Part shown: positions 1 through 64,000 of the stretch, piece after piece
How positions within the stretch are numbered: position 1 is the first letter of the stretch
How the letters are laid out: each line of letters opens with the position of its first letter
The notes under the pieces: generated by a model
Told to the model about the DNA's origin: nothing
The model's database searches: none
The model's input: only the letters and a program-made list of their open reading frames with translations
Made by a program: the position numbers and the translations under genes
Assembly (NCBI GenBank): GCA_950097015.1
Contig: CATNEN010000026.1
Span: 372,001 to 436,000, forward strand
Direction: 5' to 3'
Source of the DNA: Macrostomum hystrix
Lineage: Eukaryota; Animalia; Platyhelminthes
DNA: 64,000 nt

Positions 1-587
1 ATAGCTCCGCCATATAGACACAATTTGGTCAACAGAAATCCTCTGGCATTCGCTTTTTATTTTCTCAGTCCAATTTTTATCTAGTCTTTTTCTTTACCCA
101 TCCACCGTTTCATTAGGCTTTCAGTGCGCTCTCGCACTGCCCTGAGCGTGGCTGTGTACTTTTCATCAATCCGAGGAAGCTTAAAGAGGGATTTGAGAGG
201 CGCCGCTCATTCTTTGTTTTAAAACTGTGCGCATTACAGCTTACCATTCTAGGGAGAAGAAAAATATCTAGAAAAACAGCGAATCAACAGGAAAACACAC
301 ACGGAAGCGAGTCCGTGATTATATTCTGCTTTGCTCTGCTCTCTGACTTAGCTTAAAATAAGCCAACGGGGCCTCTGACGATGGGAGTACTGGGGAATAT
401 GTAAAACAGCCTGCACTGATTGCAGCTGCTGTGCTGCATTCCGTTACTTTCTTTCTAGTTACTCGTCATGTTCCAGCTCACTCTCTCGGCATCACTTTCT
501 TGTTCCTTAAACCATTTATGAGTTTTCCAATCATGTTCCTATGCCTTCTCATTCTCTTTTACCTCAATATTTATTTTCTCACCTTTC

Positions 588-960
588 TCCTCTCCTTGTC
601 TATCATCTCTCCTTTCCTTGTCTATCATCTCTGTCCTCTCCTTGTCTATCATCTCTCCTCTACTTGTCTATCATCTCTCCTCTCCTTGTCTATCATCTCT
701 CCTCTCCTTGTCTATCATCTCTCCTCTCCTTGTCTATCATCTCTCCTCTACTTGTCTATCATCTCTCCTCTCCTTGTCTATCATCTCTCCTCTACTTGTC
801 TATCATCTCTCCTCTACTTGTCTATCATCTCTCCTCTACTTGTCTATCATCTCTCCTCTACTTGTCTATCATCTCTCCTCTACTTGTCTATCATCTCTCC
901 TCTACTTGTCTATCATCTCTCCTCTACTTGTCTATCATCTCTCCTCTACTTGTCTATCTA
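588..960. repeat. 22-bp CT-rich minisatellite (ctcctctacttgtctatcatct)n
   Basis: Direct tandem copies; explains the periodic ORFs 431..961, 541..996 and 618..1100. Confidence 0.95.
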
Positions 961-2254
961 ATCTCCTCTCCCAGTCGAAAATATATTCTTTCCTAGTCTC
1001 ATCTCTCTCCTCACCTTATCTCCCATTTTTCCTCCCCATATCTTACATCTCTTCTTACATTCTCAGGTCTGTATTTAGCCCTTCATACCACCTTTGTTGA
1101 TCTTGTTTTCCTAATATTCTTATTGTTTTAGTTTCCATCATTGCATGACCACACTGTCTCCTTCTTAACCTGTTTAACTGTCTTAGAGTCATTACCCTGC
1201 TTCTTTTCCGAAACAAGTTGGGAAGATTCGAAATCAGAATTTTATTCGATGCCGCGTTTTATCAAAACCAATGTTAGCCTCTCAAATTTTGACCGCACAG
1301 ATAGTTTTGTGAACACAAGTCTGCAGGAAGGAGACAACATTCAGGCAGCCCGCGATAGTGATGGGAGAGTAAGAATTGTGATCGTAAGTAGACCAGGATG
1401 CTCAGAGTAAGCCCTGTTGAAGCATTAGCCAGGCACTAGTGTACTCGCTAAACTGCATTTTACGACCAAATGCTTAATGGGATTAGATAGCTACATTGGA
1501 GGGGAGTGCATGAAGGTATCCTCTATACTCAGACCTGGGCTCAGACTTCTTATATATTTTAAAATAGGCGTTCGCTTCTGCGACAAGAAGACAAAGAGGC
1601 GGCGGCAACGGCGGTGGCTGCTGCTGCTGCTGGGATGGCCTTACTTAGTACGGGGCTGGGGAGGCCATCTGAATTATGCAAGGGCCTCTGCAGCAAAAAC
1701 GCTAGAGCCGACCCGCCGGCCCCTGGTGGGCTGAGAACTCGCGTTCGAGCTTTTGTAGCGCGGGGCACTTGGCGGCGGGCAGATAAATGGAATGAGAACA
1801 GACAGACGGACAGACGGCAGTCCAGGAGGGCCGGATAGAGGAGAAAAAGAGGCAATGTGAGACACTGTGGTAAAGGATAGGATCTTTGGGATCCTCGCAG
1901 AGTCCGCTCAGTTGCAGCCACTCTCTTATTTACGTCGTAAGATGGCGGCAACTTTGAGGTTTTTCAAACCCATCCCTCAAGCAGTGCCTTTTTTTCTCAT
2001 CGCGGAGACAGAGAGTAACTTCAAGACTTGAAACTTGTCTTTCAGTTTGTAGCGGCATTTTGCAGTCTAATGTGTGTTGCATTATTAATTAATGTCACTT
2101 GAAATGTCAATCAATCGAGGCTAAATGACAATGACAAGTTCTAAATCAATAACAACAAATTTTAAATCTTCCGAGAAAGCTTCCGAGTTAACTTTCAGTA
2201 CTATAGGACTACAAACAACTGCTAAAAAGGTGTTTGTTGCCTGTCCTTCCATAG

Positions 2255-5200
2255 GCGGATGTCTTGCCGACTTCTTGAAGCTGCGAACCCAGCTCCGATT
2301 GACGACAATTCGCAAGCTTCTAGCCGGACTGGGCTTCGGCCTGAAGGCAATTTTCTTTGTGGCCCTTGGCTTCGCTAATGATGCCGTCTGGGCCACAGTT
2401 CTGTTGTCTATGGCTCTGGGTGAGTTACTTTCTTGTGTACTTTTATAAATAACTTTCTGCTACGTACATTAGCTTGTCCTCGGAAATGAATTTTCATGGT
2501 CTTATTCAATGACTCGGCACAATGGTTCATTAGATTCATTCAAAGGTACTCGAACTTAGTTAACCTATCCATCTAGTCTACTGCATACTGCACTAACGTA
2601 CTCGTAATACTCGTTGAACTTCAATTAAATTCCTAGATTGGTATTGAAAATCTCAACTTGGCCAGCCAGCATCGCTTCGAAGCGATTCCACGCAATTTGG
2701 CAAGGGGAGGGTAACCAACCTTCGAGCACTGCTGCCTCTCCCGCAGACGGTCAGAACGTCACGCCTCACTGATCCATGCAGCTGACCCCTTTCCGCTGCT
2801 CCCTATAAAGCTCAAGACTGCTCAGATCCCAGCTCGCATGCAGCAGCTTCCTTGCGTGGAGTACGTGACCCGGGCACCATTGCTGCACTGTAGATTATTT
2901 ATTTCAGTTTTCACTCCATCTCTGTCTGGCATACAAAGTTGCATAGCGGGACTCCCATTCTCTCGCTCCTATATTATTTTTCCCCGTTCTAAGCAGAAAT
3001 CAATCTGCACTTGATTTATACGGGATACACGATTGCCTGATTGCGGGGCTGTAAGGTTGTACACGCAATACAGTCAACTTGTTATGCCGTACAAGCTGAA
3101 CAGCCGCTTCTCATCTTTGTTCTGAAATCCACAAGTCTCAATTGTTTTCTAAAGTACCTCAGTCACTTTGTCTCGATCTAATTGGCTCAGAAATACGTCA
3201 GTCTCGTTTGTGTTCTTGTCCTAAAGTTCCTCAGCCATTTAGCGCTCTGATTGGCTCAGAAATACGTCAGTCTCGTTTGTGTTCTTGTCCTAAAGTTCCT
3301 CAGCCATTTAGCGCTCTGATTGGCTCAGAAATACGTCAGTCTCGTTCTCGTTCTCGTTCTTGTCCTAAAGTTCCTCAGTCTCGATAGCGTCCTTGCTCTT
3401 AAGTACGACAGTACTTAGTTCGTTCTCAAGTAAGTCCTGACGGCTTCATATGACAACATAAAAATGCCTTTAAATTCAGCAAATAGACTTCAAAGTTGCC
3501 AAAGGCAGAAAGGTCATTCGAAGATGGTGCTTCGTAACCTGGATCTGATCGGAAATAATCTACTGGCAATCCACATTGAATACTAATCTAAACCGCTTAA
3601 CCCCAGACTAAATTTACAATCCCTGGAGTTGCAATCCCTGGAGTTGCAATCCCTGGAGCTGCAATCCCTGGAACTCTGAAATCTTGCAGGCTTCTCAGGC
3701 TTGGCTGTCGCAGGCTACGCTGTCAACGTGATCGATTTGGCGCCAAACTTCTCCGGCCTAGTCATGGGATTCGCAAACAGTATTAGCGCATTTACAGGTA
3801 GAAATTCTATTGTTTGTATAACATTTTGCTCCTGCGTTTACTTTCGATGAAACCCGCACCCACCCCATGCCACGTGCAGCCACCTCACGCCACGTTCAGC
3901 CACCTCACGCCACGTGCACCCACCTCACCCCACGTGCACCCACCTCAAGCCACCTGCACCCACCTCACGCCACCTGCACACACCTCACGCCACCTGCACC
4001 CACCTCACGCCACATGCACACACCTCACGCCACCTGCACCCACCTCACGCCACCTGGACCCACCTCACGCCACCTGCACCCACCTCACGCCACCTGCACA
4101 CACCATACGCCACTGTCTGCCCGCTGATCGATCGGCTGATGATCAAGGCAAGCGAATTTCTCTCCGGGCTGAGGTCACATACCGGCACAAAAGTGCATAA
4201 AAAACACTGGCCGGCACCTCGTGTCCCATTGCCCTCCCGTCATCTTCTGCTCCAGCGTGTTAATTCGACATTCGATCTGCCCTCATGTCTTCTATCCCAT
4301 GCCGTCTCATTATTCGAGTCGCTAGGCCTCATCAGGCATTCAGAGGCCGGGACACCATGGCTTCTGCAGTTGACAGAAGCTCGCGCCGGACCACTTTCAT
4401 TGGCATTTAGGAAGAAGTGGCGGACACTGCGATGGAGCGAGGAGACGGTGTGGGGCGATCTTCGCATAAAAAAGTATGGGAAGCGGAGACTTGAAGCCGG
4501 ACTTTGATGCGCGGCCTTGAGACGGGATAAATTTCGCCGATCCACCGAATTGGCCAAATTGCATTCACTGGGGGATCTGGGTTAAGGAAGCCTCCCGCTC
4601 TCACTCTTCCCATTGTCCCATTGGGATTTTAGATTTACAGACCAAGGCATAGAGCTGGTTGATTGCAATACCATTTTCATTATTGAGGATTTCAGTAACA
4701 GAACTCCAATCCCAAAACCTCGATTCGAATTCTGAAGTTCGGCATCCAAAACAATGCTTCAGTTATCGGGCATGTAGAAATAATTAATGCGAGTCGTCCC
4801 GGCTGCTTATTGGCTGGTTGTGTACAGCGCATTGGTCTGATGTTGATGATATATCGTGATGTGTAGAGAGAATTTGACTAAACTAATATCACTCGACACT
4901 CAAGCGCCGATAATCTTCCTTAGATACTTAAATCCTTCTAACTCCACACTCCTGTCAGCAAACTCCAATCCTCACATTCCAATCCTACACTCCCACACTC
5001 CCACACTCCCACATTACAATCCCCACATTCCAATCCCCACATTCCGATCCCCGCATTTCAATCCCCACATTACAATCCCACACTCCAATCCCCACACTCG
5101 AATCCCCATATTACAATTTCCACATTCCTATCCCCACATTCCAATCCCCACACTCCGCTCGCCGCACCGCCCTCACGCAGGCATGATGTCCACTGTGATC

Positions 5201-5425
5201 GCGTCGCTGATTGTTCAGAGCAGCGGCAATAGCGAGCGAGTTAAGCTGGAATGGCAGGTGGCCCTCAGCAGCGCCGCAGCCACCCAGGTCATCGCCGGTG
5301 TTGTCTATTTAGTCTTCGCCTCGGCCGAAGAGCAGCCGTGGACGTTCGAGACTGAGGCGACGTCTGCGGACATCCAGTCTGCCACCAGCTTGGACTGCCT
5401 GCACATTGGGGCTGAAAGGTGCTAG
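2255..5425 (+). CDS. SLC17-family (sialin/VGLUT-like) MFS anion transporter, last three coding exons; 5' exons lie upstream of the window
   Basis: Exons 2255-2419, 3690-3797 and 5181-5425 with GT-AG, phase-1 junctions give GGCLADFLK..TTIRKLLAGLGF..ALG-GFSGLAVAGYAVNVIDLAPNFSGLVMGFANSISAFT-GMM..W..VYLVFASAEEQPW. This matches the SLC17 C-terminal motifs (N-x-x-D-I/L-A-P, F-A-S-x-E-x-Q-P-W). Confidence 0.85.
3172..3385. repeat. 69-bp tandem repeat, about 3 copies, each with ATTGG (CCAAT) and TACGTCA
   Basis: attggctcag at 3181, 3250 and 3319; lies in an SLC17 intron. Confidence 0.9.
3867..4110. repeat. 20-bp C-rich minisatellite (cacctcacgccacctgcacc)n
   Basis: Tandem copies; source of the His/Pro/Thr ORFs. 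Confidence 0.9.
4960..5160. repeat. Degenerate C-rich repeat (aatccccacactcc-like) just before the last SLC17 exon
   Basis: Imperfect tandem copies. Confidence 0.75.
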
Positions 5426-5669
5426 ATTAGTCCGCTATCATATGCACAAATCACATCACATCACTTTGTACTTTTGCTGCATAAGCAATTCTTTCGTAGA
5501 TCCGAACCCCCAAACACCATTCAGAAGAATAGTAATCCCTCAGAACGGCAATTTATGTAATTCCCATTCGCAGTCATGTCATTTCGAATGGCAATCATGT
5601 AATGTACACTTGTATGTAAGAAAAGGGCAGTTCATTCAAAATGGCGATTCATGTCGCTCAGAATGGCAC

Positions 5670-6050
5670 TTAATGTAATTCAGAATGGCAGTTAATGTAA
5701 TTCAGAATGGCAGTTTATGTAATTCAGAATGGCAGTTAATGTAATTCAGAATGGCAGTTTATGTAATTCAGAATGGCAGTTTATGTAATTCAGAATGGCA
5801 GTTAATGTAATTCAGAATGGCAGTTTATGTAATTCAGAATGGCAGTTAATGTAATTCAGAATGGCAGTTTATGTAATTCAGAATGGCAGTTTATGTAATT
5901 CAGAATGGCAGTTTATGTAATTCAGAATGGCAGTTTATGTAATTCAGAATGGCAGTTTATGTAATTCAGAATGGCAGTTTATGTAATTCAGAATGGCAGT
6001 TTATTTAATTCAGAATGGCAGTTTGTAATTCAGAATGGCAGTTAATGTTA
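5670..6050. repeat. 22-bp minisatellite (atgtaattcagaatggcagttt)n
   Basis: Near-perfect tandem copies. Confidence 0.95.
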
Positions 6051-7108
6051 TTAAGCTCGTACGATAGGATTTTTAAGAACAGCAAGTCGAAAAAAAATTG
6101 CTTTTTGTACATACTACTAACGAATATATAAGAAGTTAATTAAATACTTAACTAATTAAATGAATAAATACAATTATTTCTATGCTTTCTGATCTTTCAA
6201 AAATTTAATATATATTCAAAATTTATATCTAAGGTAGAATCTGCGTGCACATTGTCAATCAGCTTTGTTGCTCTAAGCTTCAAGTACACTAAGTTATGTA
6301 CACTATATTTAAATATATTAAATAACGGTTAATTACATGCTTTGATAAGCATCTGGACTGTACAATCAATAATCCATTATGATTGCTTTGATCGCCTTGA
6401 ATGTTTCAAAAACGTAGCAAATTCAAGATGCCTTTTGGACATTTGCATATTATTCATTAATTCCTTTTGGCTTAGTTTAAACGAATTTGGGGTTCGACTG
6501 TCCAGCAAAATAAACGTATAGATACGATTTTATCATCATGTGTTTCTACTAGAAGTAATAGTTATAGAACACAGAAGTCAATATTTAAATGATGAAATTC
6601 CAACAGCGCAAAATGGTGGAGCTCAGACTATTGCTCAGTTGAGCAATGAAGGGTAGTAACTAATAACAAAACAAATTACAAATTTAAAAAAAACTTTGTC
6701 ATAGACAGTAAGACTTCATCGCGTAGAGCGTGGAATAGTTTAGTCCAATTAATGTGCATTTAAATATCCATAATATTTCTGTGAACGGAGAGAAAATTAA
6801 TCCTAATTAATATGATTATGATTATAGCAAATATTTAAAATGTTAAGTGTAAACAGTAATTCGATTTCTATTCAATTTCAGTTACTAAATTGAAAAGATT
6901 GCCGCATAATAGAATCTCTAAATTGAATTTTCTTTTACTTTATTACATTTTCTTTGGCATTGAAGCGTCTAATATATCTAGCAGTAGTGTAGTAAGCACG
7001 TTACTTACAAAGCAGACGCTGACATTTTGGAGCTTAGTCATTGGTTAAGAACGTTCTTCAAAATATCGATTAGCTAGAAATTCTGTCTTCTAGTCCACAT
7101 TAGAACAA

Positions 7109-7116
7109 TATATAAA
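7109..7116 (+). promoter_or_regulatory. TATA box of H2B
   Basis: TATATAAA about 80 nt upstream of the H2B ATG; an ATTGG lies further upstream near 7041. Confidence 0.55.
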
Positions 7117-7193
7117 CAAGTGTTGAATCCAAATTTATGTCACATCTCTCCATTAACATTGTCTGACTCTGTTAAAACTTAGCTGTAAGCATA

Positions 7194-7559
7194 ATGCCTC
7201 CGAAAGTCAGTGGAAAAGCTGCGAAGAAGGCCAGCAAAGCCAAGGCCCCGAAGTCTGACAAGAAGAGGAAGCGCAGGAGGAAGGAGTCCTACGCTATCTA
7301 CATCTACAAAGTGCTGCGTCAGGTGCACCCGGACACTGGTATCTCCAGCAAGGCCATGATGATCATGAACAGCTTCGTGAACGACGTGTTCGAGCGTATC
7401 GCCGGTGAAGCCAGCCGTCTGGCTCACTACAACAAACGCAGCACCATCAGTAGCCGGGAGATCCAGACTGCCGTGCGCCTGCTGCTGCCTGGTGAGCTGG
7501 CCAAGCACGCCGTCAGTGAGGGCACCAAGGCCGTCACCAAGTACACTAGCGCGAAGTAA
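7194..7559 (+). CDS. H2B: Histone H2B, intronless
   Basis: [60 protein letters not shown]. Confidence 0.99.
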
Positions 7560-7609
7560 TCGTATAATAGACGCGCGGTAACCAAGCGAAATCATCTGAA
7601 CGTTAAAAC

Positions 7610-7625
7610 GGCCCTTTTCAGGGCC
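7610..7625 (+). terminator. Replication-dependent histone 3' stem-loop
   Basis: aaaac-GGCCCTTTTCAGGGCC-acca matches the metazoan histone stem-loop, 50 nt after the stop. Confidence 0.97.
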
Positions 7626-8733
7626 ACCACATGTAATGATAATTACCAAGTCATAATTCGTTAGTACTGCTTAGTGGATCCACTAATTCATACATTTATA
7701 ACATTTTTATCATACTCACCAGGCGTAGTTCTACAATGGCATAAGTCACGACTAGGGTATGGGCCTAAAAATTATTTTAATAAAAAACATGAAACATAAT
7801 ATAAGCGTCATGTCATTATCGCTAGGCCCTACGACTAAAAGGTCTACTTATTTTTAAGAACTCACAGATTCTATATTACCCTAAATACTATCATCAAACA
7901 ATAAAAATCTAACAGATACTTTAACGTCAGTGCAGCAAAAAAATTGAGAGCGCAGAATGCTCAACATTGTTCAAATTGCGGAAATGTGGAAATTGACAAT
8001 GGTTAAAAAATAAATAAATAGCTTTCCTTAGCATAGGCCTACAGCTTTGTTGGCAAAGTTACAAAATTAAGAGCTACATACATATGCTCTTCGATAATAT
8101 AATATACCTGATGGCCAACTGTCAAGCCCGGCCTAGTTTCATGAACGCATGTGTACAAGAGATGTGTCATACGATCACATTTGTTTCTTTAATATACTGA
8201 AGGAATAGACACCGCAAATTAGGCCTAATACAGAAAAAAGCGTCACGATAATGAAATTTTGATAGCTCGACGCTTTTTATATTTCAAACAGTCCACTTGA
8301 CAACCTGTCTTCACTATGTAGGCCTAGTAAAATCACAATTCTGATATTTGCCAAGATTAGGCCTAGATGCGTTTTTGTACTTAATGTAAAGCGTAAAGGT
8401 AAAAGAAGTTTTTCAAGCCTTGATTATTTATATGATTTTTTAATCAGGGTTTGTAAAGCTTATTTTTTTACAAGGCCTACATGCGATTTGCCGGTTCTGT
8501 GAAGCACAATAACAAATACAACTGATCTGCTTCATCTGAATTAGTAAAATCATTAAAAAAAGAAGTGAAAATGTTGTAAAGAATGTTAAAACTTAGCGGC
8601 GCTTTAATCTTGATTTTACTGATTGAAGGAGTTTCTTATAAAAAAGTAGCTTCTGAACAATTACTCGCTTTTTAAAACAGCAATTACATTAGTATTTAGG
8701 TAAAGCTGTCTGGAAAACGTATTTCACATAAAA

Positions 8734-11700
8734 ATGGGCCAGATTCACACCGTTGGACCAAATGAGGCTCTTGTAATTTCAGGTATGTAGGCCTTTGCTA
8801 TAGCTAAGTGACCTTTATTATTGAAACAGATTGTAGTAATGTAGGCCAATGTAGGTAGAGTGGTAAATGGACAATGGTAAGTAATTGATATAAGATAATA
8901 AGATACTGGAAGTAGTGAAAGAATATAATATGTCAGGAAGGCCCAGTGAAAGATAGGACGAACCGAAAAATATAGATTAAAGATGCTGGGCAGATATAAA
9001 AAGAAGGTATATATAGAATTATAGATAAAAGCTCTGTGTTTCATCATTTTGTTTTAATTAAAAAATACATGATTCTGATATAGAAATAATTGAATAAATA
9101 GAAGTTTGGTAGGATAGGGTGCTAAAAGAGTTTATAATTTTTTAAACATAAAAGCGGTGTTGCAATTGCTTGAAGCTGTATCCTATGTGTAATGTGTTGA
9201 TAAGCTAGTTGATTTATTAGCTAAAATGTACATTCGAGAGTTTAAAACCATAAACCCATTAAAGAGCCATAAAAACCATTGCCCAAATCATGTTGGGTGC
9301 AGTTAGACAGTTTTTCTTTGACACACCAGTGCATGCCAGTGTGGCATGTAGAAACATGTAGGGCAATTCAAAACTGATGATTGTAGCCTATTTTGAAAAA
9401 AGTAAGCCTATTTTTAAATTAATAAAACATAGTTATTTGCATATGGCATTTAACTAAAGACAATAGAGCATAATTATACAACTTATTGATTTTCAGTATT
9501 TGTCTAATTGATAACAAAAGAAAAGATCACACAGTTGACAACATTTTGTTTTAGTCGTGCAAAGTCTATAATTATTGATATAGTTGAGTTTTTAGTATAT
9601 TAAGTATAAGTAATTTTTTACAGGTTTCACATTGTTATTGTACAATTCATGACTATCAAATGTTGATCATATATATCAACAAGCAGCACATTTGATCTCT
9701 TTAAATGCACTAATGCATTCCATGTACACCAAAGTGCATACCAACCCCTTGAAATATAGACCAATGCACACCATACAAGCTAGCCCAAAGTAAATACACA
9801 CTAGAATAATTGGGTATGTGCTACAAGATCCAGACTATGGCCATAAAACAACTAGTTATTTATTTATACATTTACTAATGTGTAAAAATATTGATCAGAA
9901 TGGAGATCAATGAATAATTTTCTCATTTTGATTACATAATTTAGGTGGCTGCAGTGGTAGGAATCGAGTTCGTCGAATCATTGGAGGCTGGGGCTGGGCC
10001 TGCTGTTGTGTCACCCAGGTGCAACGGTAAATGCTCACAGAGTGTTTGGCCACTTTGCTGTAATTAGCAAAACATATATTAGTGCTACCGTTCCCATTCC
10101 ACAACCACCAGGCTCACTCTAGAGGTATTCACCCTAAAACCAAAGTGTGAGGATGTGGAGACATCAGAAGGTGTGGCTGTCACTGTCACTGGTGAGAACT
10201 TTCAATGCATATGGCTCTTCTTAAACAATTCCTCACTCAACCTTTAAACCAGGGGTCGGCAAACTCCGGCCCGCGGGCCAGATGCGGCCCTCGAAGCTCC
10301 CAAATCCGGCCCGTTGCCCCTTCTGACATCTACAGTGTCCTGTTTCATCTCTCTCGTGTCTAATCTCTCCCGTGTCTAATCTCTTCCCTATCTTATCTCT
10401 CCCGTGTCTCATCTCTCCCGTCTCATCTCTCCCGTGTCTCATCTCTCCTGTCTCATCTCTCCCGTGTCTCATCGCTCTCGTATCTAATCTCTCCCGTGTC
10501 TAATCTCTCCCGTGTCTAATCTCTTCCCTATCTTATCTCTCCCGTGTCTAATCACTTCCCTATCTTATCTCTCCCGTGTCTCATCTCTCCCGTGTCTCAT
10601 CTCTCCCGTGTCTCATCTCTCCCGTGTCTAATCTCTCCCGTGTCTAATCTCTCCCGTGTCTAATCTCTCCCGTGTCTCATCTCTCCCGTGTCTCATCTCT
10701 CCCGTGTCTCATCTCTCCCGTGTCTCATCTCTCCCCTATCTCATATTTATACAGTCAATGCGGCCCGCTGTCGTCTTTTAGGCTCTCTCTTTGGCCCGCC
10801 AGCAAATAAGTTTGCCTACCCCTGCTTTAAACCATTGTTTACATCTGCCAATCCCATCCCTGACCTACCCATTACAAGTTAACAAGCATCTATCCACTGA
10901 CCCATCCACTACTGACCCATGAAGTGCAACCACTTATCCCACTTCTGACCCAGGTGTCGCCCAGGTGAAGGTAATGCGCGATCCTGAGATTCTGTCAACA
11001 GCCTGCGAACAATTCCTTGGCAAGTCGCGTCGAGCCATGGAGGACACCATCCTGCAGACCATGGAGGGTCACCTGCGCGCTATTCTGGGCACCCTCACAG
11101 TGGAGGCCATCTATAAAGATCGCGATCAGTTTGCCGAACTTGTACGCGAGGTGGCCTCCCCGGATGTCGGCAAGATGGGCATCGAGATCCTGTCTTTCAC
11201 TATCAAGGACATCTACGATCGGGTCGACTATCTGAACAGCCTTGGCCGCACCCAGACTGCTGTGGTTAAACGGGACGCCGCCATCGGCACTGCAGAAGCC
11301 GAGAGAGACGCCGGCATTGTAGAGTCGCAGTGCCAGCGTACCCGCATGGAGGTTCGCTACGAGATGGACTCGCGAATCGCCGACAGCTCCAGACTATTCC
11401 AAATGCAGAAGGCAGGCTTCGATGTGGAAGTGAACAGGGCCAAGGCCCAGTCTGAGCTGGCCTACAATCTGCAGGCGGCAAAGGAGAGACAGAAAATTCG
11501 CACGGAGGAGATTGAAATCGATGTGAGCAGAGCTAGTTTATGGCCTTTTAAATTCTGCTTCTAGTCAGTACCTTAATCAGCATTTAATCCCAATTCGGCC
11601 AGGTGCGCGAGAAGCGCAAGCTGATTGAAATCGAAGAGAAGGAGATTATTCGCAATGAGAAGGAGCTGGACGCCATTGTGCGTAGGCCGGCCGAGGCGCA

Positions 11701-12774
11701 GGCCTTCCAGGTGGAGACTATCGCCGCCGGCGATCGATACAGGCGAGTCAAGGTGGCCCAGGCCGAGGCGGAGGCCATTCGTGTACGCGGCGCCGCCGAA
11801 GCCGCCTCAATTGAAGCTGTCGGCAAGGCCCAGGTAAGGCCAAATACTCAAATTACTGGTGTACAAAGACCCTAATATATTCCAAATAAAGGCCTAAATC
11901 TATTGGAGATAATAGGGGGTTAGTGGCAAAGCTGTTATCGCGCTCGCCTCTCGAACCAAAGGTCCTGAGCTCGATTTCGCGAGGACACATTCATTTACGC
12001 CCCAAGGGGGCCAACCTCCAAGGCACTGTGAAAGTGTATGGACCTAAATCTATAGTAGATAGGGACCTAAATCTATGGTAGATAAGGACCTTAATCTATG
12101 GTAGATAGGGACCTAAATCTATGGTAGATAGGGACCTTAATTTATAGTAGATAAGGACCTTAATCTATGGTAGATACGGACCTAAATCTATGGAAGATAA
12201 GGACCTTAATCTATTTTAGATATGGACCTTAATCTATGGAAGATAGGGACCTAACAGTCTTATGGATGATGGCATAATTGTATGGACAAAGGGCGAATTT
12301 TATGAAGACCCAGGTAACTGACGGATAAAGACATGCCATGTCTCATGTTGGATAAAGACCAACATTTTTGTGGATGATGACTTAGATCTATATAGGATGG
12401 AGACAAAGACCTCTTAAGAAATGACCAGAATATAAAATCGAATGAGACCATATGTAGCATAGAGATGCACAGGCTAGAAGCCCCATCATCTCCCCATTCG
12501 CCAGGCGGAAGAGATGCGCCTAAAAGCGTCGGCCTTCCGCGCCTACGGCGACGCAGCCGTGCTGGAGCTGACGCTGGACGCCCTGCCGAAGGTGGCCGCC
12601 GAAGTAGCCGCTCCGCTAGCCCGCATTGAAGAAATCGTTGTACTAGGCGACGATCGCACTACCAGCGAGGTGTCGCGCCTTCTGAGCTCCCTGCCGCCAG
12701 CGGTGCAGGCCCTGACAGGCGTAGATCTATCCAAGGTCATTGGCAAGCTGCCAGGAGCTACCCTAGCCACATGA
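8734..12774 (+). CDS. FLOT2: Flotillin-2 (reggie-1), 6 exons, 426 aa
   Basis: Exons 8734-8782, 9945-10026, 10112-10191, 10954-11522, 11603-11833 and 12505-12774 are all GT-AG, sum 1281 nt in frame. MGQIHTVGPNEALVISGGC..GGWGWA..CEDVETSEGVAVTVTGVAQVK..LQTMEGHLRAILGTLTVEAIYKDRDQFA. Confidence 0.95.
10250..10824. mobile_element. Non-autonomous hAT (Charlie-like) element with an internal 16-bp minisatellite, in FLOT2 intron 3
   Basis: TIRs CAGGGGTCGGCAAACT / AGTTTGCCTACCCCTG (1 mismatch); 8-bp TSD CTTTAAAC at 10242-10249 and 10825-10832. Confidence 0.9.
11915..12038 (+). mobile_element. Degenerate 5' part of the tRNA-derived SINE family
   Basis: gggggttagtggcaaagctgttatcgcg..cctctcgaacc..ggggccaacctccaaggcactgtgaaagtgta aligns with the SINE at 27671-28036. 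Confidence 0.7.
12040..12252. repeat. 23-bp minisatellite (ggacctaaatctatggtagatag)n in FLOT2 intron 5
   Basis: Tandem copies. Confidence 0.9.
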
Positions 12775-14345
12775 TTGGCTGAGCTTAACCAGCATAACTG
12801 AGTACCGATAACTGACTCATTTGTTTCGGTCTTTTTACGGATCTAATTATTACAGAAACAATCGCGAAAATTATCTACTTTATGGTAATGCACGAGTGCA
12901 TCTATATTCATCGAATTTTTTTACTATTTTATTGTTTTGTAAAGCTATCCTCTCACAATGAACAGCTGCGGTGTAACTTTACCTGTTTGATCTCTAGGCA
13001 ACAGATGTTTTATTAGCTTCGCATGACCAGCCAGATCAGAATAGTTTTTGGTTTTTGTTTTTCTATTTTCTATTTTTACTAACCGTGTTGATTTTTTATT
13101 CTAGTATAAATCTTGCATGCTAACACCTATCCGACCCAGTTTGCTACTATGTAATTGTGTGTGATGAAGGTGCTAAAGGCAAATCATTAAGCAATGGCAT
13201 GATCGTTAACCCTTTAAAAACGTATGGTATTGTATTTTAAAATCTCATTGCTGACTTGGAAACTAAATATAAACGGTTTACATTTTTCCGGAGTTTTTGC
13301 TATAAAGTTTAGAAGTCATTATTAAACTTTTAAAGACAAACTCAACAATTATTGCATATATTGCTCAACAGATGGTGTCATCATGATGGCTTGTATTGTA
13401 TTGTATACCATTTAAGTATGACGGAGCGCAATTCAAGCATGGTCAGTAGATGCGCGGCATTGCGTATGTAATCATTAGAAATATTCATTTTAGCAATAGT
13501 GGCAATTGTGAGTTAAAACCCGCATTTATTCAGCTTTCTAACGATCAAAACAAAAAACACAATGCCTTCTCAAGAAATATGGCTAACGAACTGTAACAGC
13601 AAGCTTGTCATATGAAAAAGGGACAATTGCATCGACAAAACAATAAATAATGATTAATGACAACGCACTAGAACACTATGTAAAACTACACTGCCATGAA
13701 CCAGTATTTTAGGCTAAGTCTATTTTAATAGGAGACCTAGTGAACAACTTGGAGCAAGGACTTATATCAGCAAAGAGTAAATTACACATGGTTTTTAGTC
13801 TGTACAAGCGCATGCGATTGAGAATCATTTTTACAATCTTCTCGGTGAGACCCGGGATTTGATGGCTTTGCTCGGCTGGGATGTATGCAGCTTAGTCAGT
13901 CAGGGGTAAGCATGAAAACATCACGTGATGCGCTTGAAATAGATAAACAAAACAGGGAAAGAAAATGCATCTCGAAAAGAGTTTAATAAAAATATTAAAA
14001 CGTTTTAAATAAAGTTGTATATTTTTATTAACCTTTTTAAGAATTATAACAAAACACTTCAAGATTGTAAAAATCATTTAAATCAAGAAAGTCAATTAAA
14101 TAAAATATTCAGAAAGAATGGAAATATAAGATAAACAGAATTCAAACTAAAATGACAGTAACGAAACCAAAATGTAAAAATATATTTAGATAATATTTAA
14201 TGAAAGTAGGATAAGGAATCTGTCAGCAACGACTGCCAATACAAGATGACCAAGAAGCGAAAGGCCAGGGGTCAAAGCTTACAATAAAAAACTCTGAGAA
14301 CACTAAAACTTTGAAATTAAAATTACATTCCGCTGACACCAGCTT

Positions 14346-16149
14346 TTAGCCAACTTGCACGGGAAGCTCGGCCACTTCAGCAGCCGCTGGCGCTGCCGCG
14401 AGATCTGGTCCGAGAATGACGTCATCATACTCGTTTCCATTGTCATCGTTAGGTTCGCCATCTTCCAGATTTGCATCGTCCACCTCCCAGATGGGACTGA
14501 CTACCTCCTCGGGTAGGCGAAGAGACCTGGGCGTGTCTAGGGTAGTGCTGGACATGGCGGCCATATAGTCCATGAATAACCTCTCAGCAGACTCTGCCCT
14601 GGGTAATAAACGATAGTTCTGCTGCTGCTGCTGTTGCTGCAGATGGCCAAGAGGCCCGAGTGATACTTGGGGCGCCGGCGTGCAACCGGTTGGCTTACTG
14701 CACATGAGCAGCGGCCTCTGAAAGCCATGGCACTGTTGCTGCTCAGAGATGGCCAGTATATGCGCGAAGCCAACTTCCTGTTCCAGGTAGGCGCGAAATT
14801 GTTCCGGTCTCAGCGAGATATTGCAGGCGTAGTTTCTGCGATGCTCGGGGCAGAGCAGCTGCCGCCTATAGGTCTGGTAGGGCTGCGGCTCCATTATGAA
14901 TTTGCCGTCGGGCCTCAGTTCACGAAATGCCCGTCGAAAGAACAGCTTGAGGCCGCGATCGCCCCAGTTCAGGTGAATCCACTTAGTGATGCTGAAGGCC
15001 TGAATGATGTCGTATTTATTTTCCTCAACACTGGCCAGTTGGGCTTCATTTTCCAGCACATAGTTACCTGTGACAAAGGTCACATTGTGCGGAAACGCGG
15101 CTCGAGCGGGCGAGGTGGGCGGAATGGCGGAAGCGGCGGACTGGAAGCCTTCGCTGGCTAGCTGGCGTCTGAGCCGGGCTTCATCGTCAGCTTCAGCCCG
15201 TTTGCGCCGCAGATTGGCTTGGGCGGCGCTAACCAAATGTCCGTCGATATCGACGCCAGTAAGAGATCGGACACGAAGAGTTTCGGCTATTTTCAAAGAG
15301 AATATGCCATCGTTGCAACCGATGTCCAGCACCTAGGATTTAAATTTCAATATCTTATATTTGCGCATGAAATTTAAATAATTCTACTATAAGTAGGCTA
15401 CTCTGTTTTTTACCAGAATTTCGGTTTATTCAGAACTAATATAAAACAATCACCTCTTTGTCAGTGTACCAGTCGGGCTGCAGAAGCTGAAGCCGATCGT
15501 CCTGCATTCGATCCATGTTGAAGCCGACCCGGCGCGATGCCCTATAGTTTCCATAGATAGGAACGAATCGATGTGGAGGTCGCTTAAAACTAAGCGAACG
15601 CTGCCGAGCGAACTGACTGGCTGCGGAAGCAACCAACGTGGCGGATGCCTCAGCGGAGCTCCGGCGCTGTCTCCAGGATTGCGCCGCCGCCGCCGCAACG
15701 TTCGGTGCAATCGAGGACGCCACCATCACTACTTCAGCAGCCACCGCTTCAACAGCTGCTGCGGCCGAAGAGGTAGCCGCAGTTACCGCAGCTGTTGCGG
15801 GTGCAGCAGAAGTTTCAGCTTCCACCGCAGCTGACACAGCTGTGGCAGCAGATGCTAGAACCGGGGAATTCAACGCGCTGTCGCCAGGCATTGGTGACTC
15901 GCCAGCCTGCTCGCGGCGCAAGCTCTCTTGTGCCACCCAGCGCAGGTTGAGAGGATCTGAGCTGTAGGAATTTGCACGCCTCTGGCGGAGAATGCGAGGA
16001 CCCGAAAGCTGCTGCGGTTGCTGATGGTGCTGTTTTGACACACGGCCAGGCCAGCTTGTTTGCCTTAGCCCACCAGTCCATGGGCGTTGGTCAAACTTGC
16101 CACCACGTCTACTGTTGGAATAGGCTCCCTTGGTGCTGTAGTTTTCCAT
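14346..16149 (-). CDS. MEPCE: 7SK/U6 methylphosphate capping enzyme (MePCE/Bin3), 2 coding exons, about 560 aa
   Basis: Exons 16149-15454 and 15332-14346 (GT-AG, phase 0). YGNY..DDRLQLLQPDWYTDKEVLDIGCNDG, VDIDGHLV, SITKWIHLNWGDRGLKLFFRRAF, EPQPYQTY, GFQRPL. Confidence 0.92.
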
Positions 16150-19100
16150 ACCTGATAGAAAATTGAATTTGTTTTCAATTCAAAATTTATATTGACGTCT
16201 CACTAGCTACTAAAAGTAGCTACTCAAAGAAACGAAACTACAATTCACAATCCATACTTCAAAATTCACATTGTATATATTTATACCATATATACTATTG
16301 GTTACTTACTCTAGTCTAACATGTTTACTAATTTTAATCATCGATATACTTTATGGCTATCTGGTTATTAAAGTTAATATTAAGTTATTTAGACATTATA
16401 AAATAATATATTCTGACGTAGCAGCAAAATGTTAAGATTTAAAAAATATTGACACTAATATTAATAACAGTTAAAGTTAGTTTTTTGTTTTCAGAACGAG
16501 TATTAATATTATACTACAGTAACACTACTTAAAAATGATTACTAAAAACAATAAAAATAATCTAGTGCAAAAAATGCTTTGGTCAATTATACCTTGGAAA
16601 CACAATATATTTACTGATAAATACCCTATATCAAACTAAGTCATTTAGTAAACTAAATTAATTAGATTATTATTAGATAATCTCATAACCACACAGTACA
16701 CAAAATTCCAATATATGTAATCACACTTACATCAGGAGGCTATAGTATTGAGAATGCAAAGCAAGCACCGAAAATTTTATTTTTATTGTTATTGTTTATA
16801 CTATAACTTTTTACTCAATTTAAAGTCAATAAACTTAATAAATTGAAAAGAATAACACCCTTCGTATATAACATGCTTTGCATTTAAATATAAGACCGAA
16901 TATAGCTTATGCATGGTTTCTTAGAAAATACGGTACTTAAACTGCCGCCATTTAAAATGATATTCTTGCACTATATTCTCCTAATGATTGAAGTTATTAG
17001 CAACTTGAAATAAAATGATAGGATTTACAAAAATGTAAAATATAGTTAAAATATACAAACAATAAAAAAGCTAATTGACTTACCTCACATGATGGTGCCA
17101 AGAATGAGTCAGAGTTTCAAAATTCTCGAATAAGCTGATGCAAAGTTTACGTGCAGATAATTCAGTTGTACAAGTTGCTGAAATTTGTATATATAGTTTT
17201 TCGCGATACGCTTCAGAACTACTTTGTGGAAATATTAAGAACCTATTTGCGTTTTTTGTCAGTCATTTTTATTCACATTAGTAAATTAATAAATCATTGT
17301 AATATTTTAGCTTTTAAAATAGCTTTAAAATATTTTTTACAAATTATTTTTGTTTAAGTGGATCAAACATTCAAATCGCAAATTTTGTCAGCTGATTTCT
17401 TGCCACTCCGTTAAGAGCAAACAAAAGGCCTTCAATACGATGACTCAATCATCCAAATTAGTTTTTTATCTCTTATTATTTGAAAAAACCACTACGCTCG
17501 TAGCCCAGTTGCGTGTAGCCCAGGCGCACCGCACCCTTCTGATGTGCTCAGTGTTTGATAAACAAGATGCACTAAATATTTAATTCGTCTTGTTCGGTTA
17601 TTTTGCTTGAGGGTCCAGAATTTTTCTCCCTAAAATTTATAAAAAACACAATGTAAAAAAATTGCAGAATAATTCGAATGGGAGTCAGCAGGTTAATTTT
17701 TTCTTGAAAATACTCTTTCTTTTTATCTTGCTGAAGCCAGTTATCCTTCGAGCCAAATGATCCTATATCATTTCATTATCTTTAGGCACCATCCTGAGTC
17801 CATTTTCCTGAGTTTTACTACAAGCGGCTAACGCATTTGATTTTTTGAGTCGCTAATCGGGGCGTAGGAGATTATGCTTTATGCTGCAGTTTAATTTTGC
17901 GTTTGTTGGTGCTGATTCAAGATAAACCTAACTATTTAGCAAGTGGCATTCGCCATGACAAATTTCACGGGCATGGTGCGAAATTCATTGCAATGCGAAA
18001 GGCGATGCTAAAGCCGCAAAACAAAGGTGCATTTCAGACTCTGGAATGAGGCTGGCATCGGCATGTATCCGTGGATTGCTTCGACCAAACCAGAACGGTC
18101 ATCGATTGTTTGTACGAGCGTATACACAAACACACAGTGCGCTCAGTTTAAGCTAGACAGTAGACACTTCTCTTTTGACTACAACTTCAAGCTTGTCCCA
18201 ATCCCAATATTGCACACGGTGTGTTGTTTGAGTTTGTGGTGTGTGCTTGGCACAGGAGTTGAGAGCGCATGGTAAGCATGAGAGTTAGTAAGAGAAAAAT
18301 ATTTTCCGATCTTTTGTAAGATGAAAATCCCCTATTTCATATTGCAGCATTGCTAGCTGTCTGTGTGGGTGTGGGCTGGGATAAACAGCCTGTGCTGTGC
18401 GTTGTGCTGTTCTTGTAGTTAGTGTGTAGCCAAAAAGGCCGTGGCTTAGGTTGCGCCTTTAGCTCGCTAAGGAGGGCAAGAATAGAACGAGAAACCGAGA
18501 GAACGAGAAAGAAGGGTTTAGAGTGGCAATGCAATGTGCGGCCAAAAAGATTTTGGTCTGGGCCGTGCGCGGGCTGCGCCTCACGTGACGCAGCCCGTTT
18601 GTTTAGTAGCTTCCTCCCTCCCCCCAAACCCAAGCTCTCCCCCTTCAATTGCACCCCAGAACCTTTAAGTTTCAAAAAAGCTTGACAGGCTATAAGGGAG
18701 AGAGAGATTTGGGTTTGACCGTGAAGGTCGGATCTGAATGTACATCTAGCTGCATGTACGGGTTTGAGGGGAGACTGGAGAGAGATGGACACAGTAGTAA
18801 GCCTGGAATGCGTTTTTGTGCGCAATAGTTAGTCAATCTTCTTACTGAACACTAGACAGATATGAACACTATTAGATAGGGACTAGACAGACACGCTTTA
18901 TCACAAACCTTTTCACATTGGTTTATTTTTATTATTCAACAATTAAACAAATTCATTTTGAATTTGTATTACGCACGCAGTTCCTATACTAACCTGCCAT
19001 TTATTGCACAGTATCACTGTATTTAATTTAAAAGCATATACAATATTACTGAAGTAGCCAGCGCAAGGCAAGCTGCCAGGCTTTCATCTAAGTCAGTTGG

Positions 19101-19898
19101 TTATGGAAAGGTGAAAATAGGGACGGGACGACTATGGAATAGGGAATGGGAATATGACATGGAGGGAACGTGGCCGTGGCCCATAGGGAGACGAGAGGCA
19201 TGAGGGATTGGGGGACTGAGGTTCAAGTAGCATAGCTGAGAAAAAGTGCATTTATTTCCAGCTGACGATTCAGTGCACTTTAAGCAAAGTTTGCAGTGGG
19301 CCGCAGCCGGCAGTACCATTCAGTTCAGTACGTGCACAGTTTTCACTCAGTTTTTTTTACTCTAAGTACGCATGAACACAATACGTAATGCAATGTGTGC
19401 GAGCTTTCATAGCAGTCCGTGTGCGTCTGTTCTGGTTCTCGCCTTTGCGCTTATCGCTTTCTTAAACTATTGTTTGCCCGTTGCAGCAATACCTCAAATG
19501 GAGAGAAGCATTCAGAGGAAGAACGGGCAACGGCAAGAGAGTTTGCATTTACATAATGTGCAATGTGCAGTGTGTGTACTGGGTACTGTGGGTAGCCAGT
19601 GTGCCGTGGTGGGTGTGTGGGTGGGGCGTGGACTTGGGCAAGGGTCGTAACGTAAGGATTCGTGAATTTATGAATTGAGTGTTACTTTGCGATATAGTAT
19701 AGACAATTTTTTATAAATAATGATTCATGTCAAATCACAGCAATGATGAAGTATTTCCCGGCCCGCCCGCAGTGCATATCTATGGAATTCGACCATAGAC
19801 AACAGCAGAGGGTGGGCTGCCGTTAGTTTCAACCTCGTATAAAATCCGACTGCTTATTTTATTGACAGTTATTGGGCTAATTCTTTGCCAGGAACGCC

Positions 19899-20019
19899 TA
19901 GTCTATGGTTTAAAGTGCTATAATTCCAGGACCATCAAATCATTTGATGGGCTCCAAAATGAAGACAATGAAATGATTTGATGGTCCCGAAATGAAAGCA
20001 GTTTGAACCATAGACTAAA
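19899..20019. repeat. Short nested palindromic element (outer 12-bp and inner 17-bp inverted repeats)
   Basis: tagtctatggtt..aaccatagacta encloses ggaccatcaaatcattt (19929-19945) / aaatgatttgatggtcc (19971-19987). Confidence 0.65.
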
Positions 20020-21689
20020 CAGAACTAAACAGTGTATTTAAATGCTACAAAAATAATAGGAATTATATACTGTGTAACGAAGCAACAAAAAGACAATTTT
20101 CTAGCAAAACTATAGACAATTGGACACATGTTTAGTTTCTTTCAATAATAGGCAGTGCATTAAACGTTTCACAAACTCACTTAAACTGAATTTCGATCAA
20201 TGATGATAGACTTGACACCATGGTCAGTAATAGACAGTATTGTCGCTATCAAATTCTTCTTCCATCGCGGTGTGGTTTAAGAAAAAGCTACAAAAGAAAG
20301 CAATTCGGATTTCGTCTAGCTATTACAGTCTTAAATTTATGGAAAATTTGTCTATGGTTCCAATGTGGGGGCTTTGCCCCGACACTCCCGATGGCTGCAC
20401 CGCATTCGGCGCGGTTCAAGAGGAAAATAAGCAAAACAAAACAAAAATAAGCAATTCGGATTTCATATAAGATCACGGTAGTTTAATGTGCATTCTATGT
20501 GCATTCTTTAATGAGCATCGCTCGCCTCGTGACCATCAAATGCAGCCTCGGACTTTCTAACCCTATAGAATGCGCATTAAACAGCCATGATCTAATAGTT
20601 CAACACGCGTAGGCTAACTACAACAATAGTTTCGCGTGATGGTGCTTTAGCTGTCCTTTAAGATTACATGATATTCCTTCCTTTCAGCGCTTTCCGATTA
20701 CACTGAATGACCTGATAGAAACTTTAGGAAATGAAAACGGAGAGTGTCTATGGCATTCAAAAGCCAATAGAAATGGAATAATTGCTTGCAAAATTATTTA
20801 CTTTTACATCAATCTCGCAGATCACAAGAACAAGTTTGAGACTTGATAGTTCTAATTCAAGTAACTTATAAGTAAGCTCGAATACATTTTCAAATAAGCT
20901 ATTGCGGTTCGCAGAATAATTGAAACACGAAATTCTGCAGCGCGATTTGCAGCGCAACGTGTAACTGGGCGAACGGGGTGCGTACATGGGGCGTACAGCT
21001 CCAATTTTCTCCAGGGCCAAAATACCTGTGGCTTGTCTGCTGCACACACACACATACACACACAAGGCCGCATACCCTTAAATGCTAAGATAGAGAGAAT
21101 AAAGTAGAAAACTATACGAGATTCTATACTTGTGGAAGGCAGCGAGCGTTGCAATCGAGGGCACCAAAGAGAGCTCAGAAACTATTACAAGTGTTTTAAA
21201 TTTTAACAGTGCAGCAGCAGCAGCCAGGGGCCACAAAGCCAGGCATTCAATATGCTAATTGCATTTACAGATTTTTAGCTATTTTAGCTTGCCTGTGCAG
21301 TAGTGTGATATCGGGAAAGATATTCATGAAGGAGGGAGAGAGGACAGTGGACAGGCGAGAGTGGACAAGTAGGGATAAGTATAAGAGCGAGGGAGAAATG
21401 AGGACATATATGATGTACTGTAGGAGGTACGAAGATGCACGGCTTGTATTCAGTCCGTGCTGAAGCATTTTGATTAACTATCTATATTAGTTTGCTCTCA
21501 AAAGACAAAAGCCAGTGCACATTCCTTGTACAGATGAAAGTGTTTATCTACCATAATTGTCTCATATTGACTCATTATACAATTATAAGTTTCATTTTGT
21601 TCAGAAAATTGCAAATCCTAAGATATTGAGTAGTAAATTATCCACATCGATCCATATTCATCATGATTGACCGACAATCCACAGTCCTC

Positions 21690-22470
21690 CATGCCGAGTC
21701 AGCTGTCCTCTTAATTCTCAGCTCAGTTAATCTGGACTCATCCCGAGTGAGCTGTCCTCTCAATTCTCAGCTCAGTTAATCTATCGTAATCATATCTTAA
21801 GTGAGCTGTCCTCTCAGCTCAGTTAATCTGGACTCACATCCCGAGTGAGCTGTCCTCTCAGCTCATTCAATCTGCTGGACTCACATGCGGAGTCAACTGT
21901 CCTCTCAGCTCATTTAATTTGTACTCATTCCAAGTTAGCCGAACCCCACAACCAGAGTGAGCTGTCCTCTCAATTCTCAGCTCAGTTAATCTATCGTAAT
22001 CATATCTTAAGTGAGCTGTCCTCTCAGCTCAGTTAATCTGTACTCACATCCCGAGTGAGCTGTCCTCTCAATTCTCAGCTCAGTTAATCTATCGTAATCA
22101 TATCTTAAGTGAGCTGTCCTCTCAGCTCAGTTAATCTGTACTCACATCCCGAGTGAGCTGTCCTCTCAATTCTCAGCTCAGTTAATCTATCGTAATCATA
22201 TCTTAAGTGAGCTGTCCTCTCAGCTCAGTTAATCTGGACTCACATCCCGAGTGAGCTGTCCTCTCAGCTCATTTAATCTGGACTCACATCCCGAGTGAGC
22301 TGTCCTCTCAGATCTCAGCTCATTTAATCTGGACTCACATGCCGAGTGAGCTGTCCTCTCAGCTCATTCAATCTGCTGGACTCACATGCGGAGTCAACTG
22401 TCCTCTCAGCTCATTTAATTTGTACTCATTCCAAGTTAGCCGCACCCCACAACCAGAGTGAGCTGTCCTG
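21690..22470. repeat. Composite tandem repeat built on gagtgagctgtcctctcagctcagttaatct
   Basis: Recurring core with variant linkers. Confidence 0.9.
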
Positions 22471-23029
22471 TAATTCCATCGCTACGCAGAAGTTGTTTAT
22501 TTCAAATTTGATATAAAGTTGCTCTATATCGAATTGAATAGCGCAGATAAAGTTTGAATCATTTGCAATTTCCCGACTATGAATTGAAAGGCATAGCAAA
22601 GCAAACAGTAATTTTTATTCCATCAGACAAATGAGAAAAAACATAACATAGAAACAATTAGCATAGCAACTGAGACAGTTAAACACAGATACAAGCATAA
22701 GACACGAGACATTAATCAAACATAGACTTATCCTTGCTTTCTAACGGTGTACTGACATTTTGCAATCCGATGCAGTGGCAAGCAAACCAAATCCTTTGTG
22801 AACTGATAATAAGCTTATTGTGCAGATTTGAAGACTTGAATTTAATCATGAAATCAAAAAAAAAATGCAAAATGTCTACAAAAAAACTCAAAAAACTAGA
22901 TTCAAATTTGCAATTAGCATTCAGGAGTAACAGGAAAACATTGCATTAAAATTGTTAGCAGGTAAAATGTACCACGCTTCACGGATAACAACACGAAAAA
23001 TGTCATTCGGCTGTTTTAGTGATTATCTC

Positions 23030-23245
23030 ACTGAGGGGTTTCAATGATTTCTATCCCACTCGAAGGGATTTCAATGATTTCTATCCCACTCGAAGGGATT
23101 TCAATGATTTCTATCCCACTCGAAGGGATTTCAATGATTTCTATCCCACTCGAAGGGATTTCTATGATGTTTATCCCACTCGAAGGGATTTCTATCTCAC
23201 TCGAATGGATTTCAATGATGTTTATCCCACTCGAAGGGGTTTCAA
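23030..23245. repeat. 30-bp minisatellite (gatttcaatgatttctatcccactcgaagg)n
   Basis: Tandem copies downstream of the USP20/33 stop. Confidence 0.9.
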
Positions 23246-23300
23246 TGTCAAGATCGAATCAAATATTGTACTGCAGATGTATAGGCGGGGATCGCAAGCT

Positions 23301-26300
23301 TCAGTCTCTGTCCGCATCATCCAGCCTGGCAGATGATGATTTTCTTGCTGGGACGCCTCCGCCGCCATTGGGAGCGGGATTGCCTGCCGGAGTTTCTGTG
23401 TCGCTTCCGCTATCGCTGTGGCTCCCGTCAACGCTCCCGTCGCCCCGACTAACGCTGCTGCTGCTGCTGCTGCTGCTGGTCCTACTGCGCCGCTGATGAT
23501 GATAGGAATCAACAATCTTTACTTCAGGCCCGCCGCCGTATATTGACAGCAGATAGCGCCACATGCGGTCGGACACCTGGGATGTGGGATGCGGGATTTC
23601 GAAACTAAGGAGAATGTCGAACCCATATATAAGCTGAAAAAGTTATAATGCTTCCGTAGAGAAGATTGAACGAAGTTATAGAGACAAAAAAAGACCAGTC
23701 AACAATCTAGAGATGGCCGATTGACAATCTAGAGATGGCCGATTGACAATCTAGAGATGGCCGATTGACAATCTAGAGATGGCCGATTACAATCTAGAGA
23801 TGGCTAATTGACAATCTAGAGATGCTAATTGACATGCTAGAGATGGCCGATTGACAATCTAGAGATGGCCGATTGACAATCTAGAGATGGCCGATTGACA
23901 ATCTAGAGATGGCCGATTGACAAGCTAGAGATCGCCGATTGACAATCTAGAGATGGCCGATTGACAATCTAGAGATGGCCGATTGACAAGCTAGAGATGG
24001 TCGATTGACAATCTAGAGATGGCCGATTGACGATCTAGAGATGCTAATTGACATGCTAGAGATGGCTAATTGATAATCTATAGAAGTCTAATTGATAATC
24101 TAGAGATGGCTAATTGACAATCGAAATATTTCCAGTCGAATCGACAGACTGGAAAAGGCCGATCATCAGAGAGCAGAGGATCAAACACCGGCCTTGCACG
24201 ATGCTCACCTGAGCATAGTCGCTGCCCGCCCTGAGCAGCACCCTGGCGCCGCGGCGCAGCGCGATGCTGCTGTTATCGATGGGACCAGGCGGCTCCAGTT
24301 GTCGCTCGGTGGCGAAGCTCTCCCACCTGCGGAACCAGCGCATGCTGATGCCGTAGCGGGCGCCAGGTCCGGCCGACCGTTGAAAGTGCTGCAGCTCCCT
24401 CGTCAGGGTGGCCAGCTCCTGTTTCGCCCGGTCGCGAGTTCGTTCTAGTTCGCCGGCGCACTCGATGCAGGTGGCCAACCTGTTGACAGTCGGCCCACCG
24501 CCGAATTCGGTCATGAGCAGATCCCAGGCGCGGTAGGGCACGCGCATGACAACATCTTCCGGATTGTCGGCCACGTGCGGAGACAGAAGCTGGTGCGGGC
24601 AGAGAAAATCCACATTGCTAATTGGTCCGGGATCGCCGAAGGTGTTAAATTTGTTAAGCCAGGGCCGGGAGATGTAGAACGGCATGAGGCTGGATGAGTC
24701 CTGCGGGCCGATGGGCGTTTGAGTTAGCATCAATCTGGACTCCATGGATCTCACTCTAATCTGATCTTCTAATCTTTGAGAGCCATTTCTAATATTTGAG
24801 AGCTGTTTCTACTCTTTGAGAGCTGTTTCTACTCTTTGAGAGCTGTTTCTATATTTGAGAGCTGTTTATACTCTATGAGAGCCATTTCTTCTCTTTGAGA
24901 GGCATTTCTACTCTATGAGAGCCATTTCTACTCTATGAGAGGCATTTATAATATCATTTCTTTTTACTATCTGAGTGCCATTTCTACAAATCAAGAGCTA
25001 TTTCTACAAATCAAGAGCTATTTCTACAAATCAAGAGCTTTTTCTACAAATCAAGAGCCATTTCTACGTAGGGTGTCCCAGAAATAGCGGGAAAAATCGA
25101 TGTACAGGCAAACTGGTGAAACATAGTTTATTGAAACTCACGTCACTGATAAATAAACATCCAGCAGTTCTAACGCTTTTTAAATTAAGTAAATATGTCA
25201 ATTCATTAAAAAGTTATGGCTAAAATTAGAACAAGGGGTAGGGGGTAGAGTTACACCAAGTCAAGGCCAGCGGAATCGGTCACGCAGCATCGCCATCGCC
25301 GTCGACTGACGACTTTTCGACGAAGTCCCCCCTTAGCTCGCAGCACTTAGTCCATCGCGTGAGAAGCGCATTGATGGCATCTGCATAAGCTCGACGCGGA
25401 ATTTCGTGCAGCAGAACCCGCCTGACTTCACCTTCCAAGTTGTCGCGATGGTCAAAGATGCGCCCCCGCAGGTGCTTCTTTAACTGAGGGAAAATTGCGT
25501 AGTCGCAAGGAGCCAAGTCTGGTGAGTAGGGCGGGTGCGCAAGCAGATCAAAATTGAGTTCGTTGATACGATCAAGCGTTTTCTTGGCCGTGTGAGGTCG
25601 AGCGTTGTCGTGCAACAGGAGGTGAGGCTTCATCGCAGTCCTGCGCTTTTTGCGGATGTCCGATTTCAGCTTAGTCAGCGTCTCCGTGTACCGGTCCGAG
25701 TTAACCGTGCTGTTAGGCTCAAGGAAGTCGATGGTCAGGGGACCTTCTTGATCGAAGAAAAGGGTCAGCATGATCTTCTTGCAGTGCTGGTCTCGCTTCG
25801 CCTTCACAGGTGGATCTGAACCCTTCAACGCCCACACCTTGCTTTCCTGCTTGGTCTCAGGGTCAAAGTGCGGTATCCAGGTTTCATCGCCGGTCACCAG
25901 ATAGGGTCGGAAACTCTCCCATCCACCAGCATCACGCACCAGCTCAAGATTCTCCCTGCAGGACTTCATTCTTACAGTTTTCATTTCTTCTGTCAACAAA
26001 CGGGGCACCCATCTCGCCGTCAGTTTCACCATACCAAGATCCACAGACAAGATCCGATGAATTGAAGTTTTTGGACTTCCCAGTCGATCCGCCAACTCTC
26101 TTGCAGTCAAACGGGGATTTGCCTGTACGATTTCCTTCACCATTTGAATCAGTGCCTTTGTTGATGGAGAGATCGGACGGCCACGGTTGGCTGTGTCATC
26201 GGCAACGTCTGTTCGCCCATGACTGAACTCTTCAAGCCAGCGATAGACAGCACTCTTCGAGATGGCACTCACTCCGTAGATTTCAGTCAGCTGGCTTACA

Positions 26301-29300
26301 ATTTCACTGCCTCGCTTGCCCAATTTCCATTGGGAGTACACGAACTGGCGCTGACCTTCTTTGGACGAAACGTTAAACATTGAACGATTGAACAAGGGAA
26401 AATGAAAAAAATCCAAACTCAACAGCGGCGTCTTGTCGAGGCGCACAAAATATCGATATTCGCGATGTCGATCGTGCTTGCTGTCGTTGGTGCCACGGGT
26501 ATTTCTTGCGTCAGCTTCTGCATATTTTGATTCTGGTGCTCACGCTTCTCTGCTCGTCTGTTGCCTTTTTCTGCTTCTGTTCACTGATGCTTCTGCTCAT
26601 TTTCTTCTGTCGCAAAAATTTTGTCTAAGGACAAACTTAGGTTGGGCCTTGACTTGGTGTAACTCTACCCCTTACCCCTTGTTCTAATTTTAGCCATAAT
26701 TTTTTAATGAATTGACATATTTACTTAATTTAAAAAGCGTTAGAACTGCTGAATGTTTATTTATTCCCCAGTTGGATTGGCCCATAGACCAGATAAATTT
26801 ATTTATTTGGCCGTTGAAATTAATCTGGCCGGGACAGATAAACATTTATCTGGTCCGTAGACAATTATCTGGCTTCAACTGTGGAATAAATACATTATCA
26901 CCCACTTGTTTGACTTATCTATGGCCGAAAACGTCTTCGGACATCGTTTCTTGGCCTCGGCTTCGCCTCGGCCAATAAACGAGTCCTCAGCCGTTCCCGG
27001 CCAAAATAAATAAAAAAAGTGGGTGATAACTTATACTTATCAGTGACGTGAGTTTCAATAAACTATGTTTCACCAGTTTGCCTGTACATCGATTTTTCCC
27101 GCTATTTCTGGGACACCCCTCGTACAAATCAAGAGCCATTTCTACAACAAAAGCAGCATGTGAAACGGGAAAAAATATAGAAAAAATATTTATTAGCCAG
27201 AAGGCATTCAGACTAAATGTTGCACTACTAATTTGAGACAAAATATTTTTGCCTAGTCACTATCCAGCATTAATTTATCAAAGCAGGCGGGCACGCAACT
27301 GTCGAGACCCGCATAGGCCAAATAGGAAAATACGGATCGCGCGAATCAAATAGCAATTACGGTAGAATCTAGCGAGTCAGAAAGCAGATTAACTCAAATC
27401 AGACGATACGGAAAGTACTATTTACATTCGAAGCAGAGCAACATACTCAATGTAAAGGTAACCAATACTGAAGAACTGAAATAGAAATCCAATGCTTTAC
27501 AGCCCTCACCTCTTCCGTCTGCATAATCTCACTGACTTTCATTCGCATTGGCTGCATCCATTCGTCTCGCTTTCTGCAAGTAGGGTAAAATAGTTTGCGA
27601 TTGCAATTCTAATTGCGATTTCAACTTAAAACATTCAAAGAAAGCAGAATGCACAATAGATACATACATAATATAACAATAATAATTGCAGGAGGGCTGC
27701 GGGCAATGGCACATCATTTGCTGACACTAGACTCACAGCCAGCGAGGAGGCAATTCTGCCCATTTTGCTGACTCCTGAGCATACACGCACACAGATACCT
27801 GTACGCAGGCACACGCTCACACAGGTGTGTACATCCGCCCTGACTTTCTCATCGTCAGGCAGTGTACACTTCACTGTGCGTTGGAGGTTGGCCCTCAAGG
27901 GCGTATATTGCACGACAAGCCCCCAAGCCTTCTCTCCGCGGCTGCGCCCCAAATAAATGTGGCCTCGCCGTGGAATCGAACTTAGGGACCGTGGTGCGAG
28001 AGGCAAACGCGTTAACCGCTCTGCCACCGACCCCCCATACATACATACCTGTAGAACAGCACGTATGCCTGAGCGGCCTCCACTGTGCTGACATCCACCG
28101 GGCGAACTCGAGAATCGTCGAACTCGTACCACTGCAAGCCGGCGTAGTTCAGCGCGTAGGCTGTGTAGTGACCGCCGCTAGTGGAGCCGTGATGGCAAAC
28201 CACCGCAGTCAAGTCGTAGACAGTCTGGACAGATCTGCAGTCCCTATGCAGATAGGGCTTCATGTCCAACTCTTCAACTGGGAAGGCTACGGGAGAATGA
28301 ACCTTGCTAGAATAGGCGAAATCGTGTCGGAACCGCTTCAGGTGAATGGTTAGCATTTCAGGTAGGCGGCTGATTCTCGAATATTTGATGCCGTTGCGAA
28401 GTTTGCCACATTTGGCACAATGATACATATTGTCACCCTGAGCAGTTTGAGATGAGAAATTATGCTTTGTTATGTTTTTAACAGCTTTGTGACCTTGAAT
28501 TACCGAATGCGTGGTTCTCATGCCATACCGACATTGAATCACAGTATCACGCACTGAATGCATGGTTCTAATGTCTCAGTGACCTTGAATCAAAGAATCA
28601 CGTACTGAAGGCATGGTTCTCATGCCTTTGTGACCCTAAATCACAGAATCACGCATTATATGGATGGTTCTCATGCTTCAGTAACCTTAAAACACACCTT
28701 AAATGCAAGCATTTTATTACTTGTGACTTCTGTGCACCGTCCCATTTAAGTTTATAATTCATTCACAAACCTTCAGATCGTCGTTAGAGAAGAATGCGTC
28801 CAAGCAGTCCTGCAGGCTGACACGGGGCCCAACGAAATAGCCGCGCATCCAAGTCAGCGGCCAGACTAGTAGAGACGCCAGCCACCAGCCGCCGCTGTAG
28901 CCGCCGCCGCCGCCGCTACTGGACTTTTTCTGTCTAGCGCTCAGCTGCTCAGCCACCGGTATGGGCAGCGACAGATCCTGGAAGACCTCGAGTGTCGATG
29001 ATAGCCGCTCGCAAGAGTTGCACTGCACCGTGGACACTAGGCTGCCGTTGAAGATGTCGGAGATGACGCTGCTAAATCGGCGGATTTTGCTGCATTGCGG
29101 AGCGGGTGTGAAAATGGGCCTCAACTGCATGGCTGGGCAATAGCCAGAAAGTTAAACATTGAATCAACTTATAAATAGGAATCTGATGACATACCCAGCT
29201 AGAATTAGCCCTGAGGAATCTGATGACATATCCAGCTAGAATTAGCCCTGAAGAATCTGATGACATACCCAGCTAGAATTAGCCCTGAAGAATCTGATGA

Positions 29301-32300
29301 CATATCCAGCTAGAATTAGCCCTGAAGAATCTGATGACATATCCAGCTAGAATTAGCCCTGAAGAATCTGATGACATATCCAGCTAGAATTAGCCCTGAA
29401 GAATAGAGAAACAAGACACACAGCATTCTATTTACACCATTTAAACGAAGTAGACAAGCTAATAACTAGTGCGCCTACTTACGCCCACAATGCACGACCT
29501 ACTAAAAGTAGGAGAATAGGCGTATTGAAGAATTCGTAGAAAAATAGCAGCTAATTATATGATTAAAAGAATGAGAGATAACTCTTTTAATTGGCCAGGA
29601 TTTGAAATTCCGACCTCCGCTGAGAAGTTTAAAGCTCCAAGCTCAAAATACTCGTAGTATCGCTGATTTACTTGACTAAAAATGAACTAACCTTCGTTTA
29701 GCTCCTCCGTTAGATTCAGCGGGCGAAGACGCAGACCCGCCGCCACCGCCGCCATCATCGACTGCCCCGCCAGCTGCCACAGCTGTTGCCAATGTCGACG
29801 AAGCATCCACAGAAGCCGAACCAGCTGTCAGCGAATGCGTTGAGTTCGATGCGCCAATCGTTGGGCTCGATGGCGAACCTGACGCCGTAGCGAGAACAGC
29901 GTCGGCAGGTTCGGCTAGCATGTTTGAACCACCGCCGCCACCGCCACCACCGCCGCCTCCGACTGCAACACCTGCGCAGACGTCGCCATCGCCACCGCGT
30001 CCTCCGTCGCTGACGCCATCATCACCGGGAGCACCTAGGCTGCCGCCACCGTCCTCTTCGCCAACAGGAGGCAGCAGAATAGGCCTCTTTAATTCCTCGT
30101 GCAGTTGGTCCATAAAGCAGCGCAGAAACTCCTGGGCGTCCTGCTGGGCCCAGCTGCGAAATGCCGGATGGGCCAGCCGCATCGACTGCAGCACCAGCTG
30201 CGGCGTCACAGCCTGATGGCGCCGCGGCGACCACAGCTCAGCTAGGAGGCCGCCGTAGGCTGTACACAGCGGCGTGCCGAGGCTGCGGGCGGCGAACCGG
30301 CCGGGCCGGGCTAGGCCGCGACAGTCAAGGAAGAACCTGGTGAGCTGGCGGCAGTGGGACAGGGCTTGCAGGGCGGCATTCATATAGCAGGTGTTGCCAA
30401 GGTTGCGTAGGCCGGTTAGTCCCAGACTTTCAGGCTCGGCATCTTCCTCATCGTCTGAGCTGCCGTTGGCAACAATTGGCTGCCGGTGGCGATGCGACTG
30501 ATGATGAGGCTGCGACGCAGGCGCCGTTGGTGGAGCTTCAAAGCCAGCGGCAAATTTGCGCAGAGCAAAAGGAGGCGAATTGGCGTGCTCGAATACTTCG
30601 CATTTGCACTTGCTGCACCAGAAGCGCTTATTGTGCAGATTGATGCACAGCGGATGGCCCTCCGCTGCCTTCGGGTGCGGCAAGGAGTTCAGTGGGGGCT
30701 GTCAGTCTCTTAGGTCTGTTCAGGGTGTCAGTCAGTCTGTTCAGGGTGTCAGTCAGTCAATTCAGGGTGTCAGTCAGTCTGTTCAGGGTGTCAGTCAGTC
30801 AATTCAGGGTGTCAGTCAGTCTGTTCAGGGTGTCAGTCAGTCTGTTCAGGGTGTCAGTCAGTCAATTTAGGATGTCAGTCAGTCTGTTCAGGGCGTCAGT
30901 CCGTCTGTTCAGGGTGTCAGTCAGTCAATTCAGGGTGTCAGTCAGTCAGTCAGTCTTCAGGGTGTCAGTCAGTCTGTTCAGGGTGTCAGTCAGTCTGTTC
31001 AGGGTGTCAGTCAGTCAGTTCAGGGTGTCAGTCAGTCTTATAAGGCACACAATATGAGTGCATATAATTCTAATATTCTGCACCTTAAGGTTCATAATTA
31101 ATACCCTGAAAAGACTGACCGACACCCTGACACACCTAGTAACTACAGTAGACCTTAATTATCATTAACACCAAGTGAGGGGGCGCACCTGATGCCTGGA
31201 ACTGTGATCGGCCTGTTTGCTTCCGCAGCCAATGTACCCGCAGTCCTGGAATAGGCACAGCCAGCAGGCGCCTTTGCACAGCTTGCCGCAGTCGTCGCAT
31301 TTTGGCTGTGATTGCCGAGAGATGCAGTGGGTGAAGTGGAGGTATAAAATATTGTACATGTACATGTACATATGAGCACAGTTATTAGCATAATAAATGA
31401 AAAAATGGTAAATTTGCATAAAAATGCCCTGATGGGCTAAGAGAAAGACTCTTAAGATAATGAAACTACTGAAACTAAAGGACAGACAATGACACAAGGT
31501 ACGGTCCTGAAGGACGGGAGCTACGGCCCTGAAGTACAGGAGGAATGGCCCTGATGGACAGGAGGAATGGCCCTGATGGACAGGAGGAATGGCCCTGATG
31601 GACAGGAGGAGTGGCCCTGAAGGACAGGAGGAATGGCCCTGATGGACAGGAGGAATGACCCTGAAGGACAGGAGGAATGACCCTGAAGGACAGGAGGAAT
31701 GACCCTGAAGGACAGGAGGAATAGCCCTGATGGACAGGAGGTACGGCCCTGACGGATAGGAGGTACGGCCCTGGAGGACAAGAAGAATGGCCCTGAAGGA
31801 TACAAGGTACGGTCCTGAAGGAAGGGAGTTACACCCCTGAAGGACAGGAGGAATGGCCCTGAAGGACAAGAGGAATGACCCTGATGGACAGGAGGAATGG
31901 CCCTAATGGACAGCAGGAATGGCCCTGATGGACAGCAGGAATGGCCCTGATGGACAGCAGGAATGGCCCTGATGGACAGGAGGAATGACCCTGAAGGACA
32001 GGAGGAATGACCCTGAAGGACAGGAGGAATGACCCTGAAGGACAGGAGGAATGACCCTGAAGGACAGGAGGAATAGCCCTGATGGACAGGAGGTACGGCC
32101 CTGACGGATAGGAGGTACGGCCCTGACGGATAGGAGGTACGGCCCTGGAGGACAAGAAGAATGGCCCTGAAGGATACAAGGTACGGTCCTGAAGGAAGGG
32201 AGTTACACCCCTGAAGGACAGGAGGAATGGCCCTGAAGGACAAGAGGAATGACCCTGATGGACAGGAGGAATGGCCCTAATGGACAGCAGGAATGGCCCT

Positions 32301-32981
32301 GATGGACAGCAGGAATGGCCCTGATGGACAGCAGGAATGGCCCTGATGGACAGCAGGAATGGCCCTGATGGACAGGAGGAATGACCCTGAAGGACAGGAG
32401 GAATGACCCTGAAGGACAGGAGGAATGACCCTGAAGGACAGGAGGAATAGCCCTGATGGACAGGAGGTACGGCCCTGACGGATAGGAGGTACGGCCCTGA
32501 CGGATAGGAGGTACGGCCCTGGAGGACAAGAAGAATGGCCCTGAAGGATACAAGGTACGGTCCTGAAGGAAGGGAGTTACACCCCTGAAGGACAGGAGGA
32601 ATGGCCCTGAAGGACAAGAGGAATGACCCTGATGGACAGGAGGAATGGCCCTAATGGACAGCAGGAATGGCCCTGATGGACAGCAGGAATGGCCCTGATG
32701 GACAGCAGGAATGGCCCTGATGGACAGCAGGAATGGCCCTGATGGACAGCAGGAATGGCCCTGATGGACAGCAGGAATGGCCCTGATGGACAGCAGGAAT
32801 GGCCCTGATGGACAGGAGGTACGACCTTAAGGATAGTAGAGTACTCTTAGCAACTTATTTAGCCAAAATCCAGTTGTTTCCCAGTCACCTGTTTAGCTTT
32901 AATCTCTTCCCAGCTGAGCAGTACCATGTCAACGTGAGTACACGCGCTGCTGCGGGACTTGGCCTTTGGCGGCAGAGTCAT
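23301..32981 (-). CDS. USP33: Ubiquitin-specific protease USP20/USP33 (zf-UBP, USP, two DUSP domains), 8 exons, about 908 aa
   Basis: Exons 32981-32889, 31305-31189, 30668-29692, 29089-28771, 28437-28049, 27573-27510, 24700-24209 and 23576-23301 total 2727 nt in frame. Cys box GLRNLGNTCYMNAALQ, QQDAQEFL, His box HHGSTSGGHYTAY, WYEFDD, DUSP motifs FYISRPW/PGPISN and PGPIDN. USP20 versus USP33 is not resolvable. Confidence 0.92.
23700..24115. repeat. 22-bp minisatellite (gacaatctagagatggccgatt)n, USP33 intron 7
   Basis: Tandem copies. Confidence 0.92.
24770..25066. repeat. 20-bp minisatellite (ttctactctttgagagctgt / tttctacaaatcaagagcca), resumed at 27123-27147 beyond the mariner
   Basis: Tandem copies; the unit is split at the TA insertion site. 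Confidence 0.85.
25280..26380 (-). CDS. Mariner transposase, intact, 366 aa from the ATG at 26380
   Basis: HTH region, WVPRLL, TGDETW, HDNARPH, YSPDLAPCDY; 34 residues between the second and third Asp. Confidence 0.96.
   Translation of the reverse strand: MFNVSSKEGQRQFVYSQWKLGKRGSEIVSQLTEIYGVSAISKSAVYRWLEEFSHGRTDVADDTANRGRPISPSTKALIQMVKEIVQANPRLTARELADRLGSPKTSIHRILSVDLGMVKLTARWVPRLLTEEMKTVRMKSCRENLELVRDAGGWESFRPYLVTGDETWIPHFDPETKQESKVWALKGSDPPVKAKRDQHCKKIMLTLFFDQEGPLTIDFLEPNSTVNSDRYTETLTKLKSDIRKKRRTAMKPHLLLHDNARPHTAKKTLDRINELNFDLLAHPPYSPDLAPCDYAIFPQLKKHLRGRIFDHRDNLEGEVRRVLLHEIPRRAYADAINALLTRWTKCCELRGDFVEKSSVDGDGDAA
26765..27036. mobile_element. 272-bp non-coding insert in the mariner TIR, probable non-autonomous element (Crypton-like by inference)
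   Basis: Absent from the opposite TIR; flanked by a TTAT direct repeat (26761-64, 27037-40); made of two palindrome-bounded modules. Confidence 0.8.
27671..28036 (-). mobile_element. Full-length tRNA-derived SINE in USP33 intron 5
   Basis: A box TGGCAGAGCGG, B box GTTCGATTCC, TTA-rich tail, 11-bp TSD ATACATACATA at 27660-70 and 28037-47; other copies at 57604 and 11915. Confidence 0.9.
29179..29400. repeat. 37-bp minisatellite, about 6 copies, USP33 intron 3
   Basis: gaatctgatgacata..gccctgaa; period 29179 to 29216. Confidence 0.92.
30715..31038. repeat. 21-bp minisatellite (cagggtgtcagtcagtctgtt)n, USP33 intron 2
   Basis: Tandem copies. Confidence 0.92.
31500..32830. repeat. About 21-bp minisatellite (ccctgaaggacaggaggaatg) with a 374-bp higher-order period, USP33 intron 1
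   Basis: Marker gaagggagttacacccctg at 31821, 32195 and 32569. Confidence 0.93.
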
Positions 32982-33169
32982 GCTGGCTAGAATGACGGCT
33001 GATACAGTTACGATACTCTGAGCCTAACTGAGCTGCTCAAATCCTTATTAGTTTCGGGCTGGAAGAACAGTTCGGCCTTTTAGTAGATAAACTGGATAGT
33101 ACATTTGATTTACTTATATGGTCACACCACCACATATCCATATATGCTGAAGTGTTAAACTTGTTACAT

Positions 33170-33955
33170 CCCTGAAGGATTGGAGTATTGTCACTGAAGG
33201 ATTGGAGTATTGTCACTGAAGGATTGGAGTATTATCACTGAAAGGATTGGAGTATTGTCACTGAAGGATTGGAGTATTATCACTGAAGGATTGGAGTATT
33301 GTCACTGAAGGATTGGAGTATTGTCACTGAAGGATTGGAGTATTATCACTGAAGGATTGGAGTATTGTCACTGAAGGACTGGAGTGTTGTCACTGAAGGA
33401 CTGGAGTATTGTCACTGAAGGATTGGAGTATTATCCCTGAAGGATTGGAGTATTATCCATGAAGGACTGGAGTATTGTCACTGAAGGATTGGAGTATTGT
33501 CACTGAAGGATTGGAGTATTATCACTGAAGGATTGGAGTATTGTCACTGAAGGACTGGAGTATTGTCACTGAAGGACTGGAGTATTGTCACTGAAGGATT
33601 GGAGTATTGTCACTGAAGGATTGGAGTATTGTCACTGAAGGATTGGAGTATTGTCACTATAGGATTGGAGTACTATCACTTAAAGGATTGGAGTATTGTC
33701 ACTGAAGGATTGGAGTATTATCCCTGAAGGATTGGAGTATTGTCACTGAAGGACTGGAGTATTGTCACTGAAGGATTGGAGTATTATCCCTGAAGGATTG
33801 GAGTATTTTCACTGAAGGATTGGAGTATTGTCACTGAAGGACTGGAGTGTTGTCACTGAAGGACTGGAGTATTGTCACTGAAGGACTGGAGTATTGTCAC
33901 TGAAGGATTGGAGTATTATCCCTGAAGGATTGGAGTATTATCCATGAAGGACTAG
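33170..33955. repeat. 22-bp minisatellite (ctgaaggattggagtattgtca)n between PRKCSH and USP33
   Basis: Tandem copies. Confidence 0.95.
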
Positions 33956-34699
33956 AGAACTATTCCTGAAAATTACTAACTGTGCGTTTTCTGCGTTTGT
34001 TCCATTGAAAACAATGATAATTGAGAATAATGCTGTTCAATCTTAATGTTTATAGAAAAAAGAACAGATGTTCTGCTATTGAATAAGAAGGAATAAGACA
34101 CCCACCAGCACATGACCACTATCTAAATAGCATTATATATACACTACTCGAATTATGATGATTTTCTCGTATGACTTATGAGACTTAAATAAGGTAAACG
34201 GAGCTTGTTATTCTAGAAAATATTTTTTATTATGATAGTTATAGTTTATTTTAAATGACAAAAAAGAGACTAAAGACAGATTACCCTCTTTTACTAAATG
34301 AAATCAGAGCCTTCAGTTATAAATAGTTAGTATCGGTTAGAAATTAGTGAGTAAAATGAGACTAAATAAAACAGAAAAGGTCTAAGAATAATTGTTTAAT
34401 TCAGTGTGACAAAAACAGAAGCAGTAAGTTTATTTTGTAATTCCCAGTAGTGCGGTTGGTAGTATAAGAAGTGTAGAGAAACGTATTAGACATAAATTAG
34501 TTCTTGTACTTGATTTTTTGTTCTTTAGAAACATGTAATTAGGCAGTAATTACTAGCTGCTGATAAAAGTAATATTTTAGAGAAATAATAAAAACTAGGC
34601 TAGCTACTTATGTAACCACCAGTAGTATGATTGGAAAATGGATAAATGATTAGCAAGCCCCTCATTCCCATTAAAAAAGAACAGTGAATAACACGCGGC

Positions 34700-37600
34700 C
34701 TAGAGCTCGTCGTGCTCCGGATCGGCGGCCTCGGCAGTGGGGTGCGCGTGGCAGGCGGCCGGCGTGGCCAGATCCATGCTGTACTCGCACCTGCTGGGCT
34801 CATTAGCAGACAGCAGTTCGGTCTTCGGGCCGCAAACAATGCGCACCTTGGTGGACCGATTTGGCCCGTTCCAGCAGCCCTGGCCATCTGTGTACTCCTG
34901 AACGCTGTACTTGTCACCCTCCGGCCCAGACCAGTCCTTGAAGCGGCCTAGCGAGGTGCTGGAACCCGACGCCTTCTGCACCTGCGATTCAGTTGGACGG
35001 AAAAGGGCACGACTTTTAGTTGAAAACTGGCCAAGCATAACTGCTGTTGCCATGGCTACTTGGGTCATAGCAAACACTGATCACACACCCATCAGTGCTT
35101 CACATACACCACTACAAGCTGTCACTGCAAGCCAAATAAAAGAATGGTCACAAAAACGGGCTATGACTTTTGCTGTGACCGTCATAGTCACATGTTGCTA
35201 TTTGGTGACCATAATTTGTGACCATTTTTGTCCAGGGTCACTATGCTCTAAAGACATGTTCTAACGACATCAGATGTGGCACGGAGATCGCGGTTGAAGG
35301 CAGCACTGATGTGCCAGGCAGCCTCTGCCGCGGCGTCTGCTCCGTTGCTAGACGACAGAGAGCTAACTACTTTGCGACCAGATTCAATAGGCGTCAGCGA
35401 AGCAGCATAAGTGTGCACCCGAGACCAAGGCTTTGACTTGGTTTTTGACAAGGCTGCCCCCGATGAGAATTGAGAAAACTGAGTAGTTACCAACCAATGC
35501 AAGCTGTCACTCAGCACTGCAAGCTGTCACCAACCACCAATGCAAGCTGTCACTCAGCACTGCAAGCTGTCACCAACCACCAATGCAAGCTGTCACTCAG
35601 CACTGCAAGCTGTCACCAACCACCAATGCAAGCTGTCACTCAGCACTGCAAGCTGTCACCAACCACCAATGCAAGCTGTCAACCACCATCACAAGCTGTC
35701 AACCACCAATGCAAGCTGTCACTCAGCACTGCAAGCTGTCACCAATCATTGTGTGCAAGCTGAGGAGCTCACCTGCAGACTCTCCTTGAACGGACAAAGC
35801 TTGTAAGTGTACTCATTGTCGCTATATTCGGCGCACTCGCCAGAGTCGGCCATGGGAAAGAATGCATTAGAAGGGCCGTAGTCCCGTTCCACTAGGCGCT
35901 CGAGATCGGACTTCTCCGTGGCTAGCCGGCTCGATTCGTCGTTGGCCTTGTTGTAGGCGTCGCGAGCACTGTTGGCACGATTGATAAGCTCTTGCACCTC
36001 CGCGGGATAATCGGGCATCGTTGACAACGAATCATCTTCGCTGTCGGTTGAAGATTGTGTCTCCGACGGTGGCGTCGGTGGCGCTGTCTCGCCGAGAGCC
36101 TCGTCCATCTCCTTGTCGGTGGATTCTTCCTGGGAGGCGGGGGCGGCGGCATCGTTTGAAGGTGCGGATTGCTGCTGCTCATCGGACTTTGGCTGCTTGA
36201 GCGATTTGAAAATGGTTTTGATATTTGGCCAGATTTTCTCCTGGAAGGCGGCAAAGTCGGCCTCCTCGAGGCCCTCTGTGTACTGGCGCAGTTCGTCTAG
36301 TGTTACGCCGCCGTCGTTATTGACGTCGAATTCCGGATGGATCTGCAGGTCGGCTAGGCCGATGCGGCCGTCCGCGTCAGCGTCCAGCTCGGTGAAGACG
36401 CGCTCGGCCCGCTGGCGCTCGCGAGATTCCTCCCAGGCCTGAGGAGGTCCGGTGGGGGGTGCCGCGGCTGATTGAGACTGCACTTAAGGGATTCGATTAG
36501 AAGAAGCCGCAATCAATATCTTTGAAGATCTGCCCAGAAGGACGGGAAGGAATGAAAGGTGCGGTCATGAAGGAATGAAAGGTGCAGTCATGAAGGAATG
36601 AAAGGTGAGGTCATGAAGGAATGAAAGGTGAGGTCATGAAGGAATGAAAGGTGCAGTCATGAAGGAATGAAAGGTGCAGTCATGAAGGAATGAAAGGTGC
36701 AGTCACGAAGGAATGAAATGTGAGGTCGTGAAGGAATGAAAGGTGAGGTCATGAAGGAATGAAAGGTGCGGTCACGAAGGAATATAAGTTGCGCCACCTG
36801 AGACTAGAACCCTAAAATAGGAACCTTTTTGTGCTCGCTCTTAGCCGCCTCCTCGGCATCTTCCGCGGCCTTCTTGGCGGACTCCAGCTCCGCCTTGTTG
36901 GGCTGCACGCGCTCTAGTTCGGCGGCAATCTCGGCTAGCCGTTTGCGCCTGGCCTCCAGCTTGGGATCAACTTCCTGCAGCCATGTGTTGTACACCTTGT
37001 GGCCTTCAAGCAGCAGAGCGTGGCGCCGCTCCGCCTCCTCCCTGGGATAGGAGAGGACGAAGGGATAGTTTGTGATGCTGGCACCCATTTAACGGGCCGG
37101 GTGAACTGAAGCCATGCATAGTTAAATGTCTTGCGAAATGATACAAACTGATTCAACGGAGACGGGTATCGAACCCCCGACCTTCGTAAGTCGTGAGTCC
37201 GACACTTTAAACACTTAGGCTACAAACTACTCAAGGACAGGATTAGTCAGTCATTATCAACTTATCAACCAGCTTTGATCAACTAAGATTATCAACTAAA
37301 CTAAACTAACCCTGCTAACCTATAAATAGGTACCTGTCCTACCGTCAGAACCGACAACACACCTGGCCGCTTTGCCCTCCTCCCAGCAGACATCGGCGCA
37401 AGTGGTCCAAGAGTCGAATTCGTCCGTTCCGTCGCAGCAGTCGCAGACGCCGTCATTAACTCTACTAGCTAGCAGGTATTTAGGCTTGTGGCCTCGGTTG
37501 CGACAGTAGAATCTGCCGTTGCGGCAGGCCGAAGTCCCCGGCTCGTCCGAACCGTCGCGACAGTCGCAATAGTCGTCGTTAACCTTGGACCAGGGTAGGG

Positions 37601-37778
37601 TGCCGGAGCCATCCAGACAATTGAAGGGCTTGGTCGGATCGTACAGGCCGAGTTTGGAGCGGGGAACGCCGCGCAGCTCCTCGCCTCTTGAATTAGACTC
37701 GGCAGCCGCTGCAGCTTCGGCAGTGGCAGCAAACATAAGACAGATGGCGAATAGGCCAGTTACAATAGTGTTTGTCAT
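34700..37778 (-). CDS. PRKCSH: Glucosidase II beta subunit, 4 exons, about 526 aa
   Basis: Exons 37778-37363, 37041-36825, 36438-35773 and 34981-34700 total 1581 nt. Signal peptide, VNDDYCDCRDGSDEPGTSAC, EF-hand-like DADADGRIG, MRH domain GQGCWNGPNRST, C-terminal HDEL. Confidence 0.96.
35500..35745. repeat. Alternating 20/23-bp (43-bp dimer) repeat with a caagctgtca core, PRKCSH intron 3
   Basis: Tandem copies abutting the donor site. Confidence 0.88.
36550..36782. repeat. 23-bp GA-rich minisatellite (gaaggaatgaaaggtgcagtcat)n, PRKCSH intron 2
   Basis: Tandem copies. Confidence 0.92.
37155..37229 (-). pseudogene. tRNA-like fragment (pseudo-tRNA or SINE head), PRKCSH intron 1
   Basis: A-box-like TAGCCTAAGTG and B box GGTTCGATACC are present, but the acceptor stem does not pair. 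Confidence 0.5.
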
Positions 37779-40039
37779 AGCAACTTATCAGCGGGCTGAA
37801 AGTTAAACGTGTACGAGTGTATCAAGGCAAAGATTAATAAACCAAACTCGTGGGAAAAATACATAAAAATGATACAAAGAGATCGAATACAATTAATAAA
37901 CTGTAGCTCTTAATATAATTATTAGGATAACAAAAAATGATCAATTATTTTATCCATTATCAAGTGGGATAAAGTGATAAACATGCTATAATATGAAATT
38001 ATCCAGCAGCTGAATTTCTTTGAACAATTGATTAGATCAGTACATTTATTGGTGCATCATAAAAGGTTAACACCTGCACAAAAAGTAACCTGTGTTAATT
38101 ATTTATTAGCTTAAAAATTAGCTAAAAAGTATTTAGCCATGAAATTATTGCTTTTTTCAATTACTGCAAATGATAACTCAACAACCTTACCATTGTTTAA
38201 ATCAAAACAACAATAATAATTAACATACACAAAAACTACTCAAACAACAGCCTAACTGCTTTAACATCTTGTTTATGCTTTAATTTAAAAGAGAATTAAG
38301 CATAAAGCTGGGTTTTTGGCCAAATTGTTGTTTTTGATCCCAAAAATCATTTGGCACCCTAGAATTGGACTAATTCTGCCAAATTGGAACCCCAATTTTT
38401 AAAGGTACATGTCAATAAACAAAAGCCAGCGAGATAAGAAAGGAGATGGACACTTTGGTGACAAATGGTCATTTTGGTGATGGTTGCTTTGGTGTAAACA
38501 TTTTCTTACAGGTGCATGTTAAGGTTGAAGTGTAATGTTTTAAGCCAATGTGAATTCTTTCATTAACATGTTAATTAATCTGTTAATCTGTTGCATAGCA
38601 TGATCTATAATAATTGCCATGCACAATGGCTTTGTCTTAATCATAGTTATAGCAGGAGAATCTAATTTGAATTGTACACAGACTCTAGTAACTCATTATT
38701 ACAAACTCATTATATTTTATTAGCTTCCAGATTGTGTGACAAATCATTGTAAAGTTTCATAGACATGGTCTTGACTTGGACTGTATAGCATTTTGATTGA
38801 ATGATTGTTAATACATAATTTTTCGAAAATTACTTTTTGGTTACTTTTTTGGTTACTGATTAATCCTAGTAATATTGTCCCATAGGCATTGACAATCATT
38901 ACAATATAGACTGTATGGCTAATTTGACAACTCCTAAAGAAGTAGTTGAAGAACTGACTGGCTTCAGTATTCATAGTATTGCTACTGTTACCCAAGATGA
39001 AAAATGTTTATTCAAAGTTGCCAAACAGTTTGCTCCCTATGAACTACTTCAGGAAGCAATAAGAAAGAATGAATTAGAGTACCATGCTTAGTTGTTTAAA
39101 GCTGATTCCAAAACAATTGAGGCAACATTTTGCCATATTCCAAATAGACATTGAACTCTGCAAAAAAATATTATGAACTTCCAACTATCTGGTTACATAA
39201 TTTCACAAACACTTTTCAAGCTTTTGAAACTGATGAAGCAACAAACCTAATGCAACTCATCACTCCAGTTTGCAATTACTGGATAATGCCACTTTCAAAA
39301 GTCAGAATGAGTGTTATGACATTGTGATGCCTAATTAGGGTAAATCTAAAAAAGGGTACAATAAAAAAATTACATACTGTATGATTCAAGCTGTACAACA
39401 AACACTAAATTCAAGAGTTTTTATGTTATTGCATGTGTAAAGCTGCAAGATAAACCTTTGGAGTTTAAATAAAAAATAGTATATTGATGAAAATCAAGCT
39501 AGGTACAGAACAGTTACTTTATAGAACAGAAAGGAAAGCAAAAAATACAACTAAAATGCAAAAGCATTCTAACTGAATGTTTAGAGCCAATCAAGTTCCT
39601 AAGCTTTCATTACACATAGCACTTGAAAGCACATTGCCCATGTAATATATGTAGGCTAGCAATTATAGCAAAAAGCCACTTAATTATGTTAGTTGGCTTT
39701 ACTTCACTATAGAGAACACATAATATAAAGTGTATTATTATAGTATCAAACAAATAGGTTGGAATCTTATTCTTTCAATACTAGACAACAAAGGTAAAAG
39801 TTATTCTCCCAGTACTAGACAAATAAAATAAATGTTAGGCCTACTCCCCCGGGCCCTGGTACCTGAAAAATAAGGTAGGCCCCTAAATGTTATCAAACAA
39901 ATAAAGGAGTGCCAATTAAAAAAGCAAATCATAATGATAATTAGTATTAGGCTACTTGGTCACCATGTTAGTGACATTTTACCGCACTGTTATGATATGT
40001 TAAAAAAACACTTAAACAAACCTCATTTCAGGCTTGGAC

Positions 40040-40318
40040 CATACATGCGCAACACCCGGCCGACCCGGCCGAACCAGCCGGGTGAAACGAGGGCCAAGCA
40101 AGGTAAGTCGCAAAAACCAATCGACCAAGCGCAAAAAAATCAAAGGGGGGACCAAGGGACAAAAAAGGAAGGCGTGAAGAAAAGGAAAAAGGGGAGAGAA
40201 AAAGAGCAAATGAGAGCAAACTAAGTCGTAAATAGAGCAATGAAACGAACTAAGTCGCAAATGAGAGCAAAAACTAAGTCGCACGGCCGGCTAAGATTTG
40301 GGAGGTTGCGCATGTATG
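40040..40318. mobile_element. MITE family A, copy 1 (TIR CATACATGCGCAAC)
   Basis: Perfect 14-bp TIRs; flanking duplication (g)gcttggac; homologous to 44540-44804 and 44991-45088. Confidence 0.9.
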
Positions 40319-40444
40319 GGCTTGGACTATGTGGTAGACTGTACAATACATAAATACAGTAAAGTTAGCAGTTTTTACAGTGCAGTAAAATTTCGCTAAT
40401 GTCACAAACTATGTAGGTAAAAGATTACTTGAAATTAAATTTAT

Positions 40445-40916
40445 GGTAGTTGTTATTTGTCTGTTTAACCGGACAAATAGCCATTTGATTATTTGTCCGG
40501 TTAATTATTTTACCTTACAAATGATAGAGGTTCTCGTGGTAGTGCTACAACCCCTTATAGTTAATCACTCAAGAGGAAAGCCTATCGAGGAGTTGAAATT
40601 GTGGTCCTCACTGTTGATCCAGGTATTGTCCTTCACTGGTGACCCTGACCCAGTTGACTTTGTAGAAGTATTCAAATGAGTTGCTACAACTTCACGCTTC
40701 AAAGTAACTTAGGTTACTCTTTAGTTGGATAAAAATACAAATCAAACAGACATTAGTTAGATATAAACAATTTGGCTTAAAGGGAAGATCTCTTCCGACA
40801 TGCATAGTTTGGTGCCTTCCTTCTAATGCTGACATTTGGTATGAAATCTAAAATTAACAATAAAATCATTAATCAAATGGCTATTTGTCTGGTTAACCGG
40901 TCAAATAACAACTGCC
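40445..40916. mobile_element. MITE with ~45-bp TIRs starting GG and a 9-bp TSD (Merlin- or Mutator-like)
   Basis: GGTAGTTGTTATTTG.. / ..CAAATAACAACTGCC; TSD TAAATTTAT at 40436-44 and 40917-25. Confidence 0.85.
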
Positions 40917-41525
40917 TAAATTTATAGCTAATTAAATTGCAAAGATAGAACAGAAACAGCTACAACACACAGAAGAGATCGCATCATAAACATGCCAAAA
41001 AATAACAGAGAAAGTCTCAGATAATCAAGACATAGAACTTTGTCTTAGTGATTGCAATTAGGCCTAAATTGGAAATATAAAATAAGAAAAAATGTAAGCA
41101 AATTCACTAAAATTTGAATACTTTGGTTCAAAAACTAACAAACATATGATATAGATCTAACTTAATTTATTGACAAATTTTTTCTATACACTGAGTTCTA
41201 TTTTCTATTTTCTCATAACCGAAAGTTTGCACACAAAAACACACTGTTACGAAAGAGTACAGTTATTAGACCTAAAAAAAATAAATCGCCGTATAAATAA
41301 GCGCACGTAAATATTTCACTAAAGTTCTCACGTTAATATTTGTTTTGTTATGATTACACAAATTAAGTCATTTCTTAGAAAACTAAAATTGTAAGATTGT
41401 AAGATTTTATATAATAATCGAATACTCTTCTTAAGCAAGTATTCTTTCCTTGTTTATCTTAAGCTGTTAGGTCCTATTCGATTATACATATAAAAGTTTT
41501 TCCCATATATTAATTTTACTTGGAA

Positions 41526-44500
41526 ATGTCACAGGCAAAGAAAAAACAGGATGAAAAGAATACAAAAATCTTGCGAGAGCTTGTCTCTCTGCCTGGAAAC
41601 AAGCACTGTTTTGATTGTAATCAACGTGGCCCTACATATGTCAATATGACAATCGGCTCGTTTATCTGCACTGGATGTAGTGGTATTCTGTAAGTTTTTA
41701 TAGTATTTTAGATTTTTTCGCATAAAATTTTAATGTAATTTCTGTACACTAAGCCTAGGCCCTACTTGAGATGCAGATCAAGAAGGAAGTTTGCAACTAG
41801 ACATTGTAGTTTAGTGTATTTGTTTTGACTGAAAAAAACTACAAAATCATAACTAATAAGGCATGTAGGTTTACACAATTTTTGTTGCCCTAAGCAACAT
41901 TTAATTTAATTAACAACTTTCTTTGCTACCACAATTAAATAGCAGAGCTTATTCCCATGGTCCCGTGCCAATAATTTCAATTTTATCCACACAGATCTGT
42001 GCCCATAATTTTCTGCTTATCCACACGGCAGCTTGTATGAATAGGTGTAGAACTCTTTATATAAATATGCTGTGCCATTAATTTTAATTTTATCCACATG
42101 GTTCTGTTCTTTGAAACAAGGCCCTTTCAGGCTTGAACGTTTTGTTGAACCCTCGAGCCAATAGATCAACAAAGTTGCCAGTGTGTTACTACTGTGTTAG
42201 GCTACATTTTGACATACACATTCACTAACCGACATTAATGTCATCCTTTTTAGTTATTGTAATAACAACTTACTAAATATTTTGTCATCGTTACATGTTT
42301 TCATTCGAATTGTATTGACTTAAAAAGTAAGAAGTCTATCTATCAAAGAAAATAATACGAGTCAACCAGTAGAATTCTAGTCAGCACCAAACTCGTCACA
42401 CATATTATCACACATCACTGTTATTATTTTACACTATGTATCGATAGTGTACACTATATACTATACTCTGAAGCAAAAGCCTTATGCTCAGAGAAGAATA
42501 GGTAGGGACTTGAAAGTAGACCTATTCATACAAGCTGCCATGTGGATAAGCAGAAAATTATCTGCATGGATCCGTGTGGATAAAATTGAAATTATTGGCA
42601 CGGGACCATGGGAATAAGCACTTCCCAATTAAATACCTAAACCCAATGAAGTTTTTAATTGATGTAGCAGTGTGTGACTTTAGCATTAGCTTTAGCTTTC
42701 ATGGATGATTGTGTTGTTTGCCATGCTGTTGTTACACGCTTACAACTAGGCCCTAACAAGTTAACATGCTGTTTTACAGGTTGACAGATGCAACCATTGG
42801 CAATGTTTGAAAATGTTTGGTTCTAGCTATATGTATTTATATGCTACTTCTTAGTTCCAAAACTTTCAGAAAAATCCTAGCATTTTAACAAATTATAACT
42901 TATATGCATTAACATAACTTTTTGATACAAAGCTTGATGACAATTAGTTATTCTGACTAATGCCTATGTTAGCAGATGAATAGACTAATTATATATTGGG
43001 AGAAAAAACAACTATATTGTATATTAGCAGATAAAAAAGTGGCAAACAAAATGAACCTCAATATTATTAATATGTTAGGTAATAGACTAACATGGTAACA
43101 GCCCACTTTGGCAACAAACTATTATTACCACTTTGAAATTGGTAAGACAGTTTAAATAACAAATGATTTTATCTGATCTGATTCTGATCTGATTGTATCT
43201 GCTTTGTATTTTTATTTAAGTAAAAATGTATTAGTAATTTCTTTTTGGGTTTACGAATGAAATTGAAAAAAATGAATGGACAAAATAGCTAGGCACAGAT
43301 TTAGTACAAATTTTCTGAGATATTTTAGAAAAATGTGATAATAACAAAAAAATTCCAAGGTATATACCATAGTAAGACCATGCTATGTGTTTGCCAAAAG
43401 CCATCTCAAATTATATTGAGGGCCAAAAAGAACTATAGAATTACCGTATATCTCTTTTATCCTGGGGTTGCAATAGTGTCTTTTTGGCAATGGGTTTGTA
43501 TAAAATTATAGAGTGTAAAGTTACCAATCCAAATTATTATTTTTTAGCAACAAGCAAACTTTCCACTAGAAGCTAAAATGCTAAAGCCATTGTATAATAA
43601 TTGTACACTGACATTTTTGCAAGAAGTTTCCATTATTATAGTTAATGTAACATTTACTATTAACACTATTGATGTAGGATCTCTGTGAAAAAAACTCATT
43701 AAGAGACTATTCCCATCAAAATGTATGTCAAACCAAAACAAATTACATGTACCTTTTATCAAGGAGTCCATAAAGATATATATTTTATTTAATTCATTAC
43801 TTTTTAGTGATTGGTATCAATTATGCTAATAATTGTATTCATAGTCAATTTCCATTTGAAAATAAAAAATTCTTGAAGCATAGCAAATTGAAAAAGTATA
43901 TAGTTTAGGCATAGCTTAAGAGTAAGTAAACAGTAAAGACAAAGCTTATAAAGTCAGAGAAGATATCCCTGCTTCACATACTAATCATAATTTCATAATT
44001 TTTGTCATGCAAGAGAGGAACTTCTCATATAAATGGAAATGGCAAGGAGAAATAATTTGAACTATAGATAAAAAAGACAATAAATTCAGCTTTAAATCAA
44101 ACTGAAAAAACTATAAATTGATGGAGTCTTAAAAATCTCATGATCATGGATACAATCATACAAACTGGACATTGAGTAACTAATAAAAGTATGAGTACAA
44201 ATTATGTTGACCATTTTTTTTTCTTGCAAATAACAATTGTAAATATATGACCTCCTGTGACTTTATGCATTCTTTTGTTCTACAATGCCTACCAGAAAGG
44301 TGTAAATATATGATCTCCTGTAAATATATGCCTCAAAAGAATAGTAACTAACAGTGGCGTATGCTGGAATTTAGTTTGGGGGGATAACCAGCAGAAATAA
44401 AAACATACCGGACTAAATAATGTCCTCTAGGCCTCTAGGAATTGACTAAGTACAATAAGTACATGTTTTCTTGTGCTATTTATTTTGTATCCTTGCTTTA

Positions 44501-47500
44501 ATTAATAGACGAACTAAACCCGTTGGAAAATTACACGTTCATACATGTGCAACACCCGGCCAGTTCGGCCGGGTGAAACAAGGGTCAAGCAAGGTAAGTT
44601 GCAAAAACCAATCGACCAAGGGCAAAAAAGGAAGGCGTGAAGAAAAGGAAAAAGGGGAGAGAAGAAGAGAGCAAATGAGAGCAAACTAAGTCGTAAATAG
44701 AGCAAGGAAACGAACTATGTCACAAATGAGAGCAAACTAAGTCGTAAATAGAGCAAAAACTAAGTCGCATGGCCAGCTAAGATTTGGGAGGTTGCGCATG
44801 TATGTACACATTATACCCCATAGAACTATACATTGAATGAATAATAATAAAGTAGCTAGCCTGTAGTACATGCACACTGTAGATGTAGTAAATGTATTGC
44901 AGTTTAAAATTATATTGCATCTTGAATTTTTTATTGTCAATCATATATGATATTTCAGCAAATTGCTAAAACAGTATTGAAAATGGAAATCATACATGCG
45001 CAACCTCCCAAATCTTATACCTTAGACCTCATACCTTGCTTGGCCCTCATTTCACCCGGCCAGGTTGGCCGGGTGTTGCGCATGTATGATGGAAATTAAA
45101 AATGTAAAATAGTTAAAAACTTATAGTTGCTTAAGTAGATTAGATCGTAGGCGTCGGTCTTTTAAAGCAAAAATATTGATTGTCTCATCTACGTCCACGT
45201 CAATTTGCTTGTCGACAAACATTAGGGCGAGTCCAGTCAAACGCTCCTGGCCAGAAGTTGACCGGAGATAATTTTTTAAGTACTTCAGCGTCGAAAAGCT
45301 TCGCTCAGCAGTTGCTGTGGAGACAGGAAGTGTTGCGAATATTTGAAGCACTCGATAAATGTTAGGAAAGAATGCTGCCTTGCAACGATGAAGAGCATCA
45401 ATTACATTGTGCGGGCAATCAGCAACATCCTTCGACTTTCAATACTGCTGCCAAGTGGCGAAATCATGACGAACGTCGTCAATCGTCACAGCAGGCAACA
45501 ACTGATGGTTTAAATAACGCTCGAATGTGCCAAAGAGGTCGTCGAAGGTAACTGTCTCGGGATCGCAGGCAAAAAACGGCAATACATTACTAAGTTTTGC
45601 AAGTGCTTTGCTCTGCTTGTTATAACGGTCGTTAAGTGTCTGAACGAATCTATTTATGAATGGACGAAAGACAGTGGCCTCAAACTCGAACTGACCCTGG
45701 CCATTTTCATTTGGAAGCTGATTAAGTTGCATTGACTCCCGCAAACCCATAGCTTCTTGGCAGATTTTTTCAGCGCTAACAACTCGGCCAACCGACTCAG
45801 GACTGTCACTGGCAGCTACCCAAGATTGCATAGTCTTTTTTAGACACTCGATCTGTTTGAAAAAAGAAATTTCGAACGGTTACAATAATTAGCTTAAAAT
45901 AGCTAGCTATTTCTTCACAAGTAAAGCATAAGTATAAGCACTTGCCTGGATCCAGCAATCACTCAAACTAATTGAACTTTGCTGCAAGCTCCCAGCAACT
46001 GGGGCGGAGAGACTGAAAACATGTTTCAGAAGGATCATACAAGTTACGAAAGTAGGTTGAGCAATGGCGGCTAGAAATGCAATGGCTTTTCCACGCGTGT
46101 CGGCATCGTCTGTTGATGATAGCTGGCGTAGCGCCAATAGTAAAGCAGGAAACAGTTCTGCAAATCGCATGCCAGCGTCAAGGCGCTCCATCCAGCGCGT
46201 GTCGATCATTCTCTACAAAGAATACATACACGAATTTATAGAAAAAAAGTTTTATAAAAAATATCATAAAAAATTATCGCATACTTGCAGCGTTTGCACT
46301 CTCGCATCTGGCAGAACTTCCTTGACTTTCCGCTTGAAACAGTCCTCTCGCTTGGTCGTGCGAAAGAAGGCTGCAACTGAGCCCATCACGGAGATCGCAT
46401 CTTGCATAGCAGTCTCTTTTGCTGCATGGTTGATGGCCAAATTAAGCCCGTGAGACACACAGGGAAAATAGTCGGCTAGAGCAAATTGTGGGCCATATTT
46501 GGAGCGGATAATATTTTGAACGCCTTTTGTCTCACCGGACATGTTAGGAGCGCCATCATATGCCTGGCCTACAACTTTTGCTTTTATGCCCACCTTCTGC
46601 AGGTAAGAAACGATGGCATCTTCAATCGAGCTGCCAGTTGTTTGAATCAAATCAACAAAGCCTAGAAAGCATTCCTTTATTCCATGCTTTGAGCCATTGT
46701 CCTGATGGACATACCGAACAGAAATTGATAGCTGCTTGGTTCTAGAGGAATCCAGAGTTTCATCCGCCATTATTGTGATCATGTCGGCGTCATTTGCTTC
46801 CTTGACTGCATTCTGCAAGATTTGCTGACCAATGCAGGCATTAGCTCGTTTTGCACTGGAGCTCCTACATAGGTAGCACTACGGTTTTTGGGGTTGTTGA
46901 GATGTTCCGCCAATGCCTTATCACCTGAGGATGCCTTAAACTGTAAAAGAGCTCGAAAATTTCCCTCATTGCAGTCAATTGCAACATCAGATGATGGACA
47001 ACGGAGTGGCTTCTCCTCACGATGTCCCCTAAGAGCCAATCCAAGCCGGCCACAAAGCAGGATAGTTGATATGATAGGTCGCAGGCGGCATCGATTTTCA
47101 GCAATCTCGGCTGCAAGAGCTTCATTTTGGCGCTCTTGGATGCTTGGCTGCTTTTGCTCTTGGATGAAGACAAAATTTGTGGCCCTCTCCTCACAAAGCT
47201 GGTGATAATTTGTCTTTATATGTGCCCTAACACCCCTTCCATCTTCAAAGAAATGTTTGTAATCTTTAAAAGCACAAAAGACGAACTTGGTGTTCTGAGA
47301 AATGCTTCCTGCACCATCCTGCTCAGTAGTAGCAGCACCGACAAAAAAGTCCACCCAGCTTCTCAGAGAAGGCAACATTCGCATTTCTGGCCGTTCCATT
47401 TGTGCAGATTTTAAGCGGAAGACATTTTGACGACCAGATTGCTTTTTTGTGTGGCATAGACGATGTTAGTAGGTTTGTGGTAGTGCAGAAGGAATCGTAA

Positions 47501-50500
47501 TTTGTCTTGATCTGATAGTTCTTGATCAGCTTCAATTGCAAGCCCAATATCGTTTGGATGCCACTTCAATTGTTCTTGACCATCAACATCTTGGGGTTCT
47601 TGCTGCTGACCACCGTCATCTTGGGGTTCTTGCTGCTGACCACAATCATCTTGGGGTTCTTGCTGCTGCTGACTACAATCATCTTGGGTTAAGCCCGTGA
47701 GACACACAGGGAAAATAGTCGGCTAGAGCAAATTGTGGGCCATATTTGGAGCGGATAATAAGAAACGATGGCATCTGCAATCGAGCTGCCAGTTGTTTGA
47801 ATCAAATCAACAAAGCCTAGAAAGCATTCCTTTATTCCATGCTTTGAGCCATTGTCCTGATGGGGTTCGACAATGTCGAATGTCGGCTGCTGACCAACAT
47901 TGTCTTGCTGGTTTGACACCCTTATCTTTGACCACCTACTTGTTGCAGAAGCTGGTCATGCCCTCGGTATGAAAAATCCGACGTATTTGCTTGGCACAAT
48001 TGACGCGAGCAACCTTGTTCTCCTCGGAGAGAACATGCGGGACCCACACGGCAGACACATTGCGAAGTTGCAGGTCTTCAGTCAATATTTCATGCACTGT
48101 TGATTCCCCAACCTCCAAGAAGTCAGCAAGATCTCTGACACTCACTTTTGGGTCTTCTTTCACGAGATTTCTGCAGGTCTCGATCAGCTCTGGTGTTCTC
48201 GTCGATCTCGGCCGGCCAGTACGGGCAGCTTGGGCCAGTGGGTACGACTCGTCACGGAACCTTGTGTACCATCGGTACACTGACGACAGACCAGGCGCCA
48301 CATCTCCATGCACTTTCAGCAGTTCTCCATGGCAATCAGGAGCAGATATACCAAGCTTATACCTGGTATAAGCATAAGCTTGAAACTCGTCCATCTCAAA
48401 GCAGCAGCAAGGATCAATGAAGAAAAAAGTAACTATAGATGCTTGCTTTGCCTCTGCGTTGCAGTGGCCTAGACTTCTAAGTTATAACCATCAGCCTTAC
48501 CCCCAAATTTGAAGCTAGAATCTAGCTCTTTCAGCCATAGACATATATTAAGTCAAGTGTACAGTATCTTGTCAATAGCTTGTGTCTACACTTGTGGCTC
48601 TTAGCCAAAACAAATTAAGCTAAGGCGGTGAACTTGTATTTCTCTTAGCAGGGTTAAGAAGGGGAGCCTTGGCCCCCGTGGTCGGCTTTATTTAATTGAG
48701 CTGGTACAGTTAATCTATGGGAAAAAGGGAAGGCTAGTATCCTAGTATTCTTGGTGGAACAAGTGGGGTTGTCTATGGAAATAAAAGAAAGTTAGAGTCG
48801 TAACTAAGTCTGAAATAAAAGTTCGTTTTAGACGCTACAAACACTCCCCCCCTCAACGAGTAAGAACAGTTACATTGTCATTAAAATGGACGCGTTTTAT
48901 GGGGCGTTGTTGCACTTGAAAAACTGGGCTTATAACAGGGTTTGAATTGGTCATTGAGCGCGTCTGGGGTGCAGGATCTGGCAGACGTGCCGGTTTGATG
49001 CGTTCGATTGATACCACTTGAGGTTTGCCCTTGATATCCAGGGTCATTGTGTCAGCGGAACGGTGGACGACCTTGAAAGGGCCCTGATATGGTGCTTCCA
49101 ATGGTTTTCTCACGCGATCTAATCGTGAAAGTAGTTAGAATAACACATTCTCATGACTTTCCGGACACCCGAAGTAGTCTTATTTTGCACTATTTTCAAA
49201 GAAAGCATAAGGGCCAAAGCAAATGTTTTAAACTATACTTGTGATATGTTAAAATGATCAACTTATCATGTAAAATGTATTAGAAAAAAAGTAAAGCAAA
49301 ACCCTGTCTCTGTAAGCCAGAATCGTTTTTGTTCGGTTTGAAGATGCCAGAAATTTTTATGAAAAATTAAGCACTAAATAGTGAATAACACATTTCATTC
49401 ATAACCACTAAAACTATATAATGTGGGGTGTTATTTTAAAGATAGACTTGTTTGAAACAACTTTGAATGAATAGATTTGCTTTGTACCATAAAGTATTTA
49501 AAGGTATTAAAGAGTATATTGTAAATTAGTTCACATAATTAAAAACATGACGTTCTTGTTCGGTTGATGATATTGATGCTTTACCCTATCTGTTAAGTCT
49601 TACAGTGCTTTTTAATTCTTGTCTTGACCAGACAATACAATGGAGGCAAAGATGCAGATTTGCAGACTCTTCACGCTGCAGTTGCACACTCTGCAGTGTA
49701 CAGTGCAGTCTGCATAGCAGGCAGAGTGGCAGACACAGATAGGCCCATCCACAGGGTCGCAATGTCGAATAAAAATTATTTTCCTAGAAAATCATACAAG
49801 TCAAACATCAAACGAAGTCAATTACTAAACGACATGACACGAACCAAGTCACGACCGACAGTCTGAACTGACACTGTCATTTGTCAAACAGGCATGAATA
49901 ACACTTTGAATACCAATCAAACAATAAAAATTAGACAAAATATAATCCTAGCTGTAACTCCCACCAAAAATATTCGACCCAAATTTTAAGAAATGGGGGG
50001 GATATATCCCCGTATCCCCCCCAGCATACGCCCCTGGTAACTAATAAGATCACAATACAAATTTAAGTACATTTTCTGGGCAGCAACCAATTTTTCTAGG
50101 CATTCACCAATTGCATCCTGCAAAAGTGATATCTTTTTGACAGAGAAAATGTTTCACAAGTTTAGCCATTTTCTTTGTTCTCATTGTCAGTGGTCTTTGA
50201 AGCCTTGTTGGTAACAATCCTCCGTCTTGTTGGTCTCTTGGTTTGTCTGTTGGCAGCCTTGTTGGTCCTTTTGGTCTTGCTCCCTTGCTCATTGGTCCTT
50301 TTTGATCCCTTGCTCATTGATCTCTTCTTAGAGGTCAATCTTCTTTTCTAATTCAGAAAATTAACTTTTTTATTAATTTGATGGTAATGCTGTTTTTTTA
50401 ATCGCATTCGCCAGCCGCGGCCTGAATCCGCCGCACCGCGTCAAGTCCATCTCTATGGCCAGCTTCACGCCTGAGGAGATGGAGTTTCTTAAATCACGCG

Positions 50501-53500
50501 GCAACGACCACTGCCGCCGGGTCTGGCTGGGCCTGCACGATCGCCAGGCCGGCATGCCGCCAGAGCCGGACGCTCGCAGCAATGAGCAGTCGGTGCGTGA
50601 CTTCATGGCTATCAAATACGAGAAGAAGCGCTACTATGTGTCGCCTAGTGAAGAGCTCTTCGTCGAGGCTCGGGCCATCAACCAGCCAGTGTTCGATCGC
50701 ATTGAGAAGGGCCAAGGCGCCAAGGGTGCTCGCTCCATCCTCGGCATCAACGCGCCGCCCTCAGCTACCGCCGCCAAGCTAGCAGGGCCGCCTGCCCCAG
50801 TATCCGCCTCTGCAACAAGCACAGCTAGGCCAACTGCTCCGGCATCTGCCGCTGCTGTTGCTGCTTCTCTACCCGTCTCTGCTGCACCCGCGCCGCAGCC
50901 GCAGCCGCCAGCCACAGCTAGCAACACCGCCGATCTGCTTGGCGCTGACCTGTTCAGCAGCGGCGGCGGCAGCAATGGCGTCGCTGTCAGCTCATCCGAC
51001 TCCGGATTCGCCAACTTCGACCTGCTTTCATCCGGAGGCAGCGGCGTCAGCCATTCGACAGATTTCTTCGGCGGCGGCCTTCAACAACCGTCGGCGTCAA
51101 CGGCGACTTTGCAGCCCCGAGGAGCCAGCGTCAATGCGGCAGCGGCGCCGTTGACGCAACCCCAGCCGGCTTTCGGCGGCTCCGGCCCCGCCACAGCTGA
51201 CAAGTACGCCGCCTTCGCGGACCTGTTCAACTCGGCTCCGTCCGGTTAGTTTTCTGCTGTACTGTTTCATTTAGCCCATCATAATCTCAGCCCATCCTTA
51301 TCCAACCCCTCCTTATCTCCCCCCCTCCTTATCTCACCCCTTCCTTAACCAACACCCTCCTTATTTCAGCCAATCCTTATATCACCCTCCTTATCTCACC
51401 CCTCCTTATCAACCACCCTCCTTATCTCAGCTAATCCTTATCTCAGCCAATCCTTATCTCAGCTAATCCTTATCTCAGCTAATCCTTATCTCAGCCAATC
51501 CTTATCTCAGCCAATCCTTATCTCAGCCCATCCTTATCTCACCCCATCCTAATCTCACCCATCCTTAAACCGTTTTAAGCACACCTTGTTACTGTAGGCA
51601 TTCTAATAAAAGTTTAATAAAGAGTTCAATTTGACCTTTCACTTAACAAGCAGAAGTTTTGAAGCCAATTTTGTTATGTAATTTATTTATTCGCTAGTTT
51701 AATTGCATTTCTTGTCACCTGGGCTAGATTAGTTTCGCTCTCAAAGATGTAACAACCATGCGGGCGGTTCGTTCAAATCTTAACAGTCCGATTTTTATTG
51801 CATCTCACTTTAAGATTATTTAAGTAAAATTAATTGCTTTATAATTAATAAATTGTTTCACTCACTAATGCACAGATTCAACCAATATAGAAGTCGCTAA
51901 TTCCAGTGGTAAGTAGCTAAGCATCATTGATATAGTTATGCTAATTCTACGTGTAGTTCAACTTTGTTCAAGTTCAAACAACGAAAAACTTTTTAGTTTT
52001 TGTTGCTAGGAATAATCGTTGCCTATCTCTAAGCATTATCAACTGTTATTAGTTATTAGTTATTAGGTTAGGCTCGTGACCAGCCTTTTAGATTAGATAT
52101 GGCTCCGCTTGTTGCAGTGCCCAACTGCCCATGAGTTCGCTGTATATCACAGTGTTTTTTATATATCGCGTTATTTGTCCATTTTCAAGCTATCTATGTT
52201 TGCTCTATTAATAATAAGGCTAAAGATGTGGCCTAATATTATTGCAAGAACAAGATCTTCATTATTTACTATTAATTGCTGTTTGCCTCGCGAAATCGGA
52301 CCGAGTTGCTTAGCTGTTGATTGTTTGACTTGTAATTGTCAAAGAAATCTCATTTGATTGCATCATATATTGCCGTACATTTTCGGTTTAATCATTGCAG
52401 CAGGATGGTATTTCAATAAAAATTTTATTAGGCCCCTCAGGTTCAGTCCGTCACCCACCCTAAGATCCTCAGTTCAGGGTCTCACCCACCCTAAGATCCT
52501 CAGGTTCAGTCCATCACCCACCCTAAGATCCTCAGGTTCAGTCCATCACCCACCCTAAGATCCTCAGGTTCAGTCCATCACCCACCCTAAGATCCTCAGG
52601 TTCAGGGTCTCACCCACCCTAAGATCTTCAGGTTCAGGGTCTCACCCACCTAAAGATCCTCAGGTTCAGTCCGTCACCACCCACCCTAAGATCCTCAGGT
52701 TCAGGGTCTCACCCACCCTAAGATCCTCAGGTTCAGGGTCTCACCCACCCTAAGATCCTCAGGTTCAGTCCATCACCCATCCAAAGATCCTCAGGTTCAG
52801 TCCATCACCCATCCAAAGATCCTCAGGTTCAGTCCATCACCCATCCAAAGATCCTCAGGTTCAGTCCATCACCTACCCTAAGATCCTCAGGTTCAGTCCA
52901 TCACCTACCCTAAGATCCTCAGGTTCAGTCAATCACCTACCCTAAGCCGAACCCTCAGGTTTGGGGTATTCGCAGTCCGAGCACCTGCACAAATTCTCGC
53001 TAGCTAGTCAGGCATTTTTACTAATCCAAATTGTCAGGCCCGAGTGCTTTCTCAACTGGCGTCTCCGCCCAGCCCGCTGCTGCCCCCATGCCCAGCGGAC
53101 CAATTGATTGGTCGGGCGGCGCCGGTTTCGGCGGCGGTGCCGGCAGCGGCGGCGGCATCAACTGGGGCGGCGTCGGCGGCGTCGGCAACAATGGCGGCTT
53201 TCATCCTGCTGCGACTAGCAGCGCGCCAACTTCCACGGCGCCTTGGGCCGGAGCAGCTCAGCCCAGCTGGGACGCTATGGGCGGCGGCAGCATTGGCGGA
53301 GTCTCTTCTTCGCAGTCTTGGAACGCAAACTGGGGCGGTGGCGGCGGTGGCGGCGGCGGCGGCGGCATGTCCTGGGCGTCGGCGGCTCCGGTATCAACAA
53401 CGGCGTCCTCAACAGGCTTCGGAGGCGGCGGCGGCGGCGGAGCGAGTAATCCGTTTAATCCTTTCGGCGGTGGCGGCATGCAGCCGCAGCAGCAGCCCCA

Positions 53501-53609
53501 GATTGCTAATCCATTCTTCGGTGTCGGTGGCGGAGTCGGCGGACCTCCGTCTTATTATCAGCAGCAGCAGCCGCCGCAGCCATCTGCCGGTACCAATCCG
53601 TTTCTATAA
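41526..53609 (+). CDS. AGFG1: ArfGAP with FG repeats (AGFG1/HRB/drongo), 3 exons, about 521 aa
   Basis: Exons 41526-41689, 50415-51244 and 53038-53609 total 1566 nt. CFDC-x16-CTGC zinc finger, SGILRGLNPPHRVKSISMASFTPEE, KYEKKRYY, four C-terminal NPF motifs. Confidence 0.94.
41942..42625. mobile_element. Mutator-like foldback MITE with ~100-bp TIRs, AGFG1 intron 1
   Basis: 41947-42046 is the reverse complement of 42520-42619; CAATTAAATA is duplicated at 41932-41 and 42626-35. Confidence 0.85.
44540..44804. mobile_element. MITE family A, copy 2, nested in the hAT
   Basis: TIR CATACATG(T/C)GCAAC; 8-bp TSD tacac(g/a)tt with one mismatch. Confidence 0.88.
44991..45088. mobile_element. MITE family A, copy 3 (98-bp deletion derivative, inverted)
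   Basis: Perfect TIRs; 8-bp TSD ATGGAAAT. Confidence 0.9.
45121..47915 (-). pseudogene. Disrupted hAT transposase with two introns
   Basis: Motifs NEGNFRALLQF, IMADETLDSSRTKQLSISVRYV, GQAYDGAPNMSG, PCVSHGLNL, DTRW, PVSTATAERSFSTLK..LRST. Frameshifts near 47410 and 46840, premature TGA at 45439-41; introns 46213-46284 (GT-AG) and 45853-45945 (GC-AG). Confidence 0.9.
47920..48394 (-). pseudogene. N-terminal half of a second, different mariner transposase
   Basis: VYRWYTRF..RTGRPRS HTH region and WVPHVL motif; breaks off at the first catalytic Asp region (..K*VVKD). Confidence 0.85.
48635..49125 (-). mobile_element. 3' fragment of a Gypsy-type LTR retrotransposon (integrase tail, PPT, 3' LTR)
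   Basis: KPLEAPYQGPFKV..VSIERIKP (GPY/F module); polypurine tract GAGGGGGGAG at 48844-54; ~205-bp LTR candidate TGTA..AATAAA..TACA at 48839-48635. Confidence 0.8.
51290..51565. repeat. 16-bp C-rich minisatellite (ccttatctcagccaat)n, AGFG1 intron 2
   Basis: Tandem copies. Confidence 0.85.
52435..52945. repeat. 32-bp minisatellite (gatcctcaggttcagtccatcacccaccctaa)n, AGFG1 intron 2
   Basis: Tandem copies. Confidence 0.93.
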
Positions 53610-53974
53610 GTAACTGCAAACTCAATTATTTTCAATTCTTACGAGTATATTGCTAAGGAAAGCGGGTCGGGCAAGCAGTTTTTTGGCTATTGGCGAACTT
53701 GCAAATTCATAATTTTTTCCTAATATTTTCTCTTTTCGTCACTTTGATTATGTGGCAAATGGAGAACGGCGTGTTGTTGCTTCAGAGTTGAATCTCATTG
53801 CCCGCTTAAATTGCTTCCGCCACCACTATTCTCTTCAACTATTTTGACATCCTAAATTCTGTGTTAACTTTACTTTTTTTCTTCTGTAGGCAAGTCCAAT
53901 TTTAAAGTCTGTAAGTAAGAAAACAAAAGCAAAAATTTTTTTATGTCTGAAAATCCACATTGATGTCAGAGAAT

Positions 53975-54910
53975 CACCATTGTTCTAGATTTCCCCATGT
54001 TGGAGAATCCCCATTGTTCTAGACTCCCCATGTTGGAGAATCCCCATTGTTCTAGACTCCCCATGTTGGAGAATCCCCATTGTTCTAGATTTCCCCATGT
54101 TGGAGAATCCCCATTGTTCTAGATTTCCCCATGTTGGAGAATCCCCATTGATCTAGATTTCCCCATGTTGGAGAATCCCCATTGTTCTAGATTTCCCCAT
54201 GTTGGAGAATCCCCATTGTTCTAGATTTCCCCATGTTGGAGAATCCCCATTGTTCTAGATTTCCCCATGTTGGAGAATCCCCATTGTTCTAGATTTCCCC
54301 ATGTCGAAGAATCTGTTCTGGTTTCCCTTTGTCGGAGAATCCACATAGTTCTGGATTTCCCATGTCGGAGAATCCACACGGTTCTGGATTTACCTATGTC
54401 GAAGAATCCACACGGTTCTGGATTTCCCTATGTCGGAGAATCCACATGGTTCTGGATTTCCCATGTCGGAGAATCCACATAGTTCTGGATTTCCCATGTC
54501 GGAGAATCCACACGGTTCTGGATTTACCTATGTCGAAGAATCCACACGGTTCTGGATTTCCCTATGTCGGAGAATCCACATGGTTCTGGATTTCCCATGT
54601 CGGAGAATCCACATAGTTCTGGATTTCCCATGTCGGAGAATCCACATGGTTCTGGATTTCCCATGTCGGAGATTCCACATAGTTCTGGATTTCCCTATGT
54701 CGGAGAATCCACATGGTTCTGGATTTCCCATGTCGGAGAATCCACATAGTTCTAGATTTCCCATGTCGAAGAATCCCCATAGTTCTGGATTTCCCATGTC
54801 GGAGAATCCACACGGTTCTGGATTTCCCCAGGTCGGAGAATCCACACGGTTCTGGATTTCCCCAGGTCGGAGAATCCACACGGTTCTGGATTTCCCCAGG
54901 TCGGAGAATC
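53975..54910. repeat. 33-34-bp minisatellite with an internal imperfect hairpin and two subtypes
   Basis: tagatttccccatgttggagaatccccattgttc grades into ggatttcccatgtcggagaatccacatagttct. Confidence 0.95.
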
Positions 54911-55509
54911 GACTAATCGCAGTAATTTTCTGTTTCCAGTCGCCACTAATGTAAACTGTTTGAAATATTCGTGTCTGCTCTCTATTTCTCTGTCTCGATC
55001 TTTCATTAAAATGGAATCGTTTTTAAAAGCAAGAATTTTTCCCTTCTCTAGTGTTGTTAGTAGACAAGCTTGAGCATACGTGCACTTAGTATTTTTTATC
55101 GCCATGTAGACACAGTACTCATTTCTTTTCTGTCGTCAGTCCAGATATATAGAGCTAATTGTCTTGTTTTTCTTTGTTACCATGCATAAAAATGCGTGTT
55201 GAGCATGTTTATCACCTTGTTGAGCCTTTCGTCTGCTCTGCTATTTGTTCGACCGCTCTTCTGTTCGTGTGTCAGCTTGCACCCTTGGCCGCCGCAGTGT
55301 GCTTTGCTGCCCCAAATGTGTGATTGCTTTGTACAGCCTGTGTGCCCCCCAAAATGGGCCGTGTTGCTGTTCCAATCACTTGGCTGTATTTGTATTTTTG
55401 CCAACATCTTTCGTCTCCCTACCTTGTGCTCATTTTCGTTTAGTTATCTTTATCTTGTCCATTTTATTTTGTTATATCTCTTCTGCTCTACTCTCCGCAG
55501 TCCTTAACC

Positions 55510-56260
55510 ACATCCTTCCCCTGTGACTCTACCCCGTTTCTCCGTATCCTTCCCCTCTGATTCTACCCCATTTCTCCCCATCCTTCCCCTGTGACTCTTC
55601 CCCATTTCTCCCCATCCTTCCCCTGTGACTCTACCCCATTTCTCCCCATCCTTCCCCTGTGACTCTACCCCATTTCTCCCCATCCTTCCCCTGTGACTCT
55701 ACCCCATTTCTCCCCATCCTTCCCCTGTGACTCTACCCCATTTCTCCCCATCCTTCCCCTGTGACTCTACCCCATTTCTCCCCATCCTTCCTCTATGACT
55801 CTTCCCATTTCTCCCAATCCTTCCCCTGTGACTCTACCCCATTTCTCCCCATCCTTCCCCTGTGACTCTACCCCATTTCTCCCCATCCTTCCTCTATGAC
55901 TCTTCCCATTTCTCCCAATCCTTCCCCTGTGACTCTACCCCATTTCTCCCCATCCTTCCCCTGTGACTCTACCCCATTTCTCCCCATCCTTCCCCTGTGT
56001 CTCTACCCCATTTCTCCCCATCCTTCCCCTGTGACTCTACCCCATTTCTCCCCATCCTTCCCCTGTGACTCTACCCCATTTCTCCCCATCCTTCCCCTGT
56101 GACTCTACCCCCTTTCTCCCCATCCTTCCCCTGTGACTACCCCATTTCTCCCCATCCTTCCTCTATGACTCTTCCCATTTCTCCCAATCCTTCCCCTGTG
56201 ACTCTACCCCATTTCTCCCCATCCTTCCCTTGTGACTGTACCCCATTTCTTCCCTTCCTC
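55510..56260. repeat. 34-bp minisatellite with three C4 tracts per unit
   Basis: (gactctaccccatttctccccatccttcccctgt)n. Confidence 0.95.
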
Positions 56261-57603
56261 CCCCGTGACTCAAACCCCAGTTCTTTCCTACCTTCCCCTC
56301 TTTCCGTGCCCCTGCTTTGACCCAACTTTCATATTCTTCATCCACCCGTTCTTGTCTCATTCCTTCATATCTCACATTCCCACATTGTCTCTGCTGCTCA
56401 TTTCGTAAATTTCGTGCAATTTCGCGATCCCGTTCCCAATGTCCGTTCTCTAAGACCTATATTTGTTGTGCATACTACAAGTAGTATACTTTGTCAGAGT
56501 ACAAATTCAGTGTATTCGGCACGCGCCCTTATAATTTATGCCGCTGGTTTATGCAAAATTCTTTAGTTTTGATTGCTAATTTGCTATTTAAATTCCATCG
56601 CGCGCACACATTGCCGTACGTTTTGGTGTATGCTTTACACTTTTCTGTCTTAAAATAAGACTTCAAGTGTTGCTTGGTATATCTTTAGTGCAGGCAGATT
56701 TACTAAAATAACTATCTTATCTTAACGACTGACGCTAACAGCTACGCCACAGTATCTTCTTCGATTTCTTCTGGGAATTTCCGATGACAAAAACGCCTTT
56801 CAAGCTGTTCTTATAGGACTAACTGATCTGTTGCAATCACATTTGTCTGTCTCCCAGTTCTGTTTCAACATAACATTTCTTTTCTGTGGCGATTCCTAAA
56901 TGATTTCCAATTATTCAATGCATACTACTCTTATCTGTGTTACTGTTCAGTAGTATATCATTAAGGGCCGCATAGCCTTTCTAAACTGCAGAGCGCTGAA
57001 CTGACCCAATTGTGATTGTTTCTGGCTTTAACTGAGTCGCTTCTCTTTGCTCTCTCGCTGTCTCTCGCTCTCCGTTTAATTCCCTATATTTTTTCGCTGG
57101 ATAGACTTGGATTAATTTGACGCATGCATACTTGAACACTATAATTAAATATCCACGCATATACTTGCATAAATATATTTATTTACAGGCCTAAAGTATA
57201 ACTATTGGCTCTTTAAAATAGCAAGATTGTCAAAATTGTTAAAGCGTTTAAATCTAGCCGAATATTTTTAACTGTCCTGGTGTTTTATATTAAATTCAGT
57301 TTAAATTCCTAGTTTAAAGTAGGTAATTAGGTTCCTGTCAGACAATCATCGTTTTGGCAGTCAGACAAAGTCGGCAATGATTGCATCAAAGTGGTTAACC
57401 GTTCCGATTTTGAATTAAATTCTTATTAGCAAGAGCGGCCTCATCAACTGACCGAAAGTATATAGGCCGTTTGGTTTGAAGCAGAAGCTGCAACCACCGT
57501 GCCACCAGCCGCTGCCACACTTATTTTCACAGTTGAATGTAGACTTTTAATCGTACTTGTCATACATGGCACTTCACTCGTTGGATGGAGACTTCTGAAC
57601 CAT

Positions 57604-57835
57604 AAATAATAACAAACATTGCAGGAGTGCTGCGGGCAATGGCACATCATTTGGTGACACTCGACCCACAGCCAGCGAGGAGGCAATTCTGCCCATTTTC
57701 GCTGACTCCTGAGCATACACGCACACAGATACTGTACGCAGGCACATGCTCACACAAGGGTGTACAACTGCCCTGACTTTCTCATCTTCAAGGTAGTGTA
57801 CACTTTCAATGTGACTTGGAGGTTGGCCCTCAAGG
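57604..57835 (-). mobile_element. 5'-truncated copy of the tRNA-derived SINE
   Basis: Colinear with about 27684-27900; lacks the tRNA head. Confidence 0.88.
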
Positions 57836-59369
57836 ACCACTAGGAGTAGGACAGAAAACTACGTTTCTTAGAAAAATAATTATGGCTGGTTTTCGCGAAA
57901 AATACGCTATGGAGATAGGAAATTTAGGAAATAGGAGATTTAAAGGATGACAGGTTTTGACTTGAAGCAGAGATACGAAGCTGTACATGTACATGACAGT
58001 TTGATCTTCATACGGTTTTCTTTACTTATAAAGATCCAATTCACTGGCAATGTTTTTGCAGTTTTTGTTTTTAGCTATCTCCGTAGTGTATTTTTTCGCC
58101 AAAAACTGCCTTCAATTTTTTTCTAAGAAACGAAGTGTTTCGAGTCTTTCCTCTCTTCTTTCTGGTGACTATGATTTTAATCTCACTGATGCCATCAAAG
58201 TTGTTCTAGTGCTTATTTAATATCCCACCAGTGTCACTAAAGTTGCTGTGACTTTTATTATCCTAATTGATATCAATCGTCTGAGGATTATTGTACATTG
58301 TAATATCTTATTACAGGATTTATTCTCCCTGTGGGGTTATGTTACCCGACTTCTGGCTCATTCCGAGCGTGCAGGTGCGGTTCGAGTCCAGAGCTCCAAT
58401 GTCCAGCCTGTACAGTTCATTCTCCCGAATCCCTCCCGGTACTCAGGACAGGACCTGTTGCTCAGAGCTACGTGCAGAACTCGGTGCCGGCAGGTGCGCC
58501 TGCAGGCTTTGCTGTTGTGTTGCGGTAGCGGCTTCACCTGCAACGAGTCACAATGTGCCTATACTCGCATGTATCCAGAGGTGGCTTTTGAGCTCCTGCA
58601 TCCGGACTCGCCTCACACGAAACTGTACAGGTGGTAGGCGCCATAAGAGGCTGACGCGGCGTCGTCAGCTGCAACCTGGCCCACATCTGCTCTGGCAGTA
58701 AAGCAAGTTCTTCAGCATATCAGCGAGTGAGGCAAGCTTCGACGTTCAGTTATTGAAAGCAATCAGCAGTGATCAGCCAGCACTCTCTTGATCCGCCTTT
58801 CATCCGTTTTTTGGCTTCTGGCATGCGCGCCCTATGGATCATTGGGCAAAAATTTTCTGACTTCGGCCTGACCATTCCCTGACCGATAATATTGATCCGA
58901 AAAAATATAGCAGACCTCTAGCATTGTGTTTTTATCAGTACACAGTTCTCAGTGTTGAGAAAAAATCCTCGTGTCTGATGCAATTGACGAATTTGATGAC
59001 AATTAGCAATCAGCTATGCAATAATCCTTCCGTTTACCGTTTAAGGTTGATGTATTTTTCTCTTGGTTGGTCAAGAGTAAACCTTCGTATTTTACGTTAT
59101 TATATTATACGTAAAACTATTTTACATCGTACGAGTACAAGCGTACGATTGCTTATTTATTTCGCACCATGAATCCAAGCAGCTCTACTTTGTACTATTA
59201 TTCGAGGAAATATTGACGCACACAACTTCCACTTTAGGCACACGATGCACTTATGCAGTAGTCTATGGACTGTTTGTTTCGTGAAGGCTGCAAGTGTCCG
59301 CCGAGTTATAGCTTTCAATTTGCGCCCGAAAAATTAGAGAAAAAGTTCGAAGCGAAAAAGTGCAGCAAG

Positions 59370-60666
59370 ATGTCCAAGTACCGCGGCTTCACCGTTTCAT
59401 TCAACGCCATCGGTGCAGGCAAGACCACTCGCAAATACCTCCTACTCGCCATCAGCGAGTACCTGACGCCGCTGTTGGATCCCGCCAATAAGAACATGAT
59501 CGAAGCCAAGTGCAGCTGCCAGTTGGTGATAAACACCCGCTCTGTCTATCGGCGAGGCTCCGGAGACTACTGGGTGAAGTACCAGCTGATCGTGGTGATA
59601 GCTCCGACCAGGTCCAAGCATGAGCAGGTGAGGCCTCAGTCGAACTGGATAAGACGGTGATAAGCCAACTACTTGATTTGTATGGAATGGAGTGGCTATT
59701 ACGTCTTTTGTTAACATATTCGAAAATTGTGCATTCAGGCAAGTTTGTTGAATCCGTACGTAGCATATTTGCAGTCAGCTGAGTCATAAATAGGACTTAA
59801 GGCTCAATCGAGGTCAATCCTCGAACCAAACCAACTGAAATCAGTAGCTGATCAATCCAGTCGACTAGAAACGCCGTGAAATCTCACCCAAGTACTTCCC
59901 CATGGTAACATGGGGAAAAATGGGATAAAATGAGGATTTCGTGTCAACTAAAGGCTTTAGAATGGAGCCAGAGTTCAGTACTCGATTCAGTACTGAAAAA
60001 TATTAAATTCAAGTATCTTGTCTGTCTTCTTTGTAACTTTAGTCTAATTATTATTAGATGTGTGATTGCAAAGAAAAAATTACCCTACAGGCCAAGCGGC
60101 TAATCGAGAACCTTCTCCCGGGCAGTGTTGACCTAACGGAGTACCACGACACGGCCAGTGCCCGCTTGCAGTGCAACGAATTCGTGCCGGACAACAAGCC
60201 CCTAGTCTACGGCTACCAGCGCGTCGGAATCGCGCGCAACACCTTCGGCGAAGTCGACGACCTTAAGTCGCCGGCTGCGCCAACGCGAGATCGGGAGACA
60301 GGCCGCCTGGCGGCACCCTGGCTCATGACGAAGCGCGAGCGGAATGGAGTATTTTTAACTACCAAGAACTTCCCGCTGCAGCGTAAGCTAAATATAGTAA
60401 ACCTGCTGGACATGCTGCTGTTGGGTGTTGGCGACAGAGAAAATAGTGAGAACCAGTCGAACGCCGAGCTTTCGAATAATAACGTGGATGTTCTAGAAGA
60501 TGAAGCGGGATTGCCTAGGCACGCGCTGAGTCGTAGGCGGGGCCGGACATCTGCAATGCCGGAAACTGGCTTGAAGATGGAGAAGACGGTGACGGAGGCA
60601 CTGGCAGCTACGTCGGATTTCGTGGCCAAAGTCGTCCGTCCGCCCGTGAGCTTCGGCTGTCAGTAG
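59370..60666 (+). CDS. Unrecognised protein, 2 exons (59370-59627, 60091-60666), about 277 aa; start uncertain
   Basis: Two GC-rich, non-repetitive ORFs joined in phase 0 by CAG|GTGAGG and CCCTACAG|GCC; no family recognised. Confidence 0.65.
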
Positions 60667-60781
60667 ATAATGATATCCCAAATGATAATTCTTGTGAATT
60701 TATGTGAAGATGCCATTGCACCGCAAGGTTACTAGTAGCATTGTAGACTTAGTTGCGTATTAAAATTTGAAGCGCACGCCT

Positions 60782-61195
60782 ATTGGTTGCAAGTGAGGAG
60801 TGAAAAGTGCCAGATTTCTCTCTCCTGTCTTGACGCTCATTGGTTGCAAGTGAGGAGTGAAAAGTGCCAGATTTCTCTCTCCTGTCTTGACGCTCATTGG
60901 TTGCAAGTGAGGAGTGAAAAGTGCCAGATTTCTCTCTCCTGTCTTGACGCTCATTGGTTGCAAGTGAGGAGTGAAAAGTGCCAGATTTCTCTCTCCTGTC
61001 TTGACGCTCATTGGTTGCAAGTGAGGAGTGAAAAGTGCCAGATTTCTCTCTCCTGTCTTGACGCTCATTGGTTGCAAGTGAGGAGTGAAAAGTGCCAGAT
61101 TTCTCTCTCCTGTCTTGACGCTCATTGGTTGCAAGTGAGGAGTGAAAAGTGCCAGATTTCTCTCTCCTGTCTTGACGCTCATTGGTTGCAAGTGA
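60782..61195. repeat. 57-bp perfect tandem repeat, about 7.3 copies
   Basis: attggttgcaagtgaggagtgaaaagtgccagatttctctctcctgtcttgacgctc repeated without visible variation. Confidence 0.97.
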
Positions 61196-61584
61196 GACGC
61201 CTATTATTTTAAAATAGCCACACGTCAATTTATCTGCGTACAATTGCTTTCCAGCATCTTCAAACACATTTTTGTAACCTACGAACTGTAAATAAATACT
61301 ATATAATATACTTCGCTGTTTGCTTCTAGTATATGGTACTCATTAGGGCAACCAGAAGTACAGCTTAAACATAATAAACAAAACATTCATTCTTTCGTTT
61401 AAATTATTTCTGCACAAGTAAATTTCAGAGGAAACAGAGTATTCGTGGTTGGTTAAATGCTACTTCGTAGAATTCATTTCCGTATATTGGTAATCATCCA
61501 AGGAACAAAATTTTGAACTACGCCAAAAATGTAGAAACAAATATCTTGTCACTTATTTTTTGTATGGCCACAATAATTATACAT

Positions 61585-63450
61585 ATATAGAGCATGGTGT
61601 GAGCCTTATAGTGCCCGCTATTTCAAGCAGATGGTTCACTGGCGGGCTTTATTTTTCGTCCATCTGTCTATGGGACATATATGGGCTTTAATTTGGCCCG
61701 ATAACCGCTATTTATTAAAGTAACAACAACAGTAGCAACACAGGGTGGTTAAAATCAACGTAGCAGGCAACAAAAACAAGTTAAAAAAGGCGAGTGAGAA
61801 AGGATTAGTTTGACGCAATTTTTCCATGTCCAATTATTAATTACCACACTACAATTGTTCAGATGGAAGTGGATTGCGATATCACTGCTTCGTGATTGTT
61901 CGTGGGCTGCACCATCGATCACAGCGGAACATTCTTGAAGTTGCACGTCACTGGTCCGTTTGTACTGGCGCACGCCGACCAAGCTCCTGTGGCCAGTTGT
62001 CTCCATGATTTTTTGTTCATCGAGTCCAGCATGGTACAATCTTGTGGCACAAGTGGCTCGCAGGCTGTGATTCCGCTTGTTTCCCTGGACACCCGATTCT
62101 TCACAGAGACGCTTCAACATGGTCGAAACGGTATTCTTCCCAAGTGGACGCTTGTTGTACAAACATGTCTCAGTAGGATTCCGCATTGCCTGCAGGCAAA
62201 AGCGACTGGTGTCTACTGGGCGTAAACTGACAAACTTCTTAAAGAGTCGAACATGGCTGCGTTCGAGCTTAGCAACGTCCGGATAGTGCAGGATTTCTTT
62301 GGGAGCAACGTGCTTGTCTTTCAGCCTCCAGTGAAGGTCTTTGAGTTTCTCTCTTGGTAGATCAGACACTCTACGCCGTCCCTGTTTTCAACTCGAAATT
62401 GGTCGATAGTCAGGTTACAATGTTCTTCGCGACCCCGAAGCGCGAAGTGCAGGCCATTAAGATAGAAGAGGGTGCGAGTCAGTTGGTCAGGGTTCTTGTC
62501 ACCAAGTTGCTTCTCCCAAAGTTGCGCTTCTTCTTCGAAAGAAATCGTTTCAGCGCTCTCGCGCTTTAGGCCATTGCCCTCTTTAGTAGAAATTTTCATA
62601 GCAGCATCAATCGAATCAGTGACGACTTTGAAGTCCTGACCCCGAAAGAAGTCCACGGGTGGACTTTTACTGCAAGTACTGGCCTGACGCTGTAGTCCAG
62701 CAGCGATGGAGACAATTGATCCAGGGGGATAGCGTTCTCCATTTTGTTTCCGAACCTCGTGGAAAAATCGCGGTAGCAAGTCCCGTAGCTGGTCGTGACT
62801 CAGTTCGCCAACCGTGTCTGGAAGTCGGGGGAATCTGGTAGCCATCCAGGCGGTGAACACTTTACTCGCCCACTTGTCTCTATCTAATGTCTTTGATGAC
62901 TTCATACTGTGGTTAAGAGCCATGGCATCTTCAAAAGTTATTGCTGATCCGAAGCGATTCGATTGAGACGTTCCGGACTCCTCCGACGTAGCTGTTGTCA
63001 TGTAGCTGCCAGTAGTTACGACGGCTGAGATATCATGATGTTTACGAAGGTCTCCACCGTCAGATAAAACAGCATCGATGTCAGATTGACGCAGTCGATT
63101 CGGATCGAAATCACTAACAAAGTCTTCTCTATAGTCTACAAGTGGATTTATTCTATATGACTCTTCCATCGCAGAGCAGATGTAAAGATAAGACTCGTTC
63201 GCTTAATTTGTGGCTCAGCTCAATTCGCCTTCAGCTGGCTTATACTGGTCAACTTTAGCTCGGGCCATAGACAAATAAGCTGCTACGTCGAGCACCGAAA
63301 GTGAATTTCTTAGTTATCTCAGCTCGCTAGCTCATAGACTGGTCAACTGAATTTGGCCATAGACATAAACTGCAACCAGCCGTCTAATTTTTTCGGGCAC
63401 TATTTAGCTAATGCCCGGAATATCTATAAGGCTCACAACATGCTCTATAT
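61585..63450 (-). mobile_element. Crypton-type tyrosine-recombinase DNA transposon, about 1.87 kb
   Basis: 27-bp inverted repeats (61585-61611 / 63424-63450, 1 mismatch) enclose a single recombinase gene. Confidence 0.85.
61755..63169 (-). pseudogene. Crypton/DUF3504-like tyrosine recombinase, about 471 aa, split by one 1-nt frameshift near 62325
   Basis: KWASKVFTAW, FFHEVRKQNGERYPPGSI, FALRGREEH (R), RNSKT (K), NHSLRAT (HxxR), TGHRS (H), VRQYKR (Y). Confidence 0.9.
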
Positions 63451-63469
63451 GAGATAAAGCACGACTTGG

Positions 63470-63620
63470 GGGTAGAACAGCGGCAGGCTTGAGGATAGAA
63501 CAGGGGCAGACTTGGGGGTAGAACAGAGGCAGACTTGGGGGTAGAACAGGGGCAGACTTGGGGGTAGAACAGGGGCAGGCTAGAGGGTAGAACAGACGTG
63601 AGGGTAGAACAAGGGCAGGC
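63470..63620. repeat. 23-bp G-rich minisatellite (ttgggggtagaacaggggcagac)n
   Basis: Tandem copies 3' of the PSMG3-like gene. Confidence 0.85.
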
Positions 63621-63649
63621 ATTAAGAGAAGATGCACTAAGAAGCGGGC

Positions 63650-63985
63650 CTAGGTCTGCGGCCAAGTGCGATATTGGGCCACCAGTTCGCAGAGCAGCTG
63701 CACCCTGTCCCGACTCTCGTCGGCCAAGCATATGCTGACAACAGCCGACGGCTTGTCGGCTGCCGCCCGACGAAGACTGGCTCGCAGAAGCCGCGCCACC
63801 TGCGCCGTGGCGGGCGATTTCGGGGCGCCGAATCTCGCCTCAGTGGAGCCGGAGTCGACTGCGTAGAAGCAGCCGAGTTTGCCGGTGTCTGAGACTGACA
63901 GAAGCAGACAGTCGGCGAATTCAAGGACGCACAGGTGAACGGGCTGCCTGTTGGAGACGATGTCACCCGCGAACTGCTGCTCCAT
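63650..63985 (-). CDS. PSMG3: Probable proteasome assembly chaperone 3 (PAC3); the 5' end may lie outside the window
   Basis: About 111 aa; FADCLLLSVSDTGKLG resembles PAC3 FSSHILVVVTQFGKMG, with a similar size and near-terminal Trp. Recognised by eye only. Confidence 0.5.
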   Translation of the reverse strand: MEQQFAGDIVSNRQPVHLCVLEFADCLLLSVSDTGKLGCFYAVDSGSTEARFGAPKSPATAQVARLLRASLRRAAADKPSAVVSICLADESRDRVQLLCELVAQYRTWPQT

Positions 63986-64000
63986 TGTGTACACCTTTGG

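Follow-up and report, generated by a model that had tools for sequence, protein, structure and literature searches.

A probably dead CryptonA-like DNA transposon, present as a single full-length copy in intergenic, satellite-rich DNA of Macrostomum hystrix

Cryptons are DNA transposons that, in the accepted model of movement, are excised as circles and then reintegrate site-specifically; their classical ends are terminal direct repeats of 4 to 6 bp. According to Kojima and Jurka (2011, PMC3212892), the recombinases of CryptonA elements match the DUF3504 model (PF12012) while those of DIRS and Ngaro elements do not, no terminal repeats have been found for animal Cryptons, and the copy number of the elements typically stays very low. 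Domestication of Crypton recombinases has occurred more than once, and the resulting DUF3504 genes no longer have the catalytic Tyr or the second Arg (PMC3212892). Platyhelminthes are absent from the Crypton hosts in that paper, flatworms being named only for WOC fragments. The active site of DUF3504 recombinases comprises seven residues, namely, two Arg, two His, Glu, Lys, and Tyr (PMC13465315). The paper on the M. hystrix genome does not characterise its repeat content (PMC10468722), and a literature search found no paper on Cryptons in Macrostomum.

The element described here lies within a 64,000-nucleotide stretch of M. hystrix DNA (the window, i.e., the whole stretch that was analysed), and its features are collected in Table 1. 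By their published description, animal CryptonA elements (Crypton-1_SP, CryptonA-1_SK, and Crypton-1_NV; PMC3212892) resemble it in having a single intronless gene of ~450 aa that encodes only a tyrosine recombinase with a DUF3504 match, in lacking a C-terminal extra domain and a reverse transcriptase, in keeping the R-H-R-Y tetrad, and in the low copy number of each family; the 27-nt inverted ends and the flatworm host are peculiar to the window element. Glomhoppers, the CryptonA elements of Glomeromycota (PMC13465315), share with it a DUF3504 recombinase with the full seven-residue site, a predominance of truncated or broken copies, a setting in repetitive DNA, and variable terminal repeats, but they are fungal, number hundreds of copies, and are often intronised, whereas the window element has an animal host and a single full copy. 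The domesticated genes WOC/ZMYM2-4, QRICH1, KCTD1, and KIAA1958 have the DUF3504 fold and a QRICH1-like N-terminal domain in common with the window gene. They differ in having lost the catalytic Tyr and second Arg, in being fused to host domains, and in being conserved and intact; the window gene is broken and free of fused domains, retains every catalytic residue, and is still flanked by transposon ends. None of the hallmarks of domestication (catalytic loss, host-domain fusion, and an intact frame) was found in it. DIRS and Ngaro elements also encode a tyrosine recombinase, but they carry a reverse transcriptase and RNase H as well, their long repeats are split or inverted, and their recombinase has no DUF3504 match (PMC3212892). 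A DIRS or Ngaro identity was rejected, as neither a reverse transcriptase nor RNase H lies beside the window recombinase. An earlier note on this DNA, made from the sequence alone, had proposed a Crypton-type tyrosine recombinase and had stated that domesticated DUF3504 proteins have mostly lost their catalytic residues; the DUF3504 match in a single gene with no reverse transcriptase nearby upholds the first point, and the published account (PMC3212892) agrees with the second.

Table 1. Features of the window element and related loci in M. hystrix (positions in the window unless a contig handle is given)
Feature	Position	Strand	Remarks
Whole element	61585..63450	minus	1866 bp, 27-nt inverted ends, one gene, no other domain
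Inverted-end arm, gene 5′ side	63424..63450	.	Same word as the solo end at C7:4976375
Inverted-end arm, gene 3′ side	61585..61611	.	From inverted repeat and end-word search
13 nt outside 5′ arm (CGTGCTTTATCTC-like)	63451..63463	minus	Common to C39 and C7:4976375 copies, weakly to C1; alignment of four 5′ ends
ORF A	62321..63169	minus	282 aa + TGA
ORF B	61755..62369	minus	204 aa
Piece A	62324..63169	minus	282 codons: N-terminal region, QRICH1-like domain, first recombinase-domain half with R, E, K; then out-of-frame TGA at 62321-62323
Piece B, native part	61833..62323	minus	LKDK...VVINN; first codon also takes C at 62324; second recombinase-domain half with HxxR, H, Y
Catalytic Arg I (ALRGREEH)	62435-62437	minus	Alignment with intact relatives
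Catalytic Glu	62426-62428	minus	Alignment with intact relatives
Catalytic Lys (NSKTF)	62339-62341	minus	Alignment with intact relatives
HSLR, catalytic His II and Arg II	62058..62069 (H 62067-62069, R 62058-62060)	minus	Aligned to HvLR of XerA 5hxy
His III (TGHRS)	61989-61991	minus	Aligned to XerA 5hxy
Nucleophile Tyr (VRQYK)	61962-61964	minus	Aligned to XerA 5hxy
One-base deletion	62324..62324	minus	Single C versus CC in C7 and C39 (GGAGGCCTG)
Lost ancestral stop codon	61830..61832	minus	TGG here, TAG in C38 fragment, C24, and C39; polarised as window specific
Read-through tail	61755..61829	minus	24 further codons and present stop; no counterpart in any relative
Private Tyr-to-Cys (RFYL to RFCL)	62196..62198	minus	C29 fragment and C7 keep TAC
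Private Trp-to-Leu	62160..62162	minus	C29 fragment and C39 keep TGG
C30 fragment			85% identical, internally deleted
C38 fragment			87% identical
C29 fragment			94% identical, 120 nt
C1 fragment	C1:1550462		88% identical; 5′ end, match starts exactly at 63450
Sister Crypton families (examples)	C1:24169225, C31:2855995, C12:529355; C11:3812087, C25:9464281		

The two arms of the terminal inverted repeat, each of 27 nt, were complementary at 26 of 27 positions (96%), and a C39 copy had homologous ends. Inspection of the flanks revealed no clear direct repeat flanking the element. DNA matches of other copies end at 63463, and the 13 nt beyond the 5′ arm may belong to the element or represent a preferred target. 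The element is flanked by a 57-bp tandem array (60782-61196) and a 23-bp satellite (63463-63595) and is located in an intergenic, satellite-rich stretch; a Pfam search detected no Pfam domain in the neighbouring ORFs and no reverse transcriptase nearby.

Most of the traits by which CryptonA elements are recognised were present, i.e., the R-H-R-Y tetrad with K, E, and a second H, the match to DUF3504, a single gene without a reverse transcriptase or C-terminal extra domain, and dispersed copies. The ends departed from the description of CryptonA, which specifies no terminal inverted repeats and direct repeats of 4 to 6 bp, in consisting of the 27-nt inverted repeat. The lack of inverted repeats is an observation on the families reported to date rather than a requirement of the mechanism, and since the enzyme fits, the element is filed as putatively CryptonA-like by its enzyme and one-gene architecture, with atypical ends.

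ORFs A and B overlap by 49 nt in different frames, and pieces A and B were queried separately in all searches. A Pfam search with ORF A returned positions 2 to 58 of the 162-position DUF3504 model (E, 1.1e-12; 48.8 bits versus a cut-off of 29.7) and a QRICH1 domain (E, 1.6e-6) whose 28.6 bits are slightly below the Pfam cut-off of 30.8 bits. ORF B matched positions 89 to 161 of DUF3504 and also Phage_integrase (E, 9.4e-14), such that the HMM check suggested in the earlier note gave matches to both of the models it named. Alignment with seven intact relatives of 430 to 498 aa, five from public protein collections and two from the M. hystrix genome, indicated that the pieces abut exactly at SKTxxGG / LKxxR with no residue missing. 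As the Pfam matches were halves of one domain and the abutment was exact, ORFs A and B were confirmed as two halves of one DUF3504-type tyrosine recombinase gene, in agreement with the earlier reading of two abutting ORFs. The native C terminus ends level with those of the relatives, at ...NCSVVINN, and an AATAAA follows the native stop by ~115 nt. Hence, the frames do join as had been claimed, but the native recombinase has 446 aa and not 471, the last 25 codons being read-through past a lost stop codon. No further in-frame stop was present in either piece beyond the frameshift. The 282-aa N-terminal product would contain the DNA-binding half and the first catalytic Arg, the Glu, and the Lys, without HxxR or Tyr.

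The catalytic residues were located by two alignments. A search of PDB sequences produced weak recombinase matches only (XerA; E, 0.0035), and this match was used for residue alignment, not for naming. HSLR, TGHRS, and RQY of piece B align to HvLR, GHaS, and iY of archaeal XerA (PDB 5hxy), and ALRGREEH and NSKT of piece A align to the invariant ALRGGEEH and SKT of the relatives. All seven active-site residues listed in PMC13465315 are present in the window gene; the complete set (R, E, K, HxxR, H, and Y) reported earlier was, therefore, real when judged against both XerA 5hxy and the seven intact relatives.

The minus-strand junction reads ...AAG ACC TTC ACT GGA GGC TGA, with frame B taking CTG AAA GAC from the same letters. 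In a MAFFT alignment, the sister copies C7:8554932-8556097 and C39:15387232-15388463 read ACTGGAGGCCTGAAGGAC in one frame, while the window has ACTGGAGGC-TGAAAGAC; at the site itself the sister copies have GGAGGCCTG and the window has GGAGGC-TG. The C7 translation runs straight through as SKTFTGGLKDK. Exactly one base is absent, one C of a CC pair (GG on the plus strand), and this two-base run is no homopolymer tract, contrary to the initial placement of the lesion in a G run. Two other explanations of the shift were rejected. The sole GT..AG available for an intron across it would be 13 nt long, and the relatives are colinear without a gap; a programmed frameshift does not fit the sister copies, which read straight through with one more C.

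The earlier note had also raised the prospect that the missing base is a long-read assembly error and that the gene is intact in the animal, and the location of the site within GGAGGC, together with the tendency of long-read assemblies to indel errors, lends this some plausibility. Logan contigs from four public runs (X3, X4, X5, and X9), belonging to three studies, were compared with the window over 61300-63462. Contigs bridging 62321-62330 were recovered in every run (X3, 62203-62963; X4, 62203-63369; X5, 61739-63193; X9, 62208-62425) and exhibited 0 gaps and 0 other letters relative to the window at these positions, the X5 contig spanning the whole ORF pair. X9 is a low-depth run with another organism code, in which parts of the locus, the left junction among them, are present. 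No inserted base was detected at the frameshift site in contigs of the four runs; all the runs may come from one inbred line (SR1), such that the comparison demonstrates the reality of the lesion rather than species-wide fixation, and Logan contigs drop rare variants, so that a minority intact allele could go unseen. The published M. hystrix assembly (~220 Mb, 42 contigs) was generated with PacBio reads from inbred line SR1 and polished with Illumina reads (PMC10468722), and this polishing, if the assembly searched here is the published one, argues further against an error, as does the shortness of the run. These data indicated that the base missing at 62324 is genuinely absent, and the chance that the gene is intact in the animal is close to negligible.

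Comparison with close relatives uncovered further damage. The gene ends with AATAATTAG in three relatives (the C38 fragment, which is 87% identical, C24, and C39) and with AATAATTGG at 61830-61832 of the window. Loss of this stop results in the reading of 25 extra codons that are absent from all relatives. In C29, the nearest of the fragments (94% identity over 120 nt), RFYL and TCWYN stand where the window has RFCL and TCLYN. Since C29 retains both the Tyr and the Trp, and since C7 has the Tyr and C39 has the Trp, both changes are private to the window copy. Among aligned relatives from the M. hystrix genome, the first position was Tyr in 30 of 30, being as invariant as the catalytic residues, and the second was aromatic in 29 of the 32 with a residue there. 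To judge by the conservation of these two positions, both substitutions would be expected to impair the enzyme. The description of the locus as one base from a full ORF is literally true but omits private missense changes at invariant positions.

The dN/dS ratio between the window gene and C7 or C39 was 0.11 to 0.12 at a dS of 1.2 to 1.4, indicating that the deep divergence took place in working genes. Between C7 and C39 the ratio was ~1.0 at a dS of 0.05, indicating that both are dead members of a sister family. More distant copies were used to polarise the differences that separate the window from three close fragments. Six window-specific changes were detected over ~457 native coding sites (1.3%), a small sample drawn from roughly one third of the gene. 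They comprised four replacements (K-to-E, D-to-E, Y-to-C, and W-to-L), the loss of the stop, and a single silent change. Five of the six alter the protein or remove the stop (P = 0.005 under an omega of 0.12), which fits neutrality; thus, the private changes of the window copy look neutral. At 1.3% neutral divergence, ~0.7 new stops are expected in 446 codons and the probability of none is 0.49, and hence the absence of other stops is unremarkable. The low private divergence and the matching of the inverted ends at 26/27 positions are those of a copy that is not old. The close fragments carry far more private changes (15 versus 3 in the C30 comparison) and are older than the window copy.

A protein search of the assembly (220,453,370 bases in 42 contigs) yielded ~150 matches for each gene half, and only the window locus was near-identical. 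The next full-length kin by DNA were 72 to 73% identical over most of the gene (76% over the last third) and were themselves broken. Kin at 85 to 94% identity consisted only of fragments of 120 to 250 bp, on five other contigs, and the family fragments were 6 to 15% diverged from the window copy. The 26-nt end word, with up to three mismatches allowed, occurred three times in 220 Mb, at the two window ends and at the solo end C7:4976375. Dispersed fragments, including the C1 5′ end at the terminus and the solo end, are copies marking past mobility. Protein, DNA, and end-word searches of the assembly detected no second full-length copy of the window family. In run X3, the contigs of the element had depths of 71 to 85 against 65.6 for the unique flank, indicating one copy per genome and no hidden identical copies. 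As evidence of an empty site or a polymorphic insertion, no contig of the examined runs was found to skip the element; two joints in X3 were rejected as such evidence, as they belong to paralogous fragments, the joint from 61983 to 62330 being that of the internally deleted C30 fragment. An external protein search returned 10 proteins of 155 to 493 aa, all metagenomic or Logan proteins, with a best identity of 52%. No member of the window family was present among these 10 proteins, and no intact version is known elsewhere.

As no other whole member is present in the assembly, the window family is extinct, or nearly so, in the M. hystrix genome. The proposal of a young or possibly active family was, therefore, not sustained: the single full copy, the broken or fragmentary kin, and the three occurrences of the end word all speak against it, and so do the lost stop, the two private missense changes at conserved sites, and the neutral-looking private substitutions. 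The search that the earlier note had suggested for other copies with an open frame produced one full, broken copy plus debris, i.e., every copy was disabled.

Taken together, these observations make it probable that the locus holds the one full-length copy of a CryptonA-like DNA transposon, now dead, within intergenic, satellite-rich Macrostomum DNA. The living element would have encoded a 446-aa tyrosine recombinase that cut and rejoined DNA at the element ends; excision as a circle and site-specific reintegration would be expected by analogy with the Crypton and tyrosine-recombinase literature. Its lineage would have been under strong purifying selection as a working recombinase, with the window copy later being released from selection. 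Loss of one C would then have split the gene at a point after the catalytic Lys and before the HxxR box, the stop codon would have been lost, and the Tyr-to-Cys and Trp-to-Leu changes would have been gained at conserved positions. The catalytic residues would have survived merely through shallow decay, at a private divergence of ~1.3%.

A different reading is that the family remains active at low copy number, the window copy being a recently inactivated member and among the latest offspring of a working master copy in wild populations or in unassembled DNA. The private divergence of only ~1.3%, the inverted ends matched at 96%, and the complete catalytic set agree with recent inactivation, as do the very low copy number typical of Cryptons (PMC3212892) and the clearly recent sister families in M. 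hystrix. Transcription is hinted at by runs X4 and X5, whose contigs total 46 to 47 Mb against a genome of 220 Mb and may derive from RNA, and which hold the whole gene. Such a master copy could be carried by other individuals or lie in DNA missing from the assembly. However, a second full-length copy was found by none of the protein, DNA, and end-word searches, the depth of the element was about that of single-copy flank, and all other members were fragments with 6 to 15% divergence. Continued activity of the family is, on this evidence, unlikely.

Host co-option was also considered, in which the 282-aa N-terminal product or the whole locus would serve the host, e.g., by damping active Cryptons. 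The locus is single copy, dN/dS relative to the sister family is low, there is the faint hint of transcription noted above, and recruitment of Crypton recombinases by hosts has recurred (PMC3212892). The low dN/dS, however, reflects the deep branch, whereas the private changes, of which 5/6 are protein altering, have a neutral look; the frameshift, the lost stop, and the changes at invariant residues likewise speak against co-option. Moreover, no host domains are fused to the gene, its own inverted ends are still attached, and it keeps the catalytic residues that known domesticated genes have lost. A host function is, hence, very unlikely. Still more improbable is a particular variant in which transcription of the broken copy yields a 282-aa product that can still bind Crypton ends and acts as a dominant-negative brake on related mobile Cryptons; if true, this would represent a first step of domestication like that behind WOC/ZMYM.

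The picture of a dead window family differs from that of other Cryptons in the same genome. Sister Crypton families of M. hystrix have the same architecture as the window element and the same motifs (NPLVDY..., ALRGGEEH, SKT..GG, NHSLRATCATRLY, TGHRS, and YKRTS), and their recombinases are 40 to 47% identical to the window protein. Unlike the window family, these are young families with several near-identical open copies: nucleotide identities between copies were 97.5 to 99.6%, with open frames of 433 to 498 aa, and among them were copies 98.9 to 99.6% identical with open frames of 433 to 450 aa. The sister families are, on the strength of these sequences, candidates for current activity. The generalisation that Cryptons are rare does not hold for M. 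hystrix, with ~150 recombinase matches and near-identical open families.

The window copy alone matters little, as a further transposon copy in decay, and the locus did not bear out the hope of an intact, possibly active Crypton. It does provide a calibrated example of a complete catalytic set with one visible frameshift that does not prove youth or activity; comparison with close fragments revealed the lost stop and the changes at invariant residues, which were invisible from the sequence alone. The M. hystrix genome is unusually rich in CryptonA-like elements, several families of which look recently mobile, and at least one CryptonA-like family of this species, that of the window, has inverted ends. 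Macrostomum is, therefore, a good place to study the movement of animal Cryptons, and the intact sister families are the ones to test.

The dead CryptonA-like element of the window is bounded by inverted ends of 27 nt, whereas animal Cryptons have been described as lacking terminal repeats (PMC3212892). A further 13 nt located beyond the arm at the 5′ end of the gene were common to copies at other loci. At two of the loci in the genome assembly searched, on contig C39 and at C7:4976375, the sequence upstream of the arm was similar to that immediately within the element (TAAGTAAAT.GTGCCCGGAAAA); it looks as though these elements insert beside sequences resembling their own ends.

The word GTCTATGG occurred 13 times in the window versus 1.3 times expected from shuffling, and none of 100 shuffles had 13 occurrences. 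Three of the sites are close to the element ends, while five form a cluster within which no match to the recombinase was detected; these five sites may represent non-autonomous Crypton derivatives. TATGG termini have been reported as common to the CryptonS elements of oomycetes (PMC3212892).

The element sits between two tandem repeats. One is a perfect 57-bp array of 7.3 copies with 100% matches; the other, a 23-bp satellite, has 5.8 copies, and its unit also forms arrays on several further contigs. A search of the whole window against Rfam detected a histone 3′ UTR stem-loop (RF00032, 35.8 bits) and no other match.

The public sequencing run X9, of low depth and filed under another organism code (C), contained the left junction of the insertion, differing from the window at 6 positions and by 1 gap over 215 nt, as well as two internal pieces that were 100% identical to the element, including at the site of the frameshift. 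These sequences may derive from another species, from a different strain or from carry-over. Runs X4 and X5, from a single 2020 study, had contig totals of only 46 to 47 Mb (approximately one-fifth of the genome) and covered the element; on the left flank, X5 had little coverage and X4 had none. Such small totals and flank-poor coverage would be consistent with RNA-seq libraries and with the broken gene being transcribed.

Positions of features in the window and in the genome assembly searched (G000; C, contig; L, locus)
Feature	Position	Strand
Inverted end, gene 3′ side	61585-61611	
Inverted end, gene 5′ side	63424-63450	
Shared 13 nt	63451-63463	
57-bp array	60782-61196	
23-bp satellite	63463-63595	
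RF00032	7605-7651	
GTCTATGG, near element ends	61666-61673	+
GTCTATGG, near element ends	63265-63272	-
GTCTATGG, near element ends	63357-63364	-
GTCTATGG, five-site cluster	19793-20753	
GTCTATGG, remaining sites	2406, 26782, 48535, 48771, 59261	
X9 pieces	61410-61625, 62208-62425, 62633-62873	
X4 and X5 coverage	61603-63369	
L070	G000:C29:5669706-5670208	
Sister copies L004-L007	G000:C1:24169225, C31:2855995, C12:529355, C1:904751	
Sister copies L014, L021, L011	G000:C11:3812087, C25:9464281, C38:10775814	

Elsewhere in the assembly, a locus of about 500 bp (L070) contains two inverted copies of the 3′ subterminal region of the element (94% and 91% identical) enclosing a 120-nt internal piece (94% identical). 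It may have arisen from the same family by rearrangement or as a miniature form. Copies within the sister Crypton families exhibited DNA identities of 97.5 to 99.6% and open frames of 433 to 498 aa. As candidates for animal Cryptons that are mobile at present, these families are far stronger than the window element.
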